Virus record (IMG/VR): IMGVR_UViG_3300034166_000560 | From: a virus | Direction: 5' to 3' (one strand) | DNA length: 64,000 nucleotides | Shown: piece after piece, positions 1 to 64,000 of the stretch | Position numbering within the stretch: the first letter of the stretch is position 1 | Layout of the letters: every line of letters begins with the position of its first letter | Notes under the pieces: generated by a model | What the model was told of the DNA's origin: nothing | Database searches by the model: none | Seen by the model: only the letters and a program-made list of their open reading frames with translations | Translations under genes and position numbers: made by a program

Positions 1-783
1 ACGAACACCCGTATCAAGGTCGTTAGAAGCGATTTTTAGAATATCACCATTTTTGAAACTCTGGCCACCAGAAGTAATTTCCAAATAATCAAGCGACCCC
101 AAAACATGAGAAGCTGCAGCTACTGCAGTAGCATTTGCTTCTTGTCCTTTTAGTACAATAGGCTCGTCTACAACGAAATCAATACCTCTTGGTAAAATAT
201 TGCTTATATAAAGAACGCTAGATATTTTACCAGAAAATGATTCTCTTACGTAATTCTCAACAACAGCAGTTGCGCCAGAAGTAATACCAATAATAGTTTT
301 ACCAACGTAATTTTGAAGAGCTGGTGAATCGGAAAGTTCTAGATATTTTGGTTCTAACCAAATGCCATCAGAAGCTCTAAGAATATCTTTTCCTGGAAGA
401 TATACTTCAACATCTTCTCCATAAACAAGTTTGAATAGCAAACGATAACATTGAATTGTACCCTTAGAACGATAAACGTCCAAGATGTGTTTTAATAGGA
501 ATCTTTTACTTGTAATGGTTTTGAATGGAATACCGTAAAGATATTTTTGTTGGAAATGAATAAGAAAACGCTCTAGTGTGCTATCGATATCACGATAACC
601 CATAAGCTCACGTGCTTCTACTATTGGACCACCATCAGCCGCTTCGTGAGTTGAACTCTCGGTTTCCATCCATTCGTAATACGCTTTAATGAATAGAATA
701 AAGTTCTCACCATCTTCCTGATAAAACGCAGGAAGCTGAGACTCAATAAAATTTGATATAAATTTTTCTTGTGAAAAATCCAT
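1..783 (-). CDS. gp7: Baseplate wedge initiator (gp7-like), N-terminal part; runs off the window
   Basis: Manually translated from ATG at 783 (TAATG overlap with gp6 stop): MDFSQEKFISNFIESQLPAFYQEDGENFILFIKAYYEWME...LDVYRSKGT; typical N-terminus of gp7 in T4-like cyanophage-type genomes; directly follows gp6. Confidence 0.75.
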   Translation of the reverse strand, partial: MDFSQEKFISNFIESQLPAFYQEDGENFILFIKAYYEWMETESSTHEAADGGPIVEARELMGYRDIDSTLERFLIHFQQKYLYGIPFKTITSKRFLLKHILDVYRSKGTIQCYRLLFKLVYGEDVEVYLPGKDILRASDGIWLEPKYLELSDSPALQNYVGKTIIGITSGATAVVENYVRESFSGKISSVLYISNILPRGIDFVVDEPIVLKGQEANATAVAAASHVLGSLDYLEITSGGQSFKNGDILKIASNDLDTGVR

Positions 784-2645
784 TAGTTTCTTTTCTCTTC
801 TATGGTAACCGTAACATCATTTGGATCGATCACAAGAATATTTTTTGGGCCAGCAAAAATATCCCTATCAGCTGTTCTAGCGTAAACAGAAATATGACTA
901 GTATAAGAAGCTATATTAATGCTGTTAAGTTTTACAATACCAGAAATATAATCTACAGTGCCAATAGTTGCTAATTTAGTTACCTGATTACCGACTAGAG
1001 TATATATGTCCATATTTCCATGAGAATCGTCTTCAAAATAACTAAATGGATACGCTACACCGTCAGTATGATTATATGTAAACTGTGAAGAAATCACTGA
1101 TGCATGAGCGTAATGAACATTATAATCAGATCCATGAAATGCAATATGACTCTGAGAATACGTTGGTTGATTCTCTAAGTAAATTGTATTATTGAAATAG
1201 AGCGTCTCATTATAAGTTCTATTCACAAGAGGAGCCATTCTCTTAATAATACGGAAATCTGTCTGATTGCTTACGACGCTACTATCGCTGTCGTCAATAT
1301 GAGCCACAAGACGGCTGTATCTGAGATCGGCAGCAAACATTTCTAAGTGTTGATCGCTGTAAACATTAATAGCCGACAAAACAATATTTCTAAGATCAGA
1401 AACTGTTTTATCTGTTGAATACGGGTCATATTGAACAGATGAATCCAAACGAACATAAAGATAGTCAGGATCGGCTGTTTCTACTCTATTTGGCAGAGCA
1501 ATATAATCCTGAAGATATCTTACGATAGTTTCTTTTACATAATTTGGTGCAATTTCGCCCGCTGTTGGTTTCAGACAAATAATAACTCTACCATATTTCT
1601 TTTCTGGAAGCGTTTCTCCGCCGAACACAGCAACGTCAGCTATCTGACCTTGGAAATTGTTTTTAACTAGCGAAGCGTAATCGTCTGATGAAACTGCTCT
1701 TTGCTGAGTTGCAAAATATCTTGGAGCATTGAAACGAACAGAATCGATACTCTCTTGATTGGCTCCACCAGAAGAATTAGCTGAGACTGTTACTGGAGCA
1801 GAAACAATAGTTCCACCATTGGAAGGACCAATGTCGTCTGAAATTGTAAGCTCGGAAATACCATTACCATCAGAACCGTTTGTTACGATGTATTCCACAA
1901 GAACTGTTGAAGCGTTTAATGGTTTTCTACCGAAATTGCCATCACCGAAAAGAATTTCGTATTGACCGTTTTGAGTAGATTGTAAGAAGTAAACGTTAGA
2001 TGTAGAATCTAGACCAAACAATGTTGGCTTTTTGGTAAATAGTGTGTTTGAAGCTCCAAAATTTTCTACAACATAAACGTTGATAGTGTCAGTGTCAATT
2101 TTTGGGTCTGATAAAATGAATCTTTGATTTTCGATATCGTAATTTACCAAGAATGATTCGTTATTATATGAACCTTCTTTAATTTGTAGATTAGCTACAG
2201 AAAATGTATCATTAGTTGAAGCATAAGTTTGAGTGTCTGTGGTAACGAATTGGAATGTACCGTTTGAGTTTGTCCCAAAAAATCTAGTTCCTTTTGGAAC
2301 TGAAAGAATACCAGTAGTGGTTGAAATACCTGTGGTCTCGAACGCAATATTAACGTTAGAAACAGCAGCAGAATAAGATCTTGGGGTGTAATTTAATTCT
2401 TTGGCGTGAGAAATAATAGAGTCATATTTCTGAGCGGAATCCAAAAACATTTCGGATCCGATCATATTAAGGTAAAACGAATTCAAATATGTGTTATATG
2501 ATAGAACGTCCAAGAGAACGTTCATGTTTGAACCTTCGTAATCGTAGTCTTTAAGAACTGACTGCGACTTTAGAAAGGTTTTTAAATTCTGTTTTAGCGT
2601 ATCGAAATCGAGAGAGCTAAGATTTAGTGAGCTGTTTGCTGCCAT
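783..2645 (-). CDS. gp6: Baseplate wedge subunit gp6
   Basis: LDFDTLKQNLKTFLKSQ..DYDYEGSNMNVLLDVLSYNTY, EMFLDSA, FGDG, QQRAVSSDDY motifs; located after gp25. Confidence 0.93.
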   Translation of the reverse strand: MAANSSLNLSSLDFDTLKQNLKTFLKSQSVLKDYDYEGSNMNVLLDVLSYNTYLNSFYLNMIGSEMFLDSAQKYDSIISHAKELNYTPRSYSAAVSNVNIAFETTGISTTTGILSVPKGTRFFGTNSNGTFQFVTTDTQTYASTNDTFSVANLQIKEGSYNNESFLVNYDIENQRFILSDPKIDTDTINVYVVENFGASNTLFTKKPTLFGLDSTSNVYFLQSTQNGQYEILFGDGNFGRKPLNASTVLVEYIVTNGSDGNGISELTISDDIGPSNGGTIVSAPVTVSANSSGGANQESIDSVRFNAPRYFATQQRAVSSDDYASLVKNNFQGQIADVAVFGGETLPEKKYGRVIICLKPTAGEIAPNYVKETIVRYLQDYIALPNRVETADPDYLYVRLDSSVQYDPYSTDKTVSDLRNIVLSAINVYSDQHLEMFAADLRYSRLVAHIDDSDSSVVSNQTDFRIIKRMAPLVNRTYNETLYFNNTIYLENQPTYSQSHIAFHGSDYNVHYAHASVISSQFTYNHTDGVAYPFSYFEDDSHGNMDIYTLVGNQVTKLATIGTVDYISGIVKLNSINIASYTSHISVYARTADRDIFAGPKNILVIDPNDVTVTIEEKRN

Positions 2646-3068
2646 TTATCGGACTCTTTTTAGGACTAAATTAAGAGTAATAGGTTCTGGGTTATTTATT
2701 ACTTGATAAATCAATGTTATCTCAACAGAATTTTCGTCTTGAGGGTCAGGAAAAAGAACTTCAATTACTTCGGCTCGAGGCTCAAAATTTGATATTGTGC
2801 TTCTAACAAACAATTCTATCTCTGAAGCATAATCTCTGTAATTTGGTTCGAATAACATAGAAGTAATATCGCAACCAACCGTTGGTTGGAACAATCTTTC
2901 GCCAAGGTTAGTGTAAACTAGGTTCTTGATAGATTGTGTTATCGAACGTTCATTGACAACTTTTGTAAGTTCATTGCCAAATATAGTTTTTGTGAACCCA
3001 TTAGGAACATCAGAAAAATATTCTATTTTCTTATTAGAACCTATTAGCGTTTCTGCTCTAGTGACCAT
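2646..3068 (-). CDS. gp25: Baseplate wedge subunit gp25
   Basis: SITQSIKNLVYTNLGERLFQPTVG..LFEP..FEPR GPW/gp25 signature. Confidence 0.92.
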   Translation of the reverse strand: MVTRAETLIGSNKKIEYFSDVPNGFTKTIFGNELTKVVNERSITQSIKNLVYTNLGERLFQPTVGCDITSMLFEPNYRDYASEIELFVRSTISNFEPRAEVIEVLFPDPQDENSVEITLIYQVINNPEPITLNLVLKRVR

Positions 3069-3356
3069 TTAGTTTACCTCTACGAAACCGCTAGTAGAAA
3101 CGGCTTTAGGATTACAATGCTCACCGCCCGCTGTGGGGCACAAATTATCTTGCTGGGCGCTATCGTTATTAATAATGATAGATTTGCCACCTATTTTAAT
3201 AAACGTCTTAGAAGCTATCAGTTCCCCATGACCATGGGTATTTTGATCGTTCTCGACCGCCCACAACTGCCCACCAATCGTAACAAACGACTGTCCGGAA
3301 ACCACCGTAGTGGCTCCGCATGATCTTTGATCGCCGTGTTTATGAGCGTATGACAT
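3069..3356 (-). CDS. PAAR-like spike-tip protein (gp5.4-like)
   Basis: HKHGD..CGA, HGHG, HC metal ligands, 95 aa, located between the gp5 C-terminal piece and gp25. Confidence 0.75.
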   Translation of the reverse strand: MSYAHKHGDQRSCGATTVVSGQSFVTIGGQLWAVENDQNTHGHGELIASKTFIKIGGKSIIINNDSAQQDNLCPTAGGEHCNPKAVSTSGFVEVN

Positions 3357-3363
3357 ATATTTA

Positions 3364-4227
3364 TTATCCTTGCTCGAATTTTATCTGTGGAGACTTGATA
3401 GTAATTGAACCACTTTCGATAGTAATTGTAGAACTACCAACTTTGAGTTCGATTTTAGTATCGCTCTCTATTTTTGTATCGCTTTTAGATTTGGTGCTTA
3501 TTTTCGCCCCAGAATTAGCAGTCATGTCCTGATCGGACTGGAACAGCATGGTGTCCTGAGAAAACGCCTTGAATGCTTGTTTAGACTCTAATTTGATTTT
3601 CTGCTTGGCAAAAGCGTCCCAGTTTTCATTGAAATAATATGCGGTGTCTTTGTTGTTCATTTGGACATATTTGCCCTCATGACCATCTACTGTATCGCCT
3701 TCGACCTTAGTATATTTGTTCTTTTTGAAGGTTTGTCTATGATCGCCATTAACGCCAACATCGTTTGTACCTGAAGATCCACCAGCAATAATTTTTGCAG
3801 AGCCGTCTTTCACAAGCTCGATTTTCTTACCACCGATACCGAACATGCCGTTCATTTTGGCTACAAAAGAACCATCACCACCAGACTCTAATCTAAAAGT
3901 TGACTCTGTATTAAAATCGTAATGACCGTCGACGTGAACAGAATGACCTGCTCCAGCATATGAGTGTTTATTTCCTGGAGTTATTTCAAAATGACCTTCT
4001 TTGACATCATCATCTGCTTCAGTTACTTGATAACCACCAGAAGGGTTTAATTTCTGACGAAAAGTTTTCTTTCCTTCTTCAGCGTTTACATATACCCAAT
4101 CATGACCACCACATTCGTCCCAATTACCATGAACGAAACCGTATTTTGGTTTGGTTTTCTGGTTACAGACTTTAGACTTTGGTGCTTTTTTGTTATAATC
4201 CTTATGCGCCATTTGTAGTCTCTTCAA
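3364..4227 (-). CDS. gp5 C-terminal part (spike beta-helix)
   Basis: PKYGFVH..ECGGH..NPSGGY resembles the gp5 post-lysozyme segment; C-terminal short-period repeats ending IELKVGSSTITIESGSITIKSPQI as in gp5/VgrG spikes; probable start ATG near 4209. Confidence 0.7.
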   Translation of the reverse strand: MKRLQMAHKDYNKKAPKSKVCNQKTKPKYGFVHGNWDECGGHDWVYVNAEEGKKTFRQKLNPSGGYQVTEADDDVKEGHFEITPGNKHSYAGAGHSVHVDGHYDFNTESTFRLESGGDGSFVAKMNGMFGIGGKKIELVKDGSAKIIAGGSSGTNDVGVNGDHRQTFKKNKYTKVEGDTVDGHEGKYVQMNNKDTAYYFNENWDAFAKQKIKLESKQAFKAFSQDTMLFQSDQDMTANSGAKISTKSKSDTKIESDTKIELKVGSSTITIESGSITIKSPQIKFEQG

Positions 4228-5818
4228 TTCCTAGTAGTGTTAGTAATGTTTGCATATCTGATATTTCAGTGTTAGAAAGACCGCTGTTGGTTTGTTCCGA
4301 CCATGCACCAGATCCACCAATAGTTGCGTCGGGGAAGCCAGAACCTGCTCCTCCTCCACCACCACCAGAGCCTCCTCCAAGGCCACCAAAACCACCCATT
4401 AGACTGCCCATCATTCCACCAATATCACCTCCGCCCAAAATTCCTCCGAGTGTTCCAAAACCACCCATACCGCCGATTTGAGCAAGACTACCCAATCCGC
4501 CAAGTGCGCCACCGAGCCCACCACCGCCGAGTGCTTGCATTCCGACTTGTAGAATTTGATTGTTCATTCCCATTTGTTTCTGGAAATCTTCCATAACACT
4601 GGCTGTGCTTCCCGCAACCGTTCCGTTTTTTGATCCGATTTGTTCTTGTTGGAACATCTGAATAAGCTGCATCAACAGACCGATTAACATACCCATCATA
4701 GCAGCCATGTTGTTTCCGCCGCCTCCGCCACCAGCATTATTACCAATAATTAAGTTTCCTTGTTGAACTTCAATCTGTTTAATCCATTTATCAAGAACAT
4801 CGTTCAAATAACGTGGGAATAATGGATCTGCTCCCTGACTAATAGTATATTGGGTTGGATCAACATAGAAATATTTGTCAAGATCAGCAGCAATACCACG
4901 TTCAACATTTGAGTAAATTTCCTCTTGTGCAGAAGCAAACGTATAAGTTCCCAATTCTCTTCTAACGTAATAAATTGTAGCTGTTAGGTCGTTGGGATCG
5001 ATCCATTGATCGTAGCCTGGATATGGTTCGTTAGCAGGAGAACCATAATATTGTTTCTGGTAAAAGTCTGGAACTTCTTCTAGTGTAACTAGATTAGTTG
5101 GAACGATATCTCCATAATACGTTTCGTCATAAGAAGAAACTGGAATATTCAATGGTCCATAATAAATTGCTACTTTTAACAGAGCAGAAATCGCTTTAAT
5201 GACGATTGGTTGATACCAGCTGTCTAATTGTTGTAATCCGCCATTAGGTAGAGTAATAAGAACGAACATTTTAATTACTCGTTCGAATCCAAATTTCTTG
5301 ATAAGAATAGCGAGCGCCCCAACGAAACCATCAGTAAGAACGATACTCATTCCTGATGGTGTTCCTGTGACTGTGAAACCGCTATTACCACCACCAGAAC
5401 CACCACCAAGACCAGCGCCCATACTCATAATGCCCATAATCATAGACATGTTTTGGTATAATTGAGGTATTTGCTGTGCTTGACCTTGAGGGTCTACTTC
5501 TTTAACAGCTTTTGGTAGATCTTTAGTTCCCTTTTTAGCAGCAGCCGTTGTTGGTTTGTCACCACTCGGTGCAACTTTCTTTCTTACATCTTCGAGCTTT
5601 TTGGCTTTGTTTTTTTCAACTCCTGGAGACTCTGGATATTTTGGATCTTCGGTTTTTGGTTTTTCCTGACCAAGAAATTGATTAAAGAAAATAGTTAAAT
5701 CTTTGTCAAAGAAATTTTCTTCGTCTGTGCTAGAAAAACCAGGAGTATCTGGACCTGCATTTTTAGGTTCGATCTTACCACCAGTCTTTTGGTCTTTTTG
5801 TTTAATCTTATTTGCCAT
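4202..5818 (-). CDS. Uncharacterised 538-aa Gly/Met-rich virion-module protein lying between the two gp5 halves
   Basis: Long ORF translationally coupled to its neighbours; GGGG/MG-rich low-complexity and hydrophobic segments; no recognisable lysozyme motif. Confidence 0.7.
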   Translation of the reverse strand: MANKIKQKDQKTGGKIEPKNAGPDTPGFSSTDEENFFDKDLTIFFNQFLGQEKPKTEDPKYPESPGVEKNKAKKLEDVRKKVAPSGDKPTTAAAKKGTKDLPKAVKEVDPQGQAQQIPQLYQNMSMIMGIMSMGAGLGGGSGGGNSGFTVTGTPSGMSIVLTDGFVGALAILIKKFGFERVIKMFVLITLPNGGLQQLDSWYQPIVIKAISALLKVAIYYGPLNIPVSSYDETYYGDIVPTNLVTLEEVPDFYQKQYYGSPANEPYPGYDQWIDPNDLTATIYYVRRELGTYTFASAQEEIYSNVERGIAADLDKYFYVDPTQYTISQGADPLFPRYLNDVLDKWIKQIEVQQGNLIIGNNAGGGGGGNNMAAMMGMLIGLLMQLIQMFQQEQIGSKNGTVAGSTASVMEDFQKQMGMNNQILQVGMQALGGGGLGGALGGLGSLAQIGGMGGFGTLGGILGGGDIGGMMGSLMGGFGGLGGGSGGGGGGAGSGFPDATIGGSGAWSEQTNSGLSNTEISDMQTLLTLLGIEETTNGA

Positions 5819-6114
5819 TATGCGTCGTCCAATTCTCCACGTGCAATCGAACCTAATACGATTGGATACAATTCTTCGGTGTCATGTTCCATATAACCAA
5901 CAATAACTCTAGAACCCACCTTCAGCCCGAACGGTGTTGGACCAATTTTATGAGTAGATGCATGAGTTACTGGTTGCATAAGAATAGCCCAAGGAAGGTC
6001 TTCGTCCTTGACTTTCTGTGTGTCGTCTTGATGACCATGTAAACGTATTTTTACACGACCAGATTTTGTTGGGTCTTTCTTATATTCAACTACATAACCT
6101 GTTCTTAATTTCAC
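5818..6114 (-). CDS. gp5 N-terminal OB-fold domain as a separate ORF
   Basis: GYVVE..DP.KSGRVKIRLHGH....DLPWA..QP....G.RVIVGY....YPIVLGSI is the Gp5_OB pattern; GTG start overlaps upstream TGA. Confidence 0.85.
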   Translation of the reverse strand: MKLRTGYVVEYKKDPTKSGRVKIRLHGHQDDTQKVKDEDLPWAILMQPVTHASTHKIGPTPFGLKVGSRVIVGYMEHDTEELYPIVLGSIARGELDDA

Positions 6115-7358
6115 GGTTGACCTCCACCACTTTGATCAAATGCACCACCTTTAATAACTCTAAGAATCATAGTAGCTCTTGGGGTTTGTCCCAGCGGTTT
6201 AATTTTTGTTCTAATTGCAACAACACAAACCTGACCGTTGAATTGTTTTTCTTTACCTGAACCATCAGCAGTTCTCGCAGGAATATCAAGTTTAATCATA
6301 GAACCCAATTTAATCTTTGGGTTGAAATAGGTTTCCAGCTCTGCAGAATTTTGCATCAAATAAGAAAGAAAATTTGCTCTATTATCTCTGGCATCTGCTG
6401 TTTTGTGTTTATCTTTGTCGTTCGCTTTGTCAAAAGTTGTATAATGATGGACAGCGTCAGCGTGTTGAGCCTGACCAGTATATTCTGGCTGTCCAGGAAG
6501 TTTAAACTGTTGAGGCTGATCTGGATCTGGCGAAGAAACTTTATGTGTTGTCAAATTAAACGTTTTCTGCGCTGATTTAGTTAACACTCGAGTCGGGGTA
6601 AAAAACGAATCAGAAGCCTTGAACCACATTATAGAGTTTTGTCTATCTTGATCGCTTGCATTAGAAGCGTCGAGTGTTGTTGTTTGTTTTAATGTAACGA
6701 CTGGTTGTTCTTTGAACAGTTTTTCGAAAGTAGAAAATACATACTTTTGCTGATCGCCTGTTTCCTGAAACAAAACATAACAAGAAGATTTATCTTCCTG
6801 GGAAACGTGTAGACGATTTAAGTGTTTTAATGCATCTAGAGGATGTTTATTATTAAGAATAACTCTTCTTTTACCGTCTGTCTTACTCTTTTTGTCGATT
6901 TGTAATTTGGTCTTGAAACCTTTTTTCACAACATCTTCTACAATATTGTCAGTCGTGTCGTTATAGCTTTTCTGCATATAATTACCTTGAGCGTTTAATA
7001 GCTCAGGACATACTGCACGGATATCATATTGTTTGTGTTTTAGGTTGGAAATATTATGAATCGACTGATCGTTCAGATTTTTATTCTGATACATTTTCAA
7101 CTTATATTTCTTTTGACCGCCGCTGAAACCACTGTCGGCTCCGGACAATGTTATCTCTATGTCTTTATCATACGCTCCTTGGATATTATTTTTACCAAGA
7201 GCGTCACTATGATCTAGGACTCTAACTTCTGCAACTGGACCATATGGATTTAGAATGTCTTCATAGATATTCAAACCAACATAACTAGCTTGTTTGAAAT
7301 TTGTTAAATCCAAATCTCCAATTTTTAGAGAAGATATTTTAATATCACCAGCTGGCAT
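6111..7358 (-). CDS. Baseplate hub protein (gp27-like)
   Basis: Position between gp53 and gp5; LNIYEDI, YVLFQET..YVFSTFEKL pattern of T4-like hub/tail proteins. Confidence 0.55.
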   Translation of the reverse strand: MPAGDIKISSLKIGDLDLTNFKQASYVGLNIYEDILNPYGPVAEVRVLDHSDALGKNNIQGAYDKDIEITLSGADSGFSGGQKKYKLKMYQNKNLNDQSIHNISNLKHKQYDIRAVCPELLNAQGNYMQKSYNDTTDNIVEDVVKKGFKTKLQIDKKSKTDGKRRVILNNKHPLDALKHLNRLHVSQEDKSSCYVLFQETGDQQKYVFSTFEKLFKEQPVVTLKQTTTLDASNASDQDRQNSIMWFKASDSFFTPTRVLTKSAQKTFNLTTHKVSSPDPDQPQQFKLPGQPEYTGQAQHADAVHHYTTFDKANDKDKHKTADARDNRANFLSYLMQNSAELETYFNPKIKLGSMIKLDIPARTADGSGKEKQFNGQVCVVAIRTKIKPLGQTPRATMILRVIKGGAFDQSGGGQP

Positions 7359-7359
7359 A

Positions 7360-8337
7360 TTAGAAAGGTTCCTTCATCAAGTTAATTAAATTGTCAACAG
7401 CGACTTCTGAAAGATTCTTTTCCATCACTCTGATGGTTTTGTTGTATTCGTTCTTTTCTTCTTCATAATCGTAATATGAAACGCTTTCCCAATATCTTTC
7501 TTCATCGGCTGCAATGTTATTTGCTACAACTATCACAGAATCATTTGTTGATTCGTTCTCAACAATAGTTATAGCTACGTTTATTTGGCTTTCTGTTCCA
7601 TAAATGTAACTATTACCAGTGACCACAATACCAGCTGTATTATTAGTTTCGTATTGCCCTCTCATGTGTTGCAAATAAACGAAATTAAGGTTAGTGTTAG
7701 TCAAAAGCGAAGAATTGACATATACATTTACTGTGTTCGACATAACAAATTGACCGTTACCAGTATTATAATTATCAAAAACAACTTCAACAATTTCGTT
7801 ATTGACAAATGCGCTTAACTGGTATGCATTAGCAGATACGGAATATCTAACTATCTTATTCGTATCTTTATTCCAATTTGACTCTTTTCTTTTATAAGAA
7901 TATACAACGCCGTTTTTGTAAATTGGTTCCCAGTAATATTGTTGCGCAACAGTTAGTGAGTTATATTCAGCTGTACCAATATTATTACCTTTATCAGACT
8001 CCCAATTATTTCTATAATATTTTATTTTTTGTTGGGCGTCTGGGATAGATCCATATTTCTTTGTTATGAAATCTGTAAATTGTTGGTTGTCTAGATACCA
8101 TTCGTAATAAGGGTCAATTATTTTATTGGAAATGTAGAGAATCCAGCTTTTATAACTGTCCTCATAATATCGATGTGAGAAATGATCAGCCCTTTCAGCG
8201 TTAGAAATATCGTATGGATAAAACACGTATGGGCTTTCAGATACTCTATCCAATAGAGTTACTCTTTTGGTGATATCAACGACTTGATTGTTACTGTAAG
8301 TTATTACAGGAAATTTTTCGAAATATCTTTCTGGCAT
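7360..8337 (-). CDS. gp53: Baseplate wedge subunit gp53
   Basis: YFEKFP..Y, ERAD..S..YY..WIL..N.IIDPYYEW, KKYGS, YDYEEEKNE..IRV. Confidence 0.85.
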   Translation of the reverse strand: MPERYFEKFPVITYSNNQVVDITKRVTLLDRVSESPYVFYPYDISNAERADHFSHRYYEDSYKSWILYISNKIIDPYYEWYLDNQQFTDFITKKYGSIPDAQQKIKYYRNNWESDKGNNIGTAEYNSLTVAQQYYWEPIYKNGVVYSYKRKESNWNKDTNKIVRYSVSANAYQLSAFVNNEIVEVVFDNYNTGNGQFVMSNTVNVYVNSSLLTNTNLNFVYLQHMRGQYETNNTAGIVVTGNSYIYGTESQINVAITIVENESTNDSVIVVANNIAADEERYWESVSYYDYEEEKNEYNKTIRVMEKNLSEVAVDNLINLMKEPF

Positions 8338-9036
8338 TTATGGATCCATCATTCTTATTTGATCTTCTGTCCATAGCTGAATCTCTCTCAGCCTTAGTGT
8401 AAGACCTACTACTGTGGGTGCACCGCTTTTATAAAATGATGGTCCGCCAGCGGCTGTATAATCTGCTGAAACTGTGATTACGGCGCAAGGTTTAAGTGCG
8501 AACAAATAATCTTTTGGGTTAAATGTAACTTGACAAATTTTAGGATATTTATAGGCAGCTCCCATGAGAGCTAATTTTGGCGCTGCACTAGCCTTAAACT
8601 CTTTAATCATTTTCTTCAAATTATTCGATTCAGTTTTATTCGAAGCAGAAAGAGTCCATTGTAACTCGTGTTCTTTATAAGTTGGTCTTTTATAAGTCAT
8701 GAACACTAATGGACTAAGATAAGATGTTCCGCCACCAGCAGCGCCGCCAATTTGAGCCATCTGAAGCAAAGAACTACCCATCGTCGAAGCGTCATATTCG
8801 CTCCATATTTGAGAATTGTTATCAACTATTCTTTTTGGTAAAGGTAGTTTAAATTGACCACCAAAACTGAAATTATATCCTGAACCTCCCCCCAAAAGAG
8901 CTCCTGGATTGGCAGAATAATCAGAGAACGAAATACTAGTGTAATATTGTCTATCGCCTTGAAGCAAATCTGAAGGAAAAACATTACCTCCATTATTTTG
9001 TTTCTGAGGTTGAGTTGGAAAATTAAAGTTGGCCAT
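8338..9036 (-). CDS. Baseplate tail-tube cap (gp48-like)
   Basis: LPLP..I.D, P..FMTYKRP, YP.I.QV, VDY/ADY..G.P..L.LRE tail-tube-fold pattern; T4-like synteny. Confidence 0.65.
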   Translation of the reverse strand: MANFNFPTQPQKQNNGGNVFPSDLLQGDRQYYTSISFSDYSANPGALLGGGSGYNFSFGGQFKLPLPKRIVDNNSQIWSEYDASTMGSSLLQMAQIGGAAGGGTSYLSPLVFMTYKRPTYKEHELQWTLSASNKTESNNLKKMIKEFKASAAPKLALMGAAYKYPKICQVTFNPKDYLFALKPCAVITVSADYTAAGGPSFYKSGAPTVVGLTLRLREIQLWTEDQIRMMDP

Positions 9037-9049
9037 CTTTACCCTTTTT

Positions 9050-9077
9050 AATAAATAAGGTTTTATCTTTATTTATT
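9050..9077. promoter_or_regulatory. Crossed divergent T4-type late promoters (AATAAATA variants) for gp4 (+) and gp48 (-)
   Basis: AATAAATA at 9050-9057 (+) and TATTTATT at 9070-9077 (- strand AATAAATA) in the divergent gap. Confidence 0.55.
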
Positions 9078-9089
9078 AGAAATCTGAGA

Positions 9090-9536
9090 ATGGCTACTCA
9101 CAAAGGTTATTTTAATCCAAGAAACCCGAACAAATACAAGGGCGATCCAACAAACATAATCTATAGATCTAGATGGGAATCCGTTCTCATGGCTCGGTTG
9201 GATAAGGATCCCAACGTTATATGGTGGCAAAGCGAAGAAACGATAGTCCCATATCGTTCGCCTCTGGATAATAGAATTCATCGTTATTATGTTGATTTCA
9301 CCGCTAGGTTAAAAACACCGAACGGCGGAACGAGAACTGTTTTGATTGAAGTGAAACCAGCTGCTCAGTGCAGACCACCTCCGCTCATGGAAGGGCGCAA
9401 AACAAAACGATATATAAATGAGGTAATGCGTTGGGGTGTGAACTCTGCTAAATGGAAAGCTGCTCGTGAATACTGTAAAGACAGGGGTTACGAGTTTATT
9501 ATTATGACCGAAAAAGAACTAGGAATCAAATTTTAA
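9090..9536 (+). CDS. gp4: Head completion nuclease gp4 (TnsA-like endonuclease fold)
   Basis: KG.F.P.NP.KYKGDP.NIIYRS.WE, W.SEE..PY, HRYYVDF, IEVKP, N.AKW.AA. Confidence 0.92.
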   Translation: MATHKGYFNPRNPNKYKGDPTNIIYRSRWESVLMARLDKDPNVIWWQSEETIVPYRSPLDNRIHRYYVDFTARLKTPNGGTRTVLIEVKPAAQCRPPPLMEGRKTKRYINEVMRWGVNSAKWKAAREYCKDRGYEFIIMTEKELGIKF

Positions 9537-10099
9537 TGTCAAACAGATTTAGTAAACTTCTGAGATCTACCGCTATGGACTTATCGAATAAGTCCAAAGA
9601 TTCTTCTCAGTGGTATCAAGACACTGTATCGAATATGGGTAAAAGAGACCCTAACAAGATATTCGAGAAAAGCAGCAGCCCTCAAATTGGCGCTCTGATG
9701 TTATTTCTGTATGATCCCAAATATAAAAACACTCTCCCTTTTTATGACGCTCATCCTTTAGTATTTCCTGTTGAGATGTATCATGACGGTTTTCTAGGAA
9801 TCAACCTTCATTATCTGCCTCCTTTGGCCAGAGTTAATATGATGAAGGGATTAGTCGATATTAATGATAACGATAAATATATACAAAATAAAAAATTGGT
9901 TCTTACGTATAGTTTACTAAAATACTATTCTAACCAATTAAGAGGCGTTGAGAACTGCATAAAGAGATATCTCTTCAATCATGTAAGAAGTTCTTTTTAT
10001 CAGGTTGATCCGCAAGATTGGGAAAAGGCTGCATTATTGCCTCTACAAAAATGGAATGTTAACCCAAATAGGCGATATGCAGGTTCGCCTCCATATTAG
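9536..10099 (+). CDS. gp2: DNA end protector protein gp2
   Basis: F.YDPK.K..LPFYD.HPL, GFLGINLHYLP, CIKRYL..HV.S. Confidence 0.9.
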   Translation: MSNRFSKLLRSTAMDLSNKSKDSSQWYQDTVSNMGKRDPNKIFEKSSSPQIGALMLFLYDPKYKNTLPFYDAHPLVFPVEMYHDGFLGINLHYLPPLARVNMMKGLVDINDNDKYIQNKKLVLTYSLLKYYSNQLRGVENCIKRYLFNHVRSSFYQVDPQDWEKAALLPLQKWNVNPNRRYAGSPPY

Positions 10100-10107
10100 G
10101 ATCAGAA

Positions 10108-10800
10108 ATGCCATTTAATATACAAGGCTTCAAAGAAAACCTTAATTCCTACGGTTATTTGGATAACAACAGTTTTGATGTAATAATCAAAACTCCAAAT
10201 ATTCTTCAGAATAAAGTTCTAAACAATCAGGGTACTGATAGCGATATTCAAAGAATCGCCAAGAATTTAAAGTTGAGAGTTGAACAGGTCAGAGCTCCTG
10301 GTATTAATTTAATGACATCGCAAATACAAAGATATGGTATCGGCTCAGTACAAAATATGCCTATTAACGCTCAATTTCAAGACATAAACATGACGTTATT
10401 GATGGATCATTATGGCGAAATATGGCAGTATTGGTATAACTGGTTGAACCTAATATTTGGGTTTAACGGTCTAGAATCCGCTAATGGACCAACAAGTAAT
10501 TCTTTTCCGAATTATCAAGCTGAGTATAAAGATAATTACTCAACTGTAATGCAAATTATAGTCTACGATCATTTTGGTAATTCTATTCAGAAAATAAACC
10601 TCTATGAAGCATTTCCTGTAGCAATGAGAGAAATGCCTCTTTCCTGGGGCGATGGTAGTTTAATGAGATTGAATTTGTCAATTTCTTATACTAGCTATGC
10701 ATTGGTTGGAAGTTCTGTCCAACCACAACCAGCACCACAACCACAAAGACCTTTCAGATCGATCAGAAATACAACTACGATTAGACCTGGCGTAAATTAA
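10108..10800 (+). CDS. Tail tube initiator / tube-like protein (gp54/gp19 family)
   Basis: PG..L, F..W...I, Y...Y, L.EAFP....L.W tail-tube-fold pattern; synteny. Confidence 0.65.
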   Translation: MPFNIQGFKENLNSYGYLDNNSFDVIIKTPNILQNKVLNNQGTDSDIQRIAKNLKLRVEQVRAPGINLMTSQIQRYGIGSVQNMPINAQFQDINMTLLMDHYGEIWQYWYNWLNLIFGFNGLESANGPTSNSFPNYQAEYKDNYSTVMQIIVYDHFGNSIQKINLYEAFPVAMREMPLSWGDGSLMRLNLSISYTSYALVGSSVQPQPAPQPQRPFRSIRNTTTIRPGVN

Positions 10801-10817
10801 AATAATGGAGATATAAT

Positions 10818-11531
10818 ATGTCAACTTTGCCAAAACTTGACCACCCTATTCACAATATTGAAATACCTTCTTTGAAGAAAAATTATAAGTTTAGACCATT
10901 TCTTGTAAAAGAAGAAAAACTGTTGCTTATGGCAAAAGAAGGCGGCAGCGATGTTGATGTTTTAGCCGCCATCAAACAAATCGTTAACAATTGTTCGCTT
11001 GATCCAAAGTTAGATATCAGCAAGTTGGCTGTGTTTGATTTAGAGTATATCTTTCTTAAGCTAAGAGCTGTTTCGGTTGACAACATAATCAAAGCATCAT
11101 ACAAAGATAATGAAGATGAAACGGTTTATGAATTCGAAATCAACCTAGACGATGTGAAGGTAGAGTTTCCAGAGAAAATGGATAACAATATCAAGATCAC
11201 TAATAAATCTGGGATATCTCTGAAATACCCATCAGCAGCCCTTTACGAAGATAAAGAGTTTTTGAGTCTGGATAAAGATTATCTGTTTCAATTAATCATT
11301 CGTTGTATCGAAAATATTTACTACGAAGATCAAGTTTATGCAGCGAAAGAATATAAAAAGGCTGACCTAGAAGAATTCCTAGAAAATTTGGATATCAAGA
11401 CATTCCAGAAAATCCAGGACTTTCTAGTTAATGTTCCTAAGATGAAATATGTAATCAATTATAAGAATTCGTTGGAGCACGATCGAGAAATCGTTCTGTC
11501 GTCGTTAAACGATTTTTTTACGTGGCGCTGA
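10818..11531 (+). CDS. gp26: Baseplate hub assembly chaperone gp26
   Basis: LPK..P......PS....FRPFLVKEEKLLLMA, FDLEYIFLKLRA.SV, ends L.DFF. Confidence 0.88.
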   Translation: MSTLPKLDHPIHNIEIPSLKKNYKFRPFLVKEEKLLLMAKEGGSDVDVLAAIKQIVNNCSLDPKLDISKLAVFDLEYIFLKLRAVSVDNIIKASYKDNEDETVYEFEINLDDVKVEFPEKMDNNIKITNKSGISLKYPSAALYEDKEFLSLDKDYLFQLIIRCIENIYYEDQVYAAKEYKKADLEEFLENLDIKTFQKIQDFLVNVPKMKYVINYKNSLEHDREIVLSSLNDFFTWR

Positions 11532-11701
11532 GTCATAACTCTTTAGCGAATTACTATAAAACAATATTTTCGTTAGCTCAGCACCATAAATATTCTATTA
11601 CAGAATTAGAAAATTTAATTCCGTTTGAGAGAGATATCTATGTTGAATTGTTGATGGAGTATTTGAAGGAATTAGAGGACGCTAAACAGAGAAGCAAGTA
11701 A
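11522..11701 (+). CDS. gp51: gp51-like hub assembly catalyst (59 codons, not in ORF track), in the -1 frame relative to gp26
   Basis: Manual translation VALSHNSLANYYKTIFSLAQHHKYSITELENLIPFERDIYVELLMEYLKE..; YYK..F.L.QHHKYS.TE.EN.IP.ERDIY is the cyanophage-type gp51 signature; no ATG or clear RBS. Confidence 0.8.
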   Translation: MALSHNSLANYYKTIFSLAQHHKYSITELENLIPFERDIYVELLMEYLKELEDAKQRSK

Positions 11702-13795
11702 ATGGCATTAGCACCAGAACTTAAAGAAATAACAAGAAACATTTCGTCCGAAATGGGCGGCGTTGTTGGTAATATAAGAAAAACTGCCAGCGATAACCAA
11801 AAAATGTTTTCTGTTATTTTGAAAGACATCGGAAAACATTTCGAAGTCCAAAATAACGGTTTAACAGAAGTTTCCGAATCTGTAGAACAATCTTCTAATA
11901 AAGTTGCTGCAAAGGTAGACTCAACAAATAGTCTGTTACAGGATTCTCTTGGGCTCCTTTCGAACACTTATGCAGAATTAAGAACAATGAACAGCAACAT
12001 CAAGGTTATGAATAATAACCTTGGTGACAATAATAAAAGCCTATTAGAAAGACTGGGTTCTGGTTTCAAAGGGCTTCAGAACGTAATTCTTGGGGCTGCT
12101 GCTTCTGCCGCTCCAGCCATGCTGGGTCTCGCTGGTGGAATGGCTGGTAGTTTTGGAACTGATATTTTTGGCGGCAAAGCCAATCCAATGGACCATAACG
12201 GTAGTTCCAGTGAAGCTATGAGTTTCTTCCAATCAAAAGGTTGGTCAAAAGAACAATCTGCTGGTATAGTTGGAAACTTGCAAGTAGAGTCTGACAATTT
12301 TTCATCTGATGTAATAAGTGGAAGAAGAAAAGGCGACGGCGGACAAGCTGTTGGTATAGCTCAATGGCATCCAGACAGACAAGCAAGATTCCAACAAGTA
12401 ATGGGTAAACCTATAGCTGGATCTTCTTTCAAAGAACAATTAGCATTCGTCGACTGGGAACTTAAAAACAGCGAGAGTAAAGCTGGTGATATATTAAAAT
12501 CCAAAACGGATGCATCTTCTGCCGCAAGCGCAGTAGATGAATTTTATGAGAGATCAAGCGGCGAACATAGAGCCAAAAGAATAGCAAACGCTGTTTCTTT
12601 ATCGGACCAAAAAGGCGATGTAACGCCAGTAAGCGGTGGATCTGGATCAACACCAAAAGCTGATGCAACTCCAGCGTCAAAACCAGAACCAATAACTCCT
12701 GGTTCTGCAGAACAAGCCGAGAGCACAAAAGAACATAATGGTCATAGCGGTCATGAAGGTATTATTTCTGGTAAAACTAAAGAAAGATCCGCAGACGCAG
12801 GCAAAGTAACACAATCGCAATCGGGCACTCGTAATATGCCAATTAACGATAGGTTATTGGGTGTGTTGCAAAAAGCAGCGTCTGAAGCTGGTGTTGCCGT
12901 TGATATTACTTCTGGAGCTCAACCAAACTACCCACAAGGTCCAAGAACAGGCTCTACCAGACACGATATTGGCGTTGGTGCAGCTGATCTAGATCTTATG
13001 CAAAACGGAAGAGTCCTAACGGATCATAATCCTGAAGATGTAAAAGTAAAAAGAAAATTCGTTGAAGCCGCTGCAGCTGCTGGTGCTACTGGTATTGGCG
13101 CTGGCGAAGGTTATATGGGAGCTTCAAAGATTCATGTTGGGTTTGGAAAACCAGCAACATGGGGTGGAGCAGGATGGTTAAGTGGTCTTAATCTTGGTTC
13201 TGCTACAAGCCCAGAATCCGAAAAAGGAACTTCTGGTGCAACTCCATATAGTGGCGGATCTGCTGTGACTCCAGGAATGGGCGGTGGATCGTATGATCAG
13301 AGACTCGCTGCTATTCAAGAAAACATCAATAAACTTGGTGGTGGTGTTACAGGAATCGGGGCTGAAGAATCTTCAGCGCCTGTTGGTCCAAGTCTTGAGA
13401 GTTTACAAATGGGTATACCTGCACATGGAATGATGGGTGCGCCAGTAAACATGCAAAGTTTTATTGAGAACTTAAAATCTCAAGCTGTTCCGCCAGCGCC
13501 ATCTCCTACTGCCAGTATGGTACCAACCCCAGCAGTAACACCATCTCAGACTATTGAACAATCAAGAATTAATGATGAAATAGAAGATTACGAACAAAAA
13601 CAAAAAATGGTTGCGTTCGCAGAACAAACCAAAAAACAAACTACTGATATTATATCAAACCAAAATTCTAGTGGTACACCTTCTAGTTTCGATTACAATA
13701 ATGCTGCTGACACTGGATGGCCTGATTGGGCTGCATTAATTGGTGGTTGGAATTGGGAAGAGACTAAAAAGATAAAACAGAATATGCACTTCTAA
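11702..13795 (+). CDS. Tape-measure-like protein with a phage tail lysozyme domain and an M15-like peptidase domain
   Basis: Helical N-terminus; AMSFFQSKGWSKEQSAGIVGNLQVES..GIAQW..R (phage tail lysozyme); ITSG..STRH...AAD....IHVG (LAS/M15 Zn motif); follows gp26/51. Confidence 0.7.
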   Translation: MALAPELKEITRNISSEMGGVVGNIRKTASDNQKMFSVILKDIGKHFEVQNNGLTEVSESVEQSSNKVAAKVDSTNSLLQDSLGLLSNTYAELRTMNSNIKVMNNNLGDNNKSLLERLGSGFKGLQNVILGAAASAAPAMLGLAGGMAGSFGTDIFGGKANPMDHNGSSSEAMSFFQSKGWSKEQSAGIVGNLQVESDNFSSDVISGRRKGDGGQAVGIAQWHPDRQARFQQVMGKPIAGSSFKEQLAFVDWELKNSESKAGDILKSKTDASSAASAVDEFYERSSGEHRAKRIANAVSLSDQKGDVTPVSGGSGSTPKADATPASKPEPITPGSAEQAESTKEHNGHSGHEGIISGKTKERSADAGKVTQSQSGTRNMPINDRLLGVLQKAASEAGVAVDITSGAQPNYPQGPRTGSTRHDIGVGAADLDLMQNGRVLTDHNPEDVKVKRKFVEAAAAAGATGIGAGEGYMGASKIHVGFGKPATWGGAGWLSGLNLGSATSPESEKGTSGATPYSGGSAVTPGMGGGSYDQRLAAIQENINKLGGGVTGIGAEESSAPVGPSLESLQMGIPAHGMMGAPVNMQSFIENLKSQAVPPAPSPTASMVPTPAVTPSQTIEQSRINDEIEDYEQKQKMVAFAEQTKKQTTDIISNQNSSGTPSSFDYNNAADTGWPDWAALIGGWNWEETKKIKQNMHF

Positions 13796-13797
13796 CG

Positions 13798-13825
13798 AAA
13801 AAAGGGAGCCGAAGCTCCCTTTCTT
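13798..13825. terminator. Bidirectional intrinsic terminator
   Basis: AAAAAAGGGAGC-CGAA-GCTCCCTTTCTT between convergent genes. Confidence 0.85.
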
Positions 13826-14721
13826 TACTTTGCTAGATTCTTAAAGAATTCCAACGACTCGTCATCATCTTCATCGGAAGATTCAAACTTTGGAGCAGTC
13901 TTTGCCTTGGCAACTGGAGCAGCTTCCTCTTCCTGCCATGGAGCCTCTTCCTCTGCACGAGCACGCTTGGCTGGAGCAGAATCCTCTGCAAGAACCTTTG
14001 CTAGACGAGCAGATAGCTCTTCATAGGTCTTGAAGTTAGATGGAGCAAGGAATTCCTGTAGGGAATGCTCTGACTTCCAAACCTTCTCGAGTTCTTTGTC
14101 GTCATCAAGTAGTGGCGCTGCCTTTTCAAACTCAGACTTATCGTAATTACGATATCCTTCAAGATTACGAATCTTTAGCTTGAAGTTGGCGCCAGCCCAA
14201 AGATCGAATGGGTTTACTGCTTCTTCATCAGCAAACTGTGGTTCCATTGCTTCCTTTAGACGATCAAAGATCTTCTTACCATACTTGAATAGGAAAACCT
14301 TACCTTCGTTTGCAGGATTACCTGAATCGCTAACAACATAAATGTTTGAGATAAAATGCAAACGGCGCTTCTGCTTACGAACAATTTCCTTGTTAGCTTC
14401 GATACCAGAATTCCACAGCTTTGAGTTATACTCTGAAACTGGGTCGTTCTTACCGAGAGTTGTTAGTGAGTTCTCGATATACCAGCCACCTGGACCCTGG
14501 AAACCATGGTCAAACATACGAACGAACGGAACATCTTCGTTCTCTGGCGGAGGAAGGAAACGAATAACAGCATAACCATTACCAGCCTTATCGACTGTTG
14601 GCGACCAGAAACGATCGTCTGAAGACTTACCTTCTCCGCCAGATAGCTTATTGAGTTCGGCTGTTAGTGATTCGAGGGATTTCTTGCCTGAAGCGGCTTT
14701 GAGGGACTTAAAATCTACCAT
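13825..14721 (-). CDS. gp32: Single-stranded DNA-binding protein gp32
   Basis: DDRFW.P..DKAGNGYAVIRFLP, HGFQGPGGWYIENSLTT, FKYGKKIF, NPFDLW.GANFKLK, NYDKSEF, acidic tail. Confidence 0.96.
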   Translation of the reverse strand: MVDFKSLKAASGKKSLESLTAELNKLSGGEGKSSDDRFWSPTVDKAGNGYAVIRFLPPPENEDVPFVRMFDHGFQGPGGWYIENSLTTLGKNDPVSEYNSKLWNSGIEANKEIVRKQKRRLHFISNIYVVSDSGNPANEGKVFLFKYGKKIFDRLKEAMEPQFADEEAVNPFDLWAGANFKLKIRNLEGYRNYDKSEFEKAAPLLDDDKELEKVWKSEHSLQEFLAPSNFKTYEELSARLAKVLAEDSAPAKRARAEEEAPWQEEEAAPVAKAKTAPKFESSDEDDDESLEFFKNLAK

Positions 14722-14817
14722 GTATATTTCTCCGTATTACGATGTATAACAATTGTATGGGCTACGTATAACGCCCAATATATTTAGTTTACTGCAATAG
14801 CTTATTTTTGTCAAGTT

Positions 14818-15324
14818 CTATTTTAGGTTTGTCAAATCGTAAGTTACTACAGTCTTTCTTTTCATAGAATTATTGATTGGACTTCTATGAAAGAAATTCG
14901 ATGGGAAGGTAAGTATATCACCTTCTTCCAATTTCGGGATAATGATTTCGTCGCTGAATGGCATTTTAATTTCGATGGGAGGACCATCTTCTGGGAATTC
15001 CAAATAATATACATTAGACCATCCACAAAGAGGATGTGTATGCCAAGGATGCTCGCTATTATGTTCGTATTGTTGAAACCAATACGTTTCTATTTGACAC
15101 TCTTTATGCCCTAGTTCTCTGACGACATCCTCGATATATGGGCCAATATAAGGCAAAAGAAACCGAAAATATTCTTTCTGGATTCCTTTACCTACATACC
15201 AATCTGTTCTGGTAATATCGCCACTAGATTCACCAACACTACTCTTAATAAGATCAAGAACTTTATCTTTAACTAATTTGTGTTCTTTAAATTTATTGAT
15301 TTTATAAAACATTATACATTCCAA
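14818..15324 (-). CDS. 2OG-Fe(II) oxygenase-like protein
   Basis: WFQQY....H.WH.H, VYYLE, EGDILTFPS..H.S..N....K. Confidence 0.75.
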   Translation of the reverse strand: MECIMFYKINKFKEHKLVKDKVLDLIKSSVGESSGDITRTDWYVGKGIQKEYFRFLLPYIGPYIEDVVRELGHKECQIETYWFQQYEHNSEHPWHTHPLCGWSNVYYLEFPEDGPPIEIKMPFSDEIIIPKLEEGDILTFPSNFFHRSPINNSMKRKTVVTYDLTNLK

Positions 15325-15326
15325 AG

Positions 15327-15349
15327 AAACAGGGACCGAAGTCCCTGTA
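15327..15349 (-). terminator. Intrinsic terminator
   Basis: ACAGGGAC-TTCG-GTCCCTGT followed by TTCTTT on the minus strand. Confidence 0.7.
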
Positions 15350-15351
15350 TA

Positions 15352-15516
15352 TTAAACTGAAATTTCTTTGTCTGTATCTACGTGAACTACTTTATCTTTA
15401 ATGATTCTGTAATTATTGTGATCCATCCAAAGAACCCAAATCAATTCAGCCGCTAGTTTGGGTTTGTTAGCTTTAACAATCAATTCCATTGAGTCGATTA
15501 GATCTTCTTTAGTCAT
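15352..15516 (-). CDS. Small hypothetical protein (54 aa)
   Basis: Manual translation MTKEDLIDSMELIVKANKPK..; AGGAG RBS upstream. Confidence 0.55.
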   Translation of the reverse strand: MTKEDLIDSMELIVKANKPKLAAELIWVLWMDHNNYRIIKDKVVHVDTDKEISV

Positions 15517-15576
15517 CTTTTTCTCCTATAAGATGTGTTTTAAGTATCCCACAAGAAAAACATCATAAAACATTAT

Positions 15577-16158
15577 TTATTCGTCGTAAAATTCTAAGAT
15601 GATTTTTCGGAACTTGTCTTTATCATATTTTATGAAAGGAGTATACTTTTTAACCTTCAGAGAAATTTCGTCCCAGATAAGATCGTATTCCATTTTCTTA
15701 TCGAAATATGGAAGGGCTTCTGTTAACTCCAACAATATACAAAATGTTTCTAAACACAATGCATTTCTAAGATACAGCTTCAATAGAATTGGATGTTCGT
15801 TTGGCTTACATACAAAATTGTAATTGAAAGGCTTGCAGAGATGTTTGTTAGTCTCTTGTTTGAAAACATACGATAGAGACTGATTACGCTTCTTCCATTG
15901 AAGATACGTTTCTTGGGCTACTTCGGAATAAGCGAGATCACGTATCCATAATTTTGGATTAACACTAAAATTAGCAACAAGAAACTCGCATACATTTTCA
16001 TTCTTAGCAAGTTTTTCAAAAAACACCTTATCTTTACGTTTGGCAAATGAAGCTGGTTTTAATCCGGTTTTGCCGTTGTATTTAATGTAGTCGTAGTCGC
16101 TTTTGGTAAAGTGGTTTTTGAGGGCGACATAATTTTGATACGCTTCGAAGGCTGACAT
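15577..16158 (-). CDS. gp59: Helicase loader gp59
   Basis: FEAY..Y.ALKNHFT..YDY.KY.GK....F.KRKD..FF.KL, KY.PF. Confidence 0.9.
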   Translation of the reverse strand: MSAFEAYQNYVALKNHFTKSDYDYIKYNGKTGLKPASFAKRKDKVFFEKLAKNENVCEFLVANFSVNPKLWIRDLAYSEVAQETYLQWKKRNQSLSYVFKQETNKHLCKPFNYNFVCKPNEHPILLKLYLRNALCLETFCILLELTEALPYFDKKMEYDLIWDEISLKVKKYTPFIKYDKDKFRKIILEFYDE

Positions 16159-16628
16159 TTTAACTCTGGCTCACCATCTCTTAAATAATTTAAGAACTTG
16201 AAATAAAGTCCTTTTTCACGTCCATAAGCCTCGATCTCCCAAGGCTGTTCCCAATAATCCATTTGTTCGTGAAGATATCTCTCGCCTTGCCACTTGACCA
16301 TTCTGGTTGGTCGCCAAATGTCTTTCATTTCACCTTTGGCGTATTGCTTGAGGTGGACCATTTCATGGGCTAGGGCGAGCAAAGTCTCTTTTTTATTAAG
16401 AGCTCTGTCAATACCTATTACGAATTCTCTGGTATGATGATGGTCATCAGTCCAGTCGCAATAGGCGTAATCGCCCTCGGCTGAATCCATTTTTTCGAAC
16501 TGAAGTGTCAACTTTATATTATTAAAAAGTTTACCCCCTCCAATAAGATATTTTCCGTAGAAATTCGCCGCTTTTTTCACCATAGGCAGAGATATATGCG
16601 AGGGTTTACCAATTGTTTTAATGTGCAT
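16059..16628 (-). CDS. Zn metallopeptidase-like protein (HExxH)
   Basis: LAHEMVHLKQY and PWEIEAY motifs; likely start ATG 16628 with GGAGG RBS and late promoter TATAAATA at 16664-16657. Confidence 0.75.
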   Translation of the reverse strand: MHIKTIGKPSHISLPMVKKAANFYGKYLIGGGKLFNNIKLTLQFEKMDSAEGDYAYCDWTDDHHHTREFVIGIDRALNKKETLLALAHEMVHLKQYAKGEMKDIWRPTRMVKWQGERYLHEQMDYWEQPWEIEAYGREKGLYFKFLNYLRDGEPELKCQPSKRIKIMSPSKTTLPKATTTTLNTTAKPD

Positions 16629-16659
16629 ATTAGCCTCCAACAATGGTTTAACCCTGTAT

Positions 16660-16878
16660 TTATATCGGAAGGCGTGCTCCACGCTTAAGAATATTCAAAT
16701 TCTCGGCTTCTGCCTGGATTTTAGCTCTCATAGCTGGATCCTTTTTAATCCAGTATGCAGCCGTCTCGATCTCCAGATTGTTCTTTTCGCACCAGAAAAC
16801 CACGGCGTCGATATATTCGATGTTCTTTTCTCGACAGAGCTTTTCTACTTCCTCTACGAAGCCTGAATTTTTAAGCAT
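16660..16878 (-). CDS. gp33: Late transcription coactivator gp33
   Basis: F..EVE.......YIDAV..CE.N..E.E........K...EA..LN.L....LPI. Confidence 0.88.
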   Translation of the reverse strand: MLKNSGFVEEVEKLCREKNIEYIDAVVFWCEKNNLEIETAAYWIKKDPAMRAKIQAEAENLNILKRGARLPI

Positions 16879-17038
16879 TGTTTTTCGTGTTCCTTCAGTT
16901 CGGCGATCCGACGAGTAAGGTACTCTTCTACATGGTTATCATTAAATCTTCGAGCCTTATGTCTATTCAGTTCCTGCTGCAGAGACCAGAGTATAGTGCT
17001 GGCATGTGAATACGAATAATTCTCTTTGATTGTGTCCA
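16854..17038 (-). CDS. Hypothetical protein
   Basis: ORF in the same operon; likely start MDTIKE. Confidence 0.45.
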
Positions 17039-17043
17039 TAGAG

Positions 17044-17493
17044 TTAGTCCTTAATTGTGATCGTCGTATATTCACCTTTGGTCATTTTATAGAGAGTAGC
17101 AGAATTAGTGGGAGATAGACGAACGCAGCCGTGAGAAGCAGGACGCCCAAGAGCACCAACATGAGGAGTAGCATGGATAGCATATCCTCCAGAAAAGAAA
17201 ATAGAATTTGGCATAGGAGCGTTATCGTATTTCTTACTGTAGTGCATAAGCTGGTAAGAATATGGATGAAACGATCCCGTAGGAGTATAATACCCTTTAC
17301 GGGCAGTAGAGACAGGCCATTGGTCAATTAACTCTCCATCTTGAAGAACTGTCATAGTCTGATGACGTTTCGAAACAATAATATCGTAATCTGCTTTTAC
17401 TGGAGTAGAGAAGAACATAGATACAAGAACCAATAAAACTCCAACAACCATAAGTATAACTCCTGCTATGTTAGCAACTCTATCGTTTATCAT
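17044..17493 (-). CDS. L,D-transpeptidase (YkuD family) with N-terminal signal/anchor
   Basis: WPVST, TPTG.F, MP, AIHAT..LGRPASHGCVRL catalytic HxxxSHGC motif. Confidence 0.92.
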   Translation of the reverse strand: MINDRVANIAGVILMVVGVLLVLVSMFFSTPVKADYDIIVSKRHQTMTVLQDGELIDQWPVSTARKGYYTPTGSFHPYSYQLMHYSKKYDNAPMPNSIFFSGGYAIHATPHVGALGRPASHGCVRLSPTNSATLYKMTKGEYTTITIKD

Positions 17494-17696
17494 GAAAGAT
17501 ACCCAAGAATAGCGCCAATAGGGCCAACGAAAACACCAATACAGCGAAGAATGAACTTAGCTGTAATTGGATTATCCATTGTGTTCCAGATTGAGATAAT
17601 GTTCATCACCCAACCTACGGCAAAAACGAGCCAGATTGCGATTAGCGTAAGATAATAGCCAATACCATAATCTTCATGACCATAATGACGTGCCAT
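17490..17696 (-). CDS. Small membrane protein
   Basis: Two hydrophobic segments, GW..NI..R.IG...P.GAILG; GGAG RBS. Confidence 0.65.
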   Translation of the reverse strand: MARHYGHEDYGIGYYLTLIAIWLVFAVGWVMNIISIWNTMDNPITAKFILRCIGVFVGPIGAILGYLS

Positions 17697-17714
17697 AATA
17701 TACTCCAGTTAGAA

Positions 17715-17791
17715 TGGCGGTCCCGGAAGGATTCGAACCCTCGACCTTGGGAGTAGAAATCCCCTGCTCTATCCAGCTGAGCTACGGAACC
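17715..17791 (-). tRNA. tRNA-Arg(TCT)
   Basis: GGTTCCG TA GCTC..GAGC A GGGGA TT-TCT-AC TCCCA AGGTC GAGGG TTCGAAT CCTTC CGGGACC G CCA cloverleaf with encoded CCA. Confidence 0.92.
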
Positions 17792-17824
17792 ATTATTAGT
17801 ATTATAACCTAGCAGAATTGAAAA

Positions 17825-18135
17825 GGCAAGTTGTTTCTGTTTCTAGGGACAACTTGCGAACCCCAATGGATCATGCAGCTAGTGCATAAGCTCCAAATGA
17901 TGCATCATTATCGTTTGCATCTACGTTTCGCCTTTGGTCTCCTTACGACCTTACTGAATCCTGTCGAACCTGAATCGCCCCCATCAAAGATACACCGATT
18001 ATCATATCCCATCGGCTAGCACGATATAAGACCACACAAACGACCTCGGTGGCTGATGTATCTATGGTGGAGGCGGTGGGAACTGCCCCCACGTCCAAGA
18101 AACCTATGTTTCGTCTCTCAACGACCTCGGCAAAC
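17825..18135 (-). ncRNA. ssrA: Circularly permuted (two-piece) tmRNA; tag ANDNDASFGAYALAA*
   Basis: Acceptor piece ends ..GTGGG GGCAGTT CCCAC CGCCTCC A CCA at 18065; coding piece starts GGGGGCG at 17982 (G3.U70 Ala determinant); tag ORF 17918-17871; outer boundaries approximate. Confidence 0.9.
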
Positions 18136-18136
18136 T

Positions 18137-19702
18137 TTATTTATAAATGTTATCTCTAAGGTATTCGTAGTGATTGGGAAGAGTTTTAATGTATTGTTTC
18201 AACGCTGCTTGATGATTAAGCCAACTATATTTGATATCATGTAACTCATTAGCTAATTTTGGGTTTCGTTTCATATCGATATTATGATCCATCTTAGTAA
18301 CAAAACTGTAATTACCTGCCGCCAGAACTCTATGATAACTAAAGTTGCCTTCTTTCATTTTCAATTTTTCTGGATCAGTTGATTGGTTTTGATCATAAAG
18401 ATCTCTAAACAATTTACTAAAATAATCCCCTTCATGGTTATGATTCATAGCATTGGTTCTATGCTTCCAATAAGGAGAATCTTCTCTTTGAGAGAGAAAA
18501 TATTGCGCTGTTACCCAATCTTTGGCTTCTGAGGCTTCTTTAATTACGTAATGGTTATAATATTCTCTATCAAAGTTTTTTACATGACAATCCGTATTAA
18601 GGAGGATACGAGCAATATTCTCAATCATAGATTGAGTCAAAAATAACCCTGTAGATCTCAGAGGTCCAATGAACGCACAAGAAAGCCCAACTGCAATAAC
18701 ATTTTTATACCAAGGAGCCTTTCTAACTCCTGGAGTGAATTTCATAGAACGAAATTCTAAACCGTCCGCCCTTGAACCATATCTTTTTCTTATACTTTCA
18801 CGTAGTTCCTCTTTAGCCGATTCTTCGTTGGTATGATTACTGCTATAAACATAGCCAGAACCAATTCTATCCCAAATTGGAATATTCCACTCCCATCCAC
18901 TATCTAACGCTACACAATCTGTGAAACTAACCATTTCTTCTTTTTTACATTCGTAAGGAATATTGGTCGCAATCGCTCTATCGTTTACAAGAACTTCTGA
19001 AAAATCTATTAATCCTATTTTCAACCCTTGTTCTAATAGAATAGATCTAAACCCAGAACAGTCAATATAAAGATCTGCAGTTAGTGGTCCATTCTCATTA
19101 GTCTCTAAACATGTGATACCATTGTCATCAGTCCGAATAGCATAAATGTCATCGATGATATGTTTAACACCGTTCGGAATAGCGACAAGGTCTTTTAACA
19201 TCAATCCAAATTTATAAGCGTCGAAATGATACGCTTTTTCTATATTAGGATTCCATTTCATTGGTCCTGGTTTGTCAGTATATTTGTTTTGAAGAACCAT
19301 ATGATAGTTGTCATCAAAAAATTCAGGAAAATCAAAAGGCTGGAATAAATCTGGATATTGATGACAAAGGTTATAGAATAATTTAATATCTCTCATAGGG
19401 ACTGGAGGCGTAATCCCCTTAGTCAAATCATAAAAACTTTTACCCTTCTGATAAAAGTCTGTTAGCCTAATGGTTGTTTTATAAACAGCGTCACACTTTG
19501 GCATCCAAATTTGTTCTGGGATACCAAATGGTTTCATAAACCTATTGATGTTTACTAAACTTGATTCTCCAACGCCAATAATTGGAACGTTTGTGGACTC
19601 TATCAGAGTAATGTTAACATTAGGTACATTTTTAGACAAAAGGGCAGCAGTCATCCAACCAGATGATCCGCCGCCCACAATCATAATACTTTTAACTTTC
19701 AT
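18137..19702 (-). CDS. Flavin-dependent tryptophan-halogenase-family protein (divergent)
   Basis: GGGSSGW, IGVGES, YK, AYHFDA, DCSGF, WEWNIP; FIGPLRSTG instead of FxEPLESTG. Confidence 0.85.
   Translation of the reverse strand: MKVKSIMIVGGGSSGWMTAALLSKNVPNVNITLIESTNVPIIGVGESSLVNINRFMKPFGIPEQIWMPKCDAVYKTTIRLTDFYQKGKSFYDLTKGITPPVPMRDIKLFYNLCHQYPDLFQPFDFPEFFDDNYHMVLQNKYTDKPGPMKWNPNIEKAYHFDAYKFGLMLKDLVAIPNGVKHIIDDIYAIRTDDNGITCLETNENGPLTADLYIDCSGFRSILLEQGLKIGLIDFSEVLVNDRAIATNIPYECKKEEMVSFTDCVALDSGWEWNIPIWDRIGSGYVYSSNHTNEESAKEELRESIRKRYGSRADGLEFRSMKFTPGVRKAPWYKNVIAVGLSCAFIGPLRSTGLFLTQSMIENIARILLNTDCHVKNFDREYYNHYVIKEASEAKDWVTAQYFLSQREDSPYWKHRTNAMNHNHEGDYFSKLFRDLYDQNQSTDPEKLKMKEGNFSYHRVLAAGNYSFVTKMDHNIDMKRNPKLANELHDIKYSWLNHQAALKQYIKTLPNHYEYLRDNIYK
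18138..18145 (-). promoter_or_regulatory. T4-type late promoter upstream of tmRNA
   Basis: Exact TATAAATA on the minus strand immediately 5' of the tmRNA acceptor piece. Confidence 0.65.
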
Positions 19703-19753
19703 TGAGTTTGTATCTCGTTTTCAAATTCCTCTATTAAAGGAACAGGTGGTTCT

Positions 19754-19876
19754 TTAGTGGCACGGTCTATTAGAACTGTCCCGTACAATGCACTTACCGA
19801 TGGTCGCCAACTCATTACAACCAGTGACGCCCAAACTAAGAAACACCAATGCAATTGATAGATATACTTTCTTCAT
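19754..19876 (-). CDS. Small putative lipoprotein (40 aa)
   Basis: MKKVYLSIALVFLSLGVTGC lipobox; coupled to the upstream ORF (ATGA overlap). Confidence 0.55.
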   Translation of the reverse strand: MKKVYLSIALVFLSLGVTGCNELATIGKCIVRDSSNRPCH

Positions 19877-20097
19877 CCTAAGATCCTTTTTATATCATCT
19901 AGAGTCCCGATATAATGACCATTTCGAAAGGCTACTGGACGAGCTTCGTCGATACCAGCATGCCTGATGAATGCGGCCATGGTAGAATACATAGCAAAGT
20001 ATTTCGGTTCAATACCTGTTTTCTGTATAATATACTGAGATAATTGATCGGTTTCTTCGTTATAAACTTGACCGATAACTGACCATCTATCTGACAC
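19873..20097 (-). CDS. Glutaredoxin-like fold protein lacking CxxC
   Basis: RPVAFRNGHYIGTLDDI resembles the Grx 'P.IF.NG..IGG.D' segment. Confidence 0.45.
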   Translation of the reverse strand: MSDRWSVIGQVYNEETDQLSQYIIQKTGIEPKYFAMYSTMAAFIRHAGIDEARPVAFRNGHYIGTLDDIKRILG

Positions 20098-20098
20098 G

Positions 20099-20887
20099 TT
20101 ACTCTCCTACACCACCTTCTATATTAGGTTCATGATTTTCCAACTGAACACCGTTTATTGAAAACCACTCATCAGAACCTTGACGCTGATACTGGATATC
20201 CTGCATAGGAACCATTACCATTTCCTTGGTCTGTGGGTGAACCATCATCTTCTGAAATACAACCATTCGCAAATCAACGATTGGATTCTTTTTATTTAAT
20301 CCTCCCACTGGAAGTCCACTAGCGGCGACAGCGCCATCTGGTCCTAGAATACTCATGTCTTTTGTCCTTTATACTTTTCAAGTAGATTCGAGAGAAACTC
20401 AATAGCTGAGTCATTAAATGTTACATCGTTTAGAATACCGGTAACGCAATATTGCTTTGCCTTCAGCGCATTGCCATCCGAAGCCTTATCATATTCAACG
20501 ATATACAGATGACGATCCTTAGACATCATTGCTTCGTTAATCTTACCATTCTTTTCGCCATTATAAAGAGTAACCAACGCCTTCTCGTCGATCATCTTCA
20601 TCATCTCTGCATTAGGATAGCATTTTAAATCTTCCGCCTTGGCCATATTATGGACAACCATAAACCCTAGCGCAAAGAAAAAAATAGCAATCAAACTTTC
20701 TTTAGTTCTGCTCATTGTCAACTCCAGATATAGATTTCATCAGGTTAATATCATAGTCTATTAGTCTAGACAAAGACTGGATTGCATTTTCTTTACTAAC
20801 ACCACCAGCAACCTTATCTCTAGACCACATAACATACTTAATTAGCATGTTAACGTCAATCGCATTTTGATCCTTCAATTCATTCAT
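20099..20887 (-). other. Three hypothetical ORFs (20099-20356; 20353-20721 with signal peptide; 20702-20887)
   Basis: Tightly packed co-directional ORFs with RBSs. Confidence 0.55.
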
Positions 20888-21052
20888 GCTACTTATCTAG
20901 CCTCATAACTGCTGATGGGTGCAAACAAACTGCACTACTAAGAGTCAGTGCTGACATACCACCAGCATCATTACACTTTTTTACGAAATTATCATTATAG
21001 CTAACAAAGATGCCAACCATAAAAATAAACGTTCCCCATACTAATAGTTTTG

Positions 21053-22186
21053 TCATGTCACCACCCTTAACAAAATCGTGTTTTCGTTGATACGATACGC
21101 AAGAGGCTTCTCCGTCTTGATCTCATCAAAGACTTTTCGTAGGACAAGTTTGCCACCCTCGAGTATGCGCTTGAGAAACTCATTTGGATCTTTCCGTCCC
21201 ACAGACCTGGTAATAGAATTAGATTCGCAATAGTTCGTAATGCTAGTGCCCTTGACCTGGAGCCCACCACGATCAATCGCTGTAAGCCTCGTAATCGTCT
21301 TATACTTTGTATTGAAAGTCCAGAGCTCCATTGCGCCGATGACTTTCTCCGGAGATACTGATGCAATCTTGTAAGTTGCATCTTCCTTCTGGTACTTGAG
21401 ATTTTTGATTTTCTTTTCGACCGACACTGCTCTTGGCTTGCGAGTCTTTTTAATTTTCTTTGTGTTCGAAGAATATCTCTCCGCATCCTCGATAAGCGTG
21501 TTGTAGAACGATACAAGATTCTTGATTTCAGCTTTTTTGAGGTGGCGATATCCCTCTTTGAGTTGTTCATCTTTACCCTCATATGCCTCAAGCAATTCAT
21601 CTAATACTGGGGTAAATTTAGAGATGATAGAAGTAGCGTAGGCGGCAGGAATGTTATTCGACTGCAGCCATTCATACAAAGAAAACTCTACATTGTCGTA
21701 GATGTAATCGTCTATCATACCCTCAATTTCGCCAAGAATGTCATGTGTACGCTCACGCATACGGTCTTGAATGGAAACTACTGGCTTACTATCTTCTTCC
21801 TTAGTCTCCTGAACATATTTATATGTTTCTTTGATACGATCGTTTATATAATCTTGTGTATCAGTAGGTAACGTAAACCCTCGAGATAAGAGACGACAAA
21901 CCCAAGCAACAGTAGTAGGTATAAGATTATCTGGAACAGATTTGATTTTCTTGGCGTCATTAACACGTCCTAGATTTTTAAGATAGGTAACAATATACTC
22001 TTTGGCTTCTGAATTGGTGCACATGTAGTTATACCAATTCAAAGCATTGATGTAATCAGTTTTTGACAGAGGCTTTGTAAAATTAGGCTCGTCGCCCAGA
22101 TGCTTCTTATTAACAATGTAAGCCTCCGACTTCGTAACACGAATAGTTTTTGGTTTACGTTTAACAAGAGCAGGGCGACGAGCCAT
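21053..22186 (-). CDS. Conserved T4-like phage hypothetical protein (basic, ~377 aa)
   Basis: ALNWYNY, L.EGY, I.SV.P..IGA..LW.FN.K, G..VKGTSI, RINENTILLRV resemble a recurrent T4-like unknown; own sigma70 promoter at 22209-22237. Confidence 0.65.
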   Translation of the reverse strand: MARRPALVKRKPKTIRVTKSEAYIVNKKHLGDEPNFTKPLSKTDYINALNWYNYMCTNSEAKEYIVTYLKNLGRVNDAKKIKSVPDNLIPTTVAWVCRLLSRGFTLPTDTQDYINDRIKETYKYVQETKEEDSKPVVSIQDRMRERTHDILGEIEGMIDDYIYDNVEFSLYEWLQSNNIPAAYATSIISKFTPVLDELLEAYEGKDEQLKEGYRHLKKAEIKNLVSFYNTLIEDAERYSSNTKKIKKTRKPRAVSVEKKIKNLKYQKEDATYKIASVSPEKVIGAMELWTFNTKYKTITRLTAIDRGGLQVKGTSITNYCESNSITRSVGRKDPNEFLKRILEGGKLVLRKVFDEIKTEKPLAYRINENTILLRVVT

Positions 22187-22233
22187 ATTATCCTCCAAGG
22201 TTACATATATTGTACCCTAGTTTTTATAAAAAG

Positions 22234-23202
22234 TCAAGCTGCTTCTGCCATTTCGACAGCGAGCTCAAGAGCCTTAGTCTTCAGATTCTTGTTGTATCCA
22301 TACCAAGCAGACTGGATACGAGAATCAGCCGAACGACCAATCACGTGATCAGTCATGAAAGTAACAGCGTTGAACGGTTGCCACCAAGTTCCCTCGGCGT
22401 ATTCATGTCCAGGCTGAGTATTGATAATGCTCAGAGCAATATCAGCATTCTTCGAACGCTTACCTTCTTCTGGATTCTTCGTATTAAGAGGAAACACACG
22501 TTCAAAGTATTCAACGATAGATTCAGTCTTAGCCTTCTTAGAACCAAGGAACTGAGCCATCTCCTTATACTTCTGCAACTTGTCGGTAGCAATGCCAAGC
22601 ATATCCTTCACATTAGCAGGATTAAACTGCTTACGGTGGGAAATCTTGACCATACGCTCTACAGTCGACGAGAGAGAAAGTGTAAGAGTATTATTGCACA
22701 CAACACGAATGGGAGTGAAGCGCACGTCAGTAGAAAAACCATACTTATGAAAATTAGAAAAGAGTAGATAAGAGTCAATCTGATCTCCCTTAAAGAGCTC
22801 AAACGACTCCTTAACCTTAGCCAAACCCCAAACGATCTGACCATCCTTCAGAGAGCCAGCAGTATGCATCTCCATATCACCAGCCATAACGAATTCATTG
22901 AAGAAGTCAAACGCCTCGGCATTCTGGACAGGATTCCAGTCGTCAGAAACAACGTCAAGCAATTTCTTGTCCTTACTACGAACAAGAGCAGACTGTTTCG
23001 TCTCAATCACACTGTCCGGATCGTTATCATCAAGAATAGCAAACGTAGGATACTTGCGGACTTCCCAATTCAGACCAGCAGCCTCGAGCATCTGTTCGGG
23101 CGTAAGATCCGCAGGAACCTTAACACCAAGACCGTGCCACGGAACGTCGCCAGCATAAGCCATCTGAGCAACGCCATCAATCTCTTCAATCATATGAGCC
23201 AT
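22234..23202 (-). CDS. DUF932 / LGT_TIGR03299-family protein
   Basis: MAH......MAY...PWHGLG, AGLNW.V, VQN.EAF.FF, TAGSL..G..VW.LA, TPIRVVCNNTL, GTWW..NAVT..DH. Confidence 0.88.
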   Translation of the reverse strand: MAHMIEEIDGVAQMAYAGDVPWHGLGVKVPADLTPEQMLEAAGLNWEVRKYPTFAILDDNDPDSVIETKQSALVRSKDKKLLDVVSDDWNPVQNAEAFDFFNEFVMAGDMEMHTAGSLKDGQIVWGLAKVKESFELFKGDQIDSYLLFSNFHKYGFSTDVRFTPIRVVCNNTLTLSLSSTVERMVKISHRKQFNPANVKDMLGIATDKLQKYKEMAQFLGSKKAKTESIVEYFERVFPLNTKNPEEGKRSKNADIALSIINTQPGHEYAEGTWWQPFNAVTFMTDHVIGRSADSRIQSAWYGYNKNLKTKALELAVEMAEAA

Positions 23203-23262
23203 TTTAGATCTCCTTCACATCAACCATAAACATAGTATAGCTCTATCTTTTAAAAAAGTCAA
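23203..23262 (-). promoter_or_regulatory. Early sigma70-type promoter-leader-RBS cassette (copy 1)
   Basis: TTGACT(23262-57)-17 nt-TATACT(23239-34), then GGTTGATG..GGAGA; near copies at 47451-47508 and 48149-48205. Confidence 0.8.
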
Positions 23263-23271
23263 ACTCTTTTT

Positions 23272-23496
23272 TTAGACCGCAGAGGAGATAATAAGAGCTT
23301 TGTCAAGAGTATCTTTATATTGGAATCTAAACCCTTCTAGCCACTCTTTTTGTCTATAAAGCTCGTTTTGAACTAGTTTCTCATCCTCCTGATCGACAGA
23401 AAGATAATCGTAAGGGCAATCGTCAACAGATCCGCCGTTAGTGTAATGTAGTTTACCTTCTTCGAAGAACTGATTAGTATATTGCCAGTCGTTCAT
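23272..23496 (-). CDS. Rmf/CrpP-fold-like small protein
   Basis: F.EG......G....CPY.....W.EGF pattern. Confidence 0.45.
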   Translation of the reverse strand: MNDWQYTNQFFEEGKLHYTNGGSVDDCPYDYLSVDQEDEKLVQNELYRQKEWLEGFRFQYKDTLDKALIISSAV

Positions 23497-23499
23497 CTT

Positions 23500-24428
23500 T
23501 TACTCCTCTACGGGCTGCTCTTCTTTTTTAGCGGATTTACGATCTACATCTTTAAAATTTTCTGGATGCTTTAAGACACCAGCCAGAAATTCAACAGCTT
23601 CTTTAATTTCTTCGCTGTTATAATTAGCAGCGATTCTTTCTTCTCTTAGATATGCACTCAAAAGACAATAAGCCTCGTTGACTGCATAATAACTAATCTT
23701 GTCATCAATAAACATGAACCCTCCTGTTACTTCTTAAAAGAGAAATAAGAATCTATTACTTTGCATAACTGGGGTTCAAGTGCATCATAATGCTCTTTGT
23801 CCATAATACCGCAAAGAATATCTTGATAATCGTCTATATCTAAGAACTGTTTACATAGTTCTAAGAAATCTTGTCTCGTTTTTGGTTCCTCAACAGGCAC
23901 ACCATGAATGTTGGGGCCAGAATAAAATTTAAGATCTTCTGCAATATGTCTAGCAATAACAAGTTTTGCTTTATCGACATACTCTTTCATTGCCTGTAGT
24001 TCTAGTTCTTTTTTAGATTTAGGAAAAGGAATAACCTCTGCAGTCATCGCCCGAACTCCTTAGTGTCTTTGGCGACACATCTCACTTTAATATAATAATT
24101 ATCGCCTATTTTTGGCGAAAAGGCAAGTTTTGCGGCTCGCTCATAAGATTCCTGGATGCATGACATCGGCGTGTTTTTGATCTCTCCCATAACAATCGTC
24201 GTGTCTCTTCCGCCTTCTTTACATTCCACAGGAGAGAGTAGAGAGTTACAAATAAGAATAACTGGAACATATTCGATCATCCTTGACACTTAACGCCGAA
24301 TTTAGCTTCGACACCCATTACTTTACCATGAAGGGTGCCAATATGACAAGCCTTCGGTTCAATCTCTACATGTTGTTCTTGGCAAACACCACTAACGCAC
24401 ATGAATACAATCGCTGCAACTAACTTCA
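23500..24428 (-). other. Cluster of small hypothetical ORFs (23500-23715, 23727-24047, 24044-24289 and a short Cys-rich ORF)
   Basis: Packed co-directional ORFs with GGAG RBSs. Confidence 0.55.
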
Positions 24429-24953
24429 TAATAAATCTCCTAATACACGGAACTTGTAAGCAATACTTATCCTCATAGATTTACAATGAACCGTGGGTTC
24501 GAGTGGACAATGCGGCATTTTAGAATCAAACAATACTGCCGAATTGCTTTTTGGAAAGATGTTTTCTATAATCTTTCCGCCATATTCCATAAGAATTAAA
24601 TGCCCACCGTATTCTGGCTTCCAGTTCTTATGGTAATAATACACCAAAGTATAATACTCGCCCTCTGCATTTTCTAACACATCAACATGAGGATGACCAC
24701 ATTGACCATGAGTGTTACCATTAGCGTATATCTTAATAGTTTCTATTTGTTTGTTTAAAAACTTTTGTATTTTTGATTTGAATAGATTTTCTATTATTTC
24801 TGAAGGCAGGGTTTTATCCCAATGGTAAGTAGGCTCTGGGATCTCAGGCACTGATGAGCCCACCAATTCCCAATTATATTTTTTGAATTCTTCGTCGAGA
24901 AGAACCATTTCTTCTTGTGAAAAGAATTCCTCATCGACGAAGATGTTTCGCAT
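24426..24953 (-). CDS. 2OG-Fe(II) oxygenase (prolyl-hydroxylase-like)
   Basis: HPHVD (HxD), T.VYY...W..EYGG.L, LFD...PH, R.SIA. Confidence 0.85.
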   Translation of the reverse strand: MRNIFVDEEFFSQEEMVLLDEEFKKYNWELVGSSVPEIPEPTYHWDKTLPSEIIENLFKSKIQKFLNKQIETIKIYANGNTHGQCGHPHVDVLENAEGEYYTLVYYYHKNWKPEYGGHLILMEYGGKIIENIFPKSNSAVLFDSKMPHCPLEPTVHCKSMRISIAYKFRVLGDLL

Positions 24954-25561
24954 TAGACTTGAAACTTAAACGTTCCTGTAATACTTGTTCTATATGTATC
25001 ATTCGCAAAACAAGGTCTAACGCCATGTTGCATTTCACAAGGAAATAAGATAAAATTATTTTCCCAATCTTCATTAACAGGAATAATATATTCCTTCGGA
25101 CGCCCCAAAACATCTGTATAATATAACGAGAAATTAGAAGTCATTTCTTCTGTTGGTTTGACAAAAGAAGGAGGAGCCTTAATACCTAAATTCATCCAAA
25201 TAATGAACGAAAAGATACCATCATGTTTATGTGGGAGATTACATTCATGTCTATCGAGAAAATTAGCCATCAAAGTGTCCAAAACCAATGGCGCTCCATT
25301 CGTTAGGTAATTGATTTCTTTCTCGTAGCCAAACGTGTTAAGATAAGCGGAAACGTATGGCAGCAATAACTTTTCTGCATGATGCTTTGTTCTTTCGAGA
25401 TAGTAATCTTTTTGGATTACTCTTCTTCCAGTAGATCTTAGTTCTTCTTTTACATCCGGTAATTCTAAAATTTCATTCTTAATCGGAGCTAGATCTCCAT
25501 CAGAAAACTCTGACTGAATGAATCCGTAATTAGGAAACGTATTAACAACATATTCTTGCAT
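24953..25561 (-). CDS. 2OG-Fe(II) oxygenase-like protein
   Basis: NLPHKHDG.FSF, ILFP...H.V.P......R.S. Confidence 0.75.
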   Translation of the reverse strand: MQEYVVNTFPNYGFIQSEFSDGDLAPIKNEILELPDVKEELRSTGRRVIQKDYYLERTKHHAEKLLLPYVSAYLNTFGYEKEINYLTNGAPLVLDTLMANFLDRHECNLPHKHDGIFSFIIWMNLGIKAPPSFVKPTEEMTSNFSLYYTDVLGRPKEYIIPVNEDWENNFILFPCEMQHGVRPCFANDTYRTSITGTFKFQV

Positions 25562-25563
25562 AA

Positions 25564-25749
25564 TTATTTTACCTCATTTTTAATTTGCACAAAATACTTT
25601 TTCAGTTCAGGAGAAGCATTAGATAATGTAGATCCACAAACTCCTATACGAATCAATTCTGACAATTCAATTATGTCTTTAACTGTGATAGTATCATCTG
25701 GTTTAAACTCAAACAAATTAGATTGGTTGTATTTTGTTGGTTTCTTCAC
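25564..25749 (-). CDS. Hypothetical protein
   Basis: ORF with AGGA RBS downstream of the tRNA. Confidence 0.5.
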   Translation of the reverse strand: MKKPTKYNQSNLFEFKPDDTITVKDIIELSELIRIGVCGSTLSNASPELKKYFVQIKNEVK

Positions 25750-25764
25750 AATATATCCTTTTAG

Positions 25765-25840
25765 TGGTGCTGCCGGAGAGATTCGAACTCCCGACCTGAT
25801 GATTACTAATCAACTGCTCTACCAACTGAGCTACGGCAGC
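25765..25840 (-). tRNA. tRNA-Thr(AGT)
   Basis: GCTGCCG TA GCTC AGTTGGTA GAGC A GTTGA TT-AGT-AA TCATC AGGTC GGGAG TTCGAAT CTCTC CGGCAGC A CCA; G1-C72/C2-G71 and G35U36 fit Thr. Confidence 0.88.
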
Positions 25841-26418
25841 ATTAACACGTCGTCGCTTTTGACCGTCATATCAATTTTATTAAAAAACGCAGTAAAAGTC
25901 AATCTTGAATTTTCATTTTCTCCGAAACCACACATAGCACTATGATTAAATTTAGATTTATACAAGACTAATCTATTATAGATGTTTTCAATATACTCTA
26001 CTTTATTATCGTCTTTAAATATCATCGTTCCGCTATTCAAAGGAGGATTTTTATTAAGATATACCACTCCCGCATATATACATCTAGCGTCTGTGTGTAT
26101 CCAAGAATTCTCAAAAATACAATCTTTATCTAATCTATGGAAGTAAAAAGTCCCTTCCCAATTGTAATTATATGAGAATTTATCATATGCTCCTAAGAAA
26201 CAACCATTAAAAATGTCATGTACCAGAAGATCAGTTTTTTCTTTATTTTCTAAAGAAGTTTTGTGTAAAGGGTATGTTCTTTTACCTTTCCAATATGTTC
26301 TTCTTTCATCATTAAATTTCTGAGTATCATTCTGAAAAAATTTTAAAGTGTTCGCCCACTTAACAATCTCATCAGGATAAAGAAAGACATTATCAATCAC
26401 ATATATGTCTTTTAGCAT
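25831..26418 (-). CDS. 2OG-Fe(II) oxygenase-like (DUF6445-type)
   Basis: VIDN....PD, W.G.RT, WIHTD, AGVVYLN...P.NSGT, NRLVLY....H, RLT..FF. Confidence 0.8.
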   Translation of the reverse strand: MLKDIYVIDNVFLYPDEIVKWANTLKFFQNDTQKFNDERRTYWKGKRTYPLHKTSLENKEKTDLLVHDIFNGCFLGAYDKFSYNYNWEGTFYFHRLDKDCIFENSWIHTDARCIYAGVVYLNKNPPLNSGTMIFKDDNKVEYIENIYNRLVLYKSKFNHSAMCGFGENENSRLTFTAFFNKIDMTVKSDDVLMLP

Positions 26419-26830
26419 CTATCAACCTTAATACATTTTCAATGTCGTCTTGATCAAATTTCGTAATACGTATCTCGTATTTATCTGGCTCTTCAAATAT
26501 CTTGTTGGTGTCTTCGTATCTACCTTCTTTGATAGTATCCATCCAGATAGTTATGTCTGGTTGGAAGAAACTTCTATACAGATTTCTTGGACAAACAAAA
26601 TCACAAATAGCAATAATATCATTCTTACAACAAATCTCAGCATTCTGGGTCATACGACACAACTGACGAAATCTACCGATGTCTGAGAAATCCCAATCAT
26701 CGTAGAATTCTCTCATCTCATCGCCATTGTATAAAGCGACTAATTCGTTTTTATCGTTAAGGACATCAAACAATTTGTTAGCAAATGTGGTCTTCCCGCT
26801 TCCAGGAAGTCCAGTCACAAGTATTTTCAT
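26393..26830 (-). CDS. Adenylylsulfate-kinase-like (CysC-type) P-loop kinase
   Basis: ILVTGLPGSGKTT, NGD..R...DWDFS..GR, DFVCP, FEEP. Confidence 0.75.
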   Translation of the reverse strand: MKILVTGLPGSGKTTFANKLFDVLNDKNELVALYNGDEMREFYDDWDFSDIGRFRQLCRMTQNAEICCKNDIIAICDFVCPRNLYRSFFQPDITIWMDTIKEGRYEDTNKIFEEPDKYEIRITKFDQDDIENVLRLIDAKRHICD

Positions 26831-28434
26831 CAGTCTGTACCGTGGATATGTTCTTTTAGATAATCATACATTGTAGGACAATCTTTGACTATTTCCTTCC
26901 ACTCAGCCTTTTTCTTATCTAGGTTATCAGCAGCTAATTTATATTTTTCTTTCCACTCTTCTTTGCATATATCATTATACGCATACAAAGAATTGTTATC
27001 AGTTGGAAAATAATTCATACCAGAAGAAATAAATGGTATACCGCCCAAACCAGTAAAACCATAATTTTCCATTCTAGCGTCTGCAGCCCTAGTAAAACCA
27101 CTTACTTCGCTTGTGTCTACCTTCTTTGTTATTGATCCAAAGTCTCTTTTACCGATATCTCTCCAATATGGAGTATCGTCTCTGTGAGACAAAGCGTAGT
27201 GTAATGCAACGAAATCTGCAAAAGCCTTGAAGTATCTTCTACAAGCATAATTATAAACGTCAATGTCCCACTGGCTCACATAACCTTCTGAATCTCTACC
27301 AAGAATACGAATCATTCTCATCAAAAATTCATGAATGCTAAGAAGTCCATTACTCTCAAGCGGCTCAATGAATCCCGCAGACAATCCAATAGCTGCTACG
27401 TTCTTGACCCAAATGCGCTCGTGGATACCAACACGTGATTTGATATTCTTAAATTTAATTCCTTGGTTATTAAAATCCATCTCGTCATCAAAATGACCAG
27501 TGCTACGGAGATATTGTTTAAACTCTTCTAGAGCATCTTCATCACTGATGTATTTGTCTGAATAAACATATCCTGTTCCCAAACGATTCCACAATGGGAT
27601 TGTCCACACCCAACCATTATTAATAGCGTGGCAGTTGGTATATGTAATCATTTCCTTACGCTTATCAACATAAGGAATCTGAGCAGCCCAAGCAGAATTG
27701 TTTGGTAGAATATCGCTCATAGAAATGAACGGTTCGTTTAGAGCTCCAGCTAAAAGAATAGATTTGAAACCAGTGCAATCAATGAACAAATCGGCGGTGA
27801 CTTTTTCGCCATTATCTAGCTGAAGAAAGTTGATACCGTTCTCATCATCAAAATCAACCATCTTTACTTCAGCTAGTATATTCTTAACACCACGTGGAAT
27901 AGCGTATTCTGTTCTTAACCAATTAGCAAACTTGACAGCATTAAAATGATAAGCTGTGTCTTTTCTGAAATTGAAGTTTGGTAATACACCTTCTGAGTTT
28001 TCAAAAATTTTATTTTCATTAACCAACGCCATGATTGGACACATACAATCTGCATAATCACTATTAGGCGTTTCTGGGTAAAGGAACTTTTTAAAATACC
28101 AATCATTTAATACAGCAACATTACCATCAGTATTGGTAGAACCAAACGGATAATGAAACGCTCCAGCGCCTTTTTTATAAAAGTCCTCGAATCTAATAGA
28201 AAGTTTATACGTTGCATCTGTAATTTTCATGAAATCTTTGTCTTCGATCTCAAGAAGTTTTAACCAAGAATTAATAAAACCTAATGTTGACTCTCCAACA
28301 CCAACAGTTGGAATATTTGGCGATTCAATTAGAGTAATATTTTTATTAGGAAAAACTTTGATCAAAGTGGCTGCAGCCATCCATCCAGCTGAACCACCAC
28401 CAACGATGACAATCTTATCAATTTTCTTAGTCAT
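26830..28434 (-). CDS. Flavin-dependent tryptophan-halogenase-family protein
   Basis: GGGSAGW, VGVGEST, ATYKLSIRF (catalytic K), DCTGF, WVWTIP, FIEPLESNG. Confidence 0.9.
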   Translation of the reverse strand: MTKKIDKIVIVGGGSAGWMAAATLIKVFPNKNITLIESPNIPTVGVGESTLGFINSWLKLLEIEDKDFMKITDATYKLSIRFEDFYKKGAGAFHYPFGSTNTDGNVAVLNDWYFKKFLYPETPNSDYADCMCPIMALVNENKIFENSEGVLPNFNFRKDTAYHFNAVKFANWLRTEYAIPRGVKNILAEVKMVDFDDENGINFLQLDNGEKVTADLFIDCTGFKSILLAGALNEPFISMSDILPNNSAWAAQIPYVDKRKEMITYTNCHAINNGWVWTIPLWNRLGTGYVYSDKYISDEDALEEFKQYLRSTGHFDDEMDFNNQGIKFKNIKSRVGIHERIWVKNVAAIGLSAGFIEPLESNGLLSIHEFLMRMIRILGRDSEGYVSQWDIDVYNYACRRYFKAFADFVALHYALSHRDDTPYWRDIGKRDFGSITKKVDTSEVSGFTRAADARMENYGFTGLGGIPFISSGMNYFPTDNNSLYAYNDICKEEWKEKYKLAADNLDKKKAEWKEIVKDCPTMYDYLKEHIHGTD

Positions 28435-29634
28435 TTAATTTCCTTTATAATCTATAGAACTTTTACGGCTACGTCTAGTTTCTTCAACGCCATTAGTGTC
28501 GGAATCGTATTCTTCATTAACTGATTTTAAAATTGAAACTTTATAATACTGTTCGTTTGGTTTGGATACAGGAACGTTCTCGCCACAAGTTCGGGCGCAA
28601 ACTTTCAATTTTTCTTCTCCCCAATATTCTTTATGCCAATCAATAGATTGCCACTCATAGCCATCCAAAACATCTTTTAAGGATTTAACCCTCAAGTCAT
28701 TTCCAAAATTTTTCTCAATTCTTTCAATAAACTTTAACTTTTGATTATCTATTTCTCTAATCATATTAATAAATCTAGAGTCACGATCATCGTTATTTGG
28801 TAATTTCTTTACTGGAAATTTAGCGCCAACTCCAATATAACAACATGGGAACATTTTCTGCCAAGCATCAATATATACTTCTTTGTTCTGGAGAACAGGA
28901 CAATTAATAACAGATCTATCGATGTAGTCATTATATCTATCACTGAACTCAAAATCAAGATATTTCATGTCTTGATCGGAGGAAGAAGGTTCTAGATAAT
29001 GCGTAACATTTCCTTGTTTATCTACTACTTTCATTTTCTTGGTGTTAAAAAACCTTAGAGTTTTTCTGGCGACAAATCTAGCAAATCCTAATTCTTTGGC
29101 TATTTTCTCACATTCTTGTTCTTGATGTTCGTTATGTTTAAACGATAGAAACACCCATACAGCGTTTCCGCCAGCTTCTATGAAAGATTTAGCATTACGT
29201 ATAATTGTTTCGTATTTTGTTCCGATACGATGTAGATGGTGAGTGTCCTCTAGTCCATCAATTGCGAAATAAACGTCGCTAACCTTTGGCATAACTTTGG
29301 CTAATTGAGCCCACCACTCTGGTTTACGGGCACCACCATTTGTATGGATTCTTATATTAATCTTTGGATTGACAAATGAAGTATATTCGATCATATCAAT
29401 TAGATCGTCGTTTAACATAGGGTCTCCATAATTTCCAGAGAACCTAAGAAATTCCATCTGTTTTAAAACGTCTTCATTGAGAATTCTTCTATAATCTTCA
29501 AATTTCCAAGAAATAATAGGCAAGCCAGGATTTACAATTTCACCATTAATATTTCTGGCGCACATTGGACATGCAGCCTGACAATTACTAGTAATCTCTA
29601 AATGCGCTGCTCGAAGTTGATCAAATCTAAACAT
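28435..29634 (-). CDS. Radical SAM enzyme with C-terminal Twitch/SPASM-like Cys
   Basis: CQAACPMC (CxxxCxxC), GNYGDP, HTNG, IDG, C..(PCC)..C...C. Confidence 0.9.
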   Translation of the reverse strand: MFRFDQLRAAHLEITSNCQAACPMCARNINGEIVNPGLPIISWKFEDYRRILNEDVLKQMEFLRFSGNYGDPMLNDDLIDMIEYTSFVNPKINIRIHTNGGARKPEWWAQLAKVMPKVSDVYFAIDGLEDTHHLHRIGTKYETIIRNAKSFIEAGGNAVWVFLSFKHNEHQEQECEKIAKELGFARFVARKTLRFFNTKKMKVVDKQGNVTHYLEPSSSDQDMKYLDFEFSDRYNDYIDRSVINCPVLQNKEVYIDAWQKMFPCCYIGVGAKFPVKKLPNNDDRDSRFINMIREIDNQKLKFIERIEKNFGNDLRVKSLKDVLDGYEWQSIDWHKEYWGEEKLKVCARTCGENVPVSKPNEQYYKVSILKSVNEEYDSDTNGVEETRRSRKSSIDYKGN

Positions 29635-29636
29635 TT

Positions 29637-30374
29637 TTATTCACCGCTGAATGGACACCCTCGTTTTTCATTTCTTTTTAAGATGGTTTTGATTTTTCTC
29701 CATCCATAGAAACTATATGCTGGGGAGTTGACCTTTTTCTGATATTCGCCCTTAGTTAATAGATGAACTTTATGTTTGAGTTTCTTTTCACTAAGTGGTA
29801 TGACATGCACCATAGGCGTACCTATAGGAATTATATACTGATCTTGTTTTCTAGGAACCATAATAAAGAAATTGCCAGAAGAAGCCAAATTAAAATTAAC
29901 AACGCCTGGTAAAACTTTTATATCATATTCACCAAGAGCCCATTCCGCTCCAACAAATAGAAAATTTATGTTTTCTTTACAATTAAACAACCATGGAGAT
30001 CTCATCTTTAAATTGAAATATTTTGAAAATGCATTTCCGTATTGTTCAGGGTTGTGAGAAACTGGATCAGGTGGTGAAGAGAAAAAACACTGAAAGTTGT
30101 TTACGTCAGTCTTAAACCCCATATCACACCATGATTCAATCACAACGCCTTTCTTATAGAATTCTAAAAATCCATAACAAGACCTTAAATTTCTATGTCT
30201 TGATTCTAGATTATCAAAATCTAAATCGACCGGAGTTTCTGGAATTGGAATATTGTTAAACCATTCAGGTTTAGTTAATGAAGCATTCACAATGGGAGTA
30301 TATTTGTTGACATTCCCATCGCTTGTGAAACAATCTAAATGAATTACTGGAGTTTTGTGAAAAAATGTAAACAT
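29637..30374 (-). CDS. Hypothetical protein of the modification cluster
   Basis: P.WF, C.GF...K.G, K..SPW, LPGV, I..GTP..H.IP (dUTPase-like beta pattern), C-terminal CPF. Confidence 0.6.
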   Translation of the reverse strand: MFTFFHKTPVIHLDCFTSDGNVNKYTPIVNASLTKPEWFNNIPIPETPVDLDFDNLESRHRNLRSCYGFLEFYKKGVVIESWCDMGFKTDVNNFQCFFSSPPDPVSHNPEQYGNAFSKYFNLKMRSPWLFNCKENINFLFVGAEWALGEYDIKVLPGVVNFNLASSGNFFIMVPRKQDQYIIPIGTPMVHVIPLSEKKLKHKVHLLTKGEYQKKVNSPAYSFYGWRKIKTILKRNEKRGCPFSGE

Positions 30375-31189
30375 TAGTAAGCACTTATCTTCACTGTTGG
30401 TTTGGTTTCATTATCTTTTTGTTTACCGAAATAAATTTCAGCAGGTTTATGATCTCTTAATAATTTAAACTTATTGATACCTAGTTCCATGAATGGTTCT
30501 TTTTCCCAGGTATGATTAACCCCATCATAATTGTAGTCATACTTAGGGTCTTTTTGTGAACATTCGTATCGAATACCTTTGTCCCCTCTATTAAACTTAG
30601 AGAAAAACCCATAACACAATTTAGCTGGACATGTAAATGCGCATCCAGTAACTAGAAACAATCTAAGTCGCTGTCTAACTTCCTTATCTAAGGAAGAAAG
30701 CAATTCTAAATTAGTATTAAATGCTGCTGGTAGAGGAACAACAGTATCATATAATTCCAGAGATTTGTGTAGAGTGTAAACGTCTGAAATTTCTTTAATG
30801 ACTGATGCTTCTAGTTTATAGAGAGGAAAATCTCTTCGTATCCATTTGGCCAAATTATTTTTAACACAAATGATTGAATTGCCTTCACGATGATATTTTT
30901 CAAGAAACGGAATGGCTTCTTTATAAAGGTCTTCTGTAACCAACGAGGAAGTCAGCGGAATGCGATAACCAATTCCTTGATTATACATCCACTGTATATC
31001 TTGTTCTACCAATTCTGGTGAATTTTCTAGATAAGGTCTGCCACCGTATATTCTGCACGGAAAATCTGAGAATGCAAATACTGAATCGATTCTATTCAAT
31101 TCAATATCTGGAAATCCTTTTGAAAGGAAATCACTTATATGTTGATTTGGTAATTTAGCTCGACCAGATACGGTATACGTATAATCCAT
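30374..31189 (-). CDS. U32-peptidase/Fe-S-like protein (tentative)
   Basis: YGGR, ASV, GC...CP Cys cluster and terminal GI.KFKL reminiscent of U32-family TIM barrels. Confidence 0.45.
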   Translation of the reverse strand: MDYTYTVSGRAKLPNQHISDFLSKGFPDIELNRIDSVFAFSDFPCRIYGGRPYLENSPELVEQDIQWMYNQGIGYRIPLTSSLVTEDLYKEAIPFLEKYHREGNSIICVKNNLAKWIRRDFPLYKLEASVIKEISDVYTLHKSLELYDTVVPLPAAFNTNLELLSSLDKEVRQRLRLFLVTGCAFTCPAKLCYGFFSKFNRGDKGIRYECSQKDPKYDYNYDGVNHTWEKEPFMELGINKFKLLRDHKPAEIYFGKQKDNETKPTVKISAY

Positions 31190-31216
31190 TCACTGCCTCC
31201 ATTGAATATATCATAT

Positions 31217-31608
31217 TTATTCCTCGAGGCGCTGGACCATAATATGCGAACTCATTGCTCCACAAAGAGCAATCATTGCACATACGAAGTTAATAGTTGA
31301 TTCTGGTAACACAAGCATGAAAAATGCATTGGTTGTCAGAAAGAATACATTAATACGGAACATCCAACGATGGAACCTTGGATCGTTTAGCAATTCTTCC
31401 TCCATTACAGGTCAATATCTTCGAAAAAGTCTTCAAGAAGAGCCTGGAACTTCTCAGTAAAGCCATATGCCTTGTAATCTTTATACAGTTCTTTTAACTC
31501 ATGGACGTCACCAAGCTCACCACGAATGACCGTATAACCACGATCCTGGAGCTCATCAACCAGATCATTATCGTCGAATTCGGTCATACTAACTTCTACA
31601 TAAGCCAT
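31217..31608 (-). other. Two small hypothetical ORFs (31217-31405 membrane; 31405-31608 acidic)
   Basis: Coupled ORFs (TAATG) with RBS. Confidence 0.55.
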
Positions 31609-31661
31609 ATTATTTCTCCTTCAAGAAAGATAACCAATCATACTATAGTTTTTGAGAAATT

Positions 31662-32264
31662 TCAAATATATTTTTTCCAATCATACTCAACATCTCCATA
31701 ATAAAGATCGTCTTTTTCTCCGTAATCAATTATTAGATGAATACGGTTTTGATCGGAATCGTTTCTACCAGAGTGAGGTATGTTATTATTGAATTCGACG
31801 AGATCTCCAACTTTCATATTCAGAGATTCGTTAACAGAGGGAAACTTAAAAATAACATTTTCGTTTGTAAAAATGGGAATATGAATACGAATTGTGTTTT
31901 CATAATGATACATATAATCTATGTGCTCGGGAATAACGCTATGAGCTTTCATATTATTGAGGGTAATTCTTTTTATCTGTTTATTAGAATAATGACGATT
32001 GAATATTTCTGTAATCTTATCGATTTCATACTCAAAAAGTATTAACAGCTGTTTGTTAACAATAGTATTCTGAAGTATTATATTTTGTTTCTCAGGAAGT
32101 GTGAACAGAAAGATCATATCCAATGATTGGATTTTATTCATCTCATTCCAAGGAGGGCCAGGATCGTAGCAATAACTTTCCCAGCCCTTATTTAATATGT
32201 AATTGGTTTTATCGATCAACGATTTAGGGTCAATATGTCCTAAAATATTATAAGCAGAATTCAC
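31662..32264 (-). CDS. Aspartyl/asparaginyl beta-hydroxylase-like 2OG-Fe(II) enzyme
   Basis: I.EHID, RIHIPI.TN, G...EFNN...H...N.....RIHLIID. Confidence 0.85.
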   Translation of the reverse strand: MNSAYNILGHIDPKSLIDKTNYILNKGWESYCYDPGPPWNEMNKIQSLDMIFLFTLPEKQNIILQNTIVNKQLLILFEYEIDKITEIFNRHYSNKQIKRITLNNMKAHSVIPEHIDYMYHYENTIRIHIPIFTNENVIFKFPSVNESLNMKVGDLVEFNNNIPHSGRNDSDQNRIHLIIDYGEKDDLYYGDVEYDWKKYI

Positions 32265-32267
32265 AGA

Positions 32268-32843
32268 TTACTTTCCTATTGTAATCATTCCAACCAACTT
32301 CTTCATCAATTGTTCGTCTGGGACATCTGGCTTTCCACCAGAAGCGCTATGAAGGTCGATACCGATAACTTTGGCCAAATCCATAACTTCATCAAAATAC
32401 AAGTTTGGTTTACTTTCCTGCCATGCTTTTACGTCAACATTCCAGTAGTAAGTTTTACCATCTTCTGGTTTCGGAATTGGTGGAACAAGAGATAAAGTAT
32501 TTTCATCAAAAACCCAATCGCTTAGATCTGGGTTAATACGTTTGTATTTTTTAATTATTTCATCTCTTTCTTCTTTGTTCATTCTATGGATGTGGTGCAC
32601 TTCATGCCATGTTTCTTGACCATATTCCTCTGAGAGTTCTGGACTATGTTCGTAATCCAAATATTCATATTTTTCGTATGGGTGTAATTCTGGAACAGGA
32701 ACCTTAACGAACTTAACAAATCCTTTTGGTGGATTAGTAGGATCAAACCCTTCGATCAAATCTGCAAGGTTTTGCTCTAGAATTGGATGTGACTCTGGTC
32801 TACCATTTTCATCCAGTTTTATGAATAGTGATTGTTCTGACAT
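32268..32843 (-). CDS. Tail-fibre-associated protein (tentative)
   Basis: W.FDE.....PPIPKP.DG..Y.W......W motif commonly found next to phage fibre genes. Confidence 0.5.
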   Translation of the reverse strand: MSEQSLFIKLDENGRPESHPILEQNLADLIEGFDPTNPPKGFVKFVKVPVPELHPYEKYEYLDYEHSPELSEEYGQETWHEVHHIHRMNKEERDEIIKKYKRINPDLSDWVFDENTLSLVPPIPKPEDGKTYYWNVDVKAWQESKPNLYFDEVMDLAKVIGIDLHSASGGKPDVPDEQLMKKLVGMITIGK

Positions 32844-32845
32844 TT

Positions 32846-33532
32846 TTAACTCCAAACTGATACGTATACTGCGCCAGTGCCACCTGTGCCGCCATTATGA
32901 TAGCCTCCGCCACCACCTCCACCAACGTAGATGCTAGCTGTTGTAGCGTATCCAGGACCATTAACACCCTTTGTCCAAGAAGCAGTTACACGACCACCAC
33001 CGCCACCAGCACTTCCATTACCTCCAGAACAACCGAAAGCAGTTCCACCAGAACCACCTCCGCCTCCACCACCAGTAATTACATCTCCGCCATAACCGCC
33101 ACCAGCACCACCACCAGAGCCACCATAAGCTGTTACATCAATACCACCAACACGATAGTAACTAGAACCTCCGGCACCACCGCCTTCACCACCACGTCCA
33201 TTACAGCAGTATGCAAAGAAACAGAATTGCCCACACCATCCAGTACAAGTGTCGGATCCGGAACCTCCATTTCCTCCACCACCGCCACCTCTGACGTCAG
33301 CACTCATATATTGATATGAAGGTACAACAAGAGAATACGCTCCTGAAGAAGTATACGAATAACTGTTATTAGCTGGTTTTGAGTAACCGTCTGTTATTGC
33401 TATTTGTCCAGAAGTCTTTTCCAACAAATATCTGATATCAGAATCATTTAGCCCAGACGCTGCTCCAGCATTGGCATATACAATAGCCGCTATTTGAGAA
33501 AACGATATTTGGCCAGAAGATGGTAATGCCAT
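32846..33532 (-). CDS. Gly-rich adhesin/fibre-tip-like protein with an embedded Cys/aromatic loop
   Basis: MALPSSGQISFSQI..ISI-type N-terminus, repeated GGGGG motifs as in gp38-like polyglycine adhesins, loop DTCTGWCGQFCFFAYCCNG. Confidence 0.7.
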   Translation of the reverse strand: MALPSSGQISFSQIAAIVYANAGAASGLNDSDIRYLLEKTSGQIAITDGYSKPANNSYSYTSSGAYSLVVPSYQYMSADVRGGGGGGNGGSGSDTCTGWCGQFCFFAYCCNGRGGEGGGAGGSSYYRVGGIDVTAYGGSGGGAGGGYGGDVITGGGGGGGSGGTAFGCSGGNGSAGGGGGRVTASWTKGVNGPGYATTASIYVGGGGGGGYHNGGTGGTGAVYVSVWS

Positions 33533-33742
33533 TTAATTATCCTTATTGGTGTTTTCTGTATCAGCACCCCATTTATTTAAAGGACATGTCGAATTCGGTA
33601 AAAAGGTCTTAAACAACATGACACAACCACATTCTTTACATTGTGTGGTTGTGTCATTATATTTGTCACATTCTAGACAGATCAGCAAACGTTTTTTTGC
33701 TATAGCCTTACGATGCTTCACTGTTTCGTCAATAATAGTCAT
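33533..33742 (-). CDS. Small Cys-rich metal-binding protein (DUF6171-like)
   Basis: R...C..C.......C..CGC....K......CP..KW; late-promoter-like AATAAATA at 33785-33778. Confidence 0.75.
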   Translation of the reverse strand: MTIIDETVKHRKAIAKKRLLICLECDKYNDTTTQCKECGCVMLFKTFLPNSTCPLNKWGADTENTNKDN

Positions 33743-34054
33743 AACCGCCCTATACAGAAGAGTCTTATTTTATAGACTATTTATTCACAGTTCTTACTCT
33801 TAGAGACGGTCTACGCCTTAAACCCTATAATCAACTCGCAATCACTGACACCACTAAAGGTGCAGTAATTGACAACCCCGACACAGCACCAATGGTTCCT
33901 AGAAAGGGATCCATAGGGACCATTTTCTAGATCATGGTAATAGATCATTTCTTAACAGTCCTAAGAAACTCAAGATATTTGGCAAGAGAGATATATCCCT
34001 GGACCATCAAGAGTTCCATAGCAGCGATTTTAGCTTCAATCTTTTCTTTATCAG

Positions 34055-36781
34055 TCATGATTCAAACTCCATATTACGATTCTTCATTTCAGTAACCAGA
34101 GCCCAGTATTCCTTTTCAGTCTCACCACGTTCTTTGGCTTCGGCAGACCAATTACCTTCTGCGGCCATATAATACATATGGAGACGCCAGAGACGATCAT
34201 ATTCAGTTTCAAGTTCTTCGTTAGTTAGAACAGTAAGATCTTTCATCGCTTATCATCCAGTCTATTAAAGATTGCAGTAAGCAGCATAACAATACCCCAG
34301 AGCAAATTAACAACCGCACTGGCCTGATCATGCCTATACCATTCATTATACCATGCCAGACCTAGAAAGGCAGTTGAGAAAAGTTGGAAGAATTGAGCCA
34401 TCATTGTGACATTCCTTTCGCAATACGTGCTTTAATTTCCATACGATCACGGATATCCTTTAGCATCCGCACATGTTCATCCCGAGCAGTATAGTGGTCA
34501 GCAAGAATTTCGAAGGCATGTATGACGTTCATGCTGTCTCGCATATCCTCCATCTTAAAATCATACCTCTTAGGATCGCTATCATAATCTTTTTTGGCAT
34601 CTAGATACGCCCAGTAGGTTGTTTCATAACCTTCAAGAAGCATATCGAGGAAGAGCTTGTCGTATTCTTCCCATTCCATTGAAATCTTAATCTCTGGTTT
34701 CACTTATAGATCTCCTCTAGAACAACATCAAGAAAGCCACGAACTTCTGAGTCGAAGGCACCATAACGAGTCCACTGAGAAAGATAATTGAACATACCAT
34801 CATGGGTATCTTTCTTGGAGTAATCATTATTGACATAGTCATTCAGCTGACTGTTCAGCTTATTAGCAACTTCCTCGATCTCATCACGAGGGAACGAATT
34901 TGTAAGTAAACCCCACTGATCAGCAGAGAAGTTGCAGGTAATATCCTTCTTGATGACAATAGTAAGATTATGCATTGCGCTGCCCCACATTATCCAGCAT
35001 GTCCATTATTGACGGGCGATCTTTATCTCTTAGGAACATAGAACGCTCGATATCATGATCGTGCTTATCACTGAACCTATGGCATTTATCATAGCCAAGA
35101 GCATCATTGATACCATTATAGATACCAGAAGTCACCTTACGCCAATCATGATTGCCACCAATATTACCAACAATCTTACAAAGGATCAGCGCTTCGCTCT
35201 CATCAAGCTCAAGCGTAACGATCTTCTTGGTGACAACCTTTTCTTTAAACTTAACTTCCATATTAGATCTCCTTCTCATGCCAATCGACGAGGATGCTTT
35301 CCTTGCAATGCATGTCTCTTTGCCATTGTATGGCATGGTTAAAATCCCAAAGCACACCGGTGGTCGCCTCAAGAGAACTATCCGTGGTAACTACATAAAC
35401 GTATTTGCGTTCTTCCACTAGTGTCACTTCATAAGTCGTCATCTCCAACTCCTTATACCATAGGTTCCGGTGATTTCCACATCTCAGTGATACCATAGTC
35501 ACCATTATATTTCGATGATAATCTAATACCATTAAGAAGAGCCTTGGCCATATCTTCATCATAGGTGGCTGCTACGATATAGCCATGAGTCTTATTATAG
35601 ACTAGCCATGTAAACTCACCACACAATGCTCGTGTAGTATAAGGTTCTATGTTTTTACACTTAATCGGTTGTGGTGCCATCACTCTTCTACCTTCATGAC
35701 CTCTAGAGTAATATTGGCATGCTCAGCAAAATACTCTGCCCAATATAGTCCACTAAAGATAGCCAAAATCTTGCCATGAAACAATACAGCATACTTGGGC
35801 TCTGGATCAACGGCGTCTTTCTCCCAAGTGTATGTCTTGGCTTTCTCTTTCAGTGGTGTTAATTTAAACTCAGTCTGCATAGTGAACTTCTCCAGTGTGA
35901 AAATATTTTTGCGGATTTTTTTAGATCTAAGTACCTTAACCTTTTTGGTCGTTGGTGGTGGGCGGAATATTTGTTTAAGTCCGGGTCCCCCGACAGCCAA
36001 GCACTAGCTCCTGCAAGGGGGGGGGGGAGGCTTGACTTTTCCTCTATCTTGGCGTATTACTTAAAATTGGCACGACGATATCGCACCAAGTCCACATACA
36101 ACTCGATCCAAACTCCATAAGCCACACCAAGCACGAACAGAGCAATAAACTCCATGATCCTTCTCCTCTAACAGTCCGTTTCAAAACCCTCATAGCCATC
36201 ATACCACCAAAACTTGGCGATGTCAAGCAAACTCTTCTCCGTAGCCACACCCAGAGCTTGACCATGCATTAATGCCTTCCAGAGCAGATAGTGTGACAAA
36301 TGATCAGCCACGACGATACATCTCCCTACACCACAGTTCTAGGTCACGCACCTCTTGGTCATAGGTCGCCTGGTCAATGATGCCATTGAGCAGCTGGTAG
36401 TCGAATCGATCCATTTCTTGGTCGGCGATACGTTCAATGGTTTCTTCGGTCATTAGCGCTTCTCCAATACCACAGTGTACTTCCCGTCGGACCATTGCTT
36501 GGTCTTGACAATAGAATATCCAGCATGAACCCACTCACGGGTCAGACGTCGCACATAGTGTAGGTCACCAGATATGATCTTCTGCGGTTTGTTAGACATT
36601 AGATCTCCTCCCCGCAGCCACCGAATTCGTATATACAGTTAAGTTCTACCTTGCGTATGTGAACGTTACCGTCATCACCACCAGCAAGCTGAAACTCTCG
36701 GGCCTTCACATAATCAGAGAACACACCCAAGAGCTGCTCGCCCTCATATTCCATCGACCAGATAACAGCGAATACTTCCAT
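34055..36781 (-). other. Array of small early hypothetical ORFs (34055-34246, 34401-34703, 34700-34975, 34968-35261, 35263-35442, 35453-35683, 35680-35880, 36304-36453, 36599-36781)
   Basis: Overlapping stop/start junctions, GGAG RBSs, sigma70 promoter TTGACA-17-TATACT at ~36833-36807. Confidence 0.55.
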
Positions 36782-37040
36782 GACTTATCTCCTTATCGTA
36801 TTCTCAGTATACCACATTCGGAGGATATGTCAACACTTATTTTCAAAAAATATGCCGTTTACTATCAGAACCTGGAGGTGCGCACACACAACGATCCGTA
36901 ATAGTAAACGGCAGCAATATTGACTTTTTGTCGCAATTAGAATAGAATGGGTGGATATAGGTACGTAGTCTTAAGACCCACCCTCTGGTGCTATATCCAC
37001 CCAACCAAGCCACAGGATCAAGAGCCTGCACTCAGTTCGA

Positions 37041-37571
37041 TTAGACCAATGCCTTCACATCGGCCATATTCAGGAACTTCGGAGCCTTGAAGCTATCGAG
37101 TTCTGCCTCGAGATTGGCAACTTCAGCACGAGCTTCCTCGGCCGTATGGATACAACCACGAGCACCATCGGCAGCTTGGCCCTTGGCATACTTACGACCG
37201 ACAGCCTTCAGGCGAGCAAGGTTCTTGTTACGAATGTCTGCGATTTCCTCGGCAGTCTTATCCGTAATGGGCTTGCGATCCTTAATACCAGACATATCCA
37301 GCTTCGGCTTAATCAGCTTGGGCTTCGCAGCCTTCGGAGCAGCCTTCGCCTTGGGAGCACGAACACTCTTCGTGGCACCAACGCCATTCGCAAGACCGTT
37401 CTTGATAGCCAGATTGTAATAAGCCTTCGCACGCTTCAGATCACAAACCTTACCAGGAATACCAGACACAGCATCGGCAGCAACAATCTTCACCAAGACT
37501 TCGTCCATCGGGAGCGAAGCATTAGCATCCATCACACTATGGACCAGACCAGCACGAGTCAACTTCGTCAT
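37041..37571 (-). CDS. Basic Ala/Lys-rich early protein
   Basis: APKAKAAPKAAKPK low-complexity segment; own promoter (TTGACA..TAGAAT ~37644-37616) and GGAGA RBS; strongly biased codons. Confidence 0.7.
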   Translation of the reverse strand: MTKLTRAGLVHSVMDANASLPMDEVLVKIVAADAVSGIPGKVCDLKRAKAYYNLAIKNGLANGVGATKSVRAPKAKAAPKAAKPKLIKPKLDMSGIKDRKPITDKTAEEIADIRNKNLARLKAVGRKYAKGQAADGARGCIHTAEEARAEVANLEAELDSFKAPKFLNMADVKALV

Positions 37572-37997
37572 TTCACTTCTCCATCATATAAGAGGTCTCA
37601 TCCGACCGTATTACCATTCTACCGTATTTCGAGGATTTGTCAACACCTATCCTCAACTTTTTTGTTTATCGTGCCAGATCAAGCAGTTACTAACGAACCA
37701 TGTCTAGCCCACACTGCATCAACGTAGTCTGTGTGATTGTCCCTAAACCACAGCAAATAACGCTTGACTGCAACAAGAGATATATTAGTATAGGTGATAG
37801 TGCCATTGTCGAATTGCACTGTGAGATCATATGTTTCGATTCTCATTGGATCACATCCAGGATTTGAGTAAGAACAACGAACACAGAGAGACCAACAATC
37901 ACCAGCATCATACCAATGACATTCTGCATTTCAGTATTAGACATGTTTATCATCCTCACAGTAATGATTATACCAGTATTCTCGAAATAGTCAACAC

Positions 37998-38138
37998 TTA
38001 TTTTGTCTCAACTACCATTTCTGTTACTTCTACGTATTCGCCCTCTTCATACATGCACTCGGCATAATTATAAGCCAGAGTTTCATTGGCGAACACTCGC
38101 ATTTTACCTTCATTGGAGACACAGACGAATACGATCAT
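37998..38138 (-). CDS. Small hypothetical protein (46 aa)
   Basis: Manual translation MIVFVCVSNEGKMRVFANETLAY..; AGGAG RBS and promoter directly upstream. Confidence 0.55.
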   Translation of the reverse strand: MIVFVCVSNEGKMRVFANETLAYNYAECMYEEGEYVEVTEMVVETK

Positions 38139-38407
38139 TTTCAAAACTCCTTATATTCTCAGTATACCGTATTCTGGATATATGACAAGCGGAAACTGGA
38201 CCATTACTCCACTTTTTTTGAAAATAATTTTGGGCTGGTGGTGGCCTCCACCCTCCCGCCTTCCCTATTACTATACCTGATCCCAGCCAAAATGTCAAGC
38301 GACGACTCGACCATACGAGCAAAAATAAAACTGCGCCCTACAGCACAGTCTTAGCTTGCTTTATTATTGGATTGTAGTAATATTATAATAGAAATAAGGA
38401 GAGCAAA

Positions 38408-38584
38408 ATGTTAAAACTCCACCGTTTAAATAAAGCCGAAAATATTAATGATGAATATAATAATATTAATAACGTGGTGGCTTATATAGTTAGTGAGGGT
38501 TTTATGGGCCATGATACGGTCGTCGGTTACGTTTATTTAAATGAAAATAATAAACTCCGACGGGAATATTGCGGCTGGCTTTAA
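38408..38584 (+). CDS. Small hypothetical protein (58 aa)
   Basis: Manual translation MLKLHRLNKAENINDEY..EYCGWL; AAGGAG RBS and TTGCTT..TAATAT promoter. Confidence 0.55.
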   Translation: MLKLHRLNKAENINDEYNNINNVVAYIVSEGFMGHDTVVGYVYLNENNKLRREYCGWL

Positions 38585-38731
38585 TATAATAAAATAGTAA
38601 TTCACCGGAGCTAATAGTTTAATTACTATGGCTCTTGGTGATTACTGGGGCTTTATAATAATTAATAAACACACCGACCAAACAACGATTACATTTCTAA
38701 AACGGGATTTAAATTCCCCCTAAATATTCCC

Positions 38732-39504
38732 CTAATTACTCCCCTCCTCTCGTTTTAATTCCTCTACGATTTCATTCGCCAAATCTATTTGTTCAAAGTA
38801 ATCTAATATCTTATTCTCCCATTCCATAATATCAGCGTAATCAGCCCCGAATATAGCGGCAAACGATAGAGTAACTTCCTCTTCTAATAGTTTATTCCCA
38901 TTAGTAGTATCAATTACGGTTAATAGGCCAGCGTATTCGTGTACCCTAGTAACCTTACAGGCGTAACGATTATCTAATTCCGCTTCCCATATTGGTTTCA
39001 TTTAAACCATTCCTTTCTCAATTCCCCTAGTATATCAATAAACCATTTTGGCCCGAATACTAATACGCCTATTGCTAGTAATATAGAGCCGAATGATAGA
39101 ATTAGACGGGAGGCGATATTTAATAGTAGTTTCATTTAGGCTTATCCTTATTCATTTCTATATTATGGAGGTCAATAATCAATTGGAGCAATTGTAATTG
39201 AGTTCTATCATATCCTATTCCGGCATATGTTTTACTCTTTTCTTTTGCTTCAACTAATCTAGTATAATGACGCTTTTCGTTATTAATCCATTCTATTTGT
39301 TTGGGCGTTAATATCATTTTAATCCCCCTCAATCTTAATATTCTTCCAATCCGGGAGTAATTCGAATAATACCCGTTTCGCCTCTTTAATTGATTTACTC
39401 TCTACTATTTCCTCTACCCTTACCGGATAATAATCATTATCATATAAAGCGGCAATTAAACGGTAATATTCGCCGTATTTCTCTATAGTAACTCGCTTTT
39501 CCAT
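38732..39504 (-). other. Small hypothetical ORFs (38732-39001, 39132-39318, 39319-39504)
   Basis: RBS-preceded ORFs downstream of promoter TTGTCA..TAGAAT (~39556-39528). Confidence 0.55.
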
Positions 39505-39691
39505 TTCGTTTCTCCTCTTATATTATCATTCTACCCTATTCCGGGAAAATGACAAGCGGCGACTGGAGTGTAGGAGACAAGTTGACTATCAAAATTATTT
39601 TAAAAAAAATGGAGTTATGGCTCAGTTAGCGCTTGCGTTTTTCGAGGATTGAGGTAATATAAGAATATAAGCTGAAATGAAGGAAACTGAA

Positions 39692-40734
39692 ATGACCTAT
39701 TCCTACCCGACTAAAACTGAGCTGTTCTCCGTTATGGCTCAGACTACGTTTAAGCCTTTTGATAAAATGGACTGGGACGCCTTTGCGGGCTGCGAAACTA
39801 AAAATCCGCTTATCGGTTACTACGGCGATTTTACTATTGTAATTGACGGCGGTTTAATTAATATAGTCCATTCCGAGGATATGTATGGCGGTCAATTGTT
39901 TGAATTAAACAAATTGGCCTAATTCTAATATAATAGGAGAATTACTATGGATAATATCAATAGAGAATGGGTTATTCGCACAAACGAATTAGCCGATTTA
40001 TATGATAATAAACAGGTTAATTTAGACGAATTCTCCGACGACCAGTTAGTATATCTGGCCTATTGGAATTGGGGTTATTCCGGTGCAGCTAAAGCCAAAG
40101 AGGCGCTAGAATGCGAGGCGGAATTAATTCGTCGTGGCAATCCTTATAATCAGGAATACGCCGATAAATTACTCGATTTATGCGAGGATTATCAATGAAA
40201 TATAATCTATCTGAATGGGAATTACAGGATATTGTTGACTTACTAGAGCATTCAGGCTATAGTAGCGATGATATTACATTCGCTGATTATAAACATATGA
40301 ATAGATACGGCCAAGCTGTGTTTACTATCGGCTACGACGATATTGACGGCGAGCCTGGAACTGGTCGAGTCTACGTTTCGATAAAAGATGGGCGCTTTGT
40401 AGCTGAGTTCTAGGTCATTCAGTAGGTCAACTCATAGGTCAGGAGATAGGTCATGAAGTTCCGTGTCACCAATAACTACCGTGATTCTAATATGACTGGC
40501 TTCCTTGGCGAAGTCAATACTACCTACGCTCGCCTTGTTGAAGTGTTTGGTCAGCCACTAAGCGGCTCTGGCGACGGGAAGGTAAACTCCGAATGGATTA
40601 TTAGGTTTGCCGACGGCAATGTAGCCACTATTTACGATTGGAAATTGCCGGAGACGCCTACCGAGGATTATTCCTGGCATATTGGCGGTCATAAGCGCTT
40701 CGTAGTGGCTCGGGTGGCGGCGTTGGTCGCCTAG
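39692..40734 (+). other. Four-gene plus-strand early operon of small acidic proteins (39692-39922, 39947-40198, 40195-40413, 40453-40734)
   Basis: Each ORF has an AGGA/GGAG RBS; transcribed from the right arm of the inverted repeat. Confidence 0.65.
40411..40453 (+). repeat. Four TAGGTCA direct repeats at exact 12-nt period
   Basis: Copies start at 40411, 40423, 40435, 40447. Confidence 0.9.
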
Positions 40735-40825
40735 TAGGTCAACGTGTAGGTCACAGCGTAGGTCATTCAGTTGGTCAACGGGTTGGTCAGGGTGTAGGTC
40801 AGCCCATTGGTCGTTGTCTAGGTCA
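40723..40825 (+). repeat. Nine TWGGTCR direct repeats at exact 12-nt period
   Basis: Copies start at 40723, 40735, 40747, 40759, 40771, 40783, 40795, 40807, 40819 with variable 5-nt spacers. Confidence 0.92.
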
Positions 40826-40907
40826 GCTGTTAAGCGTCTTAATTAATGCATCAACAATAGTAATTACAAATAGCCAATATACTAGGCCAATCATCATTCC
40901 TAATAAT

Positions 40908-41135
40908 CTAGGCATCATCATCTCCAATATATTTCTTCCACTCTTCACTAGTAATTCCAGTCTTAATAAACTCTCGCTGTCCCGCTGATAGGTCAGGGAA
41001 TGCATCTTCAATATAAAGTTTACCGTGAGTCCAGGCCAGATAGCGGCGCTCAAACTCGTCCTGTTCGTATTGGTCAATCAGTAGGGTATGCCACTGGTCA
41101 GATATTGGTGATTGCTTGGTTATTCTAGCGGGCAT
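40908..41135 (-). CDS. Conserved small phage hypothetical protein
   Basis: I.DAFP.LS..QREFI.TGIT.EEW motif recurrent in phages. Confidence 0.65.
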   Translation of the reverse strand: MPARITKQSPISDQWHTLLIDQYEQDEFERRYLAWTHGKLYIEDAFPDLSAGQREFIKTGITSEEWKKYIGDDDA

Positions 41136-41719
41136 GGTAATAAATTCTCGCCTTGTTTCATAAACTGAAATACAATAGAATATCTGGGCGTTGTAGCAAT
41201 AGAGGAAATAGGAACTGGCTTATGCATTAGGCCAGAATCAAATATTACTATTCTTCCTGGCTTCGCTGCCACTGCAATCTCGCACTCGCCATTCTTATTA
41301 CAGAATAGAGTCTCGCCTTGCCAATCCTTATCCCAATTACTATTGGCGTAATAGAGCATTGTCTGGTCGCCTGTATCCCTCGGAGCTCCAGCGTCGACAT
41401 GCCAGAAATACTTCGAGCCTTCCAGAATAGCATTACACCAGCATCGAGTTAATACTCTGGCTGTCAGAGTCTCGTCTAATAGATGCATAATATTCTGTCC
41501 CTCGAAGAAAGACAGATTGACGATATCCTCTTTACTAAAAGACGAAGAGGGATATATGTATGCACTATGCTCTTGAAGAGTCGTAGAGGATGAACGGAAT
41601 TGGAAATACGATTGGGTGAGGAATTTGTGTATGAAATAGACTTTCTGAGGATCGAATACGTCGTCGAATATACGTATTTTATCTCCTGTAGTCGTAATCA
41701 AAAAACTATATTTCATCAT
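41120..41719 (-). CDS. 2OG-Fe(II) oxygenase (prolyl-hydroxylase-like)
   Basis: WHVD, T.LYY.N..W...W.GET.F, PGR...FD....H, R.S. Confidence 0.85.
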   Translation of the reverse strand: MMKYSFLITTTGDKIRIFDDVFDPQKVYFIHKFLTQSYFQFRSSSTTLQEHSAYIYPSSSFSKEDIVNLSFFEGQNIMHLLDETLTARVLTRCWCNAILEGSKYFWHVDAGAPRDTGDQTMLYYANSNWDKDWQGETLFCNKNGECEIAVAAKPGRIVIFDSGLMHKPVPISSIATTPRYSIVFQFMKQGENLLPCPLE

Positions 41720-41731
41720 ATCATCCTATAG

Positions 41732-41756
41732 GAAAAGAGGGGAATGAATCCCCTCT
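41732..41756 (-). terminator. Intrinsic terminator
   Basis: AGAGGGGA-TTCAT-TCCCCTCT-TTT on the minus strand. Confidence 0.65.
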
Positions 41757-41758
41757 AA

Positions 41759-43522
41759 TTATTCGTTTGGAAAATTGTCAATTAGATTGACACCATTCTC
41801 AGTAAGAACATTGATGAGATCGTTTCTGTATTCTTCTAGCTTTGCTTTATCAGAGCCAGACAATGAACAATTGTAACCGTCTGCAAGCTGCGAATCTGGA
41901 ATTACTCTGATTCCACCAGTGTTCTCTGTATTAGTGAAATTGTTAGACAATGGATTCTTAGGATTCAACGGAACAGAAGTGTAATTGGTATAAATGATAC
42001 GGAATCCATAAGAGTTTTCGCTATAAGTTACGACTGGCGTAATATATTCAATTGCAGATAGCTTAATAAGACCCTTTGCAACAGGAATTCTATAATATTT
42101 CTCAGCCATTTTAATCTCCTTGTATTGGCAGAACAATTATGGTGTATTTATTAGAACTCTTGAATTACCATTTTCTTGTCAACGCAGGTATATAGATGAC
42201 CCGTGTTATTCTTACCGTAGGAATAAGTTCTATCGAGATAGACGCCACCAGCCTCTGCGCAGCGAATAGACTCTTGACTTACCTGTTCTTGACGACCACT
42301 ATCGAGATAGATAGCAATTCCAATGAACACAATCAATCCAAATAATAAGCTGCCGACCATTAGACTTTCAGCTTTCGGTGTCATTAGTATTTCTCCAGAG
42401 CGTCGAGCAGCAGCTTCGCCATATCAACTGATATTGCTACCTGCTCATATGTTCTATTTCTACTGACTATATCATCCAGCTTATCACGGAGATAATCAAT
42501 ACTACGGAGATAGGTATCGTCGAGATGCGCCGCTCGTTGCGCCTCTTCAAACCACTGTTTCTCTTGCGTCATTATTCGTGCACCTCAAAGATATGCCAGA
42601 CCAGCTGAGTAAGATGTCCAGTCTGGACTGTCTTAACATATTCATAATGCTTCTTATCGTAGTCTACCATCTCGAAGCCAGTACCAAATACATGGAATAC
42701 ATACTTACGCTTCTCTTTCTTAGGATTAACAATCGCCCAGATCATAGGCATTCCGCCCTGATTCTGAATATCGAGGATCTTTGCGCCCCTCGGCATTTCA
42801 ATCTCATAAATGGCGTTGTGATGGATATCTACGCCCAGCGGATATTTGTATATCATTTTCATTTTGTAACCTTCCTACATTCCATTTCTGTAAAGTTAGG
42901 CAGATGCACCCACTCGTAACCAGCAGAGATACAATCCTTCTGTCTCATCGTAAACAGATAGTTGGAATATGATGTTGATGCCGCAATTGCGATCGCAGCA
43001 ATAAGAAAACATCCAATAAAAATCAAAAACCCTTTGCCTTCGTCGCTCATCGTTTTACTTCCATTACCGATAGTTGGTGTTTAATGGCGCTGGAATTTAC
43101 AAAGAATTCCGCCCAATAAGTATTATCAAACACTGCGATAACAACCTTATGACTACCCCAAGGGCTATAAACTACAGCATATAGTTTAGACTTCTTACCC
43201 TTTTCCCAGGTAACGTCGAATGATTCTTCTTTAACCTTTAAGAGTTTCATTTCTTTGTCTCATATACAATGATAGTCTTTTCCACAGGAATTACCTCTGG
43301 ACATTCTATTTCGTCAGGCTCATATTCATATGGGTCTTCGTCTTGATATTCAGTAGCACCTGTGCTATAGGAAGTTTTATATAACTTATCCTCAAACTTG
43401 AAGATCATACTATATTTAAGTGACCATCTAGTATGACCAGTCATTTTTTGTTCAATGACTTCAAAGCCATCAACATAACATTCATATGCTAATTCTTGTA
43501 GGAGTTCTTTCTTGAATTTCAT
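41759..43522 (-). other. Array of small hypothetical ORFs (41759-42109, 42151-42384, 42384-42572, 42572-42862, 42859-43050, 43047-43250, 43247-43522)
   Basis: Coupled co-directional ORFs; several have one TM helix. Confidence 0.55.
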
Positions 43523-43691
43523 TATGGTTTCTCCACTACTACATAATTGGCGTTGATACGTTGATTTTGCAATGAATCTTTCCATTGCCGACCTGCAACA
43601 TTCGCTGCATTCTTATCAACGAAATCAATAGAGTGTATTGCGAGGCCACCATCTACATGGGTTGACTGTATTGTCATAATTAGAACATAAA

Positions 43692-44072
43692 TCATGCCGC
43701 TTCCTCTACTTCTCTAACATGAGAACAACTACGCCTATAGCCAAAACCAGTACAGTTGCAAGCGAGGCTCCCATCATCGCAAAGAGTGACAGTGTAGGAT
43801 TTGTCACCCCGAGGGATACTGACCATTGTATTGCTGTTATCAGCAGAGATACCGCCAACGCCCAACCAGCCACAAATAATACTATCCTTGTGAAGTATAC
43901 GAAATGGAGCATCTTTATCACCAGTTGTTAGAACAAACCAATTGTCGTCCAGCCATGGGAACCGAGGGACGATATCGCCAGTATAGTCATTATATTCAGG
44001 GATAACGCAGCTAGTAGCGTAACGATGTCGAACATCATAACGAGGATCCTTCATACGAACCGTGAGGCGCAT
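43692..44072 (-). CDS. SWIM zinc-finger protein
   Basis: YTV......CNCTGF.YRR.C.H C-terminal SWIM motif. Confidence 0.75.
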   Translation of the reverse strand: MRLTVRMKDPRYDVRHRYATSCVIPEYNDYTGDIVPRFPWLDDNWFVLTTGDKDAPFRILHKDSIICGWLGVGGISADNSNTMVSIPRGDKSYTVTLCDDGSLACNCTGFGYRRSCSHVREVEEAA

Positions 44073-44081
44073 AACAATCTC

Positions 44082-44372
44082 CTAAAGGGGAGCGAACTTG
44101 TATATCTTACCCTCTTTGGTGTATATTGTCAAGCCAGAAATGTAGTGGCAAGATTTCTGCGGAGGGATTGCCCAGTGATATCCCTCAGGTATAATACGGT
44201 AGAGAGTGTAGTCTGCACACTCTCCACCATTCTCTACGATACGAGTAATCGTCATTGTCTTATTGGCGTTGCAGTGGATCTGCCCGTCTGTATGTTTCTT
44301 AGCACACTCGATATCTTCTTTGCCGTAGGCTATTGACGGCAGAAGCAATAGAGCGTATACTAATCGTTTCAT
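44082..44372 (-). CDS. Secreted/periplasmic hypothetical protein
   Basis: MKRLVYALLLLPSIAYG signal peptide, 4 Cys. Confidence 0.5.
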   Translation of the reverse strand: MKRLVYALLLLPSIAYGKEDIECAKKHTDGQIHCNANKTMTITRIVENGGECADYTLYRIIPEGYHWAIPPQKSCHYISGLTIYTKEGKIYKFAPL

Positions 44373-44812
44373 CAGAAGTCTCCTGGCGCTACTTGGAAGC
44401 AGCGGAGTCCAGCGGCTCTCCACATCTTAACCACTCGATCACGATCGTCAAATACTAGCACAGGCTCGTATCCCATTTCATAGATCTGCTCGAGCAATTC
44501 GAACTTTACGATATCGTCATCACGACGATCTCCCAGCTTACGCATAAAGAGAGCGTTGTATGGAATATCGTGTTCGTGTAGCCATTCGAGCGTATCCTCT
44601 CGACACTTTTCGTCACGACCAGTGCAGAGAACAATCTTAATACCAGCGGCGGCAGCGAGATCGAGGATCTCTACCATCTGCTCGATTGGCTCGTCCTTAT
44701 GCGCATTGGCGTGCCATTTATCCCAGTCTTTATGACCATTAGTGATGTAATGAATACGATGCTCGTTGTTGGCAATCGTTCCATCAATATCCACGATATA
44801 ACACTTCATCAT
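44372..44812 (-). CDS. HAD-family polynucleotide 3'-phosphatase (PseT/Pnkp C-terminal domain-like)
   Basis: DIDGT, TGR, LFMR..GD.RDD.IVK, FDDR..VV.MWR..GL.C.QV..GDF. Confidence 0.88.
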   Translation of the reverse strand: MMKCYIVDIDGTIANNEHRIHYITNGHKDWDKWHANAHKDEPIEQMVEILDLAAAAGIKIVLCTGRDEKCREDTLEWLHEHDIPYNALFMRKLGDRRDDDIVKFELLEQIYEMGYEPVLVFDDRDRVVKMWRAAGLRCFQVAPGDF

Positions 44813-44820
44813 TTCACCTC

Positions 44821-45504
44821 TTATGACATAAACTCTTCGAACAGATTTACTACATCTTCAATCGTTTGGATATAGATAGCGAACTTCTGTTCCTTGCCGT
44901 CGTCGTGGACTTTCGAGTAACCATTCTTCTTCAGCCACTCTCGCATTGTAGCCTTCTGCGTGTTCAACTCGTCACCATAGGCATTGATCTCGAATGTAAC
45001 CTTGATAGGATCGTCAGAGTCTGGGTTCCACCACCACATCATATACATTTTGTTTCGTGCAATGGACAGGAAGAATGCAGTCGTTGCATTCAGCTTAACC
45101 TCACGAAGTCGACCACGGAATGTGCTATAATTATCGAGATACCACGACGGGAAAGATTCAAACATATCATACTGTTCGCTCTTGAAGCTAGAGAACATTG
45201 ACGATAGCGAAGCCATAACAAAACATTCCTTATAGTGACCAGAGACAGTATTGCCATCTGGAGATTGGGTGGCAATCAGATATGATTCCAACAGAAAGGA
45301 TTGCCAGTCTTTCTTGTTTTCAAACTTTTCAAGATTTCTTGCGACGATGTAACACTCTTCTGGGTTCAAACCCTTTTCAATCACGTGAGCGTAACAACGG
45401 TCTCCATTACCCTTGCCAGTGTAATATGGTTTACCCTCTGAATCAATATACTGATATACATATTGACCTAGAGTCGCAAAGAATTCTTGCGTGGGCTTTT
45501 CCAT
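44821..45504 (-). CDS. GIY-YIG/LEM-3-like nuclease domain protein
   Basis: YVYQY.D..G.PYY.GKG.GDR...H, ES.LI, N...GH. Confidence 0.65.
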   Translation of the reverse strand: MEKPTQEFFATLGQYVYQYIDSEGKPYYTGKGNGDRCYAHVIEKGLNPEECYIVARNLEKFENKKDWQSFLLESYLIATQSPDGNTVSGHYKECFVMASLSSMFSSFKSEQYDMFESFPSWYLDNYSTFRGRLREVKLNATTAFFLSIARNKMYMMWWWNPDSDDPIKVTFEINAYGDELNTQKATMREWLKKNGYSKVHDDGKEQKFAIYIQTIEDVVNLFEEFMS

Positions 45505-45625
45505 TTGTTCCTCTTCGGACGTCTATTCTTATTAACTCTACGGATATAGAATGACCACGACCCTACGAAAAACTCATCATAGGGTCGTAGCCACGTATCC
45601 CTTCTGTACACATAGATTATACCAT

Positions 45626-46447
45626 TTATCTGCAGCATGTAACCTTCGCAACAGTTTGCCAATTGGCGTTAGTCTTACGGATAGAGGCAATTTTAAGAGC
45701 CATACGCAGCGACAACTCACGGAGATTTTCGCTATACGCCTCGATGAACGTAAGAACATCCACCTGCTCGTCGAGATCGAGATCAGAGAGCAATCCCTGA
45801 GCAACTACCTGACGAATACGCACCAGATAGTCACGACGGCTCTTCATCGCCAGATCCAGGTAATGAGCACGAGACACCATCGCCTGCAAATGCGGAGCCA
45901 GTTTATGGCCACGATCGATCATAGCGTCGAAGTCGTAGTTCGAGATAAACACGATTGTACCCTCGAACACAAACGAGCGAGGAACAAGTTCGCCAGTCTC
46001 TTCTTCGAGCAGCCGACCCTCGGAAAGCCAAGACACGACACGACGCTCAGTCGTATCGCAAACCGCCTTCAGAAGATTGAGAGACACGTCGTCAAAGAAA
46101 ATGGCATCGGCGTCATCGAATACGAGAACCTGACCAGCCTCACGATAGGCGTAGAGCAGCTTGACGAGACCAGTCGCACGGACGTATCCCTTCGTAATAG
46201 CGTAGTTGTTACCCGAAGGATCCCACGCCTCGAGTTTCTTCTCGACAGTATAGGATTTACCGAGTCCAGCCGGACCACTGACGATAAGCGCACGGGAGTT
46301 ACCAGCGATACAGCTGTCAGTCAATGCCTCGAGGATATCGAACCGTTCACTAATACGCTGTTCGATCTCGTCGTCTGTCTCGGCGACAGCGGCCAGAGCG
46401 GCAATAGCGTCAACATTATCTTTATGGGCACGAACACCACGAGGCAT
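45626..46447 (-). CDS. P-loop AAA-type ATPase
   Basis: Walker A GPAGLGKS, Walker B VLVFDDAD, LNLLKA.CD, F.F.G...FISN, SR; own sigma70-like promoter at ~46473-46501. Confidence 0.82.
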   Translation of the reverse strand: MPRGVRAHKDNVDAIAALAAVAETDDEIEQRISERFDILEALTDSCIAGNSRALIVSGPAGLGKSYTVEKKLEAWDPSGNNYAITKGYVRATGLVKLLYAYREAGQVLVFDDADAIFFDDVSLNLLKAVCDTTERRVVSWLSEGRLLEEETGELVPRSFVFEGTIVFISNYDFDAMIDRGHKLAPHLQAMVSRAHYLDLAMKSRRDYLVRIRQVVAQGLLSDLDLDEQVDVLTFIEAYSENLRELSLRMALKIASIRKTNANWQTVAKVTCCR

Positions 46448-46493
46448 GACTATCTCCTTCAAGCTATAAGATATTATACCCTAGATACGGATA

Positions 46494-47452
46494 CTAGTCA
46501 ACATCTTCCTCTTCCGGAGTCTCTACACCGAAGAACCGATCGATATGTTCTGCGATCCGACTCGACTCTCGAGAATAGAATACGAAGTCGCCCATCTCCT
46601 GTCGATGATCCTTGTCTACGTATTCGAAGCCACCGTAGTATTCGATCGTTCCTGCACGGAACTTATCTACGGCGATATACTCCTGATTGATATAGATAGG
46701 GCCACAGCGACTGTCGAGTCCTACGTTGTCTCGCCCTGAGTATATCAGTTCGAAATGATCCTGAATATGGTTCTCGATCTTACGATTGATCTCGTAGAGA
46801 AAGTCTCCCGTTTCGCACCAATCAGTATTCATTGTCAAGTTCCTCTCCTGAAGCAACAATACGGATACGATCAGCCCAAATAAGAGCCTCTCCGACTCGC
46901 TCGAGCATGTTGTTGTCTAGGTTATGACCACCCTCTTTGAGATATTCCCAGATAAGAGTGGATACTTCTCGAGCCTCTTCTCGAGTGATTGACCATTCCT
47001 CTTTCATCAGATAGTCGCCTCTGTTAGATCTAGAGAATGAATATGCACCATCTCGAATTTAGTAGGATTTAACATTTGATAAAGATACCTATGATCGAAT
47101 GCTTCCATATGGGAGTTGTAATATCCCAAGATTTTTGTTTGCATATCTTCATAGATACCAACGAGAACCCAGATTTTCATTATGCCCTCCGGAGCAGCGA
47201 GCCAGAAACCTTCCACTGGGAAGTAGACGTATTGACCGTAACAGTCTTCTGATTAATACGAGCCACAGTACCCGTGATAGTCTCGCCAGAGCGAGTCTCG
47301 AACTTAACCTTATCGCCCTTCGCAAAGAGAATAGTCGCACGACGCTGCATCTCCTTGAATTTAATAGAGACAGCCTGGGACATAGAGCGGATCTCCTCCG
47401 GAGAGAAAGAACCAGAGAGAATAGCGGCATTAATCTGGGAAGCAGTCTTCAT
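46494..47452 (-). other. Small early hypothetical ORFs (46494-46832, 46822-47007, 47007-47180, 47180-47452)
   Basis: Coupled ORFs downstream of promoter cassette copy 2. Confidence 0.55.
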
Positions 47453-47508
47453 TTCAATCTCCTCATCAACCATAGACATAGTATAGCCTGATCTTTTAAA
47501 AAAGTCAA
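47451..47508 (-). promoter_or_regulatory. Early promoter-leader-RBS cassette (copy 2)
   Basis: TTGACT(47508-03)-17-TATACT(47485-80)..GGTTGATGAGGAGATTGAAATG. Confidence 0.8.
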
Positions 47509-48149
47509 GCAGCCTTTTTCATTCGACGGATCTTGGCCATCATGCGAGATCCGTGAGCAGGATAGGCAACGACAGACACAGTCTTATCCCAGCAAGCACG
47601 GCACTCGCCACACTTACCGCCACGGGAATAGGCTCCACAGACCGTAGCAGTCGTCTCATCCTCGGCGTAGGAAATAACCGTAGCGCCGTGATCTTCCGTA
47701 TACTCGCCAGTGATAGACGGCGAGGAATAGCGGACAGAGGCATTCTCGAGAGCCTTCATACGCTCAAGAACTGCACGGATTTTCGGGATATTGTAGGATT
47801 TGGTGGGAAGCCAATGTTTGACGTGCGGAGTCTTCTGCATAACCAGAAAGATCTTAAACGCCAGAGCAGGATGATAGACGTCTCCCGAGTCAAACCAGCG
47901 GAAATACTTCTGCTTCTTCAGAGCCTCGACCATCTCGTCGACCCATTCGGCTCGTTTCCAATCCTCACGGTTGGCATCACGGACTCGCTTGGAGTTCGGC
48001 ATATTATACATGCCATCTTTAGCATAGCAGCCAGCACAGACCGGAAGCGGCTGTTTCGAAACGGGATCAATGGATCCAGGACAGGTATTACCCGCTTGGA
48101 GAGACCAGGATTTAGCAGGCATCTTAGAGGCTTTAGACAGGGTGACCAT
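47505..48149 (-). CDS. Gp88-like Cys-rich (radical-SAM-related) phage protein
   Basis: SKMP..SWSL.A..CP....C..CYA, FRWFDSGD, TP...HWLPT, C.......C..CR.CW, Y..H. Confidence 0.75.
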   Translation of the reverse strand: MVTLSKASKMPAKSWSLQAGNTCPGSIDPVSKQPLPVCAGCYAKDGMYNMPNSKRVRDANREDWKRAEWVDEMVEALKKQKYFRWFDSGDVYHPALAFKIFLVMQKTPHVKHWLPTKSYNIPKIRAVLERMKALENASVRYSSPSITGEYTEDHGATVISYAEDETTATVCGAYSRGGKCGECRACWDKTVSVVAYPAHGSRMMAKIRRMKKAA

Positions 48150-48205
48150 TTCAATCTCCTCATCAAGTATACGTATAGTATACCCCGGATCTTTTAAAAA
48201 GTCAA
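48149..48205 (-). promoter_or_regulatory. Early promoter-leader-RBS cassette (copy 3)
   Basis: TTGACT(48205-00)-17-TATACT(48182-77)..TTGATGAGGAGATTGAAATG. Confidence 0.8.
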
Positions 48206-48208
48206 CAC

Positions 48209-48832
48209 CTATCTTATATCTAGAGCTAGACTGTTCAGGAAGGAGATTACATCATTAAAATTATATTCCTCGGCTAGAGTCCATCGTATTCTTTCTCTCG
48301 GTGTATCGATTCCTTCTAATACGTAAATGATAGACTTTCCCATGTTGTTATTTGAAAGGTATTCTGCAACCATTCTGGGAGTATTCTCGTCTCTGCAGAG
48401 GGATATTATTTTTGTTCCTGGTATTAAATGTGTTACAAACACATCAAATGGTCTGTCGTATAACGATAACAGTTTACAATCCTGCTGTTGCCATTTCATT
48501 CTAGAAGCAACAAGAGAGAATGCAGATGGTGCTGGAATAGAATATATTTCTTGTGAATTATAACGATCTAAGATTATTTTACCTATTCCATAGAAAAATG
48601 GATCGCCTTGCGTTAACAAGACTGTTTGTTTGCCTCTCCATTTGTCTATTTCTTCGAATACTGCCACTTTACGTTCTGGAAAATATATCTTTTGTCCATT
48701 TATTTCAACTTGATCTAAATGAAATTTAGTTCCTGCGACAGCTTCTGCATGTTTGATTACGTTTTTAGCACGAGTGGATAAATCGTCTACTCCAGCACCA
48801 CCTACACCAATAATTGTAAGCCATGGTTTCAT
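48209..48832 (-). CDS. cbiE: Tetrapyrrole methylase, CbiE / CobL N-terminal domain
   Basis: PWLTIIGVG..G...L, GDPFFYGIG, PAPSAFSL.ASRM.W, VLE......ERI. Confidence 0.8.
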   Translation of the reverse strand: MKPWLTIIGVGGAGVDDLSTRAKNVIKHAEAVAGTKFHLDQVEINGQKIYFPERKVAVFEEIDKWRGKQTVLLTQGDPFFYGIGKIILDRYNSQEIYSIPAPSAFSLVASRMKWQQQDCKLLSLYDRPFDVFVTHLIPGTKIISLCRDENTPRMVAEYLSNNNMGKSIIYVLEGIDTPRERIRWTLAEEYNFNDVISFLNSLALDIR

Positions 48833-50208
48833 TATATCACCAAACTCTTAAATGGTATTTTCTTTTTAGATCCACCCCAATCGATATTATCTAAAAGTTC
48901 TATTTCTATATTAAACGTGTTTTTACCTACCTGATCATAAACAACACCAGCCCATTGTTTTACTTCTTCTTCTGAAATGGAATTAATGCCACCAATCTGT
49001 ATTCTAATGGTATTCAGATCAGTTTGAATGAATCTGTATTCTTTGTAATTTGAAATGAATGTATGATTCTTTACTTGTACCAAAAATGGCCAAATAGATC
49101 CATCTGGTTTTCTAACTAAATTTTTAGTTCTACCGTGTAGATTACGAATTGTTGGTCCATCATGACCGCATGGACATTTATGCAATAATTCTCCTATGTC
49201 TCCAATATCATAACGAATAAATGGAGTAGCATGAGAACTCATTTTTGTAATTAATAGTCGTCCAAGTTTAGAATCGCCCATTTGCAAATCGTCTTCTGGT
49301 ATAGATTCTACAATAACATTAGACATAGAAACATGATAATGATCCGGACATTCATTACACTCATATCCAATCAATCCAATTTCTTCTGAAGAATAATTTC
49401 CAGTAATTCTAACTCCTAGGTCTCTACATTCTTTCTTAGCCTCGTCGCTTGCTGTTCCGCCAATTGGCGTCCAAGCATTTAATCCATCCTTTACCATGTC
49501 TTCGATAGGATAAACTTGAGTTCTTAGAGTATCCATCATATATGGATTGACAATGAGATAACCTATTTTCTCAGAACCAATACATTCACGGAATTTCTTT
49601 AGATCTGGATTAGAATAAGAAATAATTCGTCTTGGTCCAGTAGAAATGAAACCATATTTTGTAGCCACTTCTGCGTATTTTACAGAAAACCCTGGATCCT
49701 CCATATATGAAGCAGCATGCAATCTGGTTGAATTATTTTTCAAATCAAAATCGCCGATAATGTATCGGGCAAATATTCTATATTGATTTAATTTTTCATT
49801 AGCTTTTGCGTAATAAAATTTAATCGGTACACCAGAAGACCCAGATGTATGATGTGTGAATATGCCTTCTTCTGGAGGCAATAAACATCCATCTTTTGAT
49901 ACTTGTTCTTTTACATCTTGTCTTGTTTGAATGGGTAATTGTTTTAAATCTTCCAGAGAATTCAGTTCAACATTTGTTAATCTGTTTTTCCAGAATGGAG
50001 ATTTCTCTGCCGCATGTTTTAACAAATGGTTCAATTGACATAATTGCCAAGTTTCGGTAGCCTTACGAGATCCAGTTTCTAGTAATATAACTTCGCATAT
50101 CTTAGAAAAGAAATCTGTATGATCTTTATCTAAAAATCTCAAAGCATCTTTTTCTTTATTAAAGCAATTATCCATGATATTAAAATTACTAAAATCTATC
50201 TTCATCAT
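48832..50208 (-). CDS. Phenylacetate-CoA-ligase-like (PaaK/CapK) adenylate-forming enzyme
   Basis: HA...SPFW, L..LPI, TSGSSG.P, YSSEE.G, P.IRY.IGD, C.CG, GR; likely start ATG 50208 with GGAG RBS. Confidence 0.82.
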   Translation of the reverse strand: MMKIDFSNFNIMDNCFNKEKDALRFLDKDHTDFFSKICEVILLETGSRKATETWQLCQLNHLLKHAAEKSPFWKNRLTNVELNSLEDLKQLPIQTRQDVKEQVSKDGCLLPPEEGIFTHHTSGSSGVPIKFYYAKANEKLNQYRIFARYIIGDFDLKNNSTRLHAASYMEDPGFSVKYAEVATKYGFISTGPRRIISYSNPDLKKFRECIGSEKIGYLIVNPYMMDTLRTQVYPIEDMVKDGLNAWTPIGGTASDEAKKECRDLGVRITGNYSSEEIGLIGYECNECPDHYHVSMSNVIVESIPEDDLQMGDSKLGRLLITKMSSHATPFIRYDIGDIGELLHKCPCGHDGPTIRNLHGRTKNLVRKPDGSIWPFLVQVKNHTFISNYKEYRFIQTDLNTIRIQIGGINSISEEEVKQWAGVVYDQVGKNTFNIEIELLDNIDWGGSKKKIPFKSLVI

Positions 50209-50226
50209 ACACTCCATTTTGTCTCT

Positions 50227-50286
50227 ATTATATATACATCTTCGGTAAAAATCAAGTGTTGTCTTTTTCGAAAGATACGGTATAAT
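50227..50286. promoter_or_regulatory. Divergent sigma70-like promoters at the major strand-switch point
   Basis: Minus: TTGATT(50255-50)-17-TATAAT(50232-27); plus: TTGTCT(50259-64)-16-TATAAT(50281-86). Confidence 0.65.
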
Positions 50287-50314
50287 CATCATTGTGAATA
50301 TGAAAGAGGAATAG

Positions 50315-50428
50315 ATGTCTAAGATAAATCCAATCGCTCTTGAGCTCCGCTCGAGCAAATATAAACAGCGTATTGTTCGCAACAAGAAGAAATATGACCG
50401 TAAACGAATTATCCGGGAGAAATACTAA
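50315..50428 (+). CDS. 37-aa basic peptide, ArfA-like (tentative)
   Basis: Manual translation MSKINPIALELRSSKYKQRIVRNKKKYDRKRIIREKY; GAGG RBS. Confidence 0.55.
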   Translation: MSKINPIALELRSSKYKQRIVRNKKKYDRKRIIREKY

Positions 50429-50563
50429 TGTTCGGTTGGAATATTAGGATCGCTAGCCAACTAAAATATTGGGCTGTCCTTAAAAAGAGAAAAAGGGGGA
50501 TGATTACTGGTCGTCCCTATATGCTTTATAAGTTTGGTCCTATAATTATCACGAGGTGGATAG

Positions 50564-51842
50564 ATGAAAATACATAATGAATCTACGTTTCTCAAGCCAG
50601 ACGGTATCGCCAAGGTAGAGAACATGTATAATGCCAAATACGTATTCGAGACATGTCTTAAGACTCGAACTGGTGGTTGGTCGGAGTTTCCTGTAGCGAT
50701 CTTCTATACAGAGGAAGCGCATCCGGAAGGTTCGAACTATATGGGATTATATCGTAACGATTTTGGACAGTTTACCGTCTGTAATGGTATCTCTGCTCTC
50801 GAAGAATTTACTGGTTTACAAATCGGCGAAGATATAGTATACTCTCGTTATCGTCATGATTACCGTGTCTTAGACGAAGAGAACGATGGCTTCATCGACG
50901 GTGGTCGGGATTATACCAGATGCAATCCTAATGTCGGTAAGCTAGTAACGTTGAAGGTTGTTAAGGATCATTTGGAGGTGGTAGAAAATGCTGCTTAGTC
51001 AGAGCCCAGAGTTCTTCTATTTGTTCTTGCTCCCATTGGGTATATTGGTATGGGGCGCTGTGATTTGGATCCTCTCAATGTTCGTTTATCTAATAAAGGA
51101 TAATCTCCGTGACCGATGACCTTGTAAAACGAATATTGGAACAAGCCAATGCAGAGGGTGATATTGTCTGTGGTGATGATGGTTATTATGTATATTGGCC
51201 TCGGCGCACAGGAGCCTATCCTTCCTATCATCTGCGAGCCCTTGCTGATGAATTAGATCGGCGCAATGAGGTCTGGGATAAAGAGTTGGATGAGTATTTT
51301 GATAACCTTGCCAAGAAACAGGAACCTCTAGGTGAGGATGATATGGATAAGACCATTGAAGACATCCTGGCTGAAGAAATACAGGCAGAAATAGATCGTG
51401 AGATACTTGAAACTGTTAAAATGACCTGCGATGGTTGGGTGTCAGTAGATTATCCAGATGGTATTGGCTTTATAGAACATTGTGGAATTAAGGATTGGGT
51501 AGAAGAAAACATTAAAGGTCCAAATAAACTAATTCATACTAAATGGTGGTTTAAGGATCCAAAAGATAAAGTATTATTCTTGTTGAGGTGGGGAGTTTGA
51601 AAAAGTCCTGTATAATAACCTTGATGACCTATATGTGAGGGATGATGACTGAATTTCTAACAAAGAATGCAGATGTTGCATTGGTAGAAGTAAAAGAGAA
51701 GCTGTATGAACGACTGCGTAATAGAACCAATTACGCTGCACAGGATCCATTGAAGGATCCATATTACAAAGGACTACAAAAAGGTGCATTGTCCGAAGTA
51801 GAGTTTCTGAAGGGACTGTTGGATATTATCGAGAGGTCATAA
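50564..51842 (+). other. Hypothetical ORFs (50564-50998 with IDGGRDY motif; 51109-51600; 51642-51842)
   Basis: Co-directional ORFs with RBSs. Confidence 0.55.
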
Positions 51843-52000
51843 TGATTACTGACGAACTACGCCAGATTGCATACAATGAAGGTTGTCAGGCTTTCGCTGA
51901 TGATGTAAATCTTATGGATAATCCATATAATGGTGTTTCACATACTCTCAAAGTATTTTGGAGCCATGGTTGGTGGGCTATGTTTTACGACGAGAACTAA
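51842..52000 (+). CDS. Rmf/CrpP-fold-like small protein (52 aa)
   Basis: Manual translation ..AYNEGCQAF......NPY.......W.HGW..; TAATG coupling. Confidence 0.5.
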   Translation: MITDELRQIAYNEGCQAFADDVNLMDNPYNGVSHTLKVFWSHGWWAMFYDEN

Positions 52001-52001
52001 G

Positions 52002-52337
52002 ATGAAATATAAACTCTATCTGGATGACCTGCGTTATCCTGACCTGCATCCCGATTGGAGGATTGCTCGTAACTACCATGATGCTGTGTGGATGGTTACG
52101 AACTATGGACTGCCATATTATATCTCCTTTGATCATGATCTGAACGATTTTGCTGACTTCTATACTCATCGAATGGAGTTCACTGGCTATGACTTTGCCA
52201 AATGGTTCTGTAATTGGGTGATGGATAATGATGTATGTCTGAATGATTTTGATTACTGGGTTCACTCTGCTAACCCTGTCGGTGCAGAGAACATCCGCCG
52301 CTATATGGCAAACTTCATAAAGGATCGTTATGTCTAA
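52002..52337 (+). CDS. Cyclic-phosphate-processing receiver-domain-like protein
   Basis: LYLDD.R.P, ISFDHDL, TGYD...W, VHSANPVG. Confidence 0.75.
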   Translation: MKYKLYLDDLRYPDLHPDWRIARNYHDAVWMVTNYGLPYYISFDHDLNDFADFYTHRMEFTGYDFAKWFCNWVMDNDVCLNDFDYWVHSANPVGAENIRRYMANFIKDRYV

Positions 52338-53463
52338 TAGTATGCAAAATCTCTATAAGATCGACACCAAAGGCAAGACTCGTGTTTGGTGGATCGAATA
52401 CGATGAAGAGAAGTATCGCACTCATGCAGGTATTCTTGACGGTAAGATTGTAGTTTCTGGTTGGCAGCGCCCGACAGAAAAGAATGTCGGTCGTTCAAAC
52501 GCTACTACTGTTGCTGAGCAAGTTCTTGCCGAGGTCAAAGCAGAATATGAGAAGAAGCTACATCAGGGCAAATATCATTTCAGTCCTTCTGGTGCCGAAC
52601 AGGGTGCTAAGTTTATTGAATGTATGCTTGCTTCTAAGTTCGATGATAAGAAGCATAAACAGTATCCGTATTTCTCTCAACCGAAGCTGGATGGTATTCG
52701 CTGTTTGATTAGCAAAAACGGTATGCAGTCACGTCAGGGTAAACCTATTACCTCTTGTCCGCATATTATGGAGGCGCTTGATCCGTTCTTCCAGGCATTC
52801 CCTGATGCTATTCTTGATGGCGAACTATACAATCATGATCTTCGTGATAACTTTGAAAAGATTGTATCGCTTGTTCGTAAGACTAAGCCGACGACTGCTG
52901 ATTATATCGAAGCATCAAAGCTGGTTCAGTATCATGTTTATGATTGTGTGATGGATGAGCCGTTCATGGATCGTTTGAGTTTTATCAGCAAGCACTTCGG
53001 TACTTACAATTCGTTCGGTGACCGTTACTATCCTATCGTTCGTGCTGTTCAAACTCAGTTCATTAATGTCGAGCAAGACATCGAAAAAATGCTCGGAGAA
53101 TATCTCGAAATGGGTTATGAAGGTCAGATACTCCGTGTTCCCAATTCTCCCTATGAAGGTAAGCGTTCAAAGAACCTTATCAAGCATAAAGAGTTTCAGG
53201 ACGAAGAGTTTGTTATCGTCAATATTGAAGAAGGATTAGGTAACTGGGAAGGTTATGCTAAATCTGTTGAGATTCGTCTTGAAGATGGTACTACTCAGAA
53301 CTCAGGCGTTCGTGGTAATCAAGAGTTTATGGAGCAGCTGCTAAAGGATAAAGAGCAGTATATCGGCACGGAAGTAACAGTTCGTTATCAGAATAAGACT
53401 GCTGATGGTAAGCTACGTTTTCCTGTCGTTGTTGCTTTCTGGAAAGGTAAAAGAAATCTGTAA
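52330..53463 (+). CDS. gp30: ATP-dependent DNA ligase gp30
   Basis: QPKLDGIRC (KxDG), LDGELY, YHVYD, GYEG..R, K.K.F.D.E, LRFP. Confidence 0.93.
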   Translation: MSNSMQNLYKIDTKGKTRVWWIEYDEEKYRTHAGILDGKIVVSGWQRPTEKNVGRSNATTVAEQVLAEVKAEYEKKLHQGKYHFSPSGAEQGAKFIECMLASKFDDKKHKQYPYFSQPKLDGIRCLISKNGMQSRQGKPITSCPHIMEALDPFFQAFPDAILDGELYNHDLRDNFEKIVSLVRKTKPTTADYIEASKLVQYHVYDCVMDEPFMDRLSFISKHFGTYNSFGDRYYPIVRAVQTQFINVEQDIEKMLGEYLEMGYEGQILRVPNSPYEGKRSKNLIKHKEFQDEEFVIVNIEEGLGNWEGYAKSVEIRLEDGTTQNSGVRGNQEFMEQLLKDKEQYIGTEVTVRYQNKTADGKLRFPVVVAFWKGKRNL

Positions 53464-53488
53464 ATCTTACAAAAATAACAAGTTATGA

Positions 53489-53496
53489 TATAAATA
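53489..53496 (+). promoter_or_regulatory. T4-type late promoter
   Basis: Exact TATAAATA upstream of an RBS-preceded short ORF and the holin-like gene. Confidence 0.6.
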
Positions 53497-53716
53497 GATA
53501 ACTTTTAACACACCAAGGAGGGTGTCATGATTAGAGTATCATATACAATCAAAACTATTGACGGACTGTTGGTTGATAAGACCCAGATCTTCAATACGCT
53601 CTCCGAGTTAACCAGTTATATGGCATATCTCAGAGCATCAGGACAGTTGGTAGGAAAGCCTACTCTATCATAAATAGTTTTGTCCTTCGTGGACAATCTA
53701 TCGATAGGAGGTTATC

Positions 53717-53953
53717 ATGTTCGAAGGTTATAAAACTTACCTAATCGCCATTCTTATGGCAGTTCTTCCAGTTGTATCTGAGAAGGTTGCAGGAATTGAT
53801 TGGGTTACAGTTCTAACTGGTTGGGGTGTTCCCCAGACAATGGTAGTTCCACTAGCTGGCATTGTTGCCGCTGCAATCATGGCAGGAATGCGTAAGATTA
53901 CAGAGATGACAACTGTTAAGACAGCTTTGGAAACACCACCACCAGCTGAATAA
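53717..53953 (+). CDS. Holin-like membrane protein
   Basis: GYKTY N-terminus, two TM segments, 78 aa; CATAAATA late-like site upstream; terminator at 53959-53982. Confidence 0.5.
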   Translation: MFEGYKTYLIAILMAVLPVVSEKVAGIDWVTVLTGWGVPQTMVVPLAGIVAAAIMAGMRKITEMTTVKTALETPPPAE

Positions 53954-54003
53954 GATTGAGGGCGCTTCGTGCGCCCTTTTTCATTTCATTATAGAGGATA
54001 GTT

Positions 54004-54672
54004 ATGTTACATTTTCCAGCATTTTGTATTGACAATTTTTATAACAATCCAGACGCTATTAGAGAATACGCTCTATCTCTGGATTTTAATAACATTGGGC
54101 CATGTCAGGGCAGACGAACCGCTCCGCTACACGAAATTAATCCAGAATTTTCCGATGTTTTTGCTAAACAGTTGCTATCTGTATTTTACGATATGGGTAG
54201 GAACGATGTTCAATGGATGATCAGATCTCATTTCCATTTACACAGAGTAACAGACAATTCTACGTTTGCTAAGAACACAGATCAAACGCTTCACGTTGCT
54301 CACAAATATAGAGATTTCGTTCCTAGCTATGAATCAGAGATACCTACTGCTGTCCATTTAGACGATAACAGTTTTTTCTCTGGCGTGGTTTATTTGAATC
54401 CTATTGCCGAGCCTCATGCTGGAACTGCCATTTATAGAGTTGTAGAAAACACTGATCCTATCAGATATGGTAATGGAGATATCGAAAAAGAAACTGTAAT
54501 AGAATCTGCTAATTTCAAACAGGTATATAATCGTTTGGTTGTTTTTGATGGCAAATCATACCATGGAAGAACAGGCGACAACACGCAAAGCGAAAGGCTA
54601 ACTCACGTTTTCTTTGCGCATCGTATAAACGCCAATATTCCAACACCATTAAATAGATTTAAGGTTTTGTGA
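54004..54672 (+). CDS. 2OG-Fe(II) oxygenase-like (DUF6445-type) paralogue 1
   Basis: IDNFY.NPD.IR.YAL, VH.D, GVVYLN, GT, YNRLV.FDG..H, RLT.VFF. Confidence 0.8.
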   Translation: MLHFPAFCIDNFYNNPDAIREYALSLDFNNIGPCQGRRTAPLHEINPEFSDVFAKQLLSVFYDMGRNDVQWMIRSHFHLHRVTDNSTFAKNTDQTLHVAHKYRDFVPSYESEIPTAVHLDDNSFFSGVVYLNPIAEPHAGTAIYRVVENTDPIRYGNGDIEKETVIESANFKQVYNRLVVFDGKSYHGRTGDNTQSERLTHVFFAHRINANIPTPLNRFKVL

Positions 54673-54934
54673 GTTTATCTGCATTATTAATAAAATTTCT
54701 AATACTTTCAATAGAGGACTTACATGTCAAGTTGTTCTTTTGTAGTTGGACTATCAACTTCGCAACCTGAGAATCAGTCAGAGTCTGCCACTTCGGAAAC
54801 TGTTTCACCACAGGACAGTAATACATCGCCTCGGATGGATGTGCGACCATATATTTGTATGATGTTACAATCTGCTCCTGACTATTACAAGAAGCCAGTA
54901 GAACTGCAATTAACAATGGAATAATTTTTTTCAT
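54659..54934 (-). CDS. o-spanin-like lipoprotein
   Basis: MKKIIPLLIAVLLASC lipobox, CP..P, terminal C; overlaps the upstream i-spanin stop. Confidence 0.65.
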   Translation of the reverse strand: MKKIIPLLIAVLLASCNSQEQIVTSYKYMVAHPSEAMYYCPVVKQFPKWQTLTDSQVAKLIVQLQKNNLTCKSSIESIRNFINNADKLTKP

Positions 54935-55317
54935 TGGCTTAACTCTTTAATTGTATTTTTGAGGATATCAGAAGATGGACGATCGTTGCCCTTTCCAATT
55001 TCCACGTCAATTCGAGACTCGATTGTTTTTAGCTTATTTTCTAATGCTTGTTTTTGGATTTCTAATTTCGCTACTTCTTCATCTCTATTTTTAAAAATAG
55101 CTTGTTGTTGTTCGATAAACAAATCTTTGTCTTTGATAGATTGCTGAAGCTGTTTGATATTATACGCTTGAAGCGCTGTTTGTTTTTCCAGGTCTACGAT
55201 CTGACGATGCTTGGAATATAATCCACCAGCTAACCCTCCAATGATTATAAGTATAGAAAGCCACTTGATGGCTCCAGAAGATATGAGAGATAATATTATG
55301 TTCATGATAAACTCCAT
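54931..55317 (-). CDS. i-spanin-like protein
   Basis: N-terminal TM followed by a coiled coil; paired with a lipoprotein gene. Confidence 0.62.
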   Translation of the reverse strand: MEFIMNIILSLISSGAIKWLSILIIIGGLAGGLYSKHRQIVDLEKQTALQAYNIKQLQQSIKDKDLFIEQQQAIFKNRDEEVAKLEIQKQALENKLKTIESRIDVEIGKGNDRPSSDILKNTIKELSQ

Positions 55318-55332
55318 TTTTACGGTGTATTT

Positions 55333-55887
55333 ATGAAGTTTCCATTATTTTGTATTGATGATTTTTATGAAAATCCAGAAGCTATTAGAGAATACGCTCT
55401 TGGATTAGAGTATGAAGATCAAACTCCATATGATAAAAGATCTCAATGTCTATCTGAAATAAATCCAGAGTTATTCTCCAGATTTTGCGATAAACTATTT
55501 TCTGTTTTTTACGACTCACCCGTTAGGTATAAAGTATATACAGCTTTCCATATTCATTTCAGAAAAAGCGATGATCCTGATTCTCCTGACAATAATGGTT
55601 TACTACACAAAGACCCAAATGTGTTGATGGGCGGTGTTATATATTTGACACCTAATCCAAATCCAAAAGCTGGAACGACTGTATATAAATCTTTTGAAAA
55701 GCCTCTTGAAGAGGTAATTACTTTCCAAAACAAATATAATAGACTTATAGGTTTTGACGGTAGCAGATATCCTCATAGAGTCACCACTAGGTATATAGAA
55801 AATGATTATAGATTATCGCAAGTATTTTTTATAGAGTTTATGCCGAAAAATACAGTTTTTCCGCTAGAAAGGTTACCGAAAATATGA
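55333..55887 (+). CDS. 2OG-Fe(II) oxygenase-like (DUF6445-type) paralogue 2
   Basis: IDDFYENPEAIREYAL, LH.D, GVIYL, NRLI.FDG...H, RL.QVFF. Confidence 0.8.
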   Translation: MKFPLFCIDDFYENPEAIREYALGLEYEDQTPYDKRSQCLSEINPELFSRFCDKLFSVFYDSPVRYKVYTAFHIHFRKSDDPDSPDNNGLLHKDPNVLMGGVIYLTPNPNPKAGTTVYKSFEKPLEEVITFQNKYNRLIGFDGSRYPHRVTTRYIENDYRLSQVFFIEFMPKNTVFPLERLPKI

Positions 55888-56516
55888 AAAAATTTCCTAC
55901 TTTTTGCGTTGATGATTTTTATGAATATCCAGACGAGGTTAGAGAATTCGCTCTTCAACAAACATTTCATAAAATGCCAAGTTGTATCGGATTGAGAACT
56001 TCTCCTATGAAAGACGTTCAACCAGAATTTGACGACTATTTCAATAAAAAATTACTATCTATGTTTTATGATATATTAGATCCTTCTTTACAGTATATCG
56101 TCAAAAACGTTTTTCATAAAAATTATCCAGTAGAAAGTAAAAATTATACTCTCTATAAACCAGAAGAGTTATTATGGGGTAGCCGATATGGTGGAACATT
56201 TCGTAGTGATAATAACGCTCATCTGGATCCAAATAATGTCATTTCTGGAGTTATATTTTTAAATAAAGATGAAGAAATGCACGCAGGGGTGGCTATCTAT
56301 AGACCAGTAGAATATTCTGATGAACATGATGGCGCATTGTTACAAGAGACAGCCAGATTTTCTCAAATCTTTAATAGGCTGGTAGCTTTTGACGGCGAGA
56401 CTTGGCATGGAAGAGTTGGTGATAACACAAGAGAAGATAGATTATGTCAGGTGTTCTTTGTTCAACATGTTTCTGATCAGCTTTCTCCTATAGAAAAAAT
56501 GAGACAGATAGTATGA
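55884..56516 (+). CDS. 2OG-Fe(II) oxygenase-like (DUF6445-type) paralogue 3
   Basis: VDDFYEYPDEVREFAL, AHLD, GVIFLN, NRLVAFDG..WH, RL.QVFF. Confidence 0.8.
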   Translation: MKKFPTFCVDDFYEYPDEVREFALQQTFHKMPSCIGLRTSPMKDVQPEFDDYFNKKLLSMFYDILDPSLQYIVKNVFHKNYPVESKNYTLYKPEELLWGSRYGGTFRSDNNAHLDPNNVISGVIFLNKDEEMHAGVAIYRPVEYSDEHDGALLQETARFSQIFNRLVAFDGETWHGRVGDNTREDRLCQVFFVQHVSDQLSPIEKMRQIV

Positions 56517-56737
56517 AAAACATACCTAATATAGAAAACTTGATAGTTGTTTCAGAGAAGATAGTTAAAGAAGCATGGGAAGCTATCGATAAAGAACCAG
56601 ATAGCGGATTTGCAGTCGTGTTACAAGCAGCAGAAGAATATAAGGCTGCTAATATGACACCGATGTTTATTCTAGATCAACGCAATATGGACATCTATTG
56701 TTTCGCAAAAGAAACTTTCGGAAAAAAGCTCCATTAA
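56513..56737 (+). CDS. Hypothetical protein
   Basis: Coupled ORF (ATGA overlap). Confidence 0.55.
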   Translation: MKNIPNIENLIVVSEKIVKEAWEAIDKEPDSGFAVVLQAAEEYKAANMTPMFILDQRNMDIYCFAKETFGKKLH

Positions 56738-56748
56738 GAAAATAGTAT

Positions 56749-56779
56749 TTGACTTTTGTATGGGGTTATAGTATAAATA
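56749..56779 (+). promoter_or_regulatory. Overlapping sigma70-like and T4 late promoter for pmoC
   Basis: TTGACT(56749-54)-17 nt-TATAAA, which is also the start of TATAAATA (56772-79). Confidence 0.7.
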
Positions 56780-56854
56780 AACTCAAGAGTGGCGGTTTCA
56801 CCGTCACCAAAGGCGAAACTGACCACTTGATTTTTTCTCTATGGAGAATAATAT

Positions 56855-57622
56855 ATGAGTACAGTAACTACTACAAGCGCTGCAGTTGCAGCAAAGTCAG
56901 ATGTCGTTGATCTCCGTGGAATGTGGATTGGGCTTGCCCTTCTAAACACATTCTATCTCATTGTCCGTATCTATGAACAAGTGTTCGGCTGGAGGGCTGG
57001 ACTTGATTCATTTGCGCCCGAGTTTCAGACATATTGGATGTCTATTCTCTGGACAGAGATTCCGCTTGAGTTAGTCTCAGGACTAGCACTTGCTGGTTAT
57101 CTTTGGAAGACAAGAGATCGAGATATTGACGCCGTGACTCCTCGTGAGGAAATGCGTCGTCTAGTAGTTCTTGTTCAGTGGCTTGTTGTGTATGCTGCTG
57201 CCATTTATTGGGGCGCATCCTTCTTTACTGAACAGGATGGTACATGGCATATGACTGTTATTCGTGATACTGACTTTACTCCAAGTCATATCATTGAGTT
57301 CTACATGTCATATCCAATTTATAGCGTAATTGCAGTTGGCGCTTTCTTCTATGCAAGAACTCGTATCCCATACTTCTCACATGGTTACAGCCTTGCATTC
57401 TTGATTGTCGCTATTGGACCATTTATGATTATTCCAAACGTTGGACTCAACGAATGGGGTCATACTTTCTGGTTCATGGAAGAACTATTCGTAGCACCAT
57501 TGCATTGGGGCTTCGTATTCTTCGGCTGGATGGCACTTGGTGTGTTCGGCGTTGTTCTCCAAATCCTAGGACGTGTTCATGCTTTGCTAGGGCGTGATGG
57601 CGTTAAGTTACTAGCAGAATAA
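56855..57622 (+). CDS. pmoC: Particulate methane monooxygenase subunit C (auxiliary metabolic gene)
   Basis: YEQ.FGWRAGLDSFAPEFQTYW, WGASFFTEQDGTWH...RDTDFTPSHIIEFY, PNVGLNEWGHTFWFMEELFVAPLHWGFV; all metal ligands present; Methylocystaceae-like N-terminus; no pmoA/B alongside. Confidence 0.97.
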   Translation: MSTVTTTSAAVAAKSDVVDLRGMWIGLALLNTFYLIVRIYEQVFGWRAGLDSFAPEFQTYWMSILWTEIPLELVSGLALAGYLWKTRDRDIDAVTPREEMRRLVVLVQWLVVYAAAIYWGASFFTEQDGTWHMTVIRDTDFTPSHIIEFYMSYPIYSVIAVGAFFYARTRIPYFSHGYSLAFLIVAIGPFMIIPNVGLNEWGHTFWFMEELFVAPLHWGFVFFGWMALGVFGVVLQILGRVHALLGRDGVKLLAE

Positions 57623-57629
57623 AAAAGTT

Positions 57630-57657
57630 GAGGGGAAGGCGTTGACTTTCCCCTCTT
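57630..57657 (+). terminator. Hairpin after pmoC overlapping the -35 of the hsp20 promoter
   Basis: GAGGGGAAGG-CGTTG-ACTTTCCCCTC; TTGACT(57642-47)-17-TATATT(57665-70). Confidence 0.6.
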
Positions 57658-57675
57658 CTCATATTATATTATGTC

Positions 57676-57728
57676 TGCGTTGCCTAATGGAACGCAATCT
57701 TAAACTCGCTCTAAAGGAGAATTAAATG
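57676..57728 (+). promoter_or_regulatory. ROSE-like RNA thermometer in the hsp20 5'UTR
   Basis: TGCGTT..AACGCA hairpin, then CTCGCT (U-Y-G-C-U) able to pair with the AGGAG SD. Confidence 0.55.
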
Positions 57729-58181
57729 ACAAACGATGTTTTCAATTTGTCCAATCTAAACAAGCATTTTGTAGGTTTTGATAAGGTTCTAGACACTCTA
57801 ACTAATGTTAATGATACCTACACCAAGGCAATCCTAAACAACTCCCCAAACTGGCCTCCATATAATATCGTAAAGATTGATGATAACAACTACAGCATTG
57901 AATTGGCTGTGGCTGGTTTTGGTAAGCATAATCTAGATATCGAATTAGCTAATAACACTCTCGTAGTTAAGGGTGGATTTACTGTCGACGAGATTGATCC
58001 CATTGACAATCCAGTCCAGTATCTATGGAAGGGGATTGCTGATCGTATGTTTACCCGCAAGTTTACTCTTGCTGACACGGTTGAAGTGAAGAACGCAGAA
58101 TATGTTAATGGTATGCTTAAGATTTTCCTAGAGAACGTAGTTCCAGAGGAAAAGAAGCCGAAGAAAGTAGACATCAAGTAA
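57726..58181 (+). CDS. hsp20: Small heat-shock protein Hsp20/IbpA
   Basis: VGFD, PPYNI, IELAVAGF, YL.KGIA.R.F.R.F.LAD, A...NG.L.I.L....PEEKKP..I. Confidence 0.95.
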   Translation: MTNDVFNLSNLNKHFVGFDKVLDTLTNVNDTYTKAILNNSPNWPPYNIVKIDDNNYSIELAVAGFGKHNLDIELANNTLVVKGGFTVDEIDPIDNPVQYLWKGIADRMFTRKFTLADTVEVKNAEYVNGMLKIFLENVVPEEKKPKKVDIK

Positions 58182-58191
58182 TCTTCTAAAT

Positions 58192-58219
58192 AGGGGAGAG
58201 TTTCGGCTCTCCCTTTTTT
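58192..58219 (+). terminator. Intrinsic terminator
   Basis: GGGAGAGT-TTCG-GCTCTCCC-TTTTT. Confidence 0.85.
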
Positions 58220-58235
58220 ATTTCAGGAGATTATC

Positions 58236-58898
58236 ATGGCTACATTTAAAGAAGCATTTGCTGCTGCGAAGAAAGCAGGAAAAGAAACATTCGTATACGA
58301 CGGTAAATTATACACCACCGAAGTTGCTGTCAAAGATGCCAAAGAAGAAGGTCACATTGACGTAACAAATACAGTTAAAGAGTCGCAAGTTCCTACTGTA
58401 TCTAAGTTAAAAAAGAATGTCTGGCCTCTACAAACAGAACTACGTAAGAAGTTCGGCACACCAGACTATGGCGGAACATTTAAAAAGAATATGGTTTCTG
58501 TTAATCTACCATATACTATGTGGATGGATGATATTAAGATCACCAAGTGCTGGATGAATAAGATTTGCGCTGACTCTCTTGTTCGTGTTCTAACATACGT
58601 ATGGGACGAGAACGGCAGAGATTACGATAAGATCAAAGCGCAACAACTACACGTATTCTCAGGTTCATGGAATATTCGTAACATGCGTGGTGGACATTCT
58701 CTGTCTACTCATGCATTCGGTTTGGCTATTGATATTGCTGCTCCGTATAACGCTCTTGGCAAGAAACCTGGATACAATAAGTATTCATTCACAGAAAACT
58801 CTCTTATCGTCAAAGCCTTCAAAGAAGAAGGTTGGGTTTGGGGTGGTCCATGGTCAAGACCAGACGGTATGCATTTCCAGGCTGCTCGTGTAGGTTAA
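58236..58898 (+). CDS. M15-family (L-Ala-D-Glu) peptidase, probable endolysin
   Basis: R.MRGG..LSTHAFGLAIDI, F...GW.WGG.W...DGMHFQ; N-terminal TFKEAFAAA..G...F.Y.GK.YTT module. Confidence 0.85.
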   Translation: MATFKEAFAAAKKAGKETFVYDGKLYTTEVAVKDAKEEGHIDVTNTVKESQVPTVSKLKKNVWPLQTELRKKFGTPDYGGTFKKNMVSVNLPYTMWMDDIKITKCWMNKICADSLVRVLTYVWDENGRDYDKIKAQQLHVFSGSWNIRNMRGGHSLSTHAFGLAIDIAAPYNALGKKPGYNKYSFTENSLIVKAFKEEGWVWGGPWSRPDGMHFQAARVG

Positions 58899-58913
58899 GA
58901 ATAAAGGTATATT

Positions 58914-60542
58914 ATGAAAATTGTAGGTGTTACTGGCTATCATGATAGTAGCGCTGTATTGTTGCAAGATGGCGAAATAAAATTATTCTTCAAAGAAGAA
59001 AGACTTGTTAGGCAAAAACGTGCCTTAACTGCAGTTTCTTCTGTTGATGAAATACTAAAACATCACAAGGATATAGATTATTTCGCCCTCTGCGACCATC
59101 ACGATAGTGAATATACATTCTATAAATCTTATAAAAGAATTTTCGGAACAGAAATTAAAGATTACACTTCTTCGCATCATTTATGTCATGCAAGCCAAGC
59201 ATTTTATAATAGTGGATTCGAGAATTGTTTGGTTTTTGTTATTGATAGAAATGGCGCTGCTATTGAAGGATTAGTAAGAGAAGCTGAAACTGTATTTGAA
59301 GCGTCGTATCCTTGTAATTTCCGAACGTTACATAAAAATTATTGGATACATAATACAGAAAAAGGGTTTTATGATAAATTCCCTACACTATTAAATAAAT
59401 TTAACAATCAAACTAAATTTTCGTTCAACGCTGATAGTAATATGAGTATTGTTAAAGTTTACGAATCAGCTACGACCCTAATAGGTCAATGCCCATTAGA
59501 AAATGGTAAAACAATGGGATTGGCATCTTATGGAAAAGATAAACAATTTATTAATTTTTTCCAAAACAATCGTCCAGTTGATAATTTGTTTTTGCATGAT
59601 AATTTTGTAGTAGATTACGTTGAGTCTACTTTATTTAAAGAATATGAAAACAATATAAACTTTGATCTGCGCAAAGACAACTACCAATTTTATGCGGACT
59701 ATGCATATCAAGTCCAGAAACAAACGCAAGAACAAGTATTGGATATGGTTTCTCAATGGGTGAGAAAAACTGGTATAAAACAGGTATGTATTACTGGCGG
59801 TTACGCTTTGAACGTTGTGTGTAACGAATATCTTATCAGAAATTTACCAGAGGTTGAATTTTATTTCGAGCCTCTGGCTGATGATACTGGTAATAGTATC
59901 GGCGCTGCTATGTTATTACACAGATCTTTAACCCAAGATAATACTAGAACAAAATTAAAACATACATTTTTCCACGGAAAGAATGTAAAACCCAAAAATA
60001 TCGGAAACGACTGCACTACGCAGGATATAGTTCGTCATTTAATAAACCAGAAAACCGTTGCGGTGTATAATGGCATGGCAGAAGCTGGGCCAAGAGCTCT
60101 TGGTAATAGATCTATTCTATTCGATGCTCGTAATCCAAACGCAAAAGAAATAGTTAATATCATCAAACAAAGAGAGTGGTATAGACCATTCGCTGGATTT
60201 ATTTTAAAAGAATATTTCCAAGAATATTTCGAAACTCATGGTTTGGACAAATCAGAATTTATGACAATTTCTTTCAGCTGCAAAAGAACAAATGTTATTC
60301 CGGGTATTGTTCATGTCGATAATAGTTGTAGAATACAAACTGTTGACGACGAAATTCCACATATGAAAGAATTGTTATTAAACTTCTATGATGAGACTGG
60401 ATGTCCTGCATTATTGAATACCAGTTTTAATCTGGCAGGAGATCCTCTGATAGAAACACAGGAAGAAGCTATTGAATGTTTCTATAGGTCTCAACTAGAA
60501 GTTCTTTGGTTTCCTGAAATTGGAAAATGTTTGACAAAATAG
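58914..60542 (+). CDS. Carbamoyltransferase (NodU/CmcH/TobZ family)
   Basis: HDSS, EERL.R.K, HH..HA, GK.MGLASYG, GG.ALN, D.G.SIGAA, E.GPRALGNRS, K.RE.YRPFA, HVD.S.R.QT, LNTSFN. Confidence 0.92.
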   Translation: MKIVGVTGYHDSSAVLLQDGEIKLFFKEERLVRQKRALTAVSSVDEILKHHKDIDYFALCDHHDSEYTFYKSYKRIFGTEIKDYTSSHHLCHASQAFYNSGFENCLVFVIDRNGAAIEGLVREAETVFEASYPCNFRTLHKNYWIHNTEKGFYDKFPTLLNKFNNQTKFSFNADSNMSIVKVYESATTLIGQCPLENGKTMGLASYGKDKQFINFFQNNRPVDNLFLHDNFVVDYVESTLFKEYENNINFDLRKDNYQFYADYAYQVQKQTQEQVLDMVSQWVRKTGIKQVCITGGYALNVVCNEYLIRNLPEVEFYFEPLADDTGNSIGAAMLLHRSLTQDNTRTKLKHTFFHGKNVKPKNIGNDCTTQDIVRHLINQKTVAVYNGMAEAGPRALGNRSILFDARNPNAKEIVNIIKQREWYRPFAGFILKEYFQEYFETHGLDKSEFMTISFSCKRTNVIPGIVHVDNSCRIQTVDDEIPHMKELLLNFYDETGCPALLNTSFNLAGDPLIETQEEAIECFYRSQLEVLWFPEIGKCLTK

Positions 60543-60614
60543 TGAAATATAGTATAATGGTAATTAGCATCTGTGGGTTCGATCGTGGACCGGATAGCGT
60601 TTATTGGAGAGAAA

Positions 60615-63098
60615 ATGGCATTTTATACAAACGTTTTTATGAGAGGCAATAAGGTCTATGTTAGAGGATTTGACAAAGGTCTAAGATACAAAGATATTGT
60701 TTCGTATAACCCTTATTTGTTTATTGGTAAAGCAAACGGCAAATATAAGACACTAGACGGTAAGCCCGTAGAGAAACTCGATTTTGATTCTGTTTCAGAA
60801 GCTAGAGATTTTATATCTCGCTACGAACAAGTATCAAATATGGAGATCTACGGGCTTACTGCATTTTTATATCTATACATTTTTGATACGTTTAAGGGCG
60901 ATATCGATTATGATCCAAAACTCGTTAACATTGCAACAATAGATATCGAGTGTGCTGCTGATGAAGGTTTCCCAGATATTCAAAAGGCTGATAAGCCTCT
61001 TACCGCAATTACTTTGCGCAGCCGTAATCGTAATTATGTATTTGGCTGCGGAGAATTTAACAGTGACGACCCAAATACATTTTACACCCAGTGTAAAGAC
61101 GAATACGAACTTGTCCAGCAGTTTCTCAACTGTTGGGAAGGATTAGACATTGATATTGTAACAGGGTGGAACATTGAGTTCTTTGATATTCCGTATATTG
61201 TTAATCGCATTCGCCGTTTATTTAACGATACTGAAGCTCGTCGCCTTTCTCCATGGAGAATTCTCGACGAAAAGATTATCGAATTCCGAGGCAAAGAAAA
61301 TCAGAGTTTTAATCCGGCTGGTATCTCCGTTCTTGATTATTACCAGTTATATCGTAAGTTTATGTTTGGTAATCAAGAATCTTATAAGTTGGATTTTATT
61401 GCGCAAGTTGAATTGGGTGAAAAGAAGATTGATTACTCCGAGTATGGCAACCTTCTGGAGTTATATAAAAGAGACCATCAGAAATTTATTGAGTACAACA
61501 TTCACGACTGTGTTCTGGTTGATCGACTCGATGAGAAGTTAAAGTTCCTAGAACAGACTATGGCTATTTCATATGACGCCAAGGTTAATTACCCTGACGT
61601 TATGACAACTGTTCGACCATGGGATATTATTATCCATAATTATCTTCTTGAGCAGGGAATTGTTATTCCTCCAATGAGAAGAACGAGCGCTGACGGCTCA
61701 TTGATTGGTGGTTTCGTTAAGGAACCAAAACTAGGATTGAGTAAGTGGGTTGTTTCGTTTGACTTGAACAGTCTGTATCCTCATCTTATTATGCAGTATA
61801 ATATCAGCCCAGAAACGTTCGCTGGTAAAGTTGGTATACCATCTATTGAAGGATTGCTTGAAGGAAACTTTAAATACGTTCATGACGATCTTTCTCATGC
61901 AGCTAATGGTTGCACCTATCGTAAGGATAATCAGGGATTCCTTCCTGCTCTTATGGAGAAGATGTATAACGACCGTACCAAGTATAAGAAGTTAATGCTT
62001 GAAGCCAAGCAGCGATATGAGAATAATCCAAACGCTGAAGACGAGAAGTTAGTAGCTCGATACCATAATATGCAGATGGCTAAAAAGATTCAGCTAAACT
62101 CTGCTTACGGCGCATTGGCTAATCAGTTCTTCCGTTGGTTCAGTTATGATCACGCTGAAGCAATTACCATGTCAGGACAGTTATCAATTCGTTGGATCGA
62201 AAAGAAGATGAACCTGTTTATGAATAAGGTTCTTGGTATCAGCGAAGGAAGGCCAATTGATTTTGTTATTGCATCTGATACAGATTCTATCTATGTAGAA
62301 ATGGATGCTTTGGTAGCACACCTAGATACTGATAACGAATTGGATATTGTTGTTGCTATTGATAAGTTCTGCAATCAAAAGATCCAGCCATATCTAGATA
62401 AGTGTTATCAAGAACTAGCAGATATGATGAATGCATATCAGCAGAAAATGCAGATGAAGAGGGAAACAATTGCGAACAAAGGTATTTGGCGTGGCAAGAA
62501 GATGTATATCCTCAACGCTTGGAATGTTGAGGGTGTTCAGTATAATGAACCCAAGCTCAAGCTCCAAGGTATTGAGGCGGTACGTTCGAGCACTCCAAAG
62601 GCGTGTCGAGAAAACATTAAAAAATGTCTCTCGATAATCATGAACGGAACTCAGGAAGAACTTCACGAGTTTATTAAACAGTTCCGTGAAGAGTTTCTGA
62701 CAATGCCATTCCAGGATGTTGCCTTTCCACGTAGCGTTAAAGGATTAGAAAAATATTCTAAGAATAGAACTCTTACATACGATAAGGGAACGCCAATTGG
62801 AGTCAAAGGCGCTCTAATCTTTAATAATCTCTTGAAGAAGCACGACATTAAGAATATTCCTGCCATTCAGAATGGAGATAAGATTCGATTCGCTTATCTG
62901 AAAGTTCCAAATCCAATCCAGGAATCTGTGATTGCAGTTCCAGACGAACTACCGAAGGAACTAGATTTTATTGATAAGTATATCGACAGAGAAACACAAT
63001 TCAATAAATCGTTCTTAGAGCCAGTTGCTTCCATCACAGAAGTAATTAACTGGTCCACAGAACAACATTCAACATTAGAGGATTTTTTCAATGACTGA
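60615..63098 (+). CDS. gp43: Family B DNA polymerase gp43
   Basis: DIE, GWN..FFD.PY, SFDLNSLYP, K..LNSAYG, DTDS, KKMY; start ATG 60615 with GGAG RBS. Confidence 0.97.
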   Translation: MAFYTNVFMRGNKVYVRGFDKGLRYKDIVSYNPYLFIGKANGKYKTLDGKPVEKLDFDSVSEARDFISRYEQVSNMEIYGLTAFLYLYIFDTFKGDIDYDPKLVNIATIDIECAADEGFPDIQKADKPLTAITLRSRNRNYVFGCGEFNSDDPNTFYTQCKDEYELVQQFLNCWEGLDIDIVTGWNIEFFDIPYIVNRIRRLFNDTEARRLSPWRILDEKIIEFRGKENQSFNPAGISVLDYYQLYRKFMFGNQESYKLDFIAQVELGEKKIDYSEYGNLLELYKRDHQKFIEYNIHDCVLVDRLDEKLKFLEQTMAISYDAKVNYPDVMTTVRPWDIIIHNYLLEQGIVIPPMRRTSADGSLIGGFVKEPKLGLSKWVVSFDLNSLYPHLIMQYNISPETFAGKVGIPSIEGLLEGNFKYVHDDLSHAANGCTYRKDNQGFLPALMEKMYNDRTKYKKLMLEAKQRYENNPNAEDEKLVARYHNMQMAKKIQLNSAYGALANQFFRWFSYDHAEAITMSGQLSIRWIEKKMNLFMNKVLGISEGRPIDFVIASDTDSIYVEMDALVAHLDTDNELDIVVAIDKFCNQKIQPYLDKCYQELADMMNAYQQKMQMKRETIANKGIWRGKKMYILNAWNVEGVQYNEPKLKLQGIEAVRSSTPKACRENIKKCLSIIMNGTQEELHEFIKQFREEFLTMPFQDVAFPRSVKGLEKYSKNRTLTYDKGTPIGVKGALIFNNLLKKHDIKNIPAIQNGDKIRFAYLKVPNPIQESVIAVPDELPKELDFIDKYIDRETQFNKSFLEPVASITEVINWSTEQHSTLEDFFND

Positions 63099-63351
63099 GA
63101 CACCAGAGGACGATTTCAATTTCGATTTTGGATTTACTTCTGAAGACGAATTGAAAGCAGGAGAATTAGAATTACAAGATCAGCTAGGATCTACACAAGT
63201 AAAACTAGAAGGTCTACGTAAGATGATTATGCCTCTTCTTACCCAACTAAAAAAGAATCCGGACAAAGATATTATCAAATGGCCCGGAGCAGATCGAGTA
63301 AAACAGATAGATACATTTATTAAAAAGATGGACACTTATATTAAAAGTTGA
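63091..63351 (+). CDS. Conserved T4-like hypothetical protein
   Basis: FDFGFT, I.PLL..L.KNP.K..I.WP..R motif; coupled to gp43. Confidence 0.6.
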   Translation: MTETPEDDFNFDFGFTSEDELKAGELELQDQLGSTQVKLEGLRKMIMPLLTQLKKNPDKDIIKWPGADRVKQIDTFIKKMDTYIKS

Positions 63352-63402
63352 CTTATACGAACATACATTGTATAGTAATACTACGATTATACGGAGAAAT
63401 AC

Positions 63403-64000
63403 ATGTCATTAAAAGAGAAACTTATTAAAAATTCTACAATTGATTTAACATCAACATTAACAGATAGTAAGATTTACACCAAGAAGGATATGATTCCAAC
63501 TCCAGTGCCGATGATTAACGTTGCACTTGGCGGAATGATTGATGCTGGTATTACTCCTGGCATGACGATGTTGGCTGGTCCTTCGAAGCACTTCAAGACT
63601 GGCTTTGCTCTGTTGTTGGCTTCTGCTTATCTTAAGAAATATCCAGATGGAGTTATTCTATTCTATGATTCTGAATTTGGTACGCCACAGTCTTATTTTA
63701 ATAAGTTTAAGATTCCGTTGGACTCTGTCGTTCACACGCCGATTACTGACGTCGAGGAACTCAAATTCGACATCATGAAGCAGTTGAAGGAACTTGATCG
63801 TAACGACCGAGTATTCATTGTTATTGATTCGATTGGCAATCTTGCTTCCAAGAAGGAAGTTGAAGATGCCATGAACGAAAAGTCAGTTGCTGACATGTCA
63901 CGTGCCAAGCAGCTAAAGTCTCTCTTCCGAATGATCACTCCTCATCTTACTCTGAAGGACATTCCCCTTGTGGCAGTCAATCATACTTACAAAGAAATTG
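63403..64000 (+). CDS. uvsX: RecA-like recombinase UvsX (5' part; runs off the window)
   Basis: Manual translation: INVALGG..G.T.LAGPSKHFKT..LFYDSEFG..IDSIGNLASKKE..DMSRAK.LKSLFR. Confidence 0.95.
   Translation, partial: MSLKEKLIKNSTIDLTSTLTDSKIYTKKDMIPTPVPMINVALGGMIDAGITPGMTMLAGPSKHFKTGFALLLASAYLKKYPDGVILFYDSEFGTPQSYFNKFKIPLDSVVHTPITDVEELKFDIMKQLKELDRNDRVFIVIDSIGNLASKKEVEDAMNEKSVADMSRAKQLKSLFRMITPHLTLKDIPLVAVNHTYKEI

Follow-up and report, generated by a model that had tools for sequence, protein, structure and literature searches.

A conserved, probable fibre-tip gene module and a neighbouring row of enzyme genes in a T4-like, pmoC-bearing phage

Gene content of the locus

The window, which is the whole stretch of DNA that was analysed (64,000 nt), comes from a T4-like phage that carries pmoC. 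ORF calls and translations place all of the genes listed below on the minus strand and at the positions given in the initial annotation, which had read them as a train of modifying enzymes acting on a 19-residue Cys/Trp loop of a virion adhesin; the loop also lies where it had been placed. The minus strand holds most ORFs of at least 110 aa between about 13.8 and 50.4 kb, therefore the shared strand is no sign of an operon. The features are as follows.

33778..33784, minus strand: ATAAATA late-promoter-like heptamer, a consensus match only, 36 nt upstream of the DUF6171 start codon
33533..33742, minus strand: DUF6171 mini-protein of 69 aa in which six Cys are conserved (CxxC...CxxCxC...CP..KW), proposed to accompany Cys-bearing fibre tips; Pfam PF19668
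32846..33532, minus strand: very probable glycine-rich fibre-tip protein, 228 aa; an AF2 model and fold matches predict a docking domain at the N-terminus plus a TNF-like sandwich and a glycine-rich domain
33197..33253, minus strand: conserved five-Cys/Trp hairpin, residues 94–112 of that protein, between its first two glycine-rich motifs
32268..32855, minus strand: p195, obligate partner encoded downstream of the fibre and, from its position there, probable assembly chaperone
31662..32264, minus strand: PF05118 (Asp/Arg-hydroxylase family) 2OG oxygenase, 200 aa, with intact HxD...H...R; Pfam
31217..31608, minus strand: two small ORFs of 67 and 62 aa that separate the cassettes as a variable spacer
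31214..31220, minus strand: second ATAAATA heptamer, 25 nt upstream of p271
30374..31189, minus strand: p271, putative divergent U32/PrtC-like family protein, from a language-model lead and one named homologue
29637..30374, minus strand: p245 (phrog_7084)
28435..29634, minus strand: radical SAM enzyme, 399 aa; PF04055
26830..28434, minus strand: VirX1-type flavin-dependent halogenase, 534 aa; PF04820
26393..26830, minus strand: APS-kinase-like P-loop kinase, 145 aa; APS_kinase profile
25831..26418, minus strand: DUF6445-type 2OG oxygenase-like protein; DUF6445/2OG match
25765..25840, minus strand: tRNA-Thr (AGT), inside the enzyme cassette and overlapping the stop codon of the preceding gene
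24953..25561, minus strand: 2OG-Fe(II) oxygenase p202, 202 aa; phrog_81
24426..24953, minus strand: 2OG-Fe(II) oxygenase 2OG175, 175 aa; PF13640

The family assignments hold for the DUF6171 mini-protein (35.1 bits against PF19668, cut-off 27), the PF05118 oxygenase (43.4 bits, cut-off 22.6), the radical SAM enzyme (43 bits, cut-off 29.5, with CX3CX2C at residues 18–25) and the halogenase (362 bits against PF04820, Trp_halogenase, with GxGxxG and WxWxIP motifs in the translation). The three further 2OG oxygenases are backed by their PF13640, phrog_81 and DUF6445/2OG matches. Other calls stand in part. The radical SAM enzyme had been described as SPASM-like, but relaxing the Pfam search to E values as high as 5 adds nothing to the Radical_SAM core, and no SPASM domain appears. 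The CysC-like kinase has an APS_kinase match of 42 bits, although this covers only the N-terminal half of the protein (profile positions 5–90 of 152) and is far below the NCBIfam equivalog cut-offs. Among the homologues of p271, PF01136 is found in one and a PrtC-like name is attached to one, and the Atlas lead extends over 16% of a cluster; p271 itself has no Pfam match, PF01136 included. Likewise, the late-promoter-like site that had been placed near 33785 does contain an ATAAATA heptamer, but the window holds 19 of these against 26 expected. This absence of over-representation makes the heptamer a mere consensus match.

On balance, the stretch probably consists of two separable cassettes, a fibre-tip module (33742–31662) and a set of auxiliary enzymes (31189–24426). 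Variable small genes and a separate promoter-like motif stand between them. The fibre module is located outside the main structural block of the window phage, among non-structural genes.

The probable fibre-tip protein and its hairpin loop

The structural matches to the AF2 model of the 228 aa protein (pLDDT 90) are led by two phage proteins of fibre or tail-tip type. By VIA-align these are the Bxb1 tail tip (9d93_Qa; Z 7.9, rmsd 3.4, 118 residues, 28% identity) and the Pam3 fibre (7ypx_A; Z 7.3, rmsd 2.9, 110 residues, 34% identity), both with middling Z scores; all other structural matches have identities of 16% or less. The trait typical of Pam3 gp24, a TNF-like sandwich with a domain of paired glycine motifs, is present in the model, with moderate support given the middling Z. 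Distant relatives of the gene lie directly behind a large Peptidase_S74 tail-fibre gene and ahead of the gp13/14/15 neck genes. The earlier description of an adhesin-like virion protein is supported by the fold likeness and by these relatives in tail-fibre and neck modules, and a place at the fibre tip of the virion is very probable for the glycine-rich protein. Its first 50–80 N-terminal residues are common to 57 distinct proteins with varied C-termini. Two loci with Cys-bearing fibres, L007 and L028, have no DUF6171 gene nearby.

Pam3 gp24 has an N-helix, TNF-like, glycine-rich layout with the gene of its chaperone, gp25, adjacent, and its own authors compare it with gp38 (PMC9608196). The window protein resembles it in size (228 against about 250 aa), in the order of N-terminal docking segment, TNF-like sandwich and glycine-rich domain, in paired GGGGxGG-type motifs with variable distal ends, and in the partner gene directly downstream. 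However, there is no significant sequence-profile match between the two, gp24 is without the five-Cys hairpin that the first loop of the window fibre has, and the window module adds DUF6171 and a 2OG oxygenase. The gp38 protein of T-even phages and S16 (6F45; PF05268) is also a small tip protein in which polyglycine motifs alternate with variable loops, and its likeness extends to the placement of the distant relatives directly after a large fibre gene. The window protein differs in having no Pfam match to PF05268 (gp38 adhesin) at E 0.01, and 6F45 is not among the structural matches listed. In addition, its loop is not hypervariable but stays conserved among divergent phages that share one host guild.

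Residues 94–112 are the 19-residue loop and map exactly to 33197–33253. Trp, Cys and aromatic residues occur in the loop, which lies between two glycine-rich motifs, where Pam3 gp24 has its distal receptor-binding loops. With a majority-residue frequency of 0.83, against 0.66–0.73 elsewhere in the protein, it is the most conserved non-Gly segment. It is therefore not diversified, contrary to the suggestion of a chemically diversified tip. Two loop types differ by one Cys per strand, shifted symmetrically from 96/110 to 98/108, as a contact across the strands would lead one to expect. The five hairpin Cys and Cys168 may form a six-cysteine beta-hairpin knot where the first glycine-rich loop has its distal end. 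Such a knot would be held by cross-strand disulfides or by a bound metal, and would most likely be the receptor-contacting surface toward the methanotroph host.

Conserved neighbours of the fibre gene

Four genes travel together in at least seven lineages: the DUF6171 six-Cys mini-protein, the fibre, the 195 aa partner and the PF05118 2OG oxygenase. This bears out the linkage, proposed earlier, of an Asp/Asn-hydroxylase-family gene and a Cys-rich mini-protein to the fibre gene. The four-gene core is present in the window, L001, L008, L002, L011, L012, L013/14, L030/31 and L117, and its flanks vary from genome to genome. It is shared by phages with polymerases only 43–65% identical, all of which are pmoC-bearing. 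pmoC is present in all four genomes compared at 92–98% identity, against 43–87% for their polymerases (the G001 polymerase is 87% identical to that of the window), which fits a host-tracking receptor-binding module. The fibre-tip module would move as a unit among divergent pmoC phages.

The likely true start of p195 is the ATG at 32843. The gene adjoins the fibre gene in 51 loci and is directly downstream in nearly all of these, a position that makes p195 a probable assembly chaperone, one that would act in assembly of the fibre. Its model (pLDDT 85) has no fold match among solved structures, solved chaperones included, which sets the window module apart from the Pam3 pair of gp24 and gp25 (7ypx).

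The catalytic triad and the 2OG-binding Arg of the PF05118 oxygenase (H114, D116, H164 and R174) show no change across 8 homologues. Asp/Asn hydroxylation by PF05118-type enzymes occurs in EGF domains rich in disulfides and in lanthipeptides of the cinnamycin type, and the window oxygenase possibly hydroxylates the fibre. However, its nearest solved relative, L-proline cis-4-hydroxylase (4p7w), acts on free proline, so the fibre may not be a substrate of the oxygenase. The window enzyme also differs from the family in consisting only of the 200 aa catalytic core, with no TPR substrate-binding part, and the fibre loop is without the EGF-type consensus. No Asp or Asn is invariant in the loop across the oxygenase-linked fibres.

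Of the six Cys of the DUF6171 mini-protein, four are invariant and two are present in at least 90% of 18 aligned sequences. DUF6171 genes are found beside 14 of 18 Cys-bearing fibre proteins and 1 of 39 Cys-poor ones (Fisher p = 5e-9, with loci counted without correction for shared ancestry). When loci were sampled by DUF6171 itself, 20 of 44 new loci had an adjacent Cys-cluster ORF; Cys clusters are present in 30% of adjacent ORFs and 4% of distant ORFs, on the same uncorrected counting. A virion structural protein of cyanophage Sf-FP1 with 8 clustered Cys abuts a DUF6171-like ORF. Some DUF6171 genes, such as that of Stenotrophomonas phage Mendera, are without structural neighbours, and other types of Cys-bearing fibres keep DUF6171 with no oxygenase nearby. 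A literature search found no paper naming the family. DUF6171 may be a helper that folds, oxidises or metal-loads Cys-rich tips. A more specific proposal is that it is a dedicated maturation factor, a thiol oxidase/isomerase or metal inserter, for Cys-clustered receptor-binding tips, which in the pmoC-phage clade would act with the PF05118 oxygenase, so that the hairpin at the apex of the fibre becomes hydroxylated and is knotted by disulfides or metal. This is tentative and rather unlikely to hold in full.

The enzyme genes and the loop

The U32-like gene, p245, and the genes for the radical SAM enzyme, the halogenase, the APS-kinase-like protein and the three 2OG oxygenases adjoin the fibre only in the window phage and two close relatives. 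G003 and G004, both complete (CheckV 100%), keep essentially the same loop as the window. Neither has a match to PF04820 or PF04055, and tblastn finds no match in them to p271, the APS-kinase-like gene, the DUF6445 gene, p202 or 2OG175. The sole member of the train in this loop-keeping pair is a p245 homologue in G004; the p245 family recurs beside fibre-type genes in other phages. The radical SAM gene is also missing from G001, a close relative that is 98% complete. The co-variation of enzymes and loop that the initial annotation had expected is therefore not seen, and the train as a tailoring system for the loop is not supported.

The halogenase family and the p271/APS-kinase pair also occur in other phages away from any fibre gene, and such occurrence apart from the adhesin gene is what the initial annotation had itself named as grounds for refutation. 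The window halogenase matches VirX1 of cyanophage Syn10 (6qgm) over its full length (E 8e-111) and is 39–47% identical to cyanophage halogenases, the genes of which sit between recombination and peptidase genes; nothing links it to the fibre loop. In another phage a p271-like gene is grouped with a sulfotransferase and an APS kinase. The enzyme cassette is independent of the fibre loop. It would consist of lineage-specific auxiliary enzymes, of a kind common in T4-like aquatic phages, that are not needed for the loop.

It is very improbable that the Cys/Trp loop is a displayed RiPP-like core modified by the whole train of halogenase, radical SAM enzyme, kinase, U32-like protein and 2OG oxygenases. 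In the window, L001 and L008 the genes are co-linear with tight packing, the Trp, Cys and aromatic residues of the loop are possible targets of such enzymes, and the active sites of VirX1-type halogenases are open and admit bulky substrates (PMC8407142). Against this stand the complete genomes that retain the loop without these enzymes, save the p245 homologue, the radical SAM gene that is an indel among close relatives, the enzyme families found apart from fibres, the conservation of the loop, and the variable genes and promoter-like motif that split the cassettes. The distribution of the genes in the sequences compared largely refutes the model. In RiPP clusters, radical SAM/SPASM enzymes, halogenases and hydroxylases act on a leader-guided core. 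The locus is alike in having a short Cys/aromatic-rich segment near peptide-tailoring enzyme families, but there is no leader, the loop being internal to a folded protein of 228 aa, and no RRE or PqqD-like domain was found via Pfam. With no SPASM domain and no co-varying enzymes either, the supposed core is the conserved loop of a folded structural protein, and the RiPP-like reading is mostly not supported. In the window lineage, enzymes of the second cassette could act opportunistically on the fibre.

A smaller form of tailoring is possible, if unlikely, in which the conserved neighbours alone mature the tip. The PF05118 oxygenase would hydroxylate a fibre residue and DUF6171 would install disulfides or metal, so that the receptor-binding hairpin is modified post-translationally by a two-enzyme core and not by a long train. 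The oxygenase stays adjacent despite otherwise different flanks and keeps its invariant HxD...H...R set, DUF6171 co-varies with fibre Cys content, and the PF05118-type enzymes provide a precedent. However, the loop has no residue of the expected kind that is invariant, the closest solved relative uses free proline, the fibres of other types have DUF6171 but no nearby oxygenase, and the adjacency is explicable by shared descent alone. It is most unlikely that the glycine-rich protein is instead a non-virion, intracellular or secreted Cys-rich metal binder, for example in copper handling for a pmoC phage, with DUF6171 as its metallochaperone. The place of the module among non-structural genes in the window phage, the presence of pmoC in every genome carrying it and the conserved Cys clusters of both proteins would agree with such a role, but the fold resembles that of fibre and tail-tip proteins, homologues sit inside tail-fibre and neck modules, and neither a signal peptide nor a known metal-binding family was detected.

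A row of 'natural-product' enzymes beside a peptide-like motif should not be taken as evidence of tailoring before the gene distribution has been checked. Receptor-binding tips set phage host range, and almost nothing is known of them for the phages of methane oxidisers. If the proposed role of DUF6171 is true, the locus would hold a compact and mobile module that matures a virion adhesin post-translationally and is common to unrelated methanotroph phages, and the link between DUF6171 and Cys-clustered fibres gives a testable role to a widespread, uncharacterised phage family. The four-gene tip module is a candidate host-recognition module of methanotroph phages.

The Gly-rich protein and its cysteine loop

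All of the genes named in the initial annotation, which proposed a RiPP-like system whose enzymes tailor the Cys/Trp-rich loop of a virion adhesin, were found in the window. The 19-mer quoted there corresponds to residues 94–112 of a 228-residue Gly-rich protein. The features concerned are as follows.

33742 to 31662, four-gene module of DUF6171, the Gly-rich protein (fibre), p195 and a PF05118 2OG oxygenase
32846-33532, minus strand, fibre, the putative fibre-tip protein
33197-33253, the 19-residue loop within it
31189 to 24426, second cassette of p271 (U32-like), p245, radical SAM, halogenase, APS-kinase-like, DUF6445-type, p202 and 2OG175 genes

An AlphaFold model of the Gly-rich protein, generated from an alignment of the 31 homologues found, has a mean pLDDT of 90. 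Among 48,161 representative chains, its best structural match is a tail-tip chain of Mycobacteriophage Bxb1 (Z 7.9, rmsd 3.4, 118 residues, 28% identity), followed by the cyanophage Pam3 fibre gp24 (Z 7.3, rmsd 2.9, 110 residues, 34% identity). The remaining matches listed are all at 16% identity or below, and 6F45 (gp38) is absent from the list. The profile of the fibre-family alignment found no match in the PDB sequences. In Pam3 gp24 a docking helix at the N terminus is combined with a TNF-like and a glycine-rich domain; receptor binding is proposed for the distal loop ends, and the gene adjoins that of the chaperone gp25 (PMC9608196). The whole Gly-rich protein as query gave no match in isolated phages by tblastn or in the first search for related loci, probably due to low-complexity filtering, whereas its N-terminal 85 residues did retrieve relatives. 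In distant relatives the fibre homologue is directly 3' of a Peptidase_S74 tail-fibre gene of 750–1200 aa, ahead of the neck genes gp13/14/15. The N-terminal 50–80 residues are common to 57 distinct proteins with differing C-terminal parts, a modular pattern typical of receptor-binding proteins. The predicted fold and these family patterns identify the Gly-rich protein, with good confidence, as a fibre-tip protein that is putatively part of the virion.

Positioned between the first and second glycine-rich motifs, the 19-mer is a predicted beta-hairpin in the AlphaFold model (strands E92-101 and E104-113). It is the most conserved non-glycine segment, with a majority-residue frequency of 0.83 against 0.66–0.73 elsewhere in the 19 closest family members. 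Six Cys are conserved: five are in the hairpin (96, 100, 104, 109 and 110), and the sixth, Cys 168, belongs to a different loop. In a second loop type, Cys 98 and 108 replace Cys 96 and 110, one Cys being shifted symmetrically on each strand, as is expected from cross-strand contact. We infer that this swap, a single evolutionary event on a predicted hairpin, reflects such a contact. Remoter relatives have different Cys patterns or none at this position, which indicates a tip loop that is variable across the family, yet fixed within the clade of pmoC phages. In a fibre homologue of locus L116 (588-1295) the loop is longer, at ~30 residues, with 11 Cys on both strands; this homologue belongs to a structural module that precedes gp13/14/15, and its p195 homologue is followed by DUF6171.

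Genes associated with the fibre gene

Neighbouring genes were compared in 91 loci sampled via the fibre gene. A p195 homologue adjoins the fibre gene in 51 of these, nearly always directly downstream; the p195 model had no match above Z 4 using Foldseek and VIA-align. The gene order DUF6171-fibre-p195-PF05118 oxygenase is present in the window and at other viral loci (L001, L008, L002, L011, L012, L013/14, L030/31 and L117), with fibre identities of 52–69%. The flanks of the module are otherwise unrelated, including GP88, a PNKP phosphatase, a carbamoyltransferase, an M15 peptidase and a Metallophos protein. The constancy of this arrangement suggests a fibre-related role for the PF05118 oxygenase, in which the catalytic H114, D116 and H164, plus R174, are invariant. 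Among solved structures, a free L-proline cis-4-hydroxylase is closest to it (E 9e-5). No invariant Asp or Asn is present as a hydroxylation target in the loop across the oxygenase-linked fibres, and a literature search on fibre hydroxylation found nothing. Hydroxylation by the putative enzyme is a minority possibility.

The DUF6171 protein is 69 aa, with six conserved Cys, four of which are invariant and two present in at least 90% of 18 sequences. Its gene is within 2 kb of 14 out of 18 fibre-family proteins with at least 4 Cys, against 1 out of 39 with 3 or fewer (Fisher p = 5e-9 for the 57 distinct proteins, a statistic that ignores shared ancestry). It is placed either upstream of the fibre gene or on the downstream side of p195, and the fibres with which it occurs are 228, 305, 461 and 577 aa long. 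Mendera, L007 and L028 are counter-examples to this pairing. DUF6171 has at least 483 loci; reverse sampling via this family gave 45 new distinct ones, and an adjacent ORF on the same strand with at least 4 Cys in 40 residues was present at 20 of 44 DUF6171 loci. Such Cys-cluster ORFs make up 30% of adjacent ORFs compared to 4% of ORFs more than 2.5 kb away, again ignoring ancestry. A 1240-aa virion structural protein of cyanophage Sf-FP1, in which residues 795–831 include eight Cys, is encoded immediately beside a DUF6171-like ORF. Complex prediction for fibre residues 54–228 and DUF6171 reached a score of 0.01, the mark being 0.32, which speaks neither for nor against an association. No paper naming DUF6171 was found.

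Directly upstream of some DUF6171 genes (L135, L138, L144-L147, L149, L154 and L165) is a family of 545–680-aa proteins that start MPG..K..G.W and have 5–9 Cys within 40 residues; in most cases a ~200-aa protein with an MRGE start comes next. The arrangement appears to be a second fibre-like module centred on DUF6171.

The enzyme genes as a separate cassette

The assignments to DUF6171, PF05118, Radical_SAM (CX3CX2C motif) and Trp_halogenase (362 bits) were upheld, and the three additional 2OG oxygenases are supported. The CysC-like kinase is an APS-kinase-like P-loop protein, although only the N-terminal half of the profile was matched. The U32-like call for p271 is a lead only, and a SPASM domain was not detectable in the radical SAM enzyme. 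An ATAAATA heptamer is present at the site described as late-promoter-like, but the heptamer is not enriched in the window. The majority of ORFs of at least 110 aa between ~13.8 and 50.4 kb are on the minus strand, therefore the common strand of the listed genes is uninformative. A tRNA-Thr (anticodon AGT) at 25765-25840, within the enzyme cassette, overlaps the end of the DUF6445-type gene by 10 nt.

The remaining enzyme genes are next to the fibre gene only in the window, L001 and L008. Three whole viral genomes, G001, G003 and G004, were searched for them. The loops of G003 (168.7 kb) and G004 (174.5 kb), both 100% complete by CheckV, have one or two substitutions each. These two genomes have no PF04820 or PF04055 matches, and tblastn of p271, the APS-kinase-like protein, DUF6445, p202 and 2OG175 found no match in them; in G004 a p245 homologue is directly upstream of the four-gene module. 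G001 (98% complete, polymerase 87% identical to that of the window) has kept the train of enzymes but is missing the radical SAM gene, with only 35 nt between p245 and the halogenase. Between the two cassettes of the window are a second ATAAATA heptamer and two variable small ORFs. The halogenase is of the VirX1 type (6qgm, E 8e-111), a family present in 68 isolated phage records; in S-B64 it is located between recombination-nuclease and peptidase genes. A p271 homologue is found in an unrelated 174-kb phage (L122, 5912-8394) in the row Sulfotransfer_3, APS_kinase, p271-like, JmjC, adjoining RecA and DnaB genes. The loop is thus retained in G003 and G004 without the halogenase and radical SAM enzyme, the families also occur without the fibre, and the enzymes and the adhesin gene are found independently of one another (G003/G004, S-B64 and L122). 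This argues against a linked tailoring system, independent occurrence being among the outcomes that the initial annotation had named as refuting it; the "train of modifying enzymes" forms an auxiliary cassette of its own, specific to this lineage.

In the ESM Atlas the p271 fold is fused to Sulfotransfer_1 in 549-aa bacterial proteins, which with the L122 gene row suggests that the role of this U32-like family is linked to sulfation. Of 80 loci with a p245-family gene (phrog_7084), 12 have it beside a member of the fibre family (L231-L235, L226, L234 and L236 among the p245 homologues), mostly directly downstream in the usual place of p195. The p245 product may be a fibre-associated protein, not an enzyme.

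The phage and its host guild

The window is part of a T4-like myovirus, with a gp6-type baseplate wedge gene and a gp43 DNA polymerase ~48% identical to marine cyanomyophage versions. It carries a pmoC/amoC gene at 56855-57622 (PF04896, E 7e-108) and also encodes Hsp20 and a carbamoyltransferase, which with the T4-like genes places it among the large freshwater pmoC phages (PMC7674155). Halogenase, radical SAM and 2OG genes go unmentioned in that paper, and the region had no megablast match among isolated phages. Near pmoC are two further weak DUF6445-type (2OG-like) genes (54004-54672 and 55884-56516), making the genome rich in such oxygenases beyond the train. A second Trp_halogenase-family gene (18137-19702, 521 aa, phrog_2928 at E 1e-118) is only ~35% identical to the train halogenase. 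Just downstream of it, at 17715-18157, ARAGORN predicts a tmRNA (tag ANDNDASFGAYALAA) and an overlapping tRNA-Arg(TCT).

Of the initial interpretation, the adhesin-like protein, its special Cys loop and a few faithful companions remain, but not the enzyme train as its tailoring system. The best-supported mechanism is a receptor-binding hairpin that would be knotted by disulfides or metal, with p195 and DUF6171 possibly assisting its assembly. The pmoC gene is shared at 92–98% identity by the window, G001, G003 and G004, the polymerases of these three genomes being 87, 65 and 43% identical to that of the window, respectively; AmoC/PmoC is also present in L002. The sharing of a tip module by phages that are so divergent, but belong to one host guild, is consistent with a role in receptor binding, and leaves room for the copper role on which the annotation had speculated.
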